In this document: one piece after another, positions 1 through 64,000 of the stretch | Layout: each line of letters starts with the position of its first letter | How positions within the stretch are numbered: position 1 is the first letter of the stretch | Origin: Mytilus trossulus | Lineage: Eukaryota | Length of the DNA: 64,000 bases | Direction of reading: 5' to 3' | Assembly: GCF_036588685.1 (NCBI RefSeq) | Contig: NC_086384.1 | Coordinates: 37,572,001 to 37,636,000, forward strand | The notes under the pieces: generated by a model | What the model saw: only the letters and a program-made list of their open reading frames with translations | Database searches by the model: none | Told to the model about the DNA's origin: nothing | Program-made: the position numbers and the translations under genes

Positions 1-706
1 TTGAATACAAGTAAAAGTATAAAACAATTTTTAAAAAATTACAATAAATGTGTGCCAGACGAAGTCATATCTAGTTTCTAGATGTAAGTGTAAGATGTAA
101 GTGTAAAATCACGTTTTTCCCGATTTATATGCTTTTTGGGGTTTGATCGGGATATTTGTTGATTTTTCAAAATGGCGATTTATGAATTTTACATGAAAGT
201 TTGATCATATGTTAGTCATTTGATCAATGTTCCAATGTTCAAAACCTGCATGGCAATTCATTAATATTGATGATAATGCAGTTGTCTATATTTTACAGAT
301 TGTGATTATTATTTTGCCGTACATGTTATTTTGACATCATGTATATGCAGCAATTAGGCTTTATGGTGTGCCTATCAAATAAAAGACAACAAAAATATCA
401 AAAACAATAAAATACTGTAATGACCCTAAAATATGATATTCAAAATAATTGCATTTTGTCGACTTCAAATAAATTGGATTGAGAACATTATTTGTCCGCG
501 TCACTGGTGAATGATTTTTGGCGTACAACACATATATCTGGTTTCTATGATGGGTTCATTTAATAGGTTTTGTTATTCGGTATGGTATACTTATAAAGTG
601 CTTTTGAGCTTTTGATTTTGCCACATAATTAGGGACTTTCCATTTGAATTTTCCTCGGAGTTCATTTTTTTTGTGATTTTACTTTTCATTGTTATTCCCT
701 TTGCAG

Positions 707-816
707 ATGTTATCACGCAATGCAGAGTTAATCAATCCCCAGGATATGAGATGTCTCTCAGAATTTGTACTTTATTTCCAAAAAGATTGTCAGGCATTAA
801 TTGTATCAGAATATAA
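707..816 (+). CDS. Penultimate exon of an upstream paralogous FZ-CRD gene (VITQCRVNQSPGYEMSLRICTLFPKRLSGINCIRI*); 5' exons lie outside the window
   Basis: Same 111-nt size (707-817), ttgcAG acceptor and G|GTAGG donor as exon 20606-20716; Cys and LFPKR conserved. Homologous terminal exon at 1743 (AG|GTATGACATAA) with AATAAA at 1805. Confidence 0.75.
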
Positions 817-2725
817 GGTAGGCAAACATTACTGTAATTGTGCCAATATGATTGCATCCACATAGAAGTTGATGCATTGCATAAATATAGTGCCAACCAA
901 CTTATTTACGCGACGTTCGCGAGTAAAAAACTAACGCGAATGTAAATTGTCGCGAATATGTAAAACTCTCCTTATTAGAATACATCAAATAAATCAAATC
1001 ATCCCGAAATTGAACAGCTGCGAAGCGGTCTTCACAGTTTAAAACGCGAATAAATTATTCGCGAAAATAGGTTTGCAAAAGTGTATAGTCCAGTTAATAA
1101 AGATATCTGTTGCCAATAGAATAATATATGAAAAAAACCACACACACAACAAAACGCACAATAAATCAAATCATCGCGAAATTAAATAGCCGCAAAGTGG
1201 TCTTCACAGTTTAAATTTCAAATAAAGCATTCGCGAAAAACAAGTAAGCAACAGTGTCATAGTCCAATTAATAAAGCGAATAAAATTCAAACTAAACGGA
1301 AACCCTATAAAAATTAGAATGAAAACGCAAACCGTGTCAACGAAACAGCAGCCCAAAAAAACAGAAAACAGTCCATGGCTTATATAATAAGTCTTCAGCA
1401 AAGTGAAAAACAGACTTGAAGTGCCTGACTTGAGACATGCACAAACGTGTGACGGGGTTGAACAACTTTGTGTTATCTCAACTCATCCTCTATATCTCTA
1501 GCCAATGTGGAATAAACAAACACACATCAAAACACAGAGAACACTCAATTGTAAGTAAATCAGAGTCCGATGATGGAAGCGATATGCTTATATATCATGG
1601 ATCTATCATATATTGACGCTAATTGTTTTCTTTATTTTGATAGCAGAACAATCTAGAATGCTTTTCAAAGATATTTTGTTTTGTACTGCATGTATTTCTT
1701 TTCCCAAATACAAACATTTTATTGTGATCTTCTTTTTTGTAGGTATGACATAAAAGTGAAAAGATATTTGGAAGCTCAACATTCGATCATGATCTTTTTA
1801 AAACAATAAATATTACCAACGTCACAAATTATATAAAATTGTTTTTGTCTTTTTTCCATACTTCAAAGAATTAACATAGATCATTAGAAATGAAGGTTTT
1901 AATTAGTATTCGAACTTTTTGTGCGAACGAAGTATATCCTGCATTAAGTTTACTAATGTAAAAAATATTTTGCTCCCTTTTTTCTTTAATATATTAATAA
2001 AGTATCATGTTATTCTGCTTCTGTGCCGAAAGTTAATGTTACAACTTCTGTTTAAATAGCAATTTATTTTTGGGTCCTAGACGAGGTCCATACTAAGTAA
2101 TGTCGATTATAAATGATACGGAATAAGACAATAATAAGTGTGAAACATAAACTGAACGATGGAAACAAATGTCGTGCACATTGTCGAACCAAGAAAAAGG
2201 CCCGTCCTTGTTATTAAGTCGGAAAATTAATTTAAATATCTAAATTATATACATTTCTATAGCGCAATGTTAAAGTCCAGCCAAACGAAGTTTGAACCTC
2301 AAACTAATTGCAACAGAAAGTGTGTTAGTTCTAATCTATAGCATTTAACTCCAAATATACACAGAAAAAAAACCATCCTATAAAATCTAACTTGAGGAAA
2401 GCTCAAAATCAGCAACATTGGAAAGGGAGATAACTCCGCCAAAATGAGTCTTTTTCCTGTCAGTTTTTGGTTGATTTTCTTAAAATTCATGTGAAGTATG
2501 ACACTTTGATTGGGTTTCATGTTCGTATTTGACTACATTATATAATCTTCTGCTGATGAAATGCACAAAAGCGAACTGTTAGGGCTCTTTCTTTATTTTT
2601 ATCATTACAATTTTGTGACCATTCTTAAAAAAATAATGTGAATATTTGGTATTGTTTATATCTGTAAAATGTAAATTATAATTGTTCAGTATCTTCCTTG
2701 TTTCTTTAAACCAAGAAAAAATACA

Positions 2726-2861
2726 GGGGTTAAAGTCATAAAACTTTGCTCAGTTCTCGGAAAAACGCATGCTCGAAATATAAAATCCAGCATTTTGGTT
2801 GGTTGATTTTGGAGGTTGAGTACAAAAAACTGACTCGAAAAATTTATGACTTCAAGGCCAG
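2726..2861. mobile_element. ~135-bp MITE family (other copies ~21803-21942 and ~25068-25194)
   Basis: Inverted ends aagtcataaaa..tttatgactt; shared core gctcgaaa..aaaatccag.attttgattgg in all three copies. Confidence 0.55.
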
Positions 2862-5800
2862 ATGCCTAATTTTTTTATATTTTTTTTTTTAATAAATTTG
2901 AGATTCTTTACCTTAGTATGTTGAAAAATCGAATAAATGGTAAACTTATGAATTATGAAATTTAAGTTTAAGCTTGATAAAAAGATATAAAAACACCTTC
3001 AGAGTTGAATGCTATACTCTAAAGACGGATAAAATATCAAGAATCAATATATTCTATTAAATAGAAGCGGTAAAGTCATAATTCTGAATAATTTTTATTG
3101 ATATTTCTGCCTTTTTTGCAGAGTTGTCTCCAATTTAAATGCAAATCTCTACAGGAATTTTAAATTGTTTTTTTTTATCAGTTTTCTTCTATTTAGATTT
3201 TGTTTGACTTTTTTCTGTGTATATTTGGGGTATAGCAAAGGATTAAAACTTTAAAATCTTCTGTTGCAATTACTTTAAGATTAGGGTCAAATTTATGCTA
3301 GATTGACTGGACTATTTATGTCAAAATTGGAGCCAGACAAACAGACCAAAATGTGAAAAAATAACGGAATATGACAGACTCGTTGGATTTTAATGCATAC
3401 ATAGGAAAACATAATTGATATCAGTAGCATATATTTATATTGCAGAACGGAAATAGTACTGTGTTTAAATATGTTGAAACTTAATAATACCAGCATCAAT
3501 GGTAAATTCAACAGTTGGAAGTACCGTAAACCCAAAATATGTAACATTGAACATTATCAACCATCAACACTACCCATAAAAGAGGAGCGAAAAATACCAG
3601 AGGAACATTCAACCTCATAGATGATCATAAATCGAAAAAAAAACCAAAAAAAAACTGACAACGCCATAACATATGCCTATCGTTTCTTTAGTGAAACTAT
3701 TACTTTTTCTTTGCTTCTGCAAACGTTAGTTTAATAAATATTTCAGTCTTATTTGCTAAAACATGAAGAACTTGAACTGGCTCCGTAAATTTGATAACAG
3801 GTCTAGTCACACTTGTTTGTTTGACACAGACAGCTTAGTCATATATCATATCATACATTGGTTTATTAGACAAAAGTTAAGTATTTGAAATAATGATGTC
3901 ATTTTAGATCTTTGTATTTAGAATTCGTTGTTATGGCACGGTCATTTGTAGGTCATGTGAATATACTCTCTTTATTTTCAAATTTGTGTACACCCTCAAA
4001 AAGTAAAAACAAAACGATCGAGCTCCAATGGAAATTTCAAAATGGAGAGTCCATAAAAGATTAACACAACTGATAACATTACTCTTTATCTCCATTTGTC
4101 GTTCTCAATTTTATTAAATTACATATTTGTTTATCATCAATTAAACATGGTATTACAAAATACAACCATATTTCAACCACCTTTTTGCATAAAAATGTCC
4201 TGTACCAAGTCTGGATTATGGCAGTTGTTATTACAATCGTTTGTTTCAGGTTTCTGTTTCAAACGGTTTTAGTCTGTAACCCGGATCAGTTTTCGCTTAA
4301 TTGATCTACCACTATTTGACAGCGGTAAACTACTGTTGCCTTTGTTTCGAAAAAATAGTTTCGCCTAGAAGAAAATGCAAATTTACTCTGCATATCGTCA
4401 TTTAAGTGAAAAAGGCACACACACTCTATTGTTCAAATGAATTTTACATTACTTCTGAACATGTTACATATAAAAAATAAGTCTCTTACTATCAACTTGT
4501 GTAATTATGTAGAAGCTGCATGGAATACTCAATCTAGTATAGTCTCATAACATTATATGTCATTCCATTGTGCTATTGTTCTCTGTTGTCTAGGCATGTT
4601 TTATTATGTAATATATGTTGTTAATTTTGCCATATCATGTCTTAAATGAAGATTCATTCTTTCATTCAAAAGCATTAGCTTCTGAGCAGAAGATAAAAGA
4701 CCTATTGTTACTAGAACATGTCACCAAATTGCGTTCCGTTAAAACACAAGCTAGAACGTAGCGTTAAGTTTACAACATTCTAAATTCCCTTCAGAATGTG
4801 TATGTAAATCAAAAGGGGAAAGCAAATAAAAACTGATAAAAATCAAACGTGAGACTTTATCAACATACAAAACGAATATTAAACAACCGTCATAATCCTG
4901 ACTTGGAACAGGCATCTTCTGATTTTCTAGCTAGCTAAACATCCCACTTGTACCACATTTGTTAATAGTTCTGCAACTTGTTAATTATATAATTTTCAAA
5001 GTATTCAATACCTTATATCATATAGCAATAAACTCTTTAAAGTAACTTGATAGAAAGTATAAAATTTAAAGAAAATACAGTATCTGTCATTACATGCCTT
5101 TTGTGAAAGTAAAGTAGTACTTTAGGCTTGAATAGACACAGGTTTGTTTGTGATTATGTGAACACCGTTATTCCTTTATACTATATAAAACACTAGAATT
5201 TCGAAATTGATTTGATTCGAAAATCATAGTTTTCTATCAATATTACTATGTATTTCATTATTTTGGTGACAGATAATTTGATACTAAAATATATCATTTA
5301 AAAAAAAGAATATAAAAAAAATCCAAAATTCCAAGGAAAATTCCAAAAGGTGTCATTTGCCCCTCATAGGATACACGATGCTCTACTAGATAAGAGTCTG
5401 GTGGAATATATCTTAATTCTTTTACCCTTGTCTTTATACTTTTCCCATTAGTATCTTTTCTTATTATCCTTTACCTATTTTTTGCATCCTTGGTTTTCTT
5501 TGCACTTTATTTTGCACGTATTGCCCAATATTCTCTTGTCTTTAAACCCCACATAGACCTTCCTATATCGACCATTAGAACTAATAGAAAACAGGTACCA
5601 GACTCTTGAACGGTACAAACACTATCCAAAGAGCAAACAAGGTGGTTAAACCTGGTTTTGTAGCTAGCTAAACATTCCACTTGTATGAAAAACATTCATG
5701 GTTTCATTATATAAACCAAATTGTTTGAGCAATCCAAACATACATAATTGGCTAACGTGACAATGATTGGGACCAAACAGTCAGAATAGTATTAACATAC

Positions 5801-5941
5801 ATCATAAATATCCAACACAACTTAATTAAAAATCTAAAACCACGGACTTATAAAGCTAAAAGAAAAACTAACAGATATTTTTTTATTAGATTGTATAGTT
5901 TAGTATACTATAATAACAATACAATTTTCCAAGTATAGTAA

Positions 5942-6411
5942 GTAAATAAACTCATCATAGATACTAATGGAAAACAGGTGCCAGACTCTTGAAAGGTACA
6001 ACACTATCCAAAGAGCAAACAAGGTGGTTAAACCTGGTTTTATAGCTAGCTAAGCTAGCTAAATTTAATATATACGCCAGACGCGCCTTTCGTCTACAAA
6101 AGACTCATCAGTGACGCTCGAATAAAAAAAAGTTAAAATGACCAAATAAAGTACGAAGTTGAAGAGCATTGAGGACCAACATTCCTAAAAGTTTTGCCAA
6201 ATACAGCTAAAGTAATCAATGCCTGAGTTAGAAAAGCCTTAGTTTTTCTAAAATTTCAATTTTTTTTTTTGTAAACAGTAGATTTATAAATATAACTATA
6301 TCAATGACAATTCATGTCAGCACAAAAAGTGCTGACTACTGGGATTGTGATACCCTCGTGGAAATAAATCTCTACCAGCAGTGGCATCGACCCAGTGGTT
6401 GTAAATAAACT
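5942..6411 (-). mobile_element. Retrozyme/Penelope-related repeat with a hammerhead at 6073-6117 (stem III point mutation)
   Basis: Minus strand reads GCGTCA-CTGATGA-GTC ttttgta GAC-GAAA-GGCGCG-TC-TGGCGT; terminal direct repeat gtaaataaact at 5942 and 6401. Confidence 0.7.
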
Positions 6412-7180
6412 AGATTGCTAGATTGAAGTAAGATGCTGAAAACACCACTTTAAAAAAATAATGTGTTTAGAACACACTCGGATAAAAAAACGCACGGAAA
6501 GAAAAAAATCTACTAATATCAACTTTCCTTTAGACATAATAAAGAACTCAAGTACATTATTTTGCAATATTCTTTATCTAACCATGTTATTTAAATTGTT
6601 TTGTGGTTCCAAAGGTCTCGAAAGACTTTTTTGTGCAAACATACACCTCAGGTTTTTAAGTAAGTTAAAATAATCAAAATAAATTGATTATAATTGGACA
6701 AGACAGATGCAATGCTAACAGAGCAAGGTTAAGCGATGTACGATTATGTAACCTCTAAGACAAAATATTGAAATGCAATTACGCACAAAAGTTGAGTCAC
6801 ATGGAGATGTCTCTAAATAAAAATTGATAAGGATGTCTGTGATAGACGAGCTTCTTGAATAGAAATGTATAATGCGCTTAATGTTCTAAGGATTATAAAT
6901 GCAGTCAAGTTATTCGATACGTGCGTACTGAATCTTGCCGTCTGCCATTTATGTTTTTTTTATATCAAATATTAAACGAATGTTTGTAAATGAAAAATAA
7001 AAAGTACTTCGTGTTGATCCTTATCAATTCCGATGAAGTATTCTCCGATTGGGTCTGCAGAATATAAATACTACAATATAAAGAGCTAACTGGTATATAT
7101 TGTCCTTTTCTTAATATCTTCACACTGTAACTCTTATGTTTTTGAGGAGAGTAAAAACAGTATACAGACTATCTATTTAA

Positions 7181-7572
7181 GGAAGCTGGCTTGTCATGTT
7201 TTAGATTTTTTTGTTAGATTTTCGGATTCCTTTGGTTTTATCCATTTTAATGCCTTGAAAAAATTTGACCGGTGACCCTCATTTTTCTTTTTGTTAATCT
7301 TTTATATGTATGATGATAAGCCATCTGTAAAAGTCTTATAAAATTTTAATTACTTTTTAACAGTTTTTGAGAACTTCAACTTGTCAATGATAAAGCTATG
7401 AAAAGTCAAGTGAGAATATTTTCCCGCCAAAATTTCAGTGGCATATATCTCAAAAACAAGCACGGTGACCTATATATTTTTTTGGCTCTTTGGATTCCTT
7501 TATTAATCCCCTATGTATATAAATTAGTGTTTTGAAAAGTTAATTACTTTGAAAAAAAAGAAGCGAACTCCC
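7181..7572. mobile_element. MITE with TTAA TSD (Kolobok-like)
   Basis: TTAA|GGAAGCTGGCT ... AGCGAACTCCC|TTAA imperfect TIRs; a related degenerate copy lies at ~23989-24353. Confidence 0.55.
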
Positions 7573-9854
7573 TTAACATAATGCTATATAAAAGATCAGA
7601 AAAATGTAAATAAACAAAGGAAAATTCTTTAAAAAAAAGTAAAATCACAAAAATACTGAACTCCGAAGAAAATTCAAAACAGAAATTCCCTATTCAAATT
7701 GCAAAATGAAAACCTCAAGCACATCAAACGAATGAATGACAACTGTCAAATTCCGGACTTTGGTATAGGTATTGTCAGATGTAGACAATAGTAAATTGAA
7801 CCTGGTTTCATGAAATAGCTTGATATCGTTAACCGAAAATAACGTTTTACAAATGCTATGCAAGTAATTTCATAGTCAAAGCACATTCGATGCAATTTAT
7901 TTCTAGATGTTTAATCTTTTAAATTAATAATTTATCAATTTCATACAATACACATAACTATTGGAAGAAGTTTCAGCAATTAATAAACGGAAGAGAACAA
8001 TCGACAATTTTCTTGAATCTAAGGTGGTTTTCTGTATTTACCGTCATTAGGAACGCTTTAACATTAACAAATGACCAAAATGGTTTGCATATCTCGTGTC
8101 TGTAGTGACAATTTACGGGGCTCGTGTTGCTTATTCTTTAGTTTTATATGTTGTGTCGTGTATGCTGTTGTTTGTCTGTTTGTCTTTTTCATTTCTAGCC
8201 ATGGCGTTGTCAGTTCATTGTCGATTTATGAGATTGCTGTTCCTCTGGTATCCTTTGTGCCTCTTTTTAATTGTAATCAATGTGATCTGAATATAATTGA
8301 TAAATATCAATATTACAAAATAGTCAAAACATTTATTACATGAGCTTGTTGGTTTTACTCCTTTTTTTTTCTTTTCAATTCTATTTACTCGATTTTTGAT
8401 TGATTGTCTGGTCTTTTTCCAATTGATGATAGTTGATGACAGTAATGTTTCAATCTGTATAGAATTTTTAATACATATGATATAAACATCAGACTGAGAA
8501 CGAAGAAATTAATAAGAAAAAAATAGAAAAGAAGTAAAAAACAAACACAAAATGTCATTAACCTACAAATCGACATGCATTACAGTATAAGGACTAAACA
8601 AAAGAAGTCAAACATGCGTCATTTCCTTTAAACAATCCTGAATGTACATGTATATGTCATAGTTTTATTTACGACACACACAATGTTGCTGTATAATTTT
8701 TGATTATGTAAATGTCAAATTGTCACGGATAGGTGTGTGCAGTGAAATATGGATGCGTAGTATCCATTTTGATAATTTACATGTTAAATGAACACACACA
8801 TATGTATTCGAGGCAGTTTTATAATTCAAAACAACAAGCATATCAAATATTGTTTTATACTGAAATGAGAGTCTATCGTCATGACGTTAAAACAAGACCT
8901 GTACTCTTCTATTTTGCCTGACTGATCGGACGAATAATAAGAACATGTCATGTATCATACCAAAGGACGGTATTTCAACAGCTCACCGTAGGGCTTTACA
9001 CAAGGAGAAACATTCATAAAAAAGAGAAATGAAATGGGTAATGTGTCAAAGCGATACCAACTCGACCATAGAGCAGTCAACAGCCGTAGGCTTTAACGTA
9101 GAGAGAAACTCCCGCACACGGAGGCGTCCTTCAGCTGTCCCCTTAAAAAATATGTATAATAGTTCAGTGATAATGGACCCCATACTAAATTCTGAATTAT
9201 ACACAAGGAACTAAAATTAAACATCATACGATGCTAACAAAGGACAGAGGCTCCTGACTTGGGACAGGCGCAAAATAATGGCGGGTTAAACATGTTAATG
9301 AGATCACAACCCTCTCATATACCTCTAGCCAATGTAGAAAAGTAAACGCATAACAATACGCACATTAAAATTCAGTTCAAGAAGTCCGAGTCCGATGTCA
9401 GAAGATGCAACAAAAGAAAATAAACAAAATGACAATAATACATAAATAACAACAGACTACTAGCAGTTAACTGACATGCCAGGTCCAGATCTAGACTTCA
9501 ATTAAACTGATGGAAAGATTATGACCCTATAAGTGAATCAATATTAAATCCAAAATATGCAAATTTTAATGACCTGAATAGTATATCTTGCTATTAAAGG
9601 CTCAGGGAAACAAAATTTGGAAAATCTAAAGTAATTAACATTAATTAATGATTTAATTAATTCGCAAACTAATAATAATATGTTCTGGTTTGTGACTGGC
9701 ACAGAAGCAATGTTGTCATGGTGAACCATGTATGGAGTGAACGACCCTCTCACGTGCAAAACAAATACTTCCTTTATTATAACAAATCTGACGAATTAGT
9801 TTATGTCTTTCTATTAGTTGATTTTGTCTTATTTAAACTTGAAGACATTATCAA

Positions 9855-9898
9855 GTATCACTGAAGAGACATGTTTTGTTGAAATGCGCATCTGGTGC
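9855..9898 (+). ncRNA. Minimal type I hammerhead ribozyme (upstream copy)
   Basis: GTATCA-CTGAAGA-GAC atgtttt GTT-GAAA-TGCGCA-TC^TGGTGC; the stem changes relative to the 10191 copy are G-U compatible. Confidence 0.8.
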
Positions 9899-10190
9899 AG
9901 GAAAATTTGCACCATTAATGGTATTTCTACCACTGGGTCGATGCCTCTGCTGGTGGACTGTTAGTCCCCGAGGGTATCATCAGCCCAGTAGCCAGTACTT
10001 CGGTACTGGCATGAAAATACGGATTTTTTTGTGTTATTAAAATTCTAGAAATTATTATGAATAAAGGAATGTATCTCCCTCGTGCAAAGCTCTGATTCCT
10101 GTCGCGGATTTGGCTATACTTTTTGGACCTTTTGGATTATAGCTCTTCATCTTTTAAATAAGTTTTGGATTTGAAATAATTTTGCCACGA

Positions 10191-10234
10191 GCATCACTGA
10201 AGAGACATGGATCGTCGAAATGCGCATCTGGTGC
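10191..10234 (+). ncRNA. Minimal type I hammerhead ribozyme, core intact
   Basis: GCATCA-CTGAAGA-GAC atggatc GTC-GAAA-TGCGCA-TC^TGGTGC: stem I, CUGANGA, stem II, GAAA, palindromic stem III, AUC cleavage triplet. Confidence 0.85.
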
Positions 10235-13141
10235 AGGAAACTGGTACCGTTAATGTTATTGATACGGATTATAAAATCAAAATACTTAGAAATTCACCAA
10301 AAGAACTTTAATACCTCTTTTACAATTCAAACGAAATCAGTATGAACTTCTATTTAAAACATGAAAAATTAATAGTTTTATAGCTGTTATAATCTTTTTT
10401 CTTCCCTACTAATAAATATCAAATAATCATTTCAGCAAAAACTGTTGTACTAGTAAATACTTGTTAAAGAAAGTCATTCCATAGCTTATACATTAAACAG
10501 TCATTTGCTTTGCTTGCTTAAGCTTTCTTGGAAGGTTGCTTGAAGAACTATGTAAGCTAACATTTTAACAACATAACATAACTACCAACCTGCCAACCAT
10601 CTAATAAGTCTGTTTGAAAAGTTCAAAAGACATTTTCTCCAAATGTTTTTGTTTTTAGTGAAAACGATACTAGAAAAGCTTTTAATTTGTCTAGTAAATC
10701 ATTTATACAATTATCAGACCTGAGATGATCCTTTATTTAAATGTATCTACTCTTGGCTCGAGTTTGTCAACAATAAGCACGTAAAATATACCCGTTGAAC
10801 ATTTTTTTATTGGTAAGTGTTACTTTCAGAACTATTATATTATTCGTCTTTACAAATGTACCAAACATATCGTAAGCGGCTTTTAATTTCATACATTTTC
10901 ACATGGGACGTGCAAAGAAGCTATGCGCGTGTCCCCTTCACGTTTGAATTATGTAACCTCTTCAGTGTTATTAATTTATTTTTGTAAACTTACTGTGTTC
11001 TTATTTAACAAAATATGTAAAGTTTCTTAATGACATGTCAATTAATTCATTTTCGGACAACGACCCATTATTTGCATTTATAGTGTTACTTAAATGCTAA
11101 ACACGAACGTGTTGTGTAACTGTGCTTATGATTATATAAATTTACACGTGTACTCGATGCCTTTTTAAAGAAACGTTGTTGTGTAACTGCTTCATTTCGG
11201 TCATATAAATGTCACCGTGTCTCAAGGGAGGTTATCCAATGTTGATTGCTAATTGACTTGAAAACAATTAAATGTTTTATTTATTAAACATCAATTTACT
11301 TTAAACAATGTTTTTTTAAAATTATTTAATAGTATTATCATGAAATTTTAACAAGATTTACACCCTTATGTTATGTTTGAAGTATTAAGATAAGTATATG
11401 ATACGAATAATAATCACATTTATAGTACATGTTCATAAATCGTAAATTTTAGATTGCTATCGTGACATACAAACAAAATTAAAGCAAATATATATGTAAT
11501 TAAAAAAAACCCATCTATATGATAGTGATGAATTGTCAAAGAATTGGAACATAGTTCTGGTAAGAGACAATTTGTTTTTAAAAGTTCTTATACTTAAATA
11601 GTATCTACCGCATAGTAGGTAAAACCAAATGCTAGGTATAAATAATATTTGATGTGTTTGTCAATACCTTTCGGACGTTTGAGTCCTAAATGCTCTTCAG
11701 CTTTGTACTTTTTATTTTTATATTTATTTTTTTATTTTGTTTATTCAAGCATCACTGATAAGTTGTTGTAAATCAAAGATCTGGGTGGTGTAACAAAATG
11801 TAGCCTGGTATTTTTGATAATTTAAAATATGAACTCGGTCACATCACTTTCAACGAATGATTGCATGTTTTTCACTGTGACATCTGCACCAGAATTAAGA
11901 TAACAGGATAGATTTATATTAATATGTTTAATAGTCGAGGATATCGGAAGACTAATATATGTTTAGAAGGTCCCTAATATATTCTAATACTAGTAGATTA
12001 AATTCGTATTGCTGCATAACCTGTGACTTATTTACTTATATTTTAACAAAGTTCATCATAGTTTAATAATAAATTCCCAAACGGTATCGGGGACTCAGAA
12101 TAAAATGACTTAAAGAGGAACCAGTGAGAAAGATATCATTATATTCACGATCGTGAAAGTAACGGAAATATGTTAATTAACCTCGAAACATTCTGTATGT
12201 GCCACACCCAAGTCCAAGTCAGGCACCTGTAGTTCAGTAGTTGTCACGTGTTGGTGGGCACTCAGCCCTTCTTGACATGAGGGAAAAGTACAAATTGAAA
12301 ATATACCGCTTAGCTAAGTAGTAAGATTTGGCTCATTAGAGCGGCAATAAAGCAGCACAAAAGACAATTGATTAACACAAAGACAAATGACATAAATAAT
12401 ACTTGTAATTTATGGAATCTGGTTCAAAGCTCAATTTGCACCAAATACATAAACCATATTTGCCAATAATGAAAGGTCAACCAGGTAGCCATCGAATTAA
12501 ATGTAAGGGCGTAAGTCCACAATAAAGGTATCGTCACGATGTATGACAACGAATAACAGGCTACAGTAGTTAACCATTGTTAGAAGCTCATAAATCCATT
12601 CATAATAATCAAAATAAAGGTGGCAAAAAAAACCCCAATAATATAATGTGTTCTCTGTGTATTTTCCTTTGTACATAATGCTTTAAAAACACCGCAACCT
12701 TTATTTTTCTAATATACGGTTAACAATGTGTATCACACAAACTTACTTCTGTTTAAATAAATAATAATTCATATATCCATTTTATTCTATTTTAATTTAT
12801 TTCATATAAAAAAGAAATATTATTCCCTTAAACAAATCTCAAAATGATCAGGTACTCCTGTATTAATTTTACATTGTTTGAACCCTGTAGAAGATTTTAA
12901 GTGTACCCCTAAAACAAAATCTAGTCCATTACAGTTATGAAGAAAAACACAACTGATATCGACATTACATAATTTGTATGATAATTATCACGAGAAGATT
13001 TGAATGTGATTATCAACGTGTTTTTATGATCGTTTATCATTAGTTGATATAATAGTCATTAACTAGCGTTGCCTTTTGAATGTACCATTGCAAATGAATC
13101 ACAGCATCAAAGCTTTAAAGCAAGGCAGCTATATCAGGCAT

Positions 13142-13156
13142 ATAGATAGATACTTT

Positions 13157-13199
<43 letters not shown>

Positions 13200-13200
13200 C
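13142..13200. repeat. (TAGA)n microsatellite, possibly the tail of a minus-strand retroelement 3' end
   Basis: About 10 perfect units; on the minus strand it follows AATAAAG. Confidence 0.9.
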
Positions 13201-13862
13201 TTTATTCTCTAAAACTAAATACAAGTTTACAGAAAAACATACAATATAAATACAAATACAATAGTTTAGGCAAACAAATGCAGTACAATATTCTAAAATA
13301 AAGTACAAAATTATGATGGCATACAAGTTTTATAACATAACATCTCTAATCATATTAAGCTCATCAATAAAATCAGCATAATTAAAAATTAACAGGACTA
13401 TTTGCAAATGAATGTCAACATCAAACGAAGCAAGCTTTATATAATGATATGTAATCATCATTAAAATTAATATTATTATTAAATGACTACCTTTGAAATT
13501 GTGGGAGGATAAAGAGGCGTATAATCAAGGTATGCGCATGTATCCGTCATATTTGAATTAATAAGGCATAACATTTTCTTCATTGTTATTAATTGATTTT
13601 ATCAACCCACTATGTTCTTATTTAATAGAATATGTTAACTTTCTTTATGACATGTCATTTAATTCAGTTTCGGACAACGACCCCTTATTTGCATTAAATA
13701 GTTTCGAGTTGCTTATTATTGTCACACATGATCTTGTTGTGTAACTATGTGTATAGTTATATAAATTTACACGTGTACTTGTTGCCTTATCAAAAAAAGT
13801 TGTTGTATAACTTCTAATTTTGGTCATATAAATGTCACCGTGTCACGAGGAAGGTTATCTAA

Positions 13863-13909
13863 TTAAGTCTTTCCACTTTTCTGTGGAAAGACTTATTGTT
13901 TTTCTTCTG

Positions 13910-13942
<33 letters not shown>

Positions 13943-15030
13943 TTTTTTTTCCGCCAACTTTTGTTCTTGCGATAAATGTTTGTTTCGCAATATGTCGCTT
14001 AGATATTTCTCATATGGTATCGTATAGTTTATACGCTTTTAAATTTTACCCTGCTAAGCCGAACCATTTTCTTTGTAAGAGTTATCTCCCTATTCACTGT
14101 TTATCATCTGTGTGCATCTCCTTCGTAACAAAATAAGATATCGACAAAATTCTTTTTACAAATTGTTCGTTACATCCTCAGTAATTTTTGGTGCATTTGG
14201 ATCGAAGCGATTCGATGAAATTTTATAGGAGTTATCTACCTTTACAAAATAAATTTGTCGGTATGTTTATATAACTCATCAACAGTTAACCGTATAACCC
14301 TGGAATGTTTTTATTTGAGTCCCCTAGGTCCCAACTTAGAAAATGAGGTCAAGGTCAAAGGTCAAGGTCAAGTTCTCAATTGTGACTTTTGCTTGTTTTT
14401 GCATTTTCTCCGACACTTTGAGAGATACATGTAAAAGAACAAGTGCAAAATGTCAGCTTTATTGGAATGAAGATATGCTAAATTTAGTCTTATACAATTA
14501 AATGGCATCTTATAGGAGTTGGTGCCCCTGAAATGTCTTGATATGAAGTTATTTGATTATAACTTCAATTAAGTTCATTATAAAGACATTTGACCTTATA
14601 CAAAAGGTTAAGTGACAAATGACCTTGAAAAATGGCTACCGGAAGTGACCTTTAGAAAACCGGAAGTAGCTTTTTTTGCAACTTTTTCACATAAAAGTAC
14701 TCAGAATCCATAATATTTGTCATATAGATACATGAACAGATTACTGAAGACTAAAAATGACTTTCAACAAACCGGAAGTGGCCAATTATCTCCCATTCTA
14801 CATACAAAAGTATATAGAAACTATATATTTTTGGAATCAATGTGAAAGAAGCTATCATATGAGACCGGATGTGACATTCATTTCACCGGAAGTAGCATAT
14901 TATCTCCCTTATATCACTCAAAAAGATAATTAATCCATCATTTATCGCATCAGTATAAAGAAACTACCTTCTTATCCAAATTGCTTTGGTTTGGAAAGAC
15001 TTTCAATTGTTCTCTGAACAATTGGTTTTT
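13863..15030 (+). mobile_element. Non-autonomous Helentron/HINE-like element
   Basis: 5' hairpin AAGTCTTTCCAC..GTGGAAAGACTT, (ATT)n at 13910-13941, 3' subterminal TGGAAAGACTT (14992-15002), then palindrome CAATTGTTC-tct-GAACAATTG and a T run. Absent at the paralogous site ~11238. Confidence 0.75.
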
Positions 15031-15639
15031 AATTTTGATTGATATTCGAATAAAAAAAACCATTTAATTGTTTTATAAGCATTTCTTTACTTTATACAAC
15101 TAAAACTGGTATTGTTTAATAGTATCATCATGAAATATCAACAAGATTTACAGTCTTATGTTTTATTTTGAAATATGTAGTTAATAATATGATACTTATT
15201 GTCAAAATAAATTTCTAAAAGATTCTTCAAGGACATACAGTATGATAAAGTTCGACTGAATAATGTTCACTTTTAAAGGGCATGTTCATAAATTGTAAAA
15301 TTGTATTTCCTTTCATGCCTTAAAAAAACTTTAAGGCAACAAATACAATCTGAAAAGTTACAAAATAAAAGTTATTAATAACCTAAGATTTTTAACAAAA
15401 CATATTCTGAAAATAAAATGTTTTTTTTAGGTATATAAGTGAAATATTGTCAATCATGAAGTATGGGCTAAAATGCTCTAAATTTTTCGAAATACTAAAG
15501 AATTTAAAAAACTACGGAATTTCGTACTTTATTTGGCCTTCTTAAATTCCTTGATTCAAGCATCACTGATGAGGCCTTGAAGACAAATTGCATGTCTAGT
15601 GTATGTTTAAGCCTTCAGCTGGTATCTTTATGTTGATGT

Positions 15640-15860
15640 GCTAAAGGTCTTGAGTTCGAATCTCAGCATAGACACTGGATTTTTGATAGATAGTCTTTTC
15701 CGTTTAATTAGTTATAAGTGGTAGTGAATTTGACTTTCCCGCCAAAATGTCACAGAACAAAGGAAAGCATGCAAAACAAAGAAACTCAAGCTGGGTGATC
15801 TGGTAGGGGTGATCCGGCTCAAATCACCCCTGGCATAACAAGGAAGTTGGGATGTTAGTT
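15640..15860 (+). mobile_element. Possible tRNA-derived SINE remnant
   Basis: B-box-like GAGTTCGAATCTC at 15652-15664; lies in a segment absent from the paralogous duplicate. Confidence 0.3.
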
Positions 15861-17946
15861 TTGAGAAAGGATCATTCAGGCCAGATTTATAGAGGAAATC
15901 CCCTATGAGATGTGTTGACCTGAATTTTTGAAAAACGTTTATTGTATAAATTGAAATCTTCAAAACAGGCATTCCAATGAGTTGAAAGAAAATTCAAGCA
16001 CACAGATACTCGTTTAAATAATAAGATTGAAAACACTTATAACAATATAGGAAGAGCAGTAGGTTTTCTTAAACTACAAAATTCCCATTTCGATTTTTGA
16101 AAGCTGCCATGTATGATCATTATAGAAATTGGGTCTAATAACAACATCGCAAATGGTAGAAGTTATTCAGAATGATAAAGGAACCAACGGTTAAGATACC
16201 ATTTAAATTCAAAAAGGGTTAACAGACACATGTAAATTAACCTCGCAACATTATATATGTGCTTGTCTCAAGTCAGGGGCATGTAGTTGTATCATGTTGG
16301 TGGGCACTCAACCCTTCTCGACCCGATGAAGAAACACAACTTGTAAACACACTGTTAAGCTCGGTTGAAAGATTTGATACATCAGCAAACAAATCAATAA
16401 CAAAAATACAAATGAATTTGTAAATGAAAAATGAAATACATTTTTTTGAATCTGGTTTAAAGCTCATCGTCAGGATATATAAGACAACGAACTGCAGACA
16501 ATAGTAGTAAATTGGTGTTCAAAGCTAACAAATCAGTTCAAAATACACAAATCGCTGTGATAGAAAAGTATATTGTTCTCTATCTGTATTGTCCCTCGTA
16601 GAATATGAATTTAAAAACCAGCAACCTCTCGATATCTAATATGTAGTTTCCAATTTATCTCATACACACTTCTGATTAAATTAGTATTTAATCATATTAT
16701 CCTTTTTATACTTTTTTTCGATAATTGTTATTTATTTCATATGTAAACAGAAATAAATCTTGTTCCAATCAAATCACCATAATATGGTTGTATTTTTAAA
16801 AAAGCACATAGACCTAAAAGTATATTAATGTTCCATAATATTTATGTAAAATACATATACACATTTATAATTTATTGTTGTTTTGAACTTCAGCAGAGAG
16901 TATCATTAGTAAACTATAATTTAGAAAACAAAACACAAATTGACACAATCGTATCACATAGACTACCTTTTGTTGTATGAGTGGAATTCAGTATAGTTAT
17001 TAAGAGGTGAGAGGTACAAATGGAGGAACAAAACACTCTAGTCGAACAGAGACCGACTAAATTTGAAAAAAAAGAGTAAAAAAGTTAAAGACAATTACTA
17101 AGCAAATAAACTCTTGGTGGGGTTCGTGGGGTTTATTCTTTGGTTTTCTATATTGTCATGTGTACTATTGTTTGTCTGTTTATCTTTTTCATTTTAGCCA
17201 TGGCGTTGTCAGTTTGTTTTAGATTTATGAGTTTGACTGTCCCTTTGGTACCTTTCCTCTCCCTTTTTACAAAAACTAGGAGGATGTCAGGTGTTCTGGG
17301 ATTGCAAGCATATTTCTACTGCACATGGTGCACGCGTAGGTTTGCTCAAAATAACTTGATATGTAGGATTTATATCTTAAGGGTGATTAGAAAAATATAT
17401 ATACAAATAGCTAACATGGTTTAGGTGAATGTTTGATGTACTTTTTTTTGTTATCGAGTGCAAGATGATAAATGTAATGAAAATAAATATATAAATATAG
17501 ATATTCTAGCTATGCACCAAAAAGGCACAAGCACAAGCACCAGCCAAAACAAAGTACCAGAATCTGCCAGCATACGGTCTAATGTAAAAAAAATATGTTT
17601 CAAATACTATTTAACACGAAAAAAACATACTATACAAGGATAAACTATCCTAGTTGTGTAATTACATGATGATGACAGATGACCATTAATTAAAAAAAAG
17701 TTAAGATAAATTTGTTTCGTAATTTTCATATTTTTGGGGCTTTATAGCTAAATATTCGGGATGGGTATTTCACATTGTTGAAAGACGCATGGTTGCATAG
17801 AATTGCTTAAACCAACTTTATTTGAACTTTGATTGACAATCATACCACATCTTCTTATTTTTATTTTGATAGCACTATACGGAGTTGCGCAGTAACAGAT
17901 TGGATTTTTTTTTCAATCTTTTATTTAACTATTTTTACATTCAAAT

Positions 17947-20900
17947 ATGAATACAAAATTGAATATTGAAATTTATTTTGGTATTTTGATGTTATGTTAC
18001 CAAGGCAATGCTCAATGGACCGGCGCTAACATGCCAGGTGGAAATATGATGACTGGAATCCCTCAGTGGCCTGGTGCAAATATGATGTCTGGAAACGCAC
18101 AGCAGCCTGGCGGATTTGTTATGCCAAGTGGCAATCAGATACGAGGAATATTCAGCGCTATACGTAAGTTTTTAGAATAGATTGTGCTTAAGAACTTTCA
18201 CAGTTCTAATTAAATGTAAACTAGTCAAGTTGACAAATGAAACTCCGTTTTTAAGTCATTTTCCATATTCTTTACTCTGTAAGATTTTAACAAGAGCAGT
18301 ATTTTAATATACATATAGACTATTTTACTGCATATAAAAATAAGTTACGTACTACTGAAGAGATTACATGATCTGATATATATCCTTAAATGAGTATGTA
18401 CATAGCAACCTACTAGATTTTTAAAACTTAAAACATGTATTTATTTAAGTCCTAAGGTCACATGACTCGACTGTTCTAGAAAGGTACATGCGCTCTATAA
18501 ATTGACAATGACAGTACATACATACATTGCTATTGACCTATCGGCTCAAAAAGAAACACCAATCACTTCTTTGATTTAAGTATCACTACAGTCTGACTTT
18601 TCTAATACCAAGCAATATTCTCGAAATTTAAAAATGTGCAATAAAAGATATTTCGTTCGACCTACATTTAATGCCCCCTTCAATTTATAACAGTAAGTTG
18701 AACTAGTTATATAAGTATTTTTTAACCACATTCTTGTTGACAAAGCACTTTTTTCAGTTAATGAGACATTATGGTAATTTATCATACCATGAATATTATG
18801 TTGTAGGACAAGAACAATCATCTTTATATGAATCTTAAATTTTAAAACTCCTTTAAGAACAATCATCTTTATATGAATCTTAAATTTAAAAACTCCTTTA
18901 AAAAGCAGAAATTAATTTTCAAAGACTGTTGATAAGAGTAAGAAAAGTCAGACTGTAATCGAACATTAGGTTAACCATAATGGAAGAATATAGTAATTGA
19001 AAGTTAACAAACAACAAATAAATAAATAAAAAAAAAAACAACAAAAGAATTGGATGAAAATAATTTATTATGCAAATGAACGATTTTTTGATATAGGTAA
19101 TAATGAATTATAAATGTGTTGCAAAGACCTCTGATTGGTTAACAATGGATTGATATCCTATTCTAAATTAAGTCGGAATATATTATAAGTGTCAATGCCC
19201 CAAGTGTCAATGCCCCAAGTGTCAATTCCCTGTTGGTAATATATATAACCACTACAACAGGTTATACAATGAATAATTGTATATGTTAATGATAAAAATA
19301 ACAAATGTATCAAACATGAGTATACGAAAGAGGGGCGAAATATACCAGAGGCACATTTTAACTCATAGATCGAAAATAAACTGACAAAGCCATGCCTAAA
19401 ACAGAAAAGACCAACAGAAAAACAAAAGTACACAAGACACGACATAGAAAACTAAAGACTAAGCAACACGAACTACAACAAAAAATGGGGGTGCTATCAA
19501 GTGCTCCGGAAGGGTAAGCGGATTCTACTTCACGCGTGACATCCGTCGGGCAAGGTTGATGAGGTTATATTTCTTACTAACCTCTGCATCTGATTTCGTG
19601 GTATGATTTCCAAAAAAGGCAAATGACCACAAGAGACCAAATGACACAGAAATTAACAATAATAGATCACCTTCAACAATGAGCAAAACCGATACCGCAA
19701 TATCAGCTGTTAAAGGCCCCGGTAAAACAAATGTAAAACGAACGAAAAAACTAACGATCTACATCAGCTTATATATGACAGTGTTAAAAACATATAATTT
19801 ATTTTGATCTTTTATTTTTTAGCTCAATGTGTTCCAGTTAAAAGCATTAACTGTGAAAAATACGGCTTCAATTCCACTAAGTTTCCGAATTATATTGGAC
19901 ACGCTCGTTTAGCGGAAGCTGAAAATGCTCTGACACAGATATTTACAAACACTGTTTCATGTCCTATACCGAAAGCATCCGCTGAAATGATTGGTTGTGC
20001 AACAATGATTCCGCTTTGTATAAATGGTAAAACGGTGCCCCCTTGTCAAGAAGATTGTAGAGGTATACATGTTTCTATATATAGAAAAAAGAAGACGTGG
20101 TATTATTGTCAATGAGACAAAAATGACATAGAAATTAACAACTATAGGTCACCGCACGGCCTTCAAGTCCATTAATAAGTAAAATGCGGATTCCCCCCCC
20201 CCCCCAATGTTATATGATTATATTCAGTCGTCATGATCATGAATAGATAAGAATTAATGTAATCCTTGTGTAACCTAATAGATATATATGGATTTCTATA
20301 GCTTATAATTAATCTTAAGGGTTCAATCACATGTACCCTACCCTACCAATATAATATGATCGTAGCTTAATTTGGCAAAACCTCTCGGAAATTTTGAAAC
20401 GATGAACTTTGTTTTTGTAAGTTTTCTTATGATTTCCTCTTTCAGATTTTTAAATTAAATTCAAAGTTAATCAAATATCTATTTATCATATGTATTAACA
20501 GTTTTCTTATTATTTCCTTTAGAAGATGATAAATAATCTAAGTTAATCAGATACCTACTTATTATTTTTAATTTTTGACAGTTTTCGTATGATTTTCCCT
20601 TGCAGAGGTGATAATCAAATGCAAAGTTAATCAGATACCTAATTTTGAGATGGCTGAAACGATATGTAGTTTATTTCCAAAACGAGGCTCAACATCAAAC
20701 TGTATCTCAATACAAAGTAAGTAAACATTACAGAACATGTTTAGATTTTGGTGTAAAAGTATTGAACGAAGCATATTTTTATTAAGCGTGGTTGCGTTTC
20801 GAACAGTGAGTATTTCAACGCCTTTACAGCATTATTTAAAAAAAAAAAAGAATGCATTCAATTCCGATAAATATATTTTTATGATACATTTTCATTTGAT

Positions 20901-22185
20901 TAACTAATAAGATGGTTGAACAATGGTCATGATAAATAGCGCTCGTATTTTGTAAAAGAAAAAAAAACCCACTCTGTTGAATATGTATTCTCCTTGTTGA
21001 AAATTTATCGTGGCGATCACGTCTTGTTATAGATGTTGCACTTCATTTAAACATCCAGGAAATCTGTACTTTATCTGGAATAATCTTATGTTCAGTAGTT
21101 GTCATTTGTTGGTGTGATTCATAAGTGTTTCTCGTTTTTTTTTATATAGGTTAGACCAAGGACGTATAACTAACATATATAATATACGTCTTTGGTTAGA
21201 CATTTGAATTGTTTAACACGTTGTCATTATGTGTGCCCTTTATAGCTTACTGTTCGGTGTGAACAAAGGCTCCGTTTTGAAGACCGTACTTTGACCTATA
21301 GTTGTTAACTTTTACAAATTGTGACTTGGATGAGAGAGTTGTCTCATTGGCACTCATACCACATCCTCTTGTATATATTTGTGTTTTGGCGTCTTTGACG
21401 TTTTTATGAGCTTTTGTATCGATCGGATGTGTTAAGCCTTATTTAACTGAATTTCATAATGTGTTTTCTGTTTAATAACCTAGAATCACCGTGTGTGTGT
21501 GCCTCTCCGGAATGTTGTCACTTTTGCAATTATACTAAATCTTCTCTTTTTTTTATTTGTAATGCAGCAGATATCGTTGGTCATTGTTTGTTTGTCAGAA
21601 TTATTATTCTATTAACTGTATTAATTTGTCATAAGTCAGGCCGTTGGATTGCTCATTTGGATTGTTAAAATACATTGTGCTGTTATAGCTGACTTTATGA
21701 TATGGGTTTAACTCGTTGTTGAAGGCCACACAGAGATCTATACTTATATATTCACGTTATTTGGACGTTGGTTGAAAGTTGTTACATTGGCAGTCATGCC
21801 ACGGGTTGAAGTCAAGATTTGTTCAGTGCTAGGAGCACAAAAAAAAAATCAAGCTCAAAACACGAAATCCAACATTTTGATTGGTTGATTTTGGATTATG
21901 AGTACAAATAACTGACTTGAAAATTTTATGACTTCAAGACCACATTTTATTATTAGGGAACGAACATTTAACTTCAAAGTTGGTGGTTTTCATAATTTTT
22001 TTAATTCTTTTTCAAAATTGATAAGGAAAACTACCAAAAATTTTTCATCACATGATTATTGTCTGCCAATCAACATGATAGATCTTTTATATAAAGTAAT
22101 AAAAATATTATTCAATTTAAATTTGGAACTGTCTTTTAAAAATCAATGATCTCATTTTTTCATTATTATTTTAGATACACCATAA
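17947..22185 (+). CDS. Secreted Frizzled cysteine-rich-domain (FZ/CRD)-only protein, 192 aa; join(17947-18163,19823-20062,20606-20716,22175-22185)
   Basis: Signal-peptide-like N-terminus, G/M/P/Q/W-rich repeats, then 10 Cys with Frizzled spacing and the motifs C.P....C, N.TKFPN.IGH, PPC.EDC, C..FP. Three phase-1 GT-AG introns; ends CISIQNTP*; AATAAA at ~22245. Confidence 0.8.
20421..20645 (+). repeat. Three ~80-bp tandem units; the third contains the real acceptor and start of CRD exon 3
   Basis: gttttc(t/g)tat.attt.c..t..ag..aagttaatca(g/a)ata(c/t)ct repeated at 20421, 20501 and 20581. Confidence 0.75.
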
Positions 22186-22589
22186 ATGGAAAACGGATTG
22201 GAACAGAAAAATAAGAAGAAATGCTAGTACCAAGCTTTATGATAAATAAATTATGTGATGTTTTATAATACATATTGAATTGTACATTATCTTTTGACAA
22301 AACTTCTTAAAATGTTCAATGACGATGAATGGCTGATTTGTGTTAAGAGAGAGACATATCTCTTGCACGTAAAAGACACCATTGTAGATTTCAAAAAAGA
22401 GCAGGTTCGTGTCGCTACAAGGCAGCACTCGCACCCGCAATTTGGAAAGGGACTAATATAAATTGCAATAACTTGTTTCACAATCCACTTTAAACAAATT
22501 TGTTTAAACAAAACCCGTCAGATGATTGGAGGCTAGGCAGACAGGCAAAACATTTTACAGTACACAAAATCCTTGGTAACATCTACCGT

Positions 22590-23523
22590 CTTTTGATGAA
22601 AATAAACAGAATATTGAGAAAATGCATTTGCAATTCTGTGAAAATGTTCTTGGTGTTCGGAATAGTACACCAAATAATATGGTTTACGGGGAATTAGGTC
22701 GGGTTCCGTTTGATATCTCTATAAAAACTTAGGATGGCATCATTTTGGTGCAGAACTTTTAAAACAGAGAGCAAACTGTCAAATATCCTTGTAAGACTTA
22801 TGAATAATCTACATGAAACTAATCCTACCAAATTTAAATGGATTCAATATGTAAAATCTATATGTGATGATACAGGTCTTAGTTTTATATGGAACGATCA
22901 ATTAGTTGTTAATATTGATTGGTTAAAAAGTATGATTGAACAGCGATTAACAGATCAGTACTATCAGCATTGGTTCTCGCAGATACATAATGCATCTAGG
23001 GGCGAATTCTATTCTTCATTCAAACTCGAGTTTGGTTTGGAACCGTATCTATCGCGATTACTACCCAAGGACAGATATTACATATCTGAACTTCGATGCT
23101 CGAATTTGAAGTTACCTATTGAGACGGGTAGATGGGTGGGGATCGCGAGGGAAAATATGATATGTAGATTATGTAATGAGGGAATAGGGGATGAGTTTCA
23201 TATATTGTTTACCTGTAAAAATGCTGATGTTTCTGCTCTTAGATCAAAGTTTATACCAAATTACTATGTAATGAATCCAAGCAAGAACAAATTCACTGGC
23301 TTGTTATCTATATGTTACGTACAAGTTCAAAGGAAATTATCAATTTTCGTGAAGAAAATCATAAAATACTTAATCTAATTATACCAATTGTCTTTTAAAA
23401 TATACTATGTATTTGTGTTTCGTTTGTTCTGTCTCGCTATGTATTATCTTAATATGTTTGTATATATTGTCCTCTTGTACATAAGTATGTGTCTGAGGTT
23501 ATGAATAAAATCTTGAAATCTTT
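22590..23523 (+). mobile_element. 5'-truncated non-LTR retrotransposon (LINE), ORF2 C-terminus
   Basis: ORF 22734-23378 has LRCSNLKLPIETGRW and the CCHC finger CRLC..GDEFH..FTC. The upstream frame IEKMHLQFC..VYGELGR joins through a 1-bp frameshift at ~22725. The element ends AATAAA-ATCTTGAAATCTT. Confidence 0.85.
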
Positions 23524-26079
23524 GATATGTGCCAATTAGTATTAGAAATTACGAACGAACAAATTAATTTTTTTAAATTTAAAAAAAAAATAAAATGAAC
23601 TTTTATAGTCCACAGATTTTAACTTAAAAAAAACAATCTATCGAACGACTTACTTCTTTTTTTTACTTTCAAAATTGACTTAAATATATCTAAATGATTG
23701 AATAAATTAGAATCGGTAACCAACGGAAATGAGACAAATACGGTAATGCACTTGTAAGAGTTTAACTACGGTTAACTACTAGAAACTTTTTTTAAAATTA
23801 TAATCATAATCATTTAATAATGATAATAATGAAAAGATGTGAATAAATTCAACAAAAATCTAATTTCCGACACAAACACTATAATATTTCCAATTAAAAA
23901 AGTTTTGAATGTGACAACAGCAATTATTCATTCATAAGACTTAACTTTTGACCAATGAATCAATTTAAATGGTCAGTGCCAATCTTAAGGATTTTTGATA
24001 CTCTGTTTCAACATATCAAGCGCTTTAAAAGACTGTTATTAATTGATAGTACATTGGAATTAAAAAAGCAGAAAAAATAAGGGTCCGTGTGCATGCTTAC
24101 GAGATATAAGCAATTGAAATTTGACAGGAAATTACTATCTCTGGGTTTTCATTCTTTTAACATCGGCACCTTTTTCTCATTAACTATGAAAAAATAACAA
24201 AGATTTTCAATTATTTTCAAACTATATGTAATAAAATTATGGAAAGAAAAGAAAGGGAAATCTGGTTAAAAATGGTAATGGCGCTGAATGCATAAAACAA
24301 GAGAAGTCCACATAACTGACAAAAAATATCAAAAACAAGAGGAACGAACATTCTTAATTTGAGAAAAGGGCAAACTTGTCATGTTTGTGAGATAACAGGG
24401 AAAAAAATCAAATATAAAACCAGGTGCAATTTGAAATAAGAATAATTATTTTATAATTACTATTATAATGGTGTTTTGAAATTGAACTTGATCTACTTAA
24501 AATTCTGATTGTATAGTCTGTGTTTTTTATTTATTTTTATTTATGCTGTATTATGATGTAATTGTGTTAATTGTTTTCATTGCCTATATGTTCTATATGT
24601 TTTGTATACCAGACAATCATTTTTAGTATTCTAATCAATTCCGCGGCTACATTTTGTTAAATGTTCATGTAAATCCTTTGCCCTTTATATTGTTTCGCTT
24701 TTGATTTAGATGAGATATGCCTGTCTCAAGGATTTTACTTTATCTTCAATGATAAAAGGACATGATTACATAACTAGGAGGGGCCTGATTGAGGAGGACG
24801 GTGTCTCATCACGATTCATGATTGATTTTTTTGTCAACACGATTCACAGAAAGTAAATTTCCATGATCATGGATCACGAAAATATTAATAAAAAAAGAGT
24901 GGAAAACGGATCACGATAGCGAAAATGCGTCGTTTACGAAGAACGAAAATAACCCATCAGGGCCCTCAACTATAAAAAGTACTGCAGTTCATTGTTTTAT
25001 ATATTGTTTCACCACATTGATAAATTTAATAATACAGTGAAACCTCTTTAAACTGAACCTCTTATGGGCTCTCGGTCATAAAACTTTACTCAGTACTCCG
25101 AGTACAAAATAAGTGCTCGAAACACAAAATCCAGTATTTTGATTGAGTCTGAGTACAAAAATCGTACTCGAAAGTCTTATGACCGCAAGGCCTGGACTTA
25201 AGATTTTGTTCGGTTTTGGCTGATGTTCGGTTTTATCAGGTTCACAACGCATACAATTTGATATGACGGTGCTGAAGAACAAGTTTGGTTTATGCAGGAT
25301 TCGATTTAGCCTGTATATTAAATCATGCTTACATTATTATGAAAATTACTGCAGTTCATTTTTTTGTATTTTGTTTTTCCACATTGATAAATTCAAATAA
25401 GTATTAAGATATATTCAATTCACTTTTATTGAAATCTTGAGCTTTAAACTAAAAGTCTCTATAGTAAAAAAATAAGTTATAAAGAAACGAAGAATAACGT
25501 CTAAAAAACGGCATGTAAATAAAAGATATTTTCAGAGTGGACACATAATAATACACATCCGTAGCACATATATTTTAACATCTGGAAAAACATATTAGAG
25601 GACAATTTCGACTTCTTCGTAGATCTGATAAAATTATTTTAATATTGATAGCATCTGGACAAACCACGAGCCTTAAAGTTTTTTTTACTGTATTCCACCA
25701 TGCAGACAAACAAAATTAAGAATATATTCATGCCTTTTCAAGAAGACTGGTATGCTCGCCTTGAGATGCAGGTCGGAAGTTTTATCCAAGCATATCAACC
25801 GACAAACTTGAAAGTTGGCATTTGTTCCCTGCACGTGGGATTTTGAAGCAAGGGAAACACTATAAAGCAGGAATGTGTGAAAGAAGTGAAAAAATACCGA
25901 AATAATTTTCATATAGCTTTTGGTATTTGGAAGAAATAAGCGGAAAACTGTAAAACTGGTATTTGTAAATTTTTCAAAGTTTATTCACGTAAAAAAACTT
26001 TTGTGGAAATGAGAAGAAATCTTTTTGATAAGCTTAGCTTTTTTGTTAAATATTTGTTTGTTTTGTAATTGTGGTCACA

Positions 26080-26385
26080 CAGTGATGACTGCTGAACCTA
26101 GATTTTGACTATTTTACCTATTATGTCTGTTTTGTTCACTCATAGTTGTAGATATAATGGAATTTAGTGCGACTGTTATACAAGAATGAGGTTTAGCGCT
26201 AAAAAACAGGTTCAATCCACCATTTTCTACCTTTGAAAATGCCTGTTTCAAGTCAGGAATATGACAGTGGTTGTCCATTCGTTCGATGTGTTTTATCATT
26301 TGATTTTGCCATTTGATTAAGGACAATCATTCCGTTTTGAATTTTCCTCGGAGTTCAGTATTTTTGTGTGGTTTTACTTTTTAGA
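26080..26385 (+). repeat. Dispersed repeat family (copies 605-690, 7635-7810, 35445-35630, 58390-58525, 62905-63065)
   Basis: Shared tttgattttgccatttgattagggactttcc..ttgaattttcctcggagttcag. Confidence 0.7.
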
Positions 26386-27654
26386 CAGAATTTGAAATAA
26401 AATATGAGGAGATAAGATTCATCAATATGCTTAAGAAATAATGCATAGGTGCTTGAATATATCGTGATTTTACCACGGGTTGGCCCTTTATGACAAATGT
26501 TTTACCCTGAGCGATAGCGCAAGTAAAAACAACCAGCGCTAATACCAACTTTACAGTAATCTATTGGTGTTCACGTGCTTCAAAATGTCAGGTTAAATGT
26601 GTTCCGTTTCTTTACAAATGCTTATCAATATCAAATGTCATCTTTTAAGTGTTCCGTTTGTTTTCGTTTACCATTTTTTTTTTCTAATTTGGATCCGAAT
26701 GTCATTGAGTATTACAGTTATTTTCATTTGTTCAAATGCCAATTAACAGCTTTAAAATTTGTATTTTGTACAGGACTCTTAAAACCATTTTAAATGTAGA
26801 ATCGCAATTTTGTCGTTTCTTGTTTTTACATGATATAGGTTTTCCAGTTTGAATGGTTTTACGCTAGTATTTTTTGGGGCCCTTTATAGCTTGCTGTTCG
26901 GTGTGAGCCATGGCACCGTGTTGAAAACCGTACCTTGACCTTTAATGGTTTACTTTAATAAATTGTGATTTGGATGGAGAGTTGTCTCATTGGCACTCAT
27001 ACAACATCTTCCTATATCTATTGGAAGATAGACGCATAGTAGTCACTTCAGTGACTAATATTTTATGAATTTTCAGGACCTAAACGGATTTAAACGCTAA
27101 AATATCGGTTCCATAACAGAGACAAACTCCAGTGAATGGACACATCACAAGGTTACAACAATATTACCCACCGAACAGCAAGCTATAAAGGGCCCCACAA
27201 TTGACTTGTGTTAAAACATTCAAACAGGAAAACAAACGGTCTAACCTTTATAAAAAACCGAGAAATGTTTATTGATTTATCGTCATTATGAAATCCACAA
27301 TATATGATGCAAAATTGTATAGATTTATTTTCTTGATACATGTATACATTATACAGGTGTTAAAATGTGTTTGTAAATGAAAAAAAACGATCTACATGCA
27401 TTATATTAATAAATTAATCTATAAATAATTTTAAAGGTCAAGGGCAGATGTAGGAGTGAATCGCACCAGAGTACTCAAAAGAGAGGCAAAAGATACCAGG
27501 GACGGACAGTCAAACTCATTGATAGAAAATAAACTGACAATTATATGGCTTAAAATGAAAAAGACAAACAGACAAATAATTGTACACATGACACAACAAA
27601 GAAAACTGATGACTAAGCAACACGAACCCCACCAAAAACTGGGGGTGATCTCAA

Positions 27655-28115
27655 GGTGTCAGACCACCAATTAAAAAAATCCCTATCTGTTCAACCAAAT
27701 TTTGCAATTTTTACAGCTTTCTAAATATTTTACTTTAAGTTTAACTTCAAGGAAACCAGGTATATCCTGAATTGTACATGTATCACCTTCCTACATGCCA
27801 ATTTTCAACCAATGTTTAAAGTCTTGTAACAAATTTCTGATTTTGAAAAGACAGGTACTACCAAAATAACTCCCGGTTTTCTGGAAATCTTAAATTAGTG
27901 TACTATGTAGCGCATTAATCCTGAATTTTTAATGCAAACTCATAGACAAGTAAATTTTGGCTCAAAATGGTCTAAATATATTTCCCTTTCACCAAAAGTT
28001 TCATTTCTGCAAATTTGTTGATTAGTTTAAGAAAACAATGACATCAAAAGCACTATTTTGTGTCAAAGTAGGACTTTGTGTCTAAATTGGAGGGAGTAAT
28101 TGGTGGTCTGACACC
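27655..28115. mobile_element. MITE (GG..CC termini, Kolobok-like) nested in another repeat
   Basis: 19-bp perfect TIR GGTGTCAGACCACCAATTA, 4-bp TSD TCAA; interrupts the repeat gggggtgatctca|..ccggaagggtaagcag. Confidence 0.8.
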
Positions 28116-29169
28116 TCAAGTGTGCCGGAAGGGTAAGCAGATCTGGCTCAACAAACACATTGCTTGCCTCCATTTCTAGATATTTTCCTCAATTCATTAT
28201 ATACAATTAAGTCAGATAGCGAGGAAACGGTTTAATTTCCAAAAACACCCAACCTTTTCGTTTTTGCTTTGAGTGTAAGGGAACGAGCATTTAACTTCAG
28301 GGGGTTAAGATTTTTCCTACAAAAATATTAAAAGCGTGCATAATTTGCGATATGCTTATTTTTGAAAGATAAACTTGGTTTAGAAGAGTGATGTTTTACC
28401 GGATAAAACAAAGACTTAATTGTTATTGTGGAAATGTAATACGTGCTTTCTTTACGTTCGTTCGAACTTTTCGTCAAAATGTCAGAAAGCTCTAGTAGAA
28501 GATTAATGGGTATATATATGTACTAATGGTTTGGTAACAGACGAGAAATTACGTATGTAAATATGGTGAGAGGTTCTAAGGGTGTAGACTTTTCTTCAAA
28601 CGTGAATTATGTAATGCATTTCAAATCATACGGCTGCGTAAAAGTTTGGGAGGTATTCTTTGGAATATTATATAGAGTAAAACATTTGTTTTGTGTTATG
28701 TGTAGCCGATTGCTAGCGGTTGCTACCAAATGAGTCGAAAGGCTAAATGATAAGTTTGTTTTTCGAAAATTTACTTCAACGATTGGATTGTAACACAAAC
28801 TTGGATATACCATTGACTGTGGCGACTCTAACGCAGTATGCTACTTCAATAACTTCTGTACTACATAGAAAGTGTCGACGTTATTATTCCTTGATTAGTA
28901 AATGATCCCTATCAAAATTTTAAAGGGGATTTATTTATTGAATTCTTATTGGATATATATTTTGTTTTTTAGAGCGGAAGAACCGGTTTTAATGATTTGT
29001 ATATCTCTCTCCTCAACGACAATCGAATGGGGAATACATGTGAATGATCAATTTGAATATGTGTCAGATTTAAATGTTTATAAAAACTAGTAGACGATTT
29101 AAATAGTTCTGTGAATTACAACCTGATTAAGATTCCGGATCGTTCTCTCGAAGTTAGATTAATTTGCCA

Positions 29170-29265
29170 GCATAAAATGACAAAAATGGCGGCAAAAAAA
29201 TGTCAAAATTGCCGAAAAAAAAGACAAAATTGCCGAAAAAAAATGACAAAATTGACGAAAAAAAA
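29170..29265. repeat. ~22-bp tandem repeat x4
   Basis: aaaaatgacaaaattgccgaaa variants. Confidence 0.7.
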
Positions 29266-31619
29266 TATCCATTACTTCAGACGTTTAGAATGTGAATTAC
29301 CTTAGTCGAAAACCAAATGTTATCATGAAATTTTTCTTACACATGCAGAAATGCTAACTAAATATGGGTAACCATGCTTTTTTCCGGCTAAAAGGACTGT
29401 GAAGTTGTCTGAAGATTATTTCTGACCAACATACATTTTTTTGTGATTAAAAAAGAAATCTCTGATATATTGAATGAGTTATCTCAGTTTAAATTAATAA
29501 GTTGAAACACTTACACCCCCCTCTCTTTTTCCGCCCAACAGGTACACATTTATTTGTTTAAACAGTGCACTAAGTAATTCTATGATTCATTTATTTTCTG
29601 TATGTAAATCACTTTTTGTTGACAATTTGTCGCAAACTTCACAAATTTAAACAATTTCCAGAAATTTAAAATCTTAACCGACTGTACACTGCTGTTTAAC
29701 AATTCACGATTGTGATTCTACATTCAAAATAGTTTTGAGAGTCATGTAAAAATAACAAGGCAATAACAATCAAAACCAAGGCGTAAACAAAGACTCATAA
29801 AGCCAAAAGACATTTACATCAACAGTTATAAATAATAAATATTAAGAAAAAACACGAACTCCACTAAAAACCGGGAGTGAAATCAGGTGCTTCGGAAGGG
29901 TAAGCATTTCTGCACCGTATTCGTAACAAATTTTAAAGCTGGTAATTGGCATTTGTAAACAAATGAAAACAACTATACTAACACACAATGACATTCGGAT
30001 GCAACTGAAAAAGATACAAAACACTGCTATGTTGGAATTTGGTATTTGAAAGCAAATGAAAACAAACCGAACACTTTAAAGATTACATTTTATAGCTGGA
30101 AGCAATTGTAAAGAACCGGAAAATTTTGAAGCACGTGTAAAACAATAGATTACTGTAAAGTTGCTATTTGTCGCACGTATAAACAACCAGAAGACTTAAA
30201 AACGAGTCTATAGGTATAATGTGGGCTTTGATATCAAGTTAAAAGTAACAAAACACTTCAAAACTGATTTTATATTGGATTATTTCTTTTTGAATTTAAT
30301 ATAAGCCGAGGGATGTGTGTTATCTCATTGTATATTACGTGCTTGTTATATTTGAATACAAGAAGACATGCATCTTGTGAGTATGCTTTTTATTTATTGT
30401 CAGTACGCAGGTACGGATCCAGAAAATTATCTTGATTTGTCATCAATACGAACTTTCTAACCATTTCATTTTGATTGATATTAAAGGCCACGTAGATAGT
30501 AAAAACCAAATGATAACTCATGGTTAACAAAATTGATTCAAATTTCATTTCGCTTTGATGTCTATGTATAAGGTATAAGGACCGATATAAAAGTTTCAGT
30601 GTAAATCATAATGCACGTAGAATCCAAAAGGGTTAACTGGGTTATAGAAAATGTACATCCCTTGGTGTTCTGCCACCGTCCGCCGTAATAACATGCCTCT
30701 GGCCTTTGTTAGTCTTGTATAATTTTAATTTTAGTTTCTTGTGTACAATTTGGAAACTAGTATTGCGTTCATTATCACTGAACTAGTATATATTTGTTTA
30801 GGGGCCAGCTGAAGGACGCCTCCGAGTGCGGGAATTTCTCGCTACATTGAAGACCTGTTGGTGAACTTCTGCTGTTGTTTTTTCTATGGTCGGGTTGTTG
30901 TCTCTTTGACACATTCCCCATTTCCATTCTCAATTTTACTGATTATGCTGTTGGTGAATAGTCAGCCCTCATCAGATCACTGGGTAGCACTTCGAAACTT
31001 ATACGATTAATAACACACCTTTCTTAAATTGTCTGTTTATTCACTTAGAAATGATTAAGAATCTAAGGTATCAACACCCTTAGGCAAATTTGACCATATA
31101 TGGATTTGGCTTTAATTCGTAGGTCTGTTTGGTCATAAAGATTATCAGCTGTTTCGTTCCTTATACATCACAGGCCTTCAAATATCTGAGCTTTCTTGAT
31201 GAAGGTTAATCCAGTAAAGCGCTTCTGAGACAGAAAGTGAATCTTTGGAGTCCTTGTGGTGGTTCAGGGTGTATACATTCGTATTCAATCCGGTCTTTAG
31301 TCGGACGATGAATCCAAAGGCTTGTGTAGATAGTGTCACGCTCTCTGAACCCTTGCAAAAACACTTTGAGTAGGTTGCTAGTTGCAAGATTAAATTTTAC
31401 TCTTACCTAATTTATCCTCATGTTCCAGTAGCTGTACCAATTTCGCATTGAATATCTTATAATATCTTTACGGTTAATTTGTTCTCGCGATTAACATACA
31501 TGAAATATTTGACACTGGAAGCTAGGAAAACATCAATCATGGTCAATCATAATGCACGCTGATCAACGCTTATTCCGGTTTAGTCATTTTAACTGCATTT
31601 TTCAAAGCTTAAAAACATC

Positions 31620-32190
31620 ATGATTCGAAAAAAATGGCAATGCCGTGGCAAAAAAGCAACCATAAAAAACGTCGAAAAGACAAACTACAGTATACAAAAC
31701 ACAACATAGAAAACTAAAGACTAAGCAACACGAGCCCCAACAAGAACCTAGAAGGATGAGCAGATCCTGCTCCACATGTGGCACCCGTTCTGTAGCTTAT
31801 GTATTTTCAAACACCGTGAAAAGTCTTAAAAGATTTAGGCCATATTCGAGGAAAAGAGGACAGACAGATTGTGGTTATGCCAATCAGAACATATTTTTAA
31901 TCATCTGTGGAACAGATATTTCAAAACGGTCAACCAACTCTTGATGGCGTCTATAATATTTGCGAATACATGATTTCAACTTCGCCAATTGAAATTGTCC
32001 AACAACTTCCTTGTAAGCATTAATTCTATATGATAGGAAATACAAGTTCTGGACTATTGAGTATATATATATATGCAGGCGCTGGTGGAATGTTGCTACA
32101 TAAAAATGGAAAGGTTACAATTGGGAAGCTGACATCATCCCTTTAGTTGTAACTCTTATCTAACCGCACCTCCTTGTAAATTTTGAGATG
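31620..32190 (-). mobile_element. Degenerate 3' fragment of a Penelope-like retroelement RT
   Basis: 32142-32071 translates to RDDVSFPIVTFPFLCSNIPPAPAY, matching the PLE RT C-terminal motif as I recall it (KRDDF.F.IVNFP.L.SNIP). Its 3' part matches dispersed repeats at ~8100-8270, 17110-17270, 19328-19550 and 27480-28150. Confidence 0.65.
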
Positions 32191-32209
32191 TCATACAAGA
32201 TGTGCGGCA

Positions 32210-32485
32210 GACTTCAGGAGCCTGTAAATCAGTGGTTGTCGTTTGTTTATGTGTTACATATTTGTTTTTCGTTCATTTTTTTTATATATAAATATGGCCG
32301 TCAGTTTTCTCGTTTGAATTGGTTAAACATTGTCATTTCGGAGCCTTTTATAACTGACTATTGGGTATGGGCTTTGCTCATTGTTGAAGGCCGTACGGTG
32401 ACCTATAGTTGTTAATTTCTTTGTCATGTTGGTCTCTTGTGGAGCGTTGTCTCATTGGCAATCATACCATATCTTCTTTTTTTAT
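32210..32485 (+). repeat. Dispersed SINE-like repeat ending gagagttgtctcattggcaatcataccacatcttc (>10 copies, e.g. 21085-21380, 26810-27020, 46328-46430, 49000-49270, 60050-60250 reversed)
   Basis: Recurrent shared sequence across the window. Confidence 0.7.
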
Positions 32486-33499
32486 ATCTTTTGTATCTGT
32501 TACCCATTATCTACATTTTCTATATAATGAATAGCTTGAACCAAGTAAAAAATATGACACTTACCATCCATTCGTTTGATGCGGTTTTTCATTTTTTTAT
32601 TTTACTTCTAGCATTTAGATAAGGACTTTCTGTTTTGAATTTTTCATTGAGTTCAGTGTTATTGTAATCCTACTTTTTTGTATCCTGTATTTTTAGCTCG
32701 ATGGGATAGGTGCGTTCAACATAGTCACCAACATGCGAATTATGTAGTGAGAAAACAGCATCTATATAGCAGAACATGCTGCTAAAGGGTATTGCAAGCT
32801 GCTTTTCATTCGTTCTCTATCAGATACTTCTGTATAAAGTCAGCCTCATAAGAATAAAGGAACAAGTCGGCAAGAAGAGGGGAACAGTTGGTGGTTCCAA
32901 TGGGAATGACTACTGTTTATTATAAAACAGATCCATCATAGTTACGTAATAAAAAGTCAGTCAGGAAAGCAATCATCTTGATAATGTCGGTTATAAATAA
33001 TGATATACGTAAAAGAGACAGCAGCCCAACAAAAAAGTACGAAAGTTATTTACTAGTATCATTTTGCACATTATTTTAAGCCTTGCATGGGGTCTTTGGT
33101 CGCCTTCATTAGGAAAAAAATCCAGACATCATAAAATATGCAATTTTCATTTCAAAAAAGACAACCAGAATGAGCTGTCTAATTTATAACCTTCTGGGTT
33201 TAACGTTAACACTATATAGAAAACCGAAAACATATTTCTTGTCTATGTTGCTTGACTCTGCATATGCATGTAACAATTATACAATAAACAAAAGATTTAT
33301 CTCAAATTTACATTCACCGTTTTGTTCTCGCTAAAAATAAGAACAGAATTTTGCATAGGAACACGTACTTTATTCACCTCAGAAACTTACAAAACCTTTG
33401 AATAGACTTATTAAGAAGGGATATAATTACGATACTGTTGTCAAGTCATTAAAGGTTGCATATTTTGGCGTTAATATTGAGTCACTGATAAGGTCTTTG

Positions 33500-34146
33500 C
33501 GTCGGAACTAAACACATTTATTCTAAAAACAGTTGTTGGCATGACACGGGTTATGTTCTTCTCATATATGTTATGATGGTATGATACTAAACCCCTAACG
33601 GGAAGGATTGTGCCTGATGTTCATATGATGAAATCATAATCTTTCAGTCAGTTTAATTGAAGTCTGGAGCTGGCATGTCAGTTAACTGCTAGTAGTCTGT
33701 TGTTATTTATGTATTATTGTCATTTTGTTTATTTTCTTTGGTTACATCTTCTGACATCAGACTCGGACTTCTCTTGAACTGAATTTTTATGTGCGCATTG
33801 TTATTCGTTTACTTTTCTACATTGGTTAGAGGTATAGGTGGAGGGTTGAGATCTCACAAACATGTTTAACCCCGCCGCATTTTTGCGCCTGTCCCAAGTC
33901 AGGAACCTCTGGCCTTTGTAAATCTTGTATTATTTTAATTTTAGTTTCTTGTACAATTTGGAAATTAGTATGGCGTTCATTATCACTGAACTAGTATATA
34001 TTTGTTTAGGGGCCAGCCGAAGGACGCCTCCGGGTGCGGGAATTTCTCTCTACATTGAAGACCTGTTGGTGACCTTCTGCTGTTATTTTTTTATTTGGTC
34101 GGGTTGTTGTCTCTTTGACACATTCCCCATTTCCATTCTCGATTTT
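33500..34146 (+). repeat. Abundant interspersed repeat (inverted copy 9025-9525; partial copies 30695-30938, 47403-47560, 60260-60397, 1300-1575)
   Basis: Near-identical blocks, e.g. ggggccagctgaaggacgcctccgggtgcgggaatttctc, in several copies. Confidence 0.8.
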
Positions 34147-34149
34147 ATG

Positions 34150-34270
34150 TACATGCCGTTGCTTTACTAGGAACAAGCACTTTGCACGTTGCTTTAATAT
34201 GAGCAAGCACTATGCATGTTGATATAATGTAAACAAGCCCTATACATGTTGCGTTTATAGGAACAGTATG
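34150..34270. repeat. Degenerate 30-bp tandem repeat x4
   Basis: ca(c/t)gttg.ttta.ta.gaacaagcact recurring every ~30 bp. Confidence 0.6.
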
Positions 34271-34655
34271 TATTTTACAATATCCCTCTTGATATTCAGC
34301 CATTGTTTTCAGTCTACATGATCTTATATTAAATGTATTTATAGCTTTTTCTTCTGCCAAATGTATAGTACAATATTTGATATATTTTATTCTAAATATA
34401 TAATCTTAAAACTCCTCTTAAATATTACAATGCATTAGAACATAAATGTATCACTGAAAGAAATCTTGGTACATTTTGATAATTTACACACATTTTCTAC
34501 AAGTGAGTTATTTTTAAAATACAAGAATAACACTAATTGAAAAGTCAACTTCCGCTGAAGTCAATAATTTTCCGGATTGTCGGGGGTTATCGGAGCTCTT
34601 GATAAACCAGAGAGCTTCCGAACCGGTTTTTCGCACAACTCAAAACTAAATAGGC

Positions 34656-34915
34656 TCAGAAAGAAGTAATTATAACTTCTTTTTCTTCTACAGAGTCAAT
34701 TTCATCTTTCGTGTCTACAGAGTCAATTTCATTTTTCGTGTCATCAAGTGTTTTATTATCTTCCTTCATAGCTGTTTCTTTCATATCTTTTGGAATCGTC
34801 CTTTTACCAAGAGACCTTTCCCTAATTGAAAGCCACCACTGCATGGCCTGGTTTTTTAAGCTTGTTTTGAAGACATATGTCCGAGAATTGGTGCACAAGA
34901 TAAGAGCTGTCTGAT
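34656..34915 (-). CDS. PKS terminal exon: PH strands 6-7 and helix (DQTALILCTNSRTYVFKTSLKNQAMQWWLSIRE), acidic repeat tail, -IITSF*
   Basis: tcatctttcAG acceptor, phase 1; PH-type strand-helix with conserved Trp; candidate AATAAA on the minus strand at 34391-34386. Confidence 0.82.
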
Positions 34916-37900
34916 CTGAAAGATGAAACACAAGACGTTAATTACTAGTATACTTTATATTTCATAAATTTAAGATAAGGAATATCTTACATGTCTAGGA
35001 ATATGATTGGTTAAAAGCGACTGCGTGGGGACCGTGTATATTCCAAATTAGGTAAGTAGGCGGGGCATATTTCAATACATGAGTAGTTCTGGTGTTACGT
35101 CCCTTTATAAACACAACCCATTGCTGATGAAAATTTTCAAGGTTTCAACAAACGATGGAATTGATGATGAACGTTTGAAATATATTCATAAAACACATTT
35201 AAAGATAACAAGTTGTTATTGTTGGCATTTTTTTTGTATATACCAATGGAAGAAGGTTCTTTATACTAACTGCAATGAATACTTGATAATTTACGTAGGT
35301 GACCAGTGTAAATACCACATGTTAAGATAGTCCGTAAGAAACATATTACGACACTATGTTTCAAAAAGATTTGCTTAATACATGTGTCTAGACGTACATA
35401 CATATTGCAAAAAATGATTCGATTGTAACTAACTTCTTGAAAAAAGTAAAATAACAAAAATGTTGAACTCCAAGCACAATTACAAAAACGGAAAGTCCCT
35501 AATCAAATGGCCAAATCAAAAGCTCAAACTCACCAAACGAATGGCAAACAACTGCCATATTTCTGACTTGGAACTAGCATTTTCTTATGGAATTAAATCT
35601 AGCGAAACCTCTCACTTTTATGACAGTCGCAGTTAGTGTTGATGTATTTATTTTCGTGGATATCGATTTTTGAAAAGCATAACTTGTACTTGCTCGGATA
35701 AAATCTTGTGTTTTTTCCATCCTAAGTTTAAAAACATACCAATAATCAATTTGTATTACTTTGAAATTGATTGAGATTCGTTATTCACCTATACACACGT
35801 TATCCACGCTAATTGGTATTCAACGAATAAAATTGAATCCTTACTTAGTCAAATAATTATTCGCAATCAATTAATACAGCAAATAATATAAATCTCCTTT
35901 CTTAGAAATGCGGAAATTTTTATGATAAATATTCCAACGTTATTGTTTCTATAAAAAAATATTACAACTGTTTGTGTATTACATGTCGCTGTTTTCTGAT
36001 TGTACGGTATGGGTATTTCTACTCTACTGGTCTTGCTCAATGTTGAATGCCATATATTGAATGCTAACATTCACGTTTTATTTGGTCCTTGTCTTACAAG
36101 CAATGATTACATATTATTTTAACATGGGCTTACCATTCATATCGACCATTCTTATATCTGTGATATCGGTGTATGCAATTCTCCTGTCCATCTTGTGGGG
36201 TTTTGTTCCCCATTTTATGAATTTTTCATCCTCTGATCCAAGGAAGAGGTATACTTCATGGTCCCAACCTTTCTTTGTCTGTTTCATGAAAACATCTGCA
36301 AAAAAATAATTGTACTTTTAAGATAATGTTGTTTATATTCCCAGTTGAAAGGTGTTAGCAAAACTGCTCGGTTGCAATAAATTATACTTTGGAGAAATTT
36401 TGTGAATTGCAGCTGTGTCTTACTGTTCTTTAGTGCTGTTGATTTATTGTGATTTTCTAAATGTATGTATTCTGCGGATTAAGATTTATGTGTTTATATG
36501 CAATGTATGTAAATGAATGTGTATGTGGGTGATCCAATTAAGAATCCCTTCACTTCAAGAAATTAAAGGATAGAAATTATATTTAGTAAATTATATTGAA
36601 TAAGAATTGATATATATGACGATAAGCTGTCGACATATTGCACTAAACTTACAATATCAATTGCAGTATAAATACAAACTAAATCAGTACTCACTTGAAA
36701 TATTTTTTTCTGAAGTTGATATTCCAGTTTTACAACTTGCTACGTTATATGACGTCATTTCCTCTAGTGTAATACCCGGATTTGCTACGAATCTCTCTAT
36801 CATCATTAGCATAAAGTTGAGAAGATTATGAGCTCTATCCTGGTCAATTATAAGTGTACTACATCCCAGTTCAAGTTCGAGTTTCTTCGTAGTTTCATCA
36901 TTCCACACATAAAAGATGGTTTCGTTGTAATAATTTCCTACCTGAAGTTTCTTAATTTTAATTGGTGTACGTTTTCCATGGTCAATAGCTAGGGATGATA
37001 TTTTTGTAGTTTCCTCCATTACAATTTGGTGCCGGAAAATCTCATTGACAGGGTGGCCCTTTACGTCCTGTATGATGTCAATAAAAGGCATATATCCGTG
37101 ATCTAATGCCTTCATGATCTTTATCTTATTTCGTTGAATAATTTCAGCAACTTGTATTGAACTGTCTTCGAATTCTTGATATAGCGGTATACGATTTGTA
37201 AAACGGTTTGCCTCTCTCTTCAACTCAGGGAAAAACATTCGGCAGTCAAGGGTTGTCATTATAGCAATTGTTGGTTGGCGTAGTTCAACGTGTAGTAGAA
37301 TTTCAAACATGGTAGCAAAAAGGTGAAACAGGGTACATTTGTTACCTTCAAGCAGAGGTCGTATCCCTGTAGCTACCTTTTCGGGTACTCTTACTCGAGT
37401 AAACTCAAAGAAGTTTGGATCTGTTGTTAAATCTCCCGTCAAAGACAATGACATTGGTTGGAGATTCTCTGGAATTACAGTTTGCCAGAAGGTTCTAAGC
37501 TCGACATCATCGTCGATCAACCGTCTTTCAATATGCAGTGCTATATCTACTGGATCTGTAGGGTCTTCATTAGGGGCGTCTGGTCGAAGGTCATTCATCA
37601 TCATCGAGATGGAATGCAAATCTAGTGCTAAATGGTTGAATAAAAATCGCATGATCGCTTGGCGACCTTTTTTGGCGTAGAAAACCCTCATTGGTAGGTC
37701 TGTTGCTGGATCAAACAGATAGTCATCTACGTTTGGAGGATGTCTAGTTTTGTGAAGTAGAAGAGATTTCTCAACAATGCGGAAGTCTATTTCAATCTCT
37801 TCCGGTTCCAGAATAACTCGTTTGACACCATATCTTATGTCGTCATGACCCGGTATAAAGAGTGTCCGCAGAGCAGGATACTTTTGATGAATTTTTACTA

Positions 37901-40900
37901 TCAACGGTTTCCAATATTCTGGCATAGCTATGACACTATCAACAGTTATATCCCCAAACATGTACAAAGATGGGTCATATTTATTCCTCATATGACCATT
38001 GTATGCTCTCTTTTCGTAAGGTGTCATAGAATTTGCGACATTAGTTTCAATTTCCTTTATTTTTATTTCCTCTTCGGCATTACCATTTTCAAGTTTGTCG
38101 TTTATTGCTTCTGCTAGTGCCATCATTGTTGTTCCGTCTGTCAGCAGCATAACTAATGAAACTTTGACATGCATAACCTTCAGGACTGTTTGTGCAAACG
38201 TCATAGCAAGCATAGAATCAACACCCAAAGCTGATATTAGCGTGTCTTCATTGAGCAATGAATGTTCTACTCCAAAAACATCGCTCGCCAGAATAAACAA
38301 TGCTTTCATAATGGCTTCCATTCTCTCTGCTCTTGGTATAGACATTATTTCATTTAGGTCAAAGTTCAATGATGCTGAATTCATCTTAGATCTTCTTTGT
38401 TCTAATATTTTGTCGACAAAACCTCTAAATCTGTACTGTACAAGGGACATGTCCTCAGAAATAAGTCCTGATGCTATTACATCCCAATCAAAAACGCCAT
38501 ACGTTACTTGTGGGCATGTGTTCTTCAAGACTTCTATTAAACTTTTCCTAATGGTTGGTATACTTAATGAAAGTAGTCCTCTTTTCTCTAAAATCTGTTC
38601 AAGACTGTCATCATTAATGGCCATGCCTACTTTGAGAGGACCCCAATTTATACTTTGACCACATAAACCAAGATGTCGACGATAGTGAGCCAATGAGTCA
38701 AGGAAAGCATTTGCAGCTCCGTAATTTGTTTGACCAGCATTACCAAAGACAGACGTCATGGAGGAATGAATGACAAAATAATCTAGAGACAGTTTTTCAG
38801 ATACAATATGTAAGTTCCATGTCCCTAGAACTTTTGGCATCAGAACTTTCTGTAGTTTTTCTCTTGTCATGGATATAAATAGAGCATCATCAAGAACACC
38901 AGCTCCCTGGAAAATGCCTTTTATTGGATATGGAGCTTCTGATATTATTCGATCAAATGACTCTTGGAGAGACTCTATACTAGTTATGTCTGTCTGCATA
39001 GTTGTAATAAAGCATTCATAACGGTCTGACATTTCCTTGATTTTAGTTTGTTTTTCATTTGAAGGTTCCCTCCTTGATAAACTGACGATGAATCCTGCTC
39101 CTCTTTCTGCTAACATATTTGTAATTTCCCAACCAAGACCCGTCATCCCACCAATAATGACGTATACAGCTGTTTTCCTGAAAATGAGATTATCTGGAAT
39201 TCTAATATCGCACATCTGTGCATCGCTCGATCCAGTGACGTCTACAACATCACTTGGAAATGGTAGTAAAGTTGTGTCAGAAGGTTCAAGTCTTATTTGA
39301 TCTTTGGACAAAAGCTTATGTTTCTGCTTTTTCAGCCAATTGATAACTGTTGGGACAATCTGTGGGAGTTTGGTTTTTGACAAAACCTCATCAACATCAA
39401 CAGTGACGAATTGGATATGAGATGAACGGGCGGCCACATAACGCTCAATTTGTAGAGGAAGGAACTGTCGTAGGGATGCTATCATTGTCACGTGTTTAGC
39501 TGCTTCTAAAAATCCATGTATCGTCTGAAGATCTATTTTCATCAATGGGATAACTATTGGTGAAATTTGGTCAGGTGACATGATTTCCTCCAATTTGAAC
39601 ACCATAGCTGGTCCTGATTTTCTAGACGCTATTAGATTTTTTAAGATAATTGCAGACATTTCATTTTCATTGTCAGTAAGAATAAGGTAGTTTTTCTTTG
39701 ATGGTAACTTGCTTACTAATTCCCATAAAAGAGAGGTAGTGCAAAGCATGCCGGGAACATATGGTTGTAAATCTGTCAGACATACCATGCATGATTTAGG
39801 AATGTTTACAACAGACTGAATTTTAAGTGGATAACACGCTACAAATTCTTTCATCGATTTATCTTTCTTGTCTTTTTTATCTATTCTTTTGCCAACAACT
39901 TCAAATGTAAGGACTCCGTAACCATCTTTATGATCTTGCGGCCAGATAGTCACTGCTTCCACTGCATTCTCAAAAGTCAATGGGTATAACGAATTGGTGT
40001 GCAGGCATGCTTTCGATACCTGAAGTAACACTGATTGATCAAACATATCTCCATCCATCTCCTGTAGGGAATAGAAGGTATCATGCAAAACATCTGGAAG
40101 GTTGCTCCTGTACTCTGCTACACAATACTTGTCAATTGACTTGACTTTTGGAGTTTTTATTCTTTCAGAATCTGGTTGCGTTACAAACTCGTTTTCATAT
40201 ATTTTCTTCTTTCTGATGGCAATTTCTGGTATTTCTAGTCTTTTATTGTTTCCTTTGAGAACAGTAAGCAACTGTTTCATGCATTCCTTAAAACTTGGAT
40301 CGATATCTACGAGATACAACTTGAAACTTTGTTCCCTTAGAACTGACCGAACCAATCCCCATAGCTCTGATCCGACAAGGTTAAACTGGCCTGATACGTC
40401 GGGTGATTGAGTACTTTGAGTCAGAATGTAGATTGGAATCGAATCCTGTCTATCTGCCATGAACTTTAAAATGGTCAGTAATAGATCACAGTTGTTGACC
40501 AAATCATCTAGTAAAACGGTACCATCCTTCGTATATTCTTCTTTCATTCTTCCATTTGCAAAAATAATACATGTTTCTTTGTCGTCTTTCACTGATTCAG
40601 CTTCACTGGGTTTGAAATGTTCTTCCAATATGTCTTCGATGATATTGGTTGAATTATTGGCAATGTAATAGCTAATTTCAAGATCACCATAAACATGATC
40701 CTTAAAAATCTGCTTTGTCTTTTCATCCCGGGAAATGAAAATAAACCTTCTGTTTTTTGGTGGATTTGATATCTCGTCCTTTTTAACATCTTTTTCTTCA
40801 TCGTCGCTTGAGCTAAATTCTTTGTCCGTGTCTTTCTTTTCATTGCTTGATAAACTGGAGCCTCCATCTTTATCTTTGTCTTTTTTCTCGCTTGAATAAC

Positions 40901-43900
40901 CTGAACTGTTTGAGTGTTTGTCATAGTCATCCTTGAGGAGTTCCAAATCTGCTTTACAAGTAAAAGAGCTCTTATCTGATTCTTCATCATCTTGTGTATC
41001 TTTGTCATGTAATTGTGGGAGGCCTACAGATGTTTTCTTGATGTCTTCTTGCAAGTCAACTTCTGTCCAAACTATTTTGTGTGCAATTTGACCGTTGTGT
41101 CTCTCTGATTTTTCAATTGCTCTAATCGTAAAGTCCTTGACCTCAGCCACTACTATACCATCAGGTTGAAGTAAAAGTAGGTTATACAAAATTTCATCCT
41201 TAGAAAATGATGTAAGATTCATGTATGCTAACATATTTTTTTCTGGGGATCGTCTCAAAATAAGTTTCTTAAATCCTGCAGGAAGTAGTTGTCCAGAAGG
41301 TCGTTCCTCCATCAATTCAAAAATGATTCCAGGTGTTTGTAAAAGGCCATCGAGGATTGCTGGGTGAATGTTTGTTGTATTCAAATCTTTGATCAGCAAG
41401 TCTGACAAGGTCACATTAACAAGGCATTCAGTTCTATTTTTATATCCATCACCAAGTATCTGTAGGTCATCACCGTATGAAAAGCCAAGTGTTTTCAATG
41501 TTTCATATGTCTGGTCTTTTGGATGAAATATTTTACATCTTTCTTTTATCTTCTGAATATCAACAAAATTTACCTTTACATCTTCCTTGATAATTCTTGA
41601 TGTTCCCTTTGCTATGATGTCATTTCCTGTTTGTATCGTAAAGGTCATGCTCTCCAATGGCTCTAACGACTTTAGCATTACAAAGGCTTCACAAGGGCTG
41701 CCTGGTGATAAACGGAGAGGTCTTTGAAAATCAACTCCTATTTCGAGATTAAAAGGTGATTGTTGTAGCAGACTTTTACTAGCTTCTATTGCCACTTCAG
41801 CATACAAAGCTCCGGGAACTAAAATATTTCCTGCTACGTTGTGCTCATAAACATAAGGAGTAGAGGTGGTACTGATGTCTATTTTGAAAGGTGTATTATC
41901 GTCGGACTGTCGTTTTACGAATGGATGAGCTGATGCCAATTTTCCTCGACCTTGTTTTCTAAGTTTTGTGCTGTCGGCTTCAAATAACGATTTCATTCTG
42001 TTCGGTATGTACTTTGGTATATCAGATATTACAGCAGTGTACGGATTAATTCGTTCCATTTCAGGATTAACACCATTTTTGTAGAATTCTCCAAGTGAAT
42101 CCATTATGCAGGATGATTCTGAATTCACGTTCATAGAGGGCAAGCTTATTGCCTTTCCTTCTGCGAAACTATCACTCAAATGTGTTCTTAGAACAGGCTT
42201 TGGGCCAATTTCGACAAATATATTTATAGTATTAAGTAAGCCAGCATTTCGGACCGCTTTTTGAAACATAACAGGTTTCCTGACATTTTCCCTCCAATAA
42301 GAAGCCGTAACAAATTGTTCATCAGTGGCTACTTCACCAGTCACAGTCGAAAATAATTTCGTTGTAGGTGTTGTACCAGTTAACCCGTTGAGGGCATTTT
42401 CTAGATCAATGCTTGACTTTTCCGTATGATGACTGTGATAGGCACATTTAACATGAAGTGGTCGTAAGAAAATGGGCTCGTCTTCTTCTTCACTTTTCTT
42501 TTTCAGCTTTTGCATTACTTCATTGACGATATCAGTATCACCGGATACGGTTGAAGATTTAGAACTATTGTACACGGCAATGTTTATTTTTCCATCATAC
42601 TCCTGACATAACTCGTCTACCATCTCTGTGTTGCTACTGCCAACCACAAACATGGACCCTCCTGTTGCCTTTGATAAGATTGACGATCTATGATATATGA
42701 CCTTGACAGCATCTTCAAGAGATAGACAACCTGCAGCATATGCAGCGGCCACTTCTCCGACGGACTGCCCCAATACAACTTTCGGTACTATACCATAATA
42801 CTTCCAGAGCTCTGTCAATCCAATTTGACAAGTAAAAATAGCCAGATGACCAACCAATGGTTCACTCAAGTCTGCTGCATCTTTCAATTTCTCATAAATG
42901 GACCATTTAGTATAAGGCTTCAATAGTTCGTCCACTTTTCTTACAGTTTCACTAAACACTGCTTCACTTTGCAAAAGTTCTTGACACATTCCAGTCCAGG
43001 TTGTTCCAACACCACAAAACACAAACACAACATTTGGCGGGTTCAAACCAGCTGGTCGAACACTTTCTATCGTTTTCAATTGTCCTTCTGCTTTTTGGCG
43101 GAGATCTTCCTTTGATTCACACACGAACGCAAGTCTGTACTTGAAGTGTTCTCGTCTGCAGGAACTTGTGTATGCAATACTCTTTAGGCTGTCTACGCAT
43201 GTGTCTTTCAGACAATTTATGAAATGTTGAAGACTATTTGTCAGGCCACCATTGTCCAGAGCTGACAGAAAGACAATGTATTTATCTTTGGTATCATCAT
43301 CGGTTTCTTGTACATCTTCTAATGGAAACTGTTTTATAATTGCGTGACTATTTGTACCTCCAAATCCAAAAGAGTTTACACAACTCATTCTTGTTCCGTC
43401 GTTTAACGTCGGCCAATCTTCAACAGCTATTGACACCGCCATGTTGTATTTTGGGAAATCAATCTTTGGGTTTGGTCGCTCAAAATGAAGAGATTTAACA
43501 GTTTTGCCATGCTTCATCATAAGAAGAACCTTAACGATTCCAGCAACCCCTGCTGCTGATTCCAAGTGACCAATGTTTGTTTTTACTGATCCTATTCTTA
43601 GTGCCTCTTTTCCTTCTTCTCTGTATTTAGAGAAAAATTCACCCAAACTGTTAGCCTCAATAGGATCTCCAACAGGTGTACCAGTTCCTACCAAAATAAA
43701 TATATCATCAGAAACATCCAAAAGGGACTTAGAATTCTCCAAAATACACCCTCTTTTTTAATCAAGCCCTTAGTGCAATATGTACATTCCTTTACACGGT
43801 AGTTGATGAAATGGTCAAATTATTTCAATAAATATATTCCAATACAAAAGTAACTGCGTAAATAATTTCATCGTACTGTTAGTCCGTTCCCTCGAAAATT

Positions 43901-46900
43901 TATATTTGATGAAAAGGAGACAGAAAGAAAAGAGAGGCGAACGATTCCAGAGGGTCATTTAAACTCATAGATTGAAAATAAACTGACAATGCCATGGACA
44001 AAAAAAAAACAAACAGATGAACACTGGTACACAAAACACAACAAAGGACACAAAAGATTGAGCAAGCATTCATTTGTTCAAATGAAAAAGAAATATAACT
44101 ACAATCAAATACTTGAATTAAACCTACTTCAGTAAGTATTCACAGGAATAACAAAGATAAAATACAAATTTCATCTTTACAAAAACAAAATAAAACTTGA
44201 GGGGGTTACACTACATATTCAGAACATAAGTAATTAATTAAGTACACCAATTAATGTATAGTTACCGTGAGCTTCTATATACTGCACCAAGTCTGGGCTG
44301 ACATTGTTCTTTTCGTAAACTTCTTGTAGCAGTTCTGTCTGCATCTGTATAGATGGCGCTGTAATTGGGGTCATTGTTCTACCATCTTGGTTACAACCTG
44401 TCGCTATGGTAGCCCATATTTTGTTACCATCAGCTCTTGCCTATAATAAAATATACATAATGTCACTAAAATTTAACATTGATACTAATCTGGTATTCAG
44501 AATGGATATGTACAGATTAAAACGAGACAAGGGGCTATATACTGTGTCAATATCTTAACGTTCCGAGTCTATGTACAAAGTTGTTAGCTGAAAACAAGTA
44601 GTACTTTAGAAAATTTGCCTTCAAATGATTCAAAGTACATGTATGATAAAGATGGTCTCCTTGTGACTTTTGGATGTAGAACAGCAAATAGCGGTATCCG
44701 CTGTCTATTTTGCTTTTTTGTTTACCGTGCATGTATAGATTCTGTGCCATTCCTGGAAAGCAAATCGATGAATTTATATCACGATAAAATCAAAACCATT
44801 CCTCGAAAATTCAACTTGAGGCAGGTACTGTATCATTTACTAAGTTATAAGTTATATTATCTATCCCTCTTGGTCCTTGAAACCTGCTGTAGAATACTTC
44901 TTAAAAAATCGACACCTATCTTAAATCAATATTGAATATATACTTACATCCTTGAGTGTTTTAAGAACAATGACGCCACCTCCTTCGCCTCTAATATATC
45001 CATCTGCTGTATCAGAAAAGGCTTGACACTGTCCTATGGGCGATACCATTCTTGCTTTTGACAGTGGAATAAGGATATCTGGATACAGAATACTATTGAC
45101 TCCCCCGCAGATTGCCATAGTACAATCACCTAACGAAAATATTTTCAAAATGATATTGTGGTTCAGAAACTGGATCGATATTCGGTGTTACAAAAAGAAA
45201 GTAAAATCTCAAAAATTCTTTAAAATAACTCCGTGGAAAATTACATCAAATTACAAAATCAAAACAATAAACACAACAAACGAATACACAACAACTGTCA
45301 TATTCCTGACTTGGTACAGGCATTACCAAAATGACGTCAACAGTTGTTGCCTTTTAACTTATTATCAATGCGCATCTCTTAACTTTGTTTTTTCTTTTTG
45401 GTTTGATTCATCAATGTGAAAGATTTTGAAAATTTGTCTCGACATTTACCATTCTCAAATATATAAAGACATATATGGTAACTCAACGGGACCTATACTT
45501 GATTTTCACTGCTGTTGTTCTCTGTTAGATAGTTATTATATCACTGGTATTTAAACCACATCTCCATACATAGACTTACCGCTTTTCAGAGCTTGTGATG
45601 CTAAGTGTATAGCAACCAGAGATGAACTACATGCGGTATCTATAGACATGGATGGACCAAGGAGGTTATAGACGTATGATATACGAGCAGCTATAATACT
45701 TGGAGCAGTCCCTGTCAGTGTGTAGTTACTAGCAACTGCTGGGTCTTCGGTAGCAGAACTTTTATAATCGTCATTCATTACTCCTGCAATTAACAATTGA
45801 TAATTTAAAGTAGTGTATATAACTGATCTTGTTATAACAAACTTTTAACAACACAAAATGTGTCCCCATGCCATCTGTAAAATAGAGAATAGATACGGGA
45901 AAAGTGTCAAAGAGAAATTAACCTGACTAAGGAGCACCAATACAGCGAACTGTCTTATTAACAGTTATTTATATTAGTTTAGACTGGTTCTTAATATGAC
46001 AAAGTGCATGGGCCACTGCTGAAGCAAAACACAATGATGAGTTGAAAGTAATATTCGAACGTTTTTACCAATATCTAAAATAAAAATATACCTAGTTGTA
46101 TCACTGTTTAGCTTAACAAAAGATTAAATGCAATTTAATGTAAATTTGAAAGCAAAAAGATTACATAAATTTGCGCTTTCTGCTAGCTCTTAATTGTTAA
46201 AAAATATATGTACCTTTAAAGGAAAACAACTCCTTCAAATGGATATTACATTACAGGATCGATTATGGACGCGGCAATTGACGGATTATCAAAAGTAACG
46301 TTGTATTGCACATAAGCTAAACATACATTGAAGGCCGTACGGTGACCTATAGTTGTTAATGATGTTTGTGTCATTTTGGTCTTTTGTGGATAGTTGTCTC
46401 ATTGGAAACCATACCACATCTTCTTTTTGTATATTGAGTTAGAGAGCAACCAATTAACTTCAAGGGGTTTTGTTTTTAAGTCTGAGTCAGAATTTATTTT
46501 TTCGATGCTATCAATCAAATTAATCATGTTTTCTCTACAAATTTTACACTTTAAGATATGAGGAAAATTTGGATTCAGTATAAATTGTTTTGTCATCTGC
46601 TTTTAATGCTCAACATACCAATGTAAACACCAGTCCGTGTTTCTTGAATATCTTTTCTCATTAAACCGCCATCTTCAAGTGCCATGTGAACACACTCTAG
46701 AATGTATCGCTGTTGAGGGTCCATTTTAGCTGCTTCCGGTTCGCTAATTCCGAACATTTTTGGATCAAACTCATCAAAGCTAAAAAAAAACAACCATATT
46801 TGTATTCTGTGAAACCGCTATCAATGAATTAATTGGTTTTTAATCACATATGTTTCTAACACGCGAATTTCTCCTTAATATTGGTGGCTAAAAATCGCTA

Positions 46901-49497
46901 TTAATGGTTAACTACTCAAATAACTAGGCTGAACCCGCAGTAAAGTAATAATTTTTTATGGTTTTAACTTTTTCATTTTAATGCTGCAATATCATTGCTT
47001 GTTGTTGTTAATTTAAGTCACAACTTTTTCTAGACAATTCCTCGATAAGGGTTTATTCTGTGCATTACACCCAGTCTGAAAAATCATCATACACCCTTAT
47101 AATAACAAATCCACACTACTTGTAAATAATTTTATACATACAACTGTTCAACGATATTGAGTATTCAAGACCCATAAAAAGTTAAAACAAAACAACTCAT
47201 GTATATGCAAAACCCTCTAAAATTTGCAGACTATGCAGGCACTATGTAATACCTTGAATTTAATCATCAATTATACTTGATTAAATTTTACGTTTTTCTT
47301 TGAAAAATCAAATAAATCCTTAAAAAAATCAGCACTGCTATTTAGAGTTTTCTGAAAATTTCTATTGAATCGTAACAATGTCTATCGGCATCTCAAGAAA
47401 ACAAAATTGAGAATGGAAATAGGGAATTGTCATAAAGACAACAACCCGACCAAAGAGCAGAAACCCAACAATGGGTCTTCATGATAGCGAGAAATTCCCG
47501 CACCCAGAGTTGTGCTTTAGATGGCCCCTAAATAAAAAAAATTACTAGTTCAGTGATAATGTAAGTATGATAATATACATACTTTGATAAAAATCCACCT
47601 CTGCGGACATATGTTTTACCAGGTTCGTCGTAATCTGCAGAATAGTATTCTTCAACATTCCATCTTTCTGGCGGGATTTCTACCACATGGTTCTCTCCAT
47701 TCACCAGAACCCGCCAAAAATCATCAACAGTTTCCGCGCCAGGAAATTTTCCACCCACACCGACTATAGCAATGGCGTTATCTAGATCTAAACCGGATCT
47801 AGAGAAAAAAATATGTTCAAATGTAAATACAAAAATAAAGAACATAAAAACTTTAATTTTGACCGAAAAAATGAGATGCAATTGTCCTGGAAATACAATT
47901 ATCTATTCCAGAATACATTTAATTTTATGTTTTCCAAAATTTAAGCCTCATTTTCATAGGTATGCTGCTCCTTGCAAGGCAATATATTTCCTGCACGCTT
48001 TGCACCATAATATTAATAAATGATATCAATATATATTGATGTAACTTACTCTTTATCTGGTTCAATATTTATCCTTCTTGACTTAAATTGAGGTAACTGG
48101 TCCATAGGATTTACGTCTTTTCCTTGCGGTCCCATTTCATCAACCTTATCACCCATCCACTCTCGGGCTTCCTCCATTAATGCTTTACTATCCTCATCGT
48201 CCATGAATCCCCCCTGTTAATAAAAGAAAATCAAAATATCTAAGTATTGGTTGTTTGCTTTGTGCATTTTAACTTTCTTTGATATATAGTAACAAATCTA
48301 GAAGTCTTAGGTCTAAAATTAAGAATAATCATATTCTGTAAGCTACCGAACATTTTGATTTAAAATCCTTCTTATTTCTACAACATTTCTGAATATTTAC
48401 ATTCATATCTGCCAAAAACGTATAGACAAAAGTTAGTTTCAAAACACAGAATTAGTTTTTTCCCATGAATATGAAGTATATACTATACATTTTCTTTTGG
48501 AAAATAAAAAAAATCCCAAACATTTCGATAGTTCAGTAGCAAATAAATATAACTGCATGCACCGAGATGTTCTTTCTTAAATTAAATATTAAATCAGCGA
48601 ATGTGTCCGATTGAAGGACATCTTTAAGAGTTTATTTAAAATGTGTTTGTGCATCTTTACTGCAATAAATATATTAACACGTGTAAAGAAAAAGGAAACG
48701 AGTTTGTATGAATATCTTTTCAAACAAATAATTATCTATAGACGTTAGAAGTATGCTTTTGGTTATTTAGACTTTCAGTCAATGAGATATGGAATATATA
48801 TAATATATATATACTCATTCTTTCTTGTAAAAATAAGATTGTCTAGCCGTACCTTTGAAACTATACAATTTAAGTCTTCTGAAAAGACTACACCGAACAG
48901 CTGTAGACATTTAGACGAAGTTTTATAGAGATATTGGTATTTATTAAAAGTTGAAACGTTTAAACCCGCTGCATTTGTTTGCACCTGATACAAGTCTGGA
49001 ATCTGATGTACAGTACTTGTCGTTTGTTGATGTCATTTATAAATTTTTCTCGTTTCTCGGTTATTTTTATATAGATAAGACCGTTGCCTTCACCGTTTGA
49101 ATGGTTATACACATGTCATTTTTGTTATAACTTGCTGTTCGGTGTAATCCAAAGCTCCGAGTTGGTTACCGTACCTTTAATAGTTATAATACCTATAATA
49201 GTTACTTTTATAAACTGTGACTAGTATTGCGAGTTGTCTCATTGGCACTCATACCACTTCTTCTTATATCTATATATTATCGATTATTGTATTTTTTTAA
49301 ATAACTTGTACATTTATCGAGTTTTTATTGAACAATTGTTGGGTTCTGTCTTATTGGTAATCACCCTTTTTAACCACACGCGGTTTAAGTTTTGTAGTGT
49401 ATTGCAGACAATACTGAAAACATACCATTTGGCTTCCTCCAGGGCCTCCAGGGCCGCCCATCGGGCCTCCCATCTGGCCGTGGCCTCCTTGCATCAT
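34656..49497 (-). CDS. Spliced type I (probably iterative) polyketide synthase, KS-AT-DH-psiKR-ER0-KR-ACP-C-PH, ~2862 aa; join(49497-49426,48213-48050,47798-47583,46779-46619,45783-45580,45129-44948,44440-44266,43687-36695,36295-36134,34915-34656)
   Basis: All 9 introns are GT..AG with matching phases (0,2,2,1,1,0,1,1,1); total 8589 nt is divisible by 3. Motifs: KS DTACSSS/EAHGTGT/NIGHLE; AT GQSVGE/AYHS; DH HNVAGNILVP and HPAILD; KR GGMTGLG/LDD/NYGAAN; ACP GVDS; C-domain NHLALD; PH C-terminal RTYVFKT..MQWW. Confidence 0.9.
36134..36295 (-). CDS. PKS exon 9, N-terminal half of a PH-like domain (VFMKQTKKGWDHEVYLFLGSEDEKFIKWGTKPHKMDRRIAYTDITDIRMVDMN)
   Basis: tttttttgcAG acceptor, AATG|GTAAGC donor, 162 nt, symmetric phase 1-1, stop-free. 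Confidence 0.82.
36695..43687 (-). CDS. PKS exon 8 (6993 nt): KS C-terminus (to ~43330), AT (~43040-42040), DH (~41930-41090), acidic linker, psiKR, degenerate ER (~40100-39250), KR (~39190-38480), ACP (~38340-38090), condensation domain (~38030-36760)
   Basis: 2352-aa ORF in the track. The true exon start is ttttggtAG|GA ACT GGT; a strong donor TCAA|GTGAGT at 36695 lies just before the in-frame TGA. Confidence 0.95.
44266..44440 (-). CDS. PKS exon 7, KS (ARADGNKIWA..NQDGRTMTPITAPS..YIEAHG); absent from the ORF track
   Basis: Hand translation gives NQDG, ITAPS and YIEAH; splicing to exon 8 rebuilds EAHGTGT; tatAG acceptor, CACG|GTAAC donor. Confidence 0.94.
44948..45129 (-). CDS. PKS exon 6, KS (CQAFSDTADGYIRGEGGG)
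   Basis: KS GY.RGEG motif; ttcgttAG acceptor, GAT|GTAAGT donor. Confidence 0.94.
45580..45783 (-). CDS. PKS exon 5, KS catalytic Cys (GPSMSIDTACSSSLVA)
   Basis: DTACSSS motif; ttgcAG acceptor, G|GTAAGT donor. Confidence 0.95.
46619..46779 (-). CDS. PKS exon 4, KS (FDPKMFGISEPEAAKMDPQQR..TGVYIG)
   Basis: KS DPQQR motif; poly-T AG acceptor, G|GTATGT donor. Confidence 0.94.
47583..47798 (-). CDS. PKS exon 3, KS N-terminus (IAIVGVGGKFPGA..FWRVL..IPPERW..GGFL)
   Basis: Canonical KS start motifs; ttttttctctAG acceptor, AA|GTATGT donor. Confidence 0.93.
48050..48213 (-). CDS. PKS coding exon 2 (GGFMDDEDSKALMEEAREWMGDKVDEMGPQGKDVNPMDQLPQFKSRRINIEPDK)
   Basis: Acceptor ttttcttttattaacAG, donor GA|GTAAGT; open frame; phase 2 joins the first KS exon (GA+A=Glu). 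Confidence 0.8.
49426..49497 (-). CDS. PKS coding exon 1 (MMQGGHGQMGGPMGGPGGPGGSQM); the exon including UTR runs 49538-49426
   Basis: Acceptor tattttcAG at 49540-49539, ATG ATG at 49497, donor ATG|GTATGT. GC-rich island in AT-rich DNA; phase 0 matches the next exon. Confidence 0.7.
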
Positions 49498-51735
49498 ATT
49501 GACCGCTAAACACTCAGGTTATACGGTACTTTATGAGCCTGAAAATAGTGAATAGTGTTATGACATTGTAACGTGCGCAAGTCAAAGTATTGAAAATATT
49601 TCTTGTATTTATTCTTTGCTTACGCTTTTTTCTTATTTCAATTACACATGAGGTACACGTATACAAGACTGTTATTTTCAGTTGTGTTTCAATTTAAGCC
49701 TAAAACATAATTGAACAATCCTGAAGGTATATTTCCTCCAAATTCAATAAATATATGTTTAATTATGTCTTGTAAGTTTTACCCGTGATCGGGATTCCAG
49801 AACGTATTTTGTTTATTAAATCAAAATGAAGACCTTGTGTACTTTCTTTCAATGTAAAATAATAACCTGTTCGGAAACTTTTCATAAAATTTCAAATCTC
49901 TTCACAACTTGTAAGAAAGATATATTTATATTTCAAATGTATAATAAATAAATAAATATCATTTTCATCTTTTGATAAAAAATTACCCGTTTCAAAGTTG
50001 CTTGTCTCCCTTCGTCTGGGTTATGAATTTGAAAATGAAAAACGACAATTTCTTAGTGTATGACCTGAAAAAGACTCGTCTCTATTTTTATTTTTATATA
50101 TTTTACTCTTTTGTTTACATTTTAGCCCATAATTTGAAATAAAAAGCACAGAGAAAATGGAAAAATCAAAAAAAAAAATCGGGTAAAACAATGAAACAGA
50201 CTTCATATTATACGTGAAACACTAAATGTGAAACAATAAGGATAGATGACCTTGATTGTGTAACGTGAAATCTGCCCCGAGGAGTTACACAATTAATTTT
50301 TGAGACATATTATATATAACTTACATACTTACACACAGGTGATGTAGTCATATTTTACGGTATTAAATAGGTTGTACTCATTCTGAATAGTATATTTATT
50401 ATCCTGCGTTCTGACAGATAATTAGGGATTTGTTATTTATTGGAAAATATCATTCTGTATATACAGTTGTACCAGACATAATAATATTAACCGCTGGACA
50501 TTCGGAAAACATAACAAAAGAGGGGGGGGAAAGGGTCGGCTGCCGCCAACAATAGCCAGAGCTGCTGAGAAAAAAATGCATATATATTTTTTAAATTTCA
50601 ATAAAACAACGACGGTAACGCTATTTGCATGGACGTTTCTGTTATACACAATGATTTTGATGGGAAGGCGGGGTAAACCCGTATGAGGGATCCGGGTCCC
50701 CTTATGGTGCTACATGTACATCATCAGTGTATGATGTAAACGCATAGAACTTTTACAAGTGACATTCCTAACAATGGCTTAACAGCCACCTTTTTTGAAA
50801 ATTATTGATCCTTACCTTACTGCGTATCTTACATTGAAGTAGGATTTAATGAAATCAAATGTATACCTGGAATGAAAATCTCGGATTACAAAATTCCGAT
50901 TTTGTTGTGTCTCGTGATTTGGGTGTCATAATGTAACCAAGAATCAGTGATGTTGGAGTAGACTGAAAATGGGAGGGGCCAACTTTTAATAGTTCCTAGC
51001 TAGTCAAGAAGGCCTTCGTATATGGTCTTGTAGTCTTAGTGAGTCAGTGCCCGCTTGAATTTTCGATAATTATTTCTTCATCTCAAATTTGAGGTAAAGC
51101 ATTATTCTTTCGACAGAACCACTCCAAACTCAAACTCAACACAACACACCAGCTTCTTTGCATTATGAAGGGTTGCTATAAAAATGAGGTTTTAAAGAAA
51201 CGGATACAGACAAACATTTTGGCTTACAGAAAATCATTTTAACTGATACTTCTTTAAAATCATACACATAATGAATGCATTTAGATATTCAAAAATCCAA
51301 TTTGTTTCTAAACATCAAAACTTAATTAATGCAAACATAAATTTATTTAGGAATTAGACTTGATATTAAGTGAAATCGGAACCTAAACAAATAATATTTA
51401 ACAAGTATTCAATTTGACTTTTTTTGTCTATTCTCAAAAATTAAGGATGCCATTGAAATTCAAGCCTCGTCCCTTCAGTTATATAAAATACTTTGCCAAT
51501 TTAAAGCTTGTAAATTTATATTAGAATATATATATCTAAGTAAATACTAATGACCTTGATTCTTTACAAAATAGCTTGCTGCAAGTGAACGCAGGACCAA
51601 ACATTTAAAAAGGCCGACAAAAATCGTGTTTTAAAAGTATACACATGTATACATTTTAACGAGGATAAAAGGGGAAACTATATTTTGCTGTTGTAAACTT
51701 AGTCTGTAGACTTTAGTGCTGAGTTCACACATATA

Positions 51736-52097
51736 CTAGTCAACAAAAGAAACGATACACGACCTTGAAATTAAATGTATCAAAAAGTATTAAATATAAA
51801 ACAAAATGAGATGCACTATTTTAAAAAGCTTTCATTTGCAATGTATGCACATGTGATAATGAAAATCAAAACTTATCGGAAGGTTTCAAAATTCCGTTTG
51901 AACGGTCATAGCGGTCTTTACTTTATTTTTGTAAAATAAAAAAAAATCGCGAAAAAAACGTCACAAAAGCAAATTTTTTTTTTAAACAGCTTTATATTTC
52001 CATAATGATTAAGTGTTACTACGTTCAATATTGGTCCAATGAACGCAAAAACTTTAATTTGAAAAAAAAGTCTTGTATCGTTTCTTTTGTTGACTAG
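51736..52097. mobile_element. Tc1/mariner-type MITE
   Basis: Perfect >=24-bp TIR CTAGTCAACAAAAGAAACGATACA flanked by TA on both sides. Confidence 0.8.
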
Positions 52098-52489
52098 TAT
52101 AATTCGATTTAAATGTTATGTTCATGTGTTCATGTTTAGAATAGAGAACATTCAACATTATTTATGACTTGATAATGTTCTAACAAATTCAATTAAAGCA
52201 AGCACGACATCATATTATATACATATATTTTTTAAAACTTAAAATGAAGATTATTTGTAAAATTTACAATGGGTGGCTTCTTATGTTTTTGTATAAAAGA
52301 TATAAAAGAAATAAATACAATGAAGATGTGTTTTGCTTTTGGAAAATAAAATAAATAAAATAAATACAATGATGCACTGTTTAGATTTTAGTAAATAAAA
52401 TACATAAAATAGCTGTTTAGATTTTAGTAAATTAAATGAATAAATAGCTGTTTAGATTTTGCTATGAAATAAATAACATGTGTTCTTAC

Positions 52490-52521
52490 CTTTCGTAAGT
52501 TTACTGGTTATTGACAGTACG
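52490..52521 (-). other. Candidate 32-nt non-coding 5'UTR micro-exon of the PKS
   Basis: ttttttgttAG acceptor and AAG|GTAAGA donor on the minus strand. Confidence 0.45.
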
Positions 52522-52620
52522 CTAACAAAAAATGCACATTTATTTTATTAAATAACTGCATGCCTCACCAGATCTAGGACGAAAGGTGTTTTAAATAATT
52601 AGCACAGTTTTGCTTATGCA

Positions 52621-52723
52621 ACCTATGATTTTTTTACATTTCATAATCTGTGTCCTGGGCGGAGCATTCTATAACTACCTAGGTTTTTTACATTTCATAA
52701 CCTGTGTTCTGGGCGGGGCGTTT
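52621..52723. promoter_or_regulatory. Tandemly duplicated ~56-bp element, each copy with a GC box (GGGCGG)
   Basis: Two copies of tttttacatttcataa(t/c)ctgtgt(c/t)ctgggcgg; ATTGG (CCAAT) nearby at ~52767; 100-200 bp from the UTR micro-exon. Confidence 0.35.
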
Positions 52724-54947
52724 TGATTGACAGTGATTGCGGTATTTTGATATTCGACACGTAATCATTGGTCAATTAGGGAGACATGTGACATGTACTT
52801 CAGTCAAATTAATGTCATCTGCATATTAAAAGTACCAGTTAATAAAAGTTTATTAACGAGTTGTCAAGAGTCTGGTAATAAAAAAAATAAAGAAAATTAG
52901 ATGATAGCTACAAGATCGATCGTATTTTTTTTCTAGGAATGATTATAAAATAGCGCAATTAGTGGCCATCATATAATTAATTGCCTGTCGCTAAAATGAG
53001 TTGCTTAGGTGCGCTTTTTATTATAATGTCCGAGACGACACTTACAGCTTACCAATTGGATTCAACACCTATTCCAACAGAAATCGTGGATATTATGTGG
53101 AAATATTTATTATGAAAAAAAACCTATATTAAACCGATAAACACACAAAACAAATGTATACGGTGAGCTTTAGCTGTTATCTTTTAGGTCATTTTGGTCT
53201 CTGGTAGAGAGTTGTCTCATATGTTTATAATACAATATCAATTAAACAAATTATTTTCTCCAATATTTTCACAAAAAATAGCAGCACAGGATTTACTAGT
53301 AGATACATTTACATTTCAAGGTTTATGTAAACAGAATCGGTTTTGATTAAACATTTACTTGCAAATTGACATCACAACTTTTAAAATAACACCATATATA
53401 ATGTAAATTATTTGTAGCTAATGGTAAATACAAGTTTATTAAATGAATTTGATTTATCAGTTCTTTTATGTTTCCAATAAAGAAATTCATACAATCCGTC
53501 GCGTTACGTTTGCGCGAATTGTTCCTTTATTTGCGCGAAAAAAAATCACAACAATGTAAACTAGCAAACTGAAAATCCAAAATATGAAACTGAAATACAT
53601 GTATTCAATGTTCAGGAATTAGACAGAAACCTCAAATTTTACTGAATAATTATTTTTGGAATATGATATTGTCCATGAATCAGAAAGAAACCTTTAATTT
53701 TACTGAATATTTTTTTTTTGGAATGAGATATTATCGAAGCGACTCCAAACTAGAATATAAATGAACCATTTATGAAGGGTTGTGTAACGAATTTATACAT
53801 TACAGTTTATTGTAGATTTGTAAAGGTATTTTTTTAATACTGTCAATTCATGATATAAAAGCTGTATTTAGTGAATTAGTTTGATTATTAAAATTCCAGA
53901 CGATTACTTAAATGCAACTTAAAGGCAACATATCGCTGTTCGAAAGTCATAAATCGATTGAGAAAAAACAAATCCGGGTTACAAACTTAAACTGAGGGAA
54001 TCACATCAAATATAAGAGGAAAACAACGAAACAACAGAAATACTAAAGTGCACCAAAAAAATCACACGACACTGCAACAAACACAGAAACGAACTATAAG
54101 ATAACAATTGCCATTTTCCAATTATAAATATGATTCAAGCAAAGTGAATTATTGGGTGTATTTTGCAATCGGCGACGACGATGGAATCTGAGTTTTTAAC
54201 GACCTTTAATGGCTGTAGGTCTTGCACGCCTTAGGTGCATTTAAATAATTTGATTTTTATCATAAAGTAATTGATATAGATGTTTCAACATAGTGAATAT
54301 GGGTTGTAAAGTGTGAGGATCTCATAAAACAAATTCGATATTGGAACTTGTTATTTATATAAACATATATAAATAACAGGGTGTATTTTGCACTCGGAAG
54401 ACTACGACGACGTTGTCAATTGCATGTCAATTTCTTTAGCAACGCCACGTACTTCCTTAGTTTCTAGCGATAATTTTCCATCTCAAGCGAGTAGCATGAT
54501 ATAAAACTTATCACAAAAAAAGATCAAAGGAAAATTACTCAAAATAGCGATAATGGAGTTTATCGTTAAAAAATAACACCCATATTCTGAAAATCTGTTA
54601 TGGTGATTTGTTTGAGTGTCAAAAAATCAATTGTATATTGTCATGTATATTCAAAGATTTATTAGTTATCAAGTAATCACTATATAGCAATAATTAGATA
54701 TGTGATGCCTGCCAATGAGACAACTCGCTACCAGACGACATAAAATGACGTAGATGTAAGCAGTCATAGGTCATCGGTCATGACTAATTGACACACACTG
54801 TTATTAACAAAGTCAATAGACACAGAGAGGGTCATTGATAGATTTATAGCTGATGCAAAGAACTTTCCTTGCTGCCAGTGTTTGAAATACATGTACATGT
54901 ATGACAGTTATTATTTGCAATGTTTCACAGTAGTCTAGACCTGTTAA

Positions 54948-55260
54948 GGGGGCTACCATTTGATTTTTAGGGGGTAGGATGGGGTTAGGATGGAATTTGC
55001 CAAATATAAACAGGACAGGATTTTTGAGTAAAATAGGCAGGATGAGTTATTTTGCAAAATAAAAAGGCAATACGACCATTTCTGTAAAAACAAGTCAGGA
55101 TATACTAATACAAAAGGCAGGACGATCATTTCTGTAAAAAAAAAAGTCAGGATATACCAATAAAAAAGGCAGGACAGAAAAAAGTGAAAAATAAATAGGC
55201 AGGACAAAATGTTCATCATAGCCCCCACCTCCAACCTCCCTGAAAATCAAATGGAAGCTT
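54948..55260. mobile_element. MITE-like element with internal aaaaggcaggac repeats
   Basis: GCTACCATTTGATTTTTAGGG versus inverted CCCTGAAAATCAAATGGAAGC; TTAA at the left end. Confidence 0.55.
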
Positions 55261-55968
55261 GCGTATGATAAACCGTTCCTAATCAAATGTTGTCTGCATG
55301 TGCAATCGATTAAAACTGGAAGATTTGTAAATATAGACAGAAACGCTAGAATCTGTTATGCGTGCAAATAAAATTCTAAGGACTGAGGATTAATGTCTTT
55401 TTATTTAAAAAAGGTATCATATACATGTATGAAGGATTTCGTATATAGATTAAACATAATTGCTGAAGGAATCAATCAGCATTTAAACTTCTTTTTTTTG
55501 TCTTTTTTTTTTTTGTTATCTCTTCCTAATATAGAAGAACTTAATGATATTTGATAGTTTTCGTACGTAGCTGAACAAGAATAGAGAATTCAAACGGGGA
55601 TGTACCAAAAATTCCTCAAGACCACAGAACAGAAACAGTCCGACGCTCCTAAATAATAATCACGGTACACCTGTTCAGAGAAAATGAGGCCTACTAAAAT
55701 ACAAAAAAAAACATACAAACGAAAAAAAACCTGGAATAATTAATAATTTCTAAATGTGTATATCAAGCTTTAAAATTGTATAAATGTATACTCAGTTCCA
55801 AAATTATTTTCAATTGTATTAATGAATAATTATTACTTAATTGTACTTTGTTATGTTATTTTGATATCTATTTGAGTATAAGCAAAGCAGTATTGCTTTT
55901 AAAATAAGAATATACTATAAATGAATTATCATCAAGCTTTTTCGTCTATAAAGACTTATAGACTTATA

Positions 55969-56033
55969 TGAAGACTTTTGCCCTCCAGCATTTATTGTTT
56001 GTATAAATAAATGCTGGAGGGCAAAAGTCTTCA
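55969..56033. repeat. Perfect 28-bp inverted repeat with a 9-nt loop
   Basis: TGAAGACTTTTGCCCTCCAGCATTTATT-gtttgtata-AATAAATGCTGGAGGGCAAAAGTCTTCA. Confidence 0.95.
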
Positions 56034-56681
56034 ACCCAAGATAAACCTTATTGTCCTCAAATAACGTTCGCCTGTTTTTGAAAATAAAGATGAATTCATG
56101 GCAAAGCGGCTAAACATTCACCACGCACCATTGAAATTAATACTGAATAATTAGATTTACAAACATTAATGATTTAAAATCAAATTTCAAGTCAAAATGA
56201 AAACAAAAGTGTGTTCTAGAGAGATAACATACCCCTCATCTCTGTTTCATGGAGTTTTAAGATGGTCTTGTTCGACTGACGTTTAACTTTTATAAATTAA
56301 AACCACATTTAATATCTATACTCAAAAGATATAAAGAAACACTTGAACCTTACTTCAATATAATCAAAGGAGGAAATATAGCTCAAACGACCTCAAGAAA
56401 GAAAAAAAAAGATATATTATGGATTCATTTATTTTCGTGGTTACCAAGTTTTGTGGATAAAGCAAAACTTGCATGTTCGTGGATATTTCATGTCGTGGTT
56501 TTGCCGAAACCTGTATACGCGTCTACAGAAATTTTTCATTCTTTAAACATTTGGATTCACGACATTAACAAAAAGTAGTATCCAATAACAAATAATGAAT
56601 CCACATTAATAATTTTCAAAAGCAAAAGTTTTTTACCAATAATTTTGATATTAATGAAATCATTGAAATTATTGAACTTAC

Positions 56682-56745
56682 CTGCTGTATGGTTGACCAA
56701 TTATTTTATAACTGTCAAATACAAACACCTTTGCAGACTTTTATA
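56682..56745 (-). promoter_or_regulatory. Candidate PKS core promoter and first non-coding exon
   Basis: TATAAAAG at 56745-56738, Inr-like GACAGTT with A at 56713 (~32 nt downstream), consensus donor CAG|GTAAGT after 56682. Confidence 0.45.
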
Positions 56746-57118
56746 TTTTGTAAATGTTATATATGTTTATTTATTCATGCGTATCAAATATGTAAATACA
56801 TACATCACATCTTCCTATATCTAAATAAATAATTATTAATATTCATAGGTCCACTTATGGCTGACTATTCACATTAAGACATTTATGATAATAAAATTAT
56901 GATAACTTCAAATAATGACTTATTTACTTCATTTATTTAATTATAATGATTTGGCAATTATTAAAATGAGACAACTCTCCATCAGTGACCAAAGGACACA
57001 GAACTGATGCAAAACAGACGGAAAAATTCTTTGTTAACCTGTCTCATCATCGCTCTGTTAATAGGGGAATTAAACTGGACCCCTGCTGTTGTTTCATTCT
57101 TGCATATGTCAAAGTATC

Positions 57119-57817
57119 AATCAGCGGGTGGCCAGTTAATAAGGTTATCCAATCGGCAATCAGCAGTTAATAAAGTTATCCAATCGGCAATCAGCGGGTG
57201 GCCAGTTAATAAGGTTATCCAATCGGCAATCAGCGGGTGGCCAGTTAATAAGGTTATCCAATCGGCAATCAGCGGGTGGCCAGTTAATAAGGTTATCCAA
57301 TCGGCAATCAGCGGGTGGCCAGTTAATAAGGTTATCCAATCGGCAATCAGCGGGTGGCCAGTTAATAAGGTTATCCAATCGGCAATCAGCGGGTGGCCAG
57401 TTAACAAGGTAATCCAATCGGCAATCAGCGGGTGGCCAGTTAATAAGGTAATCCAATCGGCAATCAGCGGGTGGCCAGTTAATAAGGTAATCCAATCGGC
57501 AATCAGCGGGTGGCCAGTTAATAAGGTTATCCAATCGGCAATCAGCGGGTAGCCAGTTAATAAGGTTATCTAATCGGCAATCAGCGGGTAGCCAGTTAAC
57601 AAGGTTATCTAATCGGCAATCAGCGGGTAGCCAGTTAACAAGGTTATCTAATCGGCAATCAGCGGGTAGCCAGTTAATAAGGTTATCTAATCGGCAATCA
57701 GCGGGTGGCCAGTTAATAAGGTTATCTAATCGGCAATCAGCGGGTGGCCAATTAACAAGGTAATCCAATCGGCAATCAGCGGGTGGCCAGTTAACAAGGT
57801 AATCCAATCGGCAATCA
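57119..57817. repeat. 39-bp minisatellite, ~18 copies (AATCGGCAATCAGCGGGTGGCCAGTTAATAAGGTTATCC)
   Basis: Direct reading; one unit lacks GGGTGGCC (~57164); variant SNPs occur in adjacent blocks. Confidence 0.97.
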
Positions 57818-57939
57818 TCGACTGAATCAGGAATTGGCCGAGTTGTGACGACTGTAGGGAAATATTGATATAACTTTAAAAGGCAGAAGTACAACACCCC
57901 GAACTGAACCTTTTGAACAGAATGCCTATTTTGTTTTGG

Positions 57940-58290
57940 TCAATACTACTGCTGGTGGAGCTTTTATTTTCCGAAGATATCACCAGCCCAGTAGTCAGCA
58001 CTTTTGTGTTGACATGAATTATCATTGCTATGGTCATAATTATAAATCAGCTGTTGACAAAACTTTGCACCTTTGAAACACTAAGGATTTCTACATCAGG
58101 AATAGATAACTTAAGTTTTATTTGGCCAAACTTGTAGGATGTTTTGGCCCTCAATGCTCTACAACTTCGTTTTGTTTGATCGGCCTTTTCAACATTTTTA
58201 GATTCGAGTGTCACTGATGAGTCTTTTGTTTGCGAAAAGCGCGTTTGATGCAAGTACAAAATTCTAATTCTGGTTTCTATGATGAGTTTA
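57940..58290 (+). mobile_element. Degenerate retrozyme-family copy (hammerhead remnant 58208-58251)
   Basis: Reverse-complement homologue of 6060-6400; CTGATGA and GAAA are kept, stem II and the cleavage triplet are mutated. Confidence 0.6.
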
Positions 58291-58756
58291 TTTGATATAA
58301 AATCAAGAGACAGACTAACAATACCCAGCTTAAGACCTGTTCTAAGTCCGAAACCTGAAATTCAGCGGTTGTCGTTTCTACTTAAGAAAATGTTTGTACC
58401 TAGTCAGAAAATGACAGTTGTGATCCATTCGTTTGATTTGTTTGGGCTTTTAATTTTGCCATTTGATTACAGACTTTCCGTTTTGAAATTCCTTAGGAGT
58501 TCGGATTTTTTGTTATTTGACTTTGTGTTGATGTGCTTCATAAGTGGTTCTCGTGCATCGTTTTTAAATAGATAATACCGTTGGTTTTCTTTTTAAATTT
58601 GCTTTGCACTAGTTTTTAAGGCCCTGTATAGCTTGCTGTTTGATATCAGCCAATGCTCCTTGTTGCAGGCAGTTCTTTAACCTTTGAAAGTTATTTTTGA
58701 CACATTGTGAATTGGACGGAGAGCTGTCTCATTGACACTCATACCACATCTTATCA

Positions 58757-61700
58757 TTATCTGCATTTTCCATTTTTTAAATCATGTTTTCAGGGACCTA
58801 ATCACTCATTCATTTAAAACAGAACTGCCAAATATTGGCCTATATTATGAATATTATATATTTCACAGAAATACGCCATAATGGTCACGTATCTAAGACA
58901 GTTCACAATAATGCACAACATTTGTCGATGATAAATAACAGTTCACCGAAATACACCATAATGGTCACGTATCTAAGACAGTTCACAATAATGCACAATA
59001 TTTGTCGATGATAAATAACAGTTCACAGAAATACACCAAAATGGTCTATTATATGAAGTACTAGTAGTTTACAGAAATGCAGCATAAATGTCGATTGCAT
59101 AAGGCAGAAATTTACAAAAAAACCCGCTTATATAACAGTACAAATTTTGAAATCTTAATACTAATCGGCATTCAGCGTTAGTACATGCGCCCTCAAGTTG
59201 TAGTGATCTTTTTGTACTAATTTAGTACTTATGGGGTCAGTTACTTACAGTCCATGAATTATTTGATATAAAACAAAAAAAGATTTATTACATTATTATG
59301 TATGTTTTTCATATGCATAAGTATTATTTATATACATAATTTACTATATATAAATATAAATTATGTGAACAAAATAATCGAAGGGTGCTAAGGACCGGTC
59401 ATGGCTTCATGAGGGCAAATTTTAATTGACTTTTAACGTATGACAGATGTTCAACTCAAACCATAAAAAGGTTCCATGTCAGCAAATTTTTGAATGAATA
59501 CAAATTTAACGGTTTTGTTGATCATCAATCGGGATAAAGATTGCTCAGGTTTACTAAGTTATAGATTTGACTGTTGTTATCCATTCGTTTGATATGTCTG
59601 AGCTTTTGTTCTTACCATTTGATTACGAACTTTTCGTTTTGAAATTACCTCGGCGTTCGGATTTTTTGTTATTTGACTTTTTGTTGATGTGCTTCATAAG
59701 TGGTTCTCGTGCATCGTTTTTTAAATAGATTATACCGTTGGTTTTCTTTTTAAATTGTTTTGCACTAGTTTTTTAGGCCCTATATAGCTTGCTGTTTGAT
59801 ATCAGCCAAGGCTGCATGTTGCAGGCAGTTCTTTAACCTTTGAAAGTTATTTTTGACACCGTGTGAATTGGATGGAGTGTTGTCTCATTGACACTCATAC
59901 CACATCTTATTATTTCTATGTGCATCTTTTTATTCATATCTAAATACTACAATGTTTTTACTGACGAAAAAGGAATATGCGCCCGAGTTTGACTGCAAAT
60001 CGATCTTATTTACTATTGTTCTTGTTCGTATCTTCCAAAACTTATATAGATATAAGAAGATGTGGTATGAGTGCCAATGAGACAACCCTCCACCCCAAGT
60101 CACAACTTGCAAAAAAAACCCAATTATTGGTCAAAATACGGTCTTCAACACGTATCCTTCAAATTGGCTGATACCAAACAGTGAGCTATAAAGGGCCACA
60201 AAAACTCGTGTAAAACCTTTCAAACGGGAGATCAGTATAATCTATATAAAAACGATATATACATGCCAGCTGAAGCACGCTTCCGGATGCAGAATCGTCT
60301 CGCTTTGTTGATGACATATTTGTGACCTTCATCTGTTTATTTCTCTTTGGTACGGTTGCTGTCTCTTTGGCACATTCCCCATTTCTATTTTCATTTTGTT
60401 AGTACTAGTGTACTTTATCGGGATTAGGATCAATTAAAGTACAACATATGACATAGTTCGCAGTACATATGTTCTTGGTTGTACAAACGATATATAAGTG
60501 GAGTGCTTGCTTTATACTGATTTAATTGTAAGAATTGTATTATCACAAATAAAAAAAAACCATAACATTGTAATTTATGACATCAATATATCATTTTGCC
60601 AAACAATTATTATACTTTGTCAAGAAACCGACAAGTTTAGGAATTGATATTAATAAAAAGAAGTTTGATTAACAATAAAACAGGTAAAATCATCTTTTGT
60701 CTGAATCAAATGAACAATTTAATGATAACATTGCTACCGTAAATATAGTTTGCTGGTAAAATTAACGAGAACATTTGAATTGATTTAAATCGGGGGAAAA
60801 TACTATATCCCGAATTTACATGTTTTGTATTATTTCCGATAAAATATCATTTTGTGGCGAATTAACAAAAGACTTTTATCAATAACAACCTTTATTATGT
60901 ACGTTTATGTAAATTTTCCAGGATACTGCTCTCGAGGGGCGCTCCGAATAACGGAGGAATCTACCAGGACATAAATACATAATACAGTTTTATGTAAATG
61001 AAATATATCGTTATTAGTTTATAAGAAACAAACAGGATTATTCAAAAATATATACCACATCAGACTTCTTTTGTTACAAAACGTGGACAGAACTATCTAA
61101 GAAAAAATGCACTTGTTAATAATAAGTTAATTTGTTTAGTTGTGTAAGGATCGTCCTTTGCACTTTTAAGCCACTATAAGATTGACATTATAAAAAAAAA
61201 AATAAAAATAATCATAAACGACAGGAATTGTATATCTGTATATCATTTTGTCATATATTTATTGTATTTTGTCAAAAAAAAAGACTAACTAATAATATAA
61301 AATAGAAGCTAATCATACACATAATTAATTACTATTATAGTAGTGCCCCTTTAAGGATGAAGTATCGTTCGACCATTATTAAAAAAAAATGTGATGTGAT
61401 ATAGATACATTGGATAAGCGTTGATTCTTAAAAACGAAACCATGAGCTCCCAATAATGAAAACAACTTTATGTTAATGGTGCAATTGCATATATACAAGA
61501 CATATATGCACTTATGAAAAAGACAGATTTCTGATTAATCTTTGTTCTTAAAGAAATTTAGAATTCAACAATTATTACAAAAAATATGTATCCAACACAA
61601 AATATGACCGGTGACTTCCTTACATTATCCGGTCCCTTAAAACAAAATTTCCATTTGATAAGGTACACGTTGACAACTAGTATTTTAGCAGAAGCATACT

Positions 61701-63063
61701 CTTTCTCATACATTTTTTTGCAAACAACTAATATACGATATAGCTGATAGGAACTATACATATATCAATTTTTGATATACCATCTAATTACTATACCATC
61801 TAATTACTATACCATATAATAACTATACTTTGGCAACAAATGAAAAATTGTTGGATAGGTAATTATATCGGAATTTTCTTGTTTGTACAACTGACCTCCA
61901 AGTGACACTTTAAGGTATACACATTTTAAACACCATATCTGGGAATTTTAAGATTTAAGTTCCGTTTCTATGCTTGACTTCAGGTAATTTTTTTTATAAA
62001 ACAAAGTATATGTAGAAATTAATTATGGAAAACAAAACAAAATGAACGATGCTTTCGACCGTTCGTAGCATTTCAATGTGTTTAAATACTCAAAGTCCTT
62101 TGTACAAATGATGCTAACAAATACATTTGTTAGAAGTAACATGATGCTAGTCTTTGATTGAGAGGGAATAGAGAGGTAAATTGTCTTCAGTGAGATGTTA
62201 TCTGCATTTTTCATTTTTTAAATCATATTTTCAGGGACCTAATCATATTAAATATAATCCTAAAACAGAATTGCCAAATATTGGCCGTTAATATGAAATA
62301 GTTCACAGAAATACAAAATAATTGTTACTAATGTAAGACAGTTCACAGTAATCCACAATATTTGTCGATGATAAATAACAGTTCACAGAAATACACCATA
62401 ATGGTCTATTATATGAAATAGTTTACAGAAATTCAGCATAAATGTCGATTGCATAAGACAGTTCACAGAAATTTACAAAAAATAACGCTTATATAACAGT
62501 ACAAATTTTGAAATCTTAATACTAATCGGCATTCAGCGTTAGTACATGCGCCCTAAGTAGTAACCTTTTTGTACTAATTTAGTATGAGGTCAGTTACTAA
62601 CAGTCGATGAATTATTTGATATAAAACAAAAGATTTATTACATTAATATGTATGCATTTTATATGCATAAGTATTATTTATATACATACTTTAGTATATA
62701 TAAATATGAATTATGTGAACAAAATAATCGAAGGGTGCTGTGGACCGGTCATGGCTTCATGAGGGCAAATTTTAATTGACTTTTAACGTATGACAGATGT
62801 TCAACTCAAACCATAAAAAGTTTCCATGTCAACATATTTTTTAATTGAATAAAATTTTAAAGTTTTTGTTAATTATCAATCGGGATAAAGATTTCTCAGG
62901 TTTAATCCACAATTTTTTGCATAGGAAAATGCCTGTACTAAGTCATAGATTTGACTGTTGTTATCCATTTGTTTGATGTGTTTGAGCTTTTGATTGTGCC
63001 ATTTGATTAGGGAATTGACATTTTGAATTGTCCTCAGTGTTCGGTATTTTGTTATTTAACTTT
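58757..63063. repeat. Local segmental duplication 58757-59680 ~ 62198-63063 (also 58415-58760 ~ 59565-59915)
   Basis: Long near-identical runs, e.g. ctaatcggcattcagcgttagtacatgcgccct and ggaccggtcatggcttcatgagggcaaatttt, in both copies. Confidence 0.85.
58861..59110. repeat. 80-bp tandem repeat built of two diverged 40-bp monomers (second array ~62300-62470)
   Basis: gttcacagaaatacaccataatggtcacgtatctaagaca alternates with gttcacaataatgcacaacatttgtcgatgataaataaca. Confidence 0.8.
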
Positions 63064-64000
63064 TCACTTTCCCTACACAATGCATATGATTTATCGTCCA
63101 AGACGCAACATGCTGAAAAAATATATGAATACATCTTGCACAGTCAAAACGATGCCATGTACCCTTTTCCTTCATCAAAATACCAGTCGAGAGAATGTTA
63201 ATTCATTCTCAAGCACATGATATATCTGCTTAATTACACCGAATGTTAATGTTAAAAAACGCATGGATGATCGTGACGTTACAAGTGTCTAGTCAAATAG
63301 AGAATTGTGTGGCAAATACAAAGGGCAAAAAGGCATATCCTTTTTACAAATACCCCGGCGGCGTTTAAAAAATGAATGATATCAATTTGATAACAGTGAA
63401 TAGGTGAAAATTACACTGGCTTTCAACCAATCAAAACCCAGGATTCTTACATAAGGTGTATTTATGAAAAAAAAACCTATTCAAATACATACAATGTACA
63501 TGTTGTTTATTTCTGTGTTATTTTGTCTCCAGTGGAGAGTTGTCTCATTGGCAATCATAATACAATTTTCATATTTGATAAACTAAATTAAATGTGAATT
63601 GATATTAGTTAATGCGAGTACTATTTTTCTGGTACTTTTCTGTATTTCATATTTTATTAGAGTTGTGATAGATACTGTTCAAAGTAAGGATATTTAGTAA
63701 CCGTAAATGTGTGTGCTTACATATTGGAACTTCATTAATGCTGTTCAAATAAATAATATGTATTGATACATTAAAATACTAATTTTACTTAAATTAAAAA
63801 AAAAAATCAGCATTAAGCAATAAAACCCTTTGGGGGTCCCTCAATCTAACCTTTTTGTACTTTTGTTTATTCATATGGTCAAATACAAAACGACGTTTAA
63901 ATATTTAATGTACAATAAGACGATTTATTACATTCTAATGTTTGTATATTTTGGCATAAGTACTATAACTATTTATATACAATATAAACTACATGTGTAT

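What the first reader, a model, noticed from the sequence alone, without database searches (positions are those of the whole stretch)
34656..49497. Animal type I PKS ending in a condensation domain plus a hidden spliced PH domain (KS-AT-DH-ER0-KR-ACP-C-PH)
Seen: the 7-kb ORF appears to stop after a C domain, but a consensus donor (TCAA|GTGAGT) just before the stop splices in phase to two further exons. These encode ~90 aa with PH hallmarks: FMKQTKKGW strand-loop, FIKW, I..TDITDIR, ALILCTNSRTYVFK and the helix QAMQWWLSIRE with the conserved Trp. Known: PKS-C fusions exist (fungal LovB and TwmB, mycobacterial PpsE), and animal FAS/PKS usually end in a TE. I know of no megasynthase carrying a PH domain. 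Inference: a membrane- or signal-recruited polyketide synthase that transfers its product to an acceptor at a specific membrane, which may be an undescribed animal biosynthetic system.
Basis: partly seen in the sequence, partly recalled or inferred. Interest (0 to 1): 0.92.

Follow-up and report, generated by a model that had tools for sequence, protein, structure and literature searches.

The report
Mussel polyketide synthase ending in PH domain
A mussel (Mytilus) gene for a giant polyketide synthase really does splice two small extra exons onto its end, adding a PH-like domain after the releasing (condensation) domain. The layout is shared with scallops, already sits in public gene models, has not turned up in any paper I could search, and has no known function.

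Summary
The minus-strand 2,352-codon open frame (36684-43742) encodes the end of KS, then AT, DH, KR, ACP and a condensation (C) domain.

The added ~92 residues are predicted to fold as a PH-superfamily domain. VIA-align gives Z 12.4 to MTMR6 PH-GRAM and 12.1 to DAPP1 PH, and the ESM Atlas model gives TM 0.77-0.83 to PH clusters. No Pfam PH family reaches its threshold.

It is not truly hidden. RefSeq models in four Mytilus species already include these exons, and UniProt names a fragment "PH domain-containing protein". The same KS-AT-DH-KR-ACP-C-PH layout occurs in four scallop genera, in a third mussel-like lineage, and in two more paralogs of this genome.

Mollusc PKSs with a terminal C domain are published (PMC10764717). 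I found no paper mentioning the PH domain.

Membrane recruitment is untested. The strand that usually carries K/R-x-R in phosphoinositide-binding PH domains reads D-H-E here, and a KQT-xx-GWDH motif is invariant or nearly so in every copy.

Verdict: a real, undescribed variant of a known clade, of moderate interest.

The parts
49426..49497 (-). Exon 1 coding part: ATG at 49497, then 24 codons of Gly/Pro/Met/Gln-rich low-complexity N-terminus. The 3' boundary is approximate.
   Evidence: An exact match to residues 1-24 of P0013 begins at 49497. My script did not resolve the donor.
44266..48213 (-). Six small 5' exons encoding the N-terminal linker and most of the KS. tblastn ranges: 48213-48049, 47797-47579, 46790-46608, 45784-45578, 45130-44948, 44440-44246. 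Junctions resolved: 48050|47798, 46619|45783, 45580|45129, 44948|44440, 44266|43687.
   Evidence: tblastn of P0013 on the window, 90-100% identity; GT..AG junction search; Pfam ketoacyl-synt E 4e-87 on the full models.
36695..43687 (-). Giant exon (about 7 kb) encoding the end of KS, KS-AT linker, AT, DH, spacer with ER-like region, KR, ACP and C domain.
   Evidence: ORF listing; Pfam; 99.87% identity over 2,334 aa to P0013; acceptor at 43687; donor at 36695 seen in spliced contigs.
42132..43028 (-). Acyltransferase domain (ORF residues 239-537).
   Evidence: Pfam Acyl_transf_1, E 1.5e-49.
41103..41912 (-). Dehydratase domain (ORF residues 611-880).
   Evidence: Pfam PKS_DH_N E 3.3e-9 and PS-DH E 1.5e-15.
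40752..41045 (-). Ser/Asp/Glu/Lys-rich low-complexity insert after the DH.
   Evidence: Translation; pLDDT 22-27 in the model.
39306..40751 (-). Spacer with a Rossmann-like (psi-KR-like) part at 40257-40751 and an ER/MDR-like part at 39306-40025. No Gly-rich NADPH motif, so a degenerate 'ER0'.
   Evidence: No Pfam or PDB sequence hit. The AF2 model (mean pLDDT 48; 70-85 in the last 150 residues) matches MAS, KR-ER didomain 3slk, and the JamJ, CurK and human FAS ERs at E 1e-9 to 1e-4. No GxGxxG/A or GGxG motif is present.
38631..39170 (-). Ketoreductase domain (ORF residues 1525-1704).
   Evidence: Pfam KR, E 1.1e-55.
38103..38291 (-). Acyl carrier protein domain (ORF residues 1818-1880).
   Evidence: Pfam PP-binding, E 4.9e-5, 23.9 bits against a cut-off of 20.8.
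36750..37715 (-). Condensation domain (Pfam-matched part). Its C3 motif reads N-H-L-A-L-D at 37620-37637 in place of HHxxxDG.
   Evidence: Pfam Condensation E 4.7e-11 and 5e-11 over profile positions 112-446 in P0015. PDB phmmer best hit is the NRPS AB3403 (4zxh), E 2.9e-6. The FNHLxxD motif is present in all 8 orthologs.
36296..36694 (-). Intron (399 nt, GT..AG) that contains the ORF's in-frame stop at 36684-36686.
   Evidence: Joint seen in 4 of 4 runs; the retained-intron contig has depth 2.4 against 125 for the spliced contig.
36134..36295 (-). Exon encoding the first half of the PH-like domain (beta1 to about beta4), including the KQTKKGWDHEV loop.
   Evidence: Translation; spliced contigs; family HMM E 2.4e-30; conserved in scallops, a third lineage and 2 paralogs.
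34916..36133 (-). Intron (1,218 nt, GT..AG) with repeat-derived sequence at about 35336-35669.
   Evidence: Joint seen in 4 of 4 runs; isolated depth inside the intron comes from short contigs.
34803..34915 (-). Second half of the PH-like domain: last strands (R-x-Y-V-F-K-T) and the C-terminal helix with the conserved Trp.
   Evidence: Translation; AF2 model with strands plus helix 165-179 at pLDDT 73-82; PH-fold matches.
34656..34802 (-). Acidic, probably disordered tail of 48 residues (15 D/E, 8 K/R) ending -I-T-S-F (34659-34670), then the stop TGA at 34656-34658.
   Evidence: Translation and residue counts; pLDDT 30-41; C-termini compared across species.
34407..34655 (-). 3' untranslated region covered by transcript contigs.
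   Evidence: Contigs from X5 and X10 reach 34407 and 34412; X9 reaches 34446.

Best explanation
This is the mussel ortholog of M. trossulus LOC134692010, a gene for a 2,862-residue type I polyketide synthase. It belongs to the published mollusc PKS group that ends in a condensation domain.

Shown here:
- Ten exons: seven small 5' exons, one 7-kb exon and two small 3' exons.
- Domain order KS-AT-DH-(degenerate ER-like spacer)-KR-ACP-C.
- A roughly 92-residue PH-superfamily domain and a 48-residue acidic tail, both added by splicing that removes the apparent stop.
- Conservation of the C-PH fusion in Mytilus, in scallops, in a third mussel-like lineage, and in three of the four PKS-C genes of this genome.

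Inferred mechanism:
- KS, AT, KR and DH build a partly reduced, probably unsaturated chain on the ACP. No working ER is expected unless one acts in trans.
- The C domain keeps the second His and the Asp of its motif (NHxxxD). It probably releases the chain by acylating an amine or alcohol acceptor rather than by hydrolysis.
- The PH-like domain does not catalyse anything. It probably positions the synthase by binding a partner, either a protein or a non-canonical lipid, through its KQT-xx-GWDH beta1-beta2 loop, which is invariant or nearly so.
- Classical phosphoinositide binding is unlikely because the basic beta2 signature is missing.
For: Gene and domains: Pfam on the ORF and on the full models; tblastn exon map at 99.9-100% identity to P0013.

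Splicing: both junctions in contigs of 4 runs from 4 studies; identical junctions in four public Mytilus models.

PH fold: the ESM Atlas model gives TM 0.77-0.83 to PF00169 clusters over 89-91 residues. The AF2 model has pLDDT 73-82 with six strands and a C-terminal helix. All top Foldseek hits are PH or PTB, for example DAPP1 at rmsd 1.7 A over 79 columns. In VIA-align all top 50 are PH-superfamily, with Z 12.4 to 9.6.

Conservation: Argopecten, Pecten, Mizuhopecten and Ylistrum proteins carry the same architecture. The alignment shows F, KQT, GWDH, WG, R-x-[YF]-[VI]-F-K-T and the helix Trp as invariant or nearly so (KQTxxGWDH is invariant). A third lineage has the same phase-1 junction. Two paralogs on contig C7 have KR-ACP-C followed by PH exons at E 1e-13 to 1e-15.

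C motif: FNHLxxD in all 8 orthologs.

ER-like fold without an NADPH motif.

Purifying selection: of the listed contig variants in the big exon, 29 are synonymous and 3 are not.

Published context: mollusc PKSs with C domains and N-terminal introns (PMC10764717).
Against: No product, acceptor, localisation or binding partner is known; every functional step is inference.

No Pfam PH family reaches its cut-off (PH_21 16-21 bits against 27; PF00169 is absent).

The structure models were made on P0035, a mis-spliced public fragment that lacks the true beta1 strand, with only 6 aligned sequences. The ER-like model has a mean pLDDT of 48.

The first His of the C motif is Asn, so C-domain activity is not assured.

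The transcript contigs reach only into the 7-kb exon, so one continuous mRNA from exon 1 to exon 10 is not shown here.

The runs are labelled RNA only by the index's guess.
Confidence: 0.7

Rival explanations
1. One reading: the PH domain is a classical phosphoinositide-binding membrane-targeting module. It recruits the synthase to a specific membrane in response to lipid signals, and the C domain hands the chain to an acceptor there.
For: Among the best structural matches are phosphoinositide-binding PH domains: DAPP1, TAPP1, ARAP3 and the CERT PH. The domain has a net positive charge in Mytilus, with 16 K/R against 11 D/E. Lipid-metabolic enzymes often use PH domains this way (my own knowledge).
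Against: The beta2 start reads D-H-E (D-H-K in two scallops) where the K/R-x-R signature sits. The basic beta3-beta4 loop of Mytilus is acidic in scallops. PF00169 does not match at all; only atypical PH families match, and below threshold. Most PH domains do not bind phosphoinositides specifically (my own knowledge).
Confidence: 0.15
2. The PH-like domain is an accessory of the C domain rather than a targeting device. It would dock on the C domain and help bind or gate the acceptor substrate, as PH/PTB/GRAM-type folds bind peptides or lipids.
For: The PH-like domain always follows the C domain directly in mussels, scallops and paralogs. The best structural match is a PH-GRAM domain, MTMR6, Z 12.4. 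The conserved residues cluster in the usual ligand loop.
Against: The linker is variable in length and sequence (about 20 residues in Mytilus, about 50 and polybasic in scallops), which fits an independent module better. There is no positive evidence for docking.
Confidence: 0.12
3. The C-terminal domain is a conserved but functionally neutral remnant of exon shuffling, and the enzyme works like other mollusc PKS-C proteins without it.
For: One of the four PKS-C genes in this genome has no detectable PH within 10 kb downstream. The PH region diverges faster than the PKS body: 33% identity against scallop (35 of 107), and 39% against 69% for the body in the third lineage. The helix Trp is Phe in two paralogs.
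Against: The domain is retained with an invariant loop motif across mussels, scallops and old paralogs whose C domains are only 31-32% identical. The splice phase is preserved. The spliced form dominates in the contigs.
Confidence: 0.05

Closest known systems
Mollusc 'canonical' type I PKS clade with terminal condensation domain (Lin et al., Nat Commun 2024, PMC10764717)
   Same: KS-AT-DH-KR-ACP-C order. The few introns are concentrated at the 5' end and one very large exon follows. Bivalves, including Mytilus and Argopecten, are listed there as carrying this PKS type. The KS scores higher against bacterial PKSs (CurL, 404 bits) than against animal FAS (about 283 bits).
   Different: The paper and its held supplements do not mention a PH domain or pleckstrin. 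Here two extra 3' exons add a PH-like domain and an acidic tail.
Fungal LovB-type highly reducing PKS (KS-MAT-DH-MT-ER0-KR-ACP-C)
   Same: Inactive ER-like region plus a terminal C domain after the ACP. LovB (7cpx) is among the fold matches of the spacer and among the KS sequence matches. By analogy a trans-acting ER is conceivable (my own knowledge of LovB/LovC).
   Different: No MT domain was detected. LovB carries no PH domain. The host is an animal and the gene contains introns.
Mycobacterial PpsE and MAS-type synthases (the names that the automatic annotations give these proteins)
   Same: The reducing-region fold matches MAS and MAS-like PKS best, E 1e-9 to 1e-7. PpsE also ends in a C-type domain (my own knowledge).
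   Different: These are bacterial lipid-virulence pathways with partner acyltransferases. They have no PH domain. The RefSeq names ('PpsC/PpsD-like', 'mycocerosic acid synthase-like') are similarity labels only.
PH and PH-GRAM domains of lipid-handling proteins (MTMR6, DAPP1, TAPP1, CERT, Osh3)
   Same: Predicted seven-strand sandwich capped by a C-terminal helix with a conserved Trp. Z 9.7 to 12.4, rmsd 2.2 to 3.4 A over 87-99 residues.
   Different: Sequence identity is 9-15%. The basic phosphoinositide signature is absent. A family-specific KQT-xx-GWDH loop is present. The domain is attached to a megasynthase.

Membership tests
Type I polyketide synthase | KS with active-site Cys and two His; AT with GxSxG; KR; ACP with a phosphopantetheine Ser | tested here: met
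   Pfam: ketoacyl-synt E 4e-87, Ketoacyl-synt_C, Acyl_transf_1 E 1.5e-49, KR E 1e-55, PP-binding above cut-off. DTACSSS, EAHGTGT, NIGHLE, GQSVGE and GVDSM are visible in the consensus.
Type I polyketide synthase | Functional enoylreductase (MDR fold plus a Gly-rich NADPH loop) | tested here: not met
   No Pfam or PDB sequence hit. An ER-like fold is predicted, but no GxGxxG/A or GGxG motif is present. This makes it an ER0.
Animal FAS-like PKS (AFPK) | KS closer to animal FAS than to PKS; many introns along the whole gene; no C domain | tested here: not met
   KS scores about 400 bits against bacterial PKS KSs and about 283 bits against animal FAS. The intron pattern is that of the 'PKS' group of PMC10764717. 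No phylogeny was built.
NRPS-type condensation domain | Pfam PF00668 above the gathering score | tested here: met
   42.5 bits against 30.6 on the window ORF; 46-49 bits in M. californianus and Argopecten; 61-66 bits in the paralogs.
NRPS-type condensation domain | HHxxxDG catalytic motif | tested here: inconclusive
   The motif reads N-H-x-x-x-D in all 8 orthologs: the second His and the Asp are kept, the first His and the Gly are lost. Activity cannot be judged from sequence.
PH domain superfamily | Seven-strand beta-sandwich capped by a C-terminal helix | tested here: met
   AF2 gives six strands plus the helix at pLDDT 73-82; the true beta1 is missing from the fragment that was folded. The top 50 VIA matches are all PH-superfamily, Z up to 12.4. 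The ESM Atlas model gives TM 0.77-0.83 to PF00169 clusters. These are predicted structures only.
PH domain superfamily | Conserved Trp in the C-terminal helix | tested here: met
   Trp is invariant in 4 Mytilus and 4 scallop proteins. It is Phe in the two C7 paralogs.
PH domain (Pfam PF00169 and related families) | Sequence profile match above the gathering score | tested here: not met
   PF00169 is not reported. PH_21 scores 16.4-20.9 bits against a cut-off of 27, Carm_PH 16.9 against 26.4. UniProt nevertheless names the fragment 'PH domain-containing protein'.
Phosphoinositide-binding PH domains | Basic K-Xn-[K/R]-x-R signature across beta1 and beta2 | tested here: not met
   The beta1 Lys residues are present, but beta2 begins D-H-E (or D-H-K, D-H-Q) in all copies. 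The motif definition comes from my own knowledge, and no residue-level structural alignment was available.

The most novel reading that the evidence does not exclude
Bivalves have a family of partner- or membrane-tethered megasynthases. In this reading a non-canonical PH-like domain, with its KQT-xx-GWDH ligand loop, places a PKS-C enzyme at a defined site, so that the C domain acylates a membrane-resident or protein-bound amine or alcohol directly. This would be a mode of spatially coupled polyketide release not known for any PKS.
Probability: 0.15. Interest if true: 0.8.

Novelty: new variant of a known kind. Interest (0 to 1): 0.55.

Why it matters
Animal polyketide synthases are only now being characterised, and none of the mollusc PKS-C enzymes has a known product or release chemistry. 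A conserved PH-like domain directly after the releasing domain is a concrete, testable handle on where the enzyme works and what it hands its chain to.

I found no paper describing a PH-type domain on any PKS or NRPS. If the domain does target or scaffold the synthase, that would be a new way of organising polyketide release.

The practical points are smaller. Public gene models already carry the domain under misleading bacterial names ('PpsD-like', 'mycocerosic acid synthase-like'). ORF-based gene calls and domain surveys truncate the protein at the intronic stop.

Tried and rejected
- **Pfam on the two small exons separately:** exon 2 gave nothing, and exon 3 gave only a sub-threshold DUF7171 hit at E 2.7e-4. 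This was not informative because the domain is split.
- **Homolog searches with the ORF or its last 240 residues:** these returned mainly ORF-only calls that stop at the intron. The spliced proteins came from cluster members instead.
- **The look-up of encoding contigs:** One metagenome scan gave the third-lineage locus L005 instead. The other 79 loci match only a repeat inside the neighbouring intron.
- **Complex prediction of the C domain against the PH region:** no verdict (score 0.00, controls not run, after four 'busy' answers). This is no evidence either way.
- **PDB sequence search and Pfam on the DH-KR spacer:** no hit. Only the fold search was informative.
- **Joining the exons:** I did not type or join the window's exons into a spliced protein. 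All whole-protein steps used public protein ids (P0013, P0035). That is why the fold was made on P0035, a mis-spliced fragment that lacks the first five residues of the domain.
- **Junction script:** it resolved 5 of 9 junctions. The two 3' junctions rest on the contigs instead.
- **Literature:** PKS + pleckstrin + condensation gave 0 papers. PKS + pleckstrin gave 18 and PKS + 'PH domain' + architecture gave 3; none looked relevant by title or abstract, and I opened only one, the surfclam paper. PKS + scallop or Mytilus gave only expression lists carrying similarity names.
- **Other checks:** the Rfam gathering scan of the window found nothing.
Full report
**What is in the sequence**

On the minus strand an open frame of 2,352 codons runs from 43742 to the TGA at 36686-36684. 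Pfam finds the following, in order:
- the C-terminal part of a ketosynthase;
- an acyltransferase (E 1.5e-49);
- a PKS dehydratase;
- a ketoreductase (E 1.1e-55);
- a carrier domain;
- a condensation domain (E 4.7e-11, 42.5 bits against a cut-off of 30.6).

Eleven bases before the stop lies TCAA|GTGAGT. Downstream there are two exons with good acceptors and a GTAAGC donor, at 36295-36134 and 34915-34659, both entered in phase 1.

**Is the splice real?**

Yes. I laid contigs of four public runs on 34000-39000. The runs come from four studies and carry two organism labels. The index only guesses that they are RNA.

All four runs carry both joints at exactly the predicted bases: 36695 to 36295 and 36134 to 34915. 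Both read CT..AC on the plus strand, which is GT..AG for this gene. The joints sit on contigs of up to 6,993 nt that continue far into the 7-kb exon.

The only contig inside intron 1 has depth 2.4, against 125 for the spliced contig of the same run. The contigs end near 34407, which gives a 3' UTR of about 250 nt. The spliced form itself is the argument that these are transcripts.

The contigs do not reach the 5' exons. A single mRNA covering all ten exons therefore rests on the public gene models, not on my data.

**Whose gene is it?**

The 90%-identity cluster of the ORF contains spliced RefSeq and GenBank proteins:
- XP_063408418.1 (M. trossulus, 'uncharacterized protein LOC134692010', 2,862 aa, P0013);
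- XP_071145761.1 (M. edulis, 'mycocerosic acid synthase-like polyketide synthase', P0015);
- XP_052082670.1 (M. californianus, P0008);
- CAC5421604.1 (M. coruscus, P0010).

All four continue from '...EKNIS' into 'NVFMKQTKKGW...' and end '...EVIITSF'.

P0013 matches the window at 99.87% over the 7-kb exon and 100% in several small exons. Its first 24 residues start at 49497.

The domain is not hidden from automatic annotation. An older M. edulis annotation breaks the gene into many fragments. One of them skips exon 9 (P0011). Another, mis-spliced, is named 'PH domain-containing protein' by UniProt (P0035).

**Is it a PH domain?**

By sequence the support is weak. PF00169 does not match. PH_21 scores 16-21 bits against a cut-off of 27.

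By predicted structure the support is clear.
- The ESM Atlas holds a model of P0035. Its residues 92-185 align to PH-domain clusters (TRIOBP, DAPP1, PLEKHA2 and others) with TM 0.77-0.83 over 89-91 residues.
- My AF2 model of P0035, built with five full-length homologs as the alignment, gives pLDDT 73-82 for residues 103-180, with six strands and a C-terminal helix.
- Foldseek's top hits are all PH or PTB domains, with probability 1.0. E is about 2e-3, diluted by 120 disordered residues. DAPP1 aligns at rmsd 1.7 A over 79 columns.
- VIA-align against 48,161 chains puts only PH-superfamily folds in the top 50: MTMR6 PH-GRAM Z 12.4, DAPP1 12.1, ARAP3 11.8, TAPP1 10.9, TFIIH p62 10.8, CERT 9.7.

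One caveat applies. It lacks the true first strand, and the alignment was shallow.

**Conservation**

- *Scallops.* A HMMER scan of 1.84 billion representatives with P0035 found a 2,715-aa Argopecten irradians protein whose residues 2561-2645 match the PH region (36% identity, E 1.8e-6). Pfam shows KS-AT-DH-KR-ACP-C before that region. Searching with that region found the same architecture in Pecten maximus, Mizuhopecten yessoensis and Ylistrum balloti.
- *Conserved residues.* Aligning four mussel and four scallop domains shows F, K-Q-T, G-W-D-H, W-G, R-x-[YF]-[VI]-F-K-T and the helix Trp as invariant or nearly so (K-Q-T and G-W-D-H are invariant). Overall identity is only 33% (35 of 107). The C-domain motif reads F-N-H-L-x-x-D in all eight.
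- *A third lineage.* The metagenome-derived contig JYMV01036621 is 69% identical in the PKS body. Its big exon ends A|GTATGT and its next exon begins cag|AT GTG TTT ATG, which is the same phase-1 'N-VFMKQT' junction.
- *Paralogs.* Within this genome the PH exons of this gene are single copy at high similarity. The C domain, however, finds three more open frames of about 2,300 codons on contig C7, all carrying KR-ACP-C. A family HMM finds PH exon pairs downstream of two of them: E 5e-15 and 2e-13 for the first exon, 0.007-0.011 for the second, with 'FMKQTTHGWDHQV' and 'YIFKT'. It finds none within 10 kb of the fourth.

The C-PH fusion is therefore old and has been kept through duplication.

**The rest of the architecture**

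The 621 residues between DH and KR have no Pfam or PDB sequence match. An AF2 model was built with 8 sequences. It is poor overall (mean pLDDT 48) but reaches 70-85 in the last 150 residues.

The model shows a disordered Ser/Asp/Lys-rich insert followed by two alpha/beta regions. Foldseek matches these regions to the psi-KR/ER part of MAS, MAS-like PKS and the KR-ER didomain 3slk, at E 1e-9 to 1e-7. It also matches stand-alone and FAS enoylreductases (JamJ, CurK, human FAS ER) at about 1e-5.

The region contains no GxGxxG/A or GGxG motif.

The KS scores about 400 bits against bacterial PKS KSs and about 283 bits against animal FAS. Together with the intron pattern, this places the gene with the 'canonical' mollusc PKSs rather than with the FAS-like AFPKs.

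**What is already known**

Lin et al. (Nat Commun 2024, PMC10764717) state that the mollusc PKS clade contains members with and without NRPS-type C domains. They also state that the few introns of these genes cluster at the N-terminus, and they list Mytilus and Argopecten among genera with this PKS type. Neither the text nor the held supplements mention pleckstrin or a PH domain.

Library searches combining PKS with pleckstrin homology, 'PH domain', condensation domain or domain architecture gave nothing that looked relevant by title or abstract.

The PKS-C clade is therefore known, and the PH appendage appears to be undescribed. The caveat is that the library holds only open-access papers and preprints.

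**How it probably works**

Shown: the domain order, the splicing, the predicted fold and the conservation.

Inferred:
- The synthase makes a partly reduced chain, because KR and DH are present and the ER is degenerate.
- The terminal C domain keeps the second His and the Asp. It releases the chain onto an amine or alcohol, as terminal C domains do elsewhere.
- The PH-like domain positions the enzyme.

I rate classical phosphoinositide targeting as unlikely (about 0.15). The strand that should carry K/R-x-R reads D-H-E (D-H-K or D-H-Q in some copies). The basic beta3-beta4 loop of Mytilus is acidic in scallops. The motif rule itself is from my own knowledge.

The invariance of the beta1-beta2 loop still points to a specific ligand. 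That ligand could be a protein, an unusual lipid, or the C domain or its acceptor. A docking test of C against PH gave no verdict.

**Verdict**

The architecture and the fold hold, but 'hidden' and 'undescribed system' overstate the case, and membrane recruitment is untested and not favoured in its classical form.

This is a new variant of a known kind, with a clear experimental path. Earlier notes of this scan on the same stretch (s1-823731, s1-823810) agree with what I found for the C motif and the dead ER.

Noticed in passing
window 34659-34670 (-): The protein ends -I-T-S-F in all four Mytilus species. The four scallop orthologs end -[QH]-T-[YH]-L after otherwise unalignable tails. Both fit the S/T-x-hydrophobic C-terminal pattern of class I PDZ ligands (pattern from my own knowledge), which hints at scaffold binding. 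The two C7 paralogs end -S-L-L-F.
   Followed up: partly
G000 C7:18,717,702-18,718,841, C7:18,523,867-18,525,030 and C7:7,016,994-7,017,938 (loci L086-L091): There are three further PKS-C genes in the same genome, each a roughly 2,300-codon open frame with KR-ACP-C. Two lie about 190 kb apart and have PH-like exon pairs 0.7-2.5 kb downstream. The third shows none within 10 kb.
   Followed up: partly
window 40752-41045 (-): A roughly 98-residue Ser/Asp/Glu/Lys-rich low-complexity insert lies between the DH and the ER-like region. It is predicted disordered and is absent or different in scallops by the consensus.
   Followed up: no
window 49426-49497 (-): The first coding exon encodes a Gly/Pro/Met/Gln-rich low-complexity N-terminus. 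About 85 residues precede the KS in all Mytilus models, whereas the scallop KS starts near residue 9.
   Followed up: no
window 34000-34166 and 35336-35669: Short stretches show very high summed contig depth (6,000-34,000 at 34000-34166; 16-320 inside intron 2) with many loose ends. They are most likely high-copy repeats transcribed elsewhere, not part of this gene.
   Followed up: no
L005 10295-10408 and loci L006-L084: The ORF that carries the third lineage's PH exon runs on into an intronic repeat (residues 80-136 of P0039). That repeat matches hundreds of contigs of the same metagenome record set, so it is an abundant bivalve repeat that gets called as protein.
   Followed up: no
window 57164-57817: A minisatellite of 39 bp x 16.8 copies at 97% identity. 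It explains the two overlapping ORFs at 57007-57897 and their odd Pfam hits.
   Followed up: yes
window 9855-10234: Another reader noted a retrozyme with two hammerheads here. An Rfam scan of the whole window at gathering thresholds returned no family at all. I did not run the permissive search.
   Followed up: no
P0016 (Logan, 2,340 aa): A public ORF call from another sample reads through the position of the window's TGA (…SSEYW…) into different intron sequence. It is an allele or sister species without that stop, which shows that ORF-based calls of this gene end arbitrarily inside the intron.
   Followed up: no

Follow-up and report, generated by a model that had tools for sequence, protein, structure and literature searches.

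A spliced mussel polyketide synthase with a condensation domain and a PH-fold tail, and how its chain may be released

How does an animal polyketide synthase (PKS) release its chain when its ACP is followed by a condensation (C) domain of NRPS type and no thioesterase (TE)? The question is raised by a minus-strand locus of Mytilus trossulus within a stretch of 64,000 nucleotides of contig NC_086384.1, called the window in this article. A sequence-only reading had described a terminal C domain with a variant active site in place of a TE, and had expected an N- or O-acyl conjugate rather than a free acid as product. The answer favored here, to which we assign a probability of roughly 0.45, is a spliced and transcribed KS-AT-DH-KR-ACP-C-PH enzyme that would act iteratively without enoyl reduction, would be held at a membrane, and would use its C domain to move a polyene-type or otherwise unsaturated acyl chain onto a free amine or alcohol.

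Gene architecture and the tail behind the C domain

The gene model P0161 aligns to the window without a single letter difference and describes a spliced PKS of 10 coding exons and 2862 aa (34656..49497, minus strand, as are all features given below) with the order KS-AT-DH-(pseudo MT/ER region)-KR-ACP-C-PH-PDZ-type tail. Seven short 5′ exons (44265..49497) encode a Gly/Met-rich N-terminal extension and the N-terminal part of the KS with its motifs DTACSS and EAHG. The large exon that follows (36695..43686) comprises the KS C terminus, AT, DH, pseudo-MT/ER region, KR, ACP, and C. Seven introns are located in the KS region, followed by one 7-kb exon, and two further introns are located in the tail. 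All nine are recovered as joints in contigs of sequencing runs, whose RNA nature is presumed, the run names being coded. The nine spliced GT-AG introns, together with the Mytilus members of the cluster, rule out a bacterial or contaminant origin. The mollusc PKS-C enzymes of Lin et al. 2024 (PMC10764717) agree with this gene, as far as the available text describes them, in the KS-AT-DH-KR-ACP-C order, the GQSVG motif of the AT, and a very large exon with most introns being N-terminal.

The domain order is drawn from Pfam, motifs, and, for the C domain and the PH, structure models, with no ER or MT detected between DH and KR. The AT (42132..43028) contains GQSVG and CAYHS (PF00698, E 1.5e-49), the DH (41103..41912) HNVAGNILVPG and HPAILD (PF21089 and PF14765), the KR (38631..39170) GGMTGLG, GVLDD, and GQTNY (PF08659, E 1.1e-55), and the ACP (38103..38291) GVDSM (PF00550, over cut-off); the motifs of KS, AT, DH, KR, and ACP are all intact. 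A region of ~640 aa (39171..41102) occupies the MT/ER position and is read as degenerate: Pfam gives neither MT nor ER at E ≤ 1, none of the four PDB matches at E ≤ 10 is an ER or MT chain, and a motif regex, itself without a positive control, matches 0 of 42 relatives. By established PKS logic, a KR and a DH lacking an ER yield a polyene-type chain. The core of the medaka OlPKS is likewise KS-AT-DH-KR-ACP with no ER listed, and differs from Mytilus in that neither OlPKS nor the other vertebrate PKSs of the same table have a C, TE, or PH listed (PMC4604110). The budgerigar MuPKS yields polyenes in yeast (PMC7036892).

The C domain is not the terminal one, as had been proposed, because the apparent stop codon at 36684 sits inside a phase-1 GT-AG intron (36296..36694). 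In 4 of 4 runs, contigs join 36695 to 36295 and 36134 to 34915. The phase-1 splice adds ~140 residues, which are encoded by exon 9 (36134..36295; first half of the PH-fold domain) and exon 10 (34656..34915; second half, an acidic linker, the C-terminal ITSF, and the stop codon). Annotation from the open frame alone loses these residues, and it is the spliced model that sets the expression construct.

The PH model was calculated for the ortholog fragment P0012, which is 97% identical to P0161. It reaches a pLDDT of 86–94 over residues 101–180 and shows a seven-strand sandwich with a capping C-terminal helix. It matches the DAPP1 PH with a Z of 13.4, and its structure-match list is filled by PH-superfamily folds. 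The Atlas structure matches to the tail domain have a TM of 0.75–0.81, with 7 of 10 rows being PH clusters. Pfam scores remain below the cut-off (18.7–20.9 bits versus 27), the best among 14 proteins being 20.9 bits versus 27 for PH_21 and 19.3 versus 25.1 for PH. PH domains with tight phosphoinositide binding carry a basic K-Xn-(K/R)-x-R motif across strands 1–2. The Mytilus PH is without the basic K-x-R motif in strand 2, which begins with WDHEV; lancelet and oyster PH tails have basic residues at the same strand-2 position. Class I PDZ ligands end in [ST]-x-hydrophobic, which the ITSF terminus fits, and ends of this type occur in 7 of 13 PH-bearing tails versus 4 of 188 NRPS-type control matches. 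The PH fold and the putative PDZ-type tail are predicted to hold the PKS at the membrane, and they indicate where the enzyme would work, which a reading of motifs alone could not.

The condensation domain and its active-site motif

The C domain (36747..38036) has a complete two-lobed fold according to Pfam, an AlphaFold2 model, and profile–profile alignment. Pfam Condensation (PF00668) scores 42.5 bits versus a cut-off of 30.6 (E 4.7e-11), with no match for the domain in NCBIfam. The model (pLDDT 91.9) shows the CAT-like fold with its two lobes, about 450 residues in length, and aligns with entire NRPS C domains, best of all LgrA (Z 37.6, rmsd 2.6, 405 residues aligned). The domain belongs to the NRPS condensation-domain superfamily, which bears out the earlier placement of an NRPS C-like region behind the ACP. 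The motifs quoted for that placement are real and share one frame of the minus strand: GVDS (38214-38225), MTPYE (38013-38027), YPALRTLF (37857-37880), YLFDPATDLPMR (37686-37721), CTLFH (37323-37337), FTNRIPL (37182-37202), and MPFIDII (37071-37091). It had also been noted that no A, PCP, or TE follows, and a Pfam search of the full-length 2862-aa model indeed finds no TE, R, A, or PCP.

The active-site motif NHLALD (37620..37637) falls on HHxxxDG in the profile–profile alignment (probability 100%, E 1.7e-59), which is the register assigned to it from the letters alone. Compared with the canonical motif, NHLALDL retains His2 (H2410 of the full protein; codon 37632-37634) and Asp (D2414; codon 37620-37622), whereas His1 and Gly are replaced. 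A heterocyclisation-like second active site, composed of the family-conserved domain residues His344 and Glu380, is not supported: Glu380 aligns before, not on, the Asp of the KFDL motif, and some NRPS C domains also have a His where His344 aligns or next to it.

The homologue set stems from a HMMER search of representatives, a word-based search having given only 5 proteins; a PDB profile search from alignment A1 was uninformative, as its full-length rows had turned it into a KS-AT profile. Within the Mytilus C-domain subclade (median pairwise identity 23%), His2 is present in 18 of 20 rows. After removal of 4 near-duplicates the count is 14 of 16, a level that only 23 of 458 columns reach (median column 0.31). 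Over the aligned family, the motif Asp is retained in 67 of 68 rows and His2 in 23, being absent in 45. A clade of 30 rows has His2 in none and also bears PH tails. Some mollusc relatives have HR or HK at motif positions 1–2, HR being found in P0008 and P0111, and a lancelet paralog reads NHISTD, an independent loss of His1 with His2 retained. Hence, the family can do without His2, and condensation as a means of release is plausible here, but not to be assumed family-wide. In the careful C-domain tree, the wider His2 clade has a support of only 91/82.

Possible routes of chain release

In the mechanism that we favor, the KR and DH would, without an ER, build a polyene-type chain, and the ACP would dock at the donor side of the C domain. 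His2410 would hold the acceptor, a small molecule or a lipid, in place, in parallel with VibH, fungal CT, and the fatty-acid-amide C domains of the gut. The PH and the PDZ-type motif would recruit the enzyme to a scaffold at the membrane, and the C domain would transfer the unsaturated acyl chain to an acceptor molecule at the cell membrane. Fungal truncated PKS-NRPSs, described by Hai and Tang in 2018, reportedly make long-chain N-acyl amides (names: TwmB, wortmanamide). Compared by description, they consist of a PKS and then a C domain without A or PCP, as in Mytilus, and are the model for the mechanism proposed earlier; their C domain is the last domain and has no PH, whereas that of Mytilus is followed by a spliced PH.

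VibH, OaaC/CFAA (PMC13310621), and fungal CT (PMC10510592) resemble the Mytilus domain, as far as the available text of these sources goes, in keeping His2 and Asp with a variable His1 and Gly and no acceptor PCP. The fungal CT motif is given therein as SHxxxDx, again with no acceptor carrier (PMC10510592), and that of carrier-free C domains as (D/H)HxxxDS (PMC13310621). The CFAA/OaaC form (D/H)HxxxD(S/A) is matched only in part by the Mytilus domain: His2 and Asp coincide, whereas position 1 is N and position 7 is L. A motif that has lost His1 and Gly but retains His2 and Asp is the one described there for C domains whose acceptor needs no carrier. These systems are either bacterial enzymes that stand alone or the termini of NRPSs; in CFAA/OaaC the C is free-standing, and A and ACP have genes of their own (PMC13310621). 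The Mytilus C, in contrast, is fused within an animal PKS and followed by a PH. An N- or O-acyl conjugate is favored by the retained His2 and Asp and by the lack of a TE or reductase, but weakened by the nonterminal position of the C domain, by the 23/68 count of His2, and by the ability of a terminal C domain to hydrolyze. That the product is a conjugate and not a free acid is the leading guess and does not follow by deduction.

Rather unlikely, but the strongest of the alternatives, is a non-condensing accessory role (LovB-type or X-domain like), in which the C domain would bind the chain or attract a partner, either a separate thioesterase or an oxidase, besides bearing the PH, with release occurring spontaneously or in trans. 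The near-invariant Asp beside the patchy His2 agrees with the fungal LovB-type PKS-C ClaE, where the C domain and its Asp are essential, the residue at position 2 can be dispensed with, and a TE is expressed alongside (PMC13492342). LovB-like enzymes (HRxxxDG) share with Mytilus the C domain after the ACP, the non-canonical motif, and the invariant Asp; they differ by a separate, co-expressed TE and ER, whereas Mytilus keeps His2 and has no MT detected (PMC13492342). It further speaks against release by the C domain that lancelet members pair it with a TE and that vertebrate KS-AT-DH-KR-ACP PKSs, which are without a C domain, function although no release domain is listed for them (PMC4604110, PMC7036892). 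On the other side, His2 belongs to the 23 best-conserved columns of the Mytilus subclade. The ORF18 C domain (HQxxxDM), which is devoid of His2, still makes amides, and loss of His2 elsewhere is therefore no proof of inactivity.

It is doubtful that the C domain is catalytic with water or an internal hydroxyl in place of a lost TE, giving a free acid or lactone. The TE of lancelets, corals, and sea-urchin PKS2 is absent from molluscs, and the terminal C domain of IvoA hydrolyzes its thioester (PMC11546977); however, the lancelet architecture already had a TE for hydrolysis alongside the C domain, which must therefore have been retained there for another purpose. A split PKS-NRPS, in which the C domain joins the chain to an amino acid on a carrier protein encoded elsewhere, is improbable: the family descends from C-A hybrids, a 5302-aa PKS-NRPS frame occurs on another contig of the Mytilus genome, and a mussel A-T-R enzyme is published, but no A or carrier frame was recognised when the open reading frames of the window and of 10 kb per side were inspected (short exons would escape), the A domain of lancelets has already degenerated with no PCP behind it, and loss of the motif Gly accompanies carrier-free acceptors in the available text of PMC13310621.

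Relatives and origin of the family

The C-PH tail is also found in scallop, oyster, clam, limpet, and lancelet relatives. Full-length relatives that end without a PH are Haliotis P0111, chiton P0044, and the example of Lin et al. 2024; no PH exon was found within ~3 kb downstream of the fourth paralog, L004, which does not imply its absence. Lancelet relatives show the order TE-C-degenerate A-PH, with an intact-looking TE (GHSMG) beside the C domain and no PCP after the A domain. From this we infer that the family is a reduced PKS-NRPS hybrid, of which lancelets retain TE-C-degenerate A-PH and molluscs have lost TE and A. A wider proposal, speculative and on balance unlikely, is an ancient bilaterian family of membrane-addressed PKSs: a PKS-NRPS hybrid minus its amino-acid-activating half, which would have gained the PH and PDZ ligand before the mollusc/chordate split, and whose C domain would put a polyene chain on a membrane lipid or amine at the epithelial secretory face. 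If true, such a family would supply the source that is missing so far for the polyene pigments of mollusc shells or for a lipid that nucleates mineral; among the papers listed by literature searches on mussel PKS with mantle or shell, none gave a link.

PKSs carrying a C domain have already been published from molluscs, in a study whose mollusc PKSs, by the available text, come from most major mollusc lineages (Lin 2024, PMC10764717). No mention of the PH tail was found: "pleckstrin" has 0 occurrences in that text, which neither discusses the C motif nor gives a product, and whose example carries SCVVFD and has no PH tail at its end, compared with NHLALD and a PH in Mytilus. Literature searches that combined polyketide synthase with pleckstrin or PH domain listed no report of an animal PKS with a PH, and none gave a product for any mollusc PKS bearing a C domain, a gap that these enzymes have in common with the medaka PKS required in otolith mineralisation. 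The clades with and without His2, together with the lancelet forms with a TE and a dead A domain, are natural controls for the role of a C domain on an animal PKS. Lancelet PKSs are listed as KS-AT-DH-KR-ACP-TE-C(-AMP) in Table 2 of Hojo et al. 2015 (PMC4604110). They share with Mytilus a related C domain and, according to the sequences analyzed here, a PH tail with DTYL, DTHL, or DTRL ends; they differ by the TE, a mostly HHxxxD motif, and an often degenerate A domain, and the table has no PH. One of them, XP_002610053, clusters with P0064.

Exon structure and domain order of the PKS gene

The window is AT-rich (GC 0.28–0.39). Open-frame calling yields a single long frame at 36684–43757 on the minus strand, in which all motifs quoted in the sequence-only reading are found. 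The Pfam order within this frame is KS C-terminus, AT, DH, KR, ACP, and Condensation, the last scoring 42.5 bits against a cut-off of 30.6. An AlphaFold2 model of the final 458 residues, calculated with 62 aligned sequences, has a pLDDT of 91.9, and its residues 9–440 match NRPS condensation (C) domains (Foldseek E 3e-28; VIA Z 37.6, rmsd 2.6). A profile–profile alignment against 58 NRPS C domains places NHLALD onto HHxxxDG. Hence, both the C domain and its variant motif, as first proposed from the sequence, are confirmed.

The proposal that this C domain is terminal does not hold. The apparent stop at 36684 falls within a GT-AG intron, and contigs from 4/4 runs of four studies (runs presumed to be RNA) skip 36296–36694 and 34916–36133 and read past the C domain. 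The 2862-aa Mytilus gene model P0161 maps letter for letter in ten exons from 49497 to 34656 (minus strand), and one 8986-base contig, again from a run presumed to be RNA, joins the exons from KS to the 3' end. The PKS gene is an animal gene; the named members of its nearest cluster are Mytilus. Two small exons (48050–49497, minus) add an 80-residue extension ahead of KS that is Gly/Met/Pro-rich, then acidic, and is present in four Mytilus models. A Ser/Asp/Lys-rich low-complexity insert after DH (40750–41050, minus) varies among close orthologs. Elsewhere, a tandem repeat (57007–57897) contains repetitive open frames on both strands, and a 503-aa open frame about 8 kb past the right end of the window (L018:7819–9327) has no Pfam match at E<=0.001.

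The PH fold and the PDZ-type tail

The residues added by splicing give weak Pfam PH matches under the cut-off. In P0012, an ortholog fragment 97% identical to P0161, the tail is modeled as a strand sandwich with a closing helix (pLDDT 86–94). Its best structural matches are PH domains (DAPP1, Z 13.4; ARAP3, Z 13.3), and an Atlas structure search likewise points to this fold; automatic annotation in domain databases may already include it. The last four residues of the full-length mussel protein are ITSF. Ends of the form [ST]-x-hydrophobic, a PDZ-type motif, occur in 7 of 13 PH-bearing tails versus 4 of 188 proteins of the NRPS type. The binomial p is 1e-7; the rows are related, and counting each of two related pairs once raises it to 2e-5. 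Tight phosphoinositide binders carry a basic motif in the PH domain; it is absent from the mussel PH sequence, and the domain may bind a protein instead. Placement at a membrane is a prediction from fold and motif.

Searching against 1.84 billion representatives, we obtained 321 matches at E<=0.001. The aligned set comprises 76 sequences without an adenylation motif, drawn from 150 listed matches and three from a word-based homolog search. Among 20 members looked up, those with a name come from mussel, pearl oyster, scallop, oyster, clam, freshwater mussel, limpet, abalone, chiton, and lancelet. A profile built from the 13 PH-bearing tails detects the tail in both His2-keeping and His2-lacking clades (His2 being the second motif histidine), in two paralogs within the mussel genome, and in seven additional proteins from lancelets. 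Many other matches are uninformative, being open frames predicted from genomic contigs, which would end in the intron after C as well. The tail is missing from annotated abalone and chiton proteins and from the published Lin 2024 example. Besides the gene in the window, three PKS-C paralogs lie on one contig (L002, L003, L004; G000:C7): two read NHLSFD and have PH exons, and one reads RRFYFD, both histidines being lost.

Lancelet architectures are KS-AT-DH-KR-ACP-TE-C-PH or TE-C-A-PH; in the latter, the core motif of A is degenerate and the domain is not followed by a PCP. The lancelet proteins P0064, P0196, and P0201–P0206 contain TE between ACP and C, followed by degenerate A and PH, and end in DTYL, DTHL, or DTRL. 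We infer a PKS-NRPS ancestor that would have lost A and, in molluscs, also TE.

Mollusc PKSs with or without C are already published (Lin et al. 2024, PMC10764717), and loss of His1 and Gly is ordinary. The word "pleckstrin" is absent from the main text of that paper, of which Figure 4 and 7/18 supplementary files may bear on novelty. Lancelet TE-C and TE-C-AMP PKSs are tabulated without PH in Table 2 of Hojo et al. 2015 (PMC4604110), and the available text of Suring et al. 2023 (PMC10531068) notes lancelet C domains with no occurrence of "pleckstrin". Within literature mostly outside subscription journals, neither an animal PKS with PH nor a biochemical study of a mollusc PKS-C was found. The spliced PH and PDZ-type tail, which the mussel protein shares with lancelet relatives, is new, as is the division of the family according to the histidine that remains.

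The histidine split

Among the 68 rows with the motif (nine fragments without it were left out), Asp is kept in 67, His1 in 38, and His2 in 23. The phylogeny bears in two directions on the sequence-only reading of a C domain releasing an N- or O-acyl conjugate: His2 is kept in 18 of 20 rows of the mussel protein's own clade, which favors it, and in 0/30 of a separate clade that keeps His1 in 27/30, which does not. With four near-duplicates dropped, His2 remains in 14/16 of the former, a level reached by 23 of 458 columns. In a careful tree of 43 rows, support is 100/96 for the mollusc clade, 100/99 for the core His2 clade, and 91/82 for the wider one, with a long-branch warning at the lancelet-to-outgroup join. 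Among named members, P0027, P0041, and P0081 (clams, freshwater mussels) keep only the first histidine, and P0004, P0006, P0009, P0014, and P0036 (mussels, pearl oysters, scallops, oysters) only the second. Asp272, Arg343-His344, and Glu380 of the C domain (36920–37250, minus) are conserved across both clades (His344 in 64/69 rows, Glu380 in 67/70) but do not predominate at the corresponding positions of NRPS C domains.

Chain type and release

The motifs of KS, AT, DH, KR, and ACP are intact; ER and MT were not detected by Pfam, PDB profile, or motif regex, the latter without a positive control. Established rules of PKS chemistry would predict a polyene or a partly dehydrated acyl group. Shell polyenes are reportedly the topic of a bioRxiv preprint (10.1101/2023.05.17.541181). 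In the available text of the following sources, a budgerigar PKS makes polyenes in yeast (PMC7036892), and pks genes, which may or may not belong to the family described here, are raised in colored nacre of a freshwater mussel (PMC12652611); PMC11869996 and PMC12833800 were also consulted.

With TE absent, the most economical interpretation is that the C domain releases the chain. It would hand the acyl chain to a free acceptor, a reading to which we assign a probability of roughly 45%. The mussel motif has the same pattern as those described, in the available text, for C domains without an acceptor carrier: SHxxxDx in terminal ones (PMC10510592) and (D/H)HxxxDS in fatty-acid-amide ones, with His2 >99% conserved and Gly mostly replaced (PMC13310621). 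Against such transfer counts that His2 is missing in most relatives. Four sources argue in the same direction. ClaE requires its C domain for product, and not the position-2 residue (PMC13492342); several C domains stay active as His2 mutants (PMC10510592); and vertebrate PKSs are tabulated without a release domain (PMC4604110). An accessory role of the C domain, the next candidate, is conceivable and rather doubtful. The terminal C domain of IvoA hydrolyses (PMC11546977), which also speaks against transfer; hydrolysis or lactonisation by the mussel domain is unlikely. Use of a carrier in trans is improbable.

Two other NRPS-type frames were noted in the genome. A stand-alone 482-aa frame (G000:C1:94747475–94748920; L016:5475–6920) matches Pfam Condensation over the cut-off with the motif HHSIVDF and is possibly a free acyltransferase. 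A single 5302-aa open frame on a chromosome-size contig (G000:C6:55749670–55765575; L013–L015) is a PKS-NRPS hybrid with KS, a carrier, three C, two A, and a methyltransferase.
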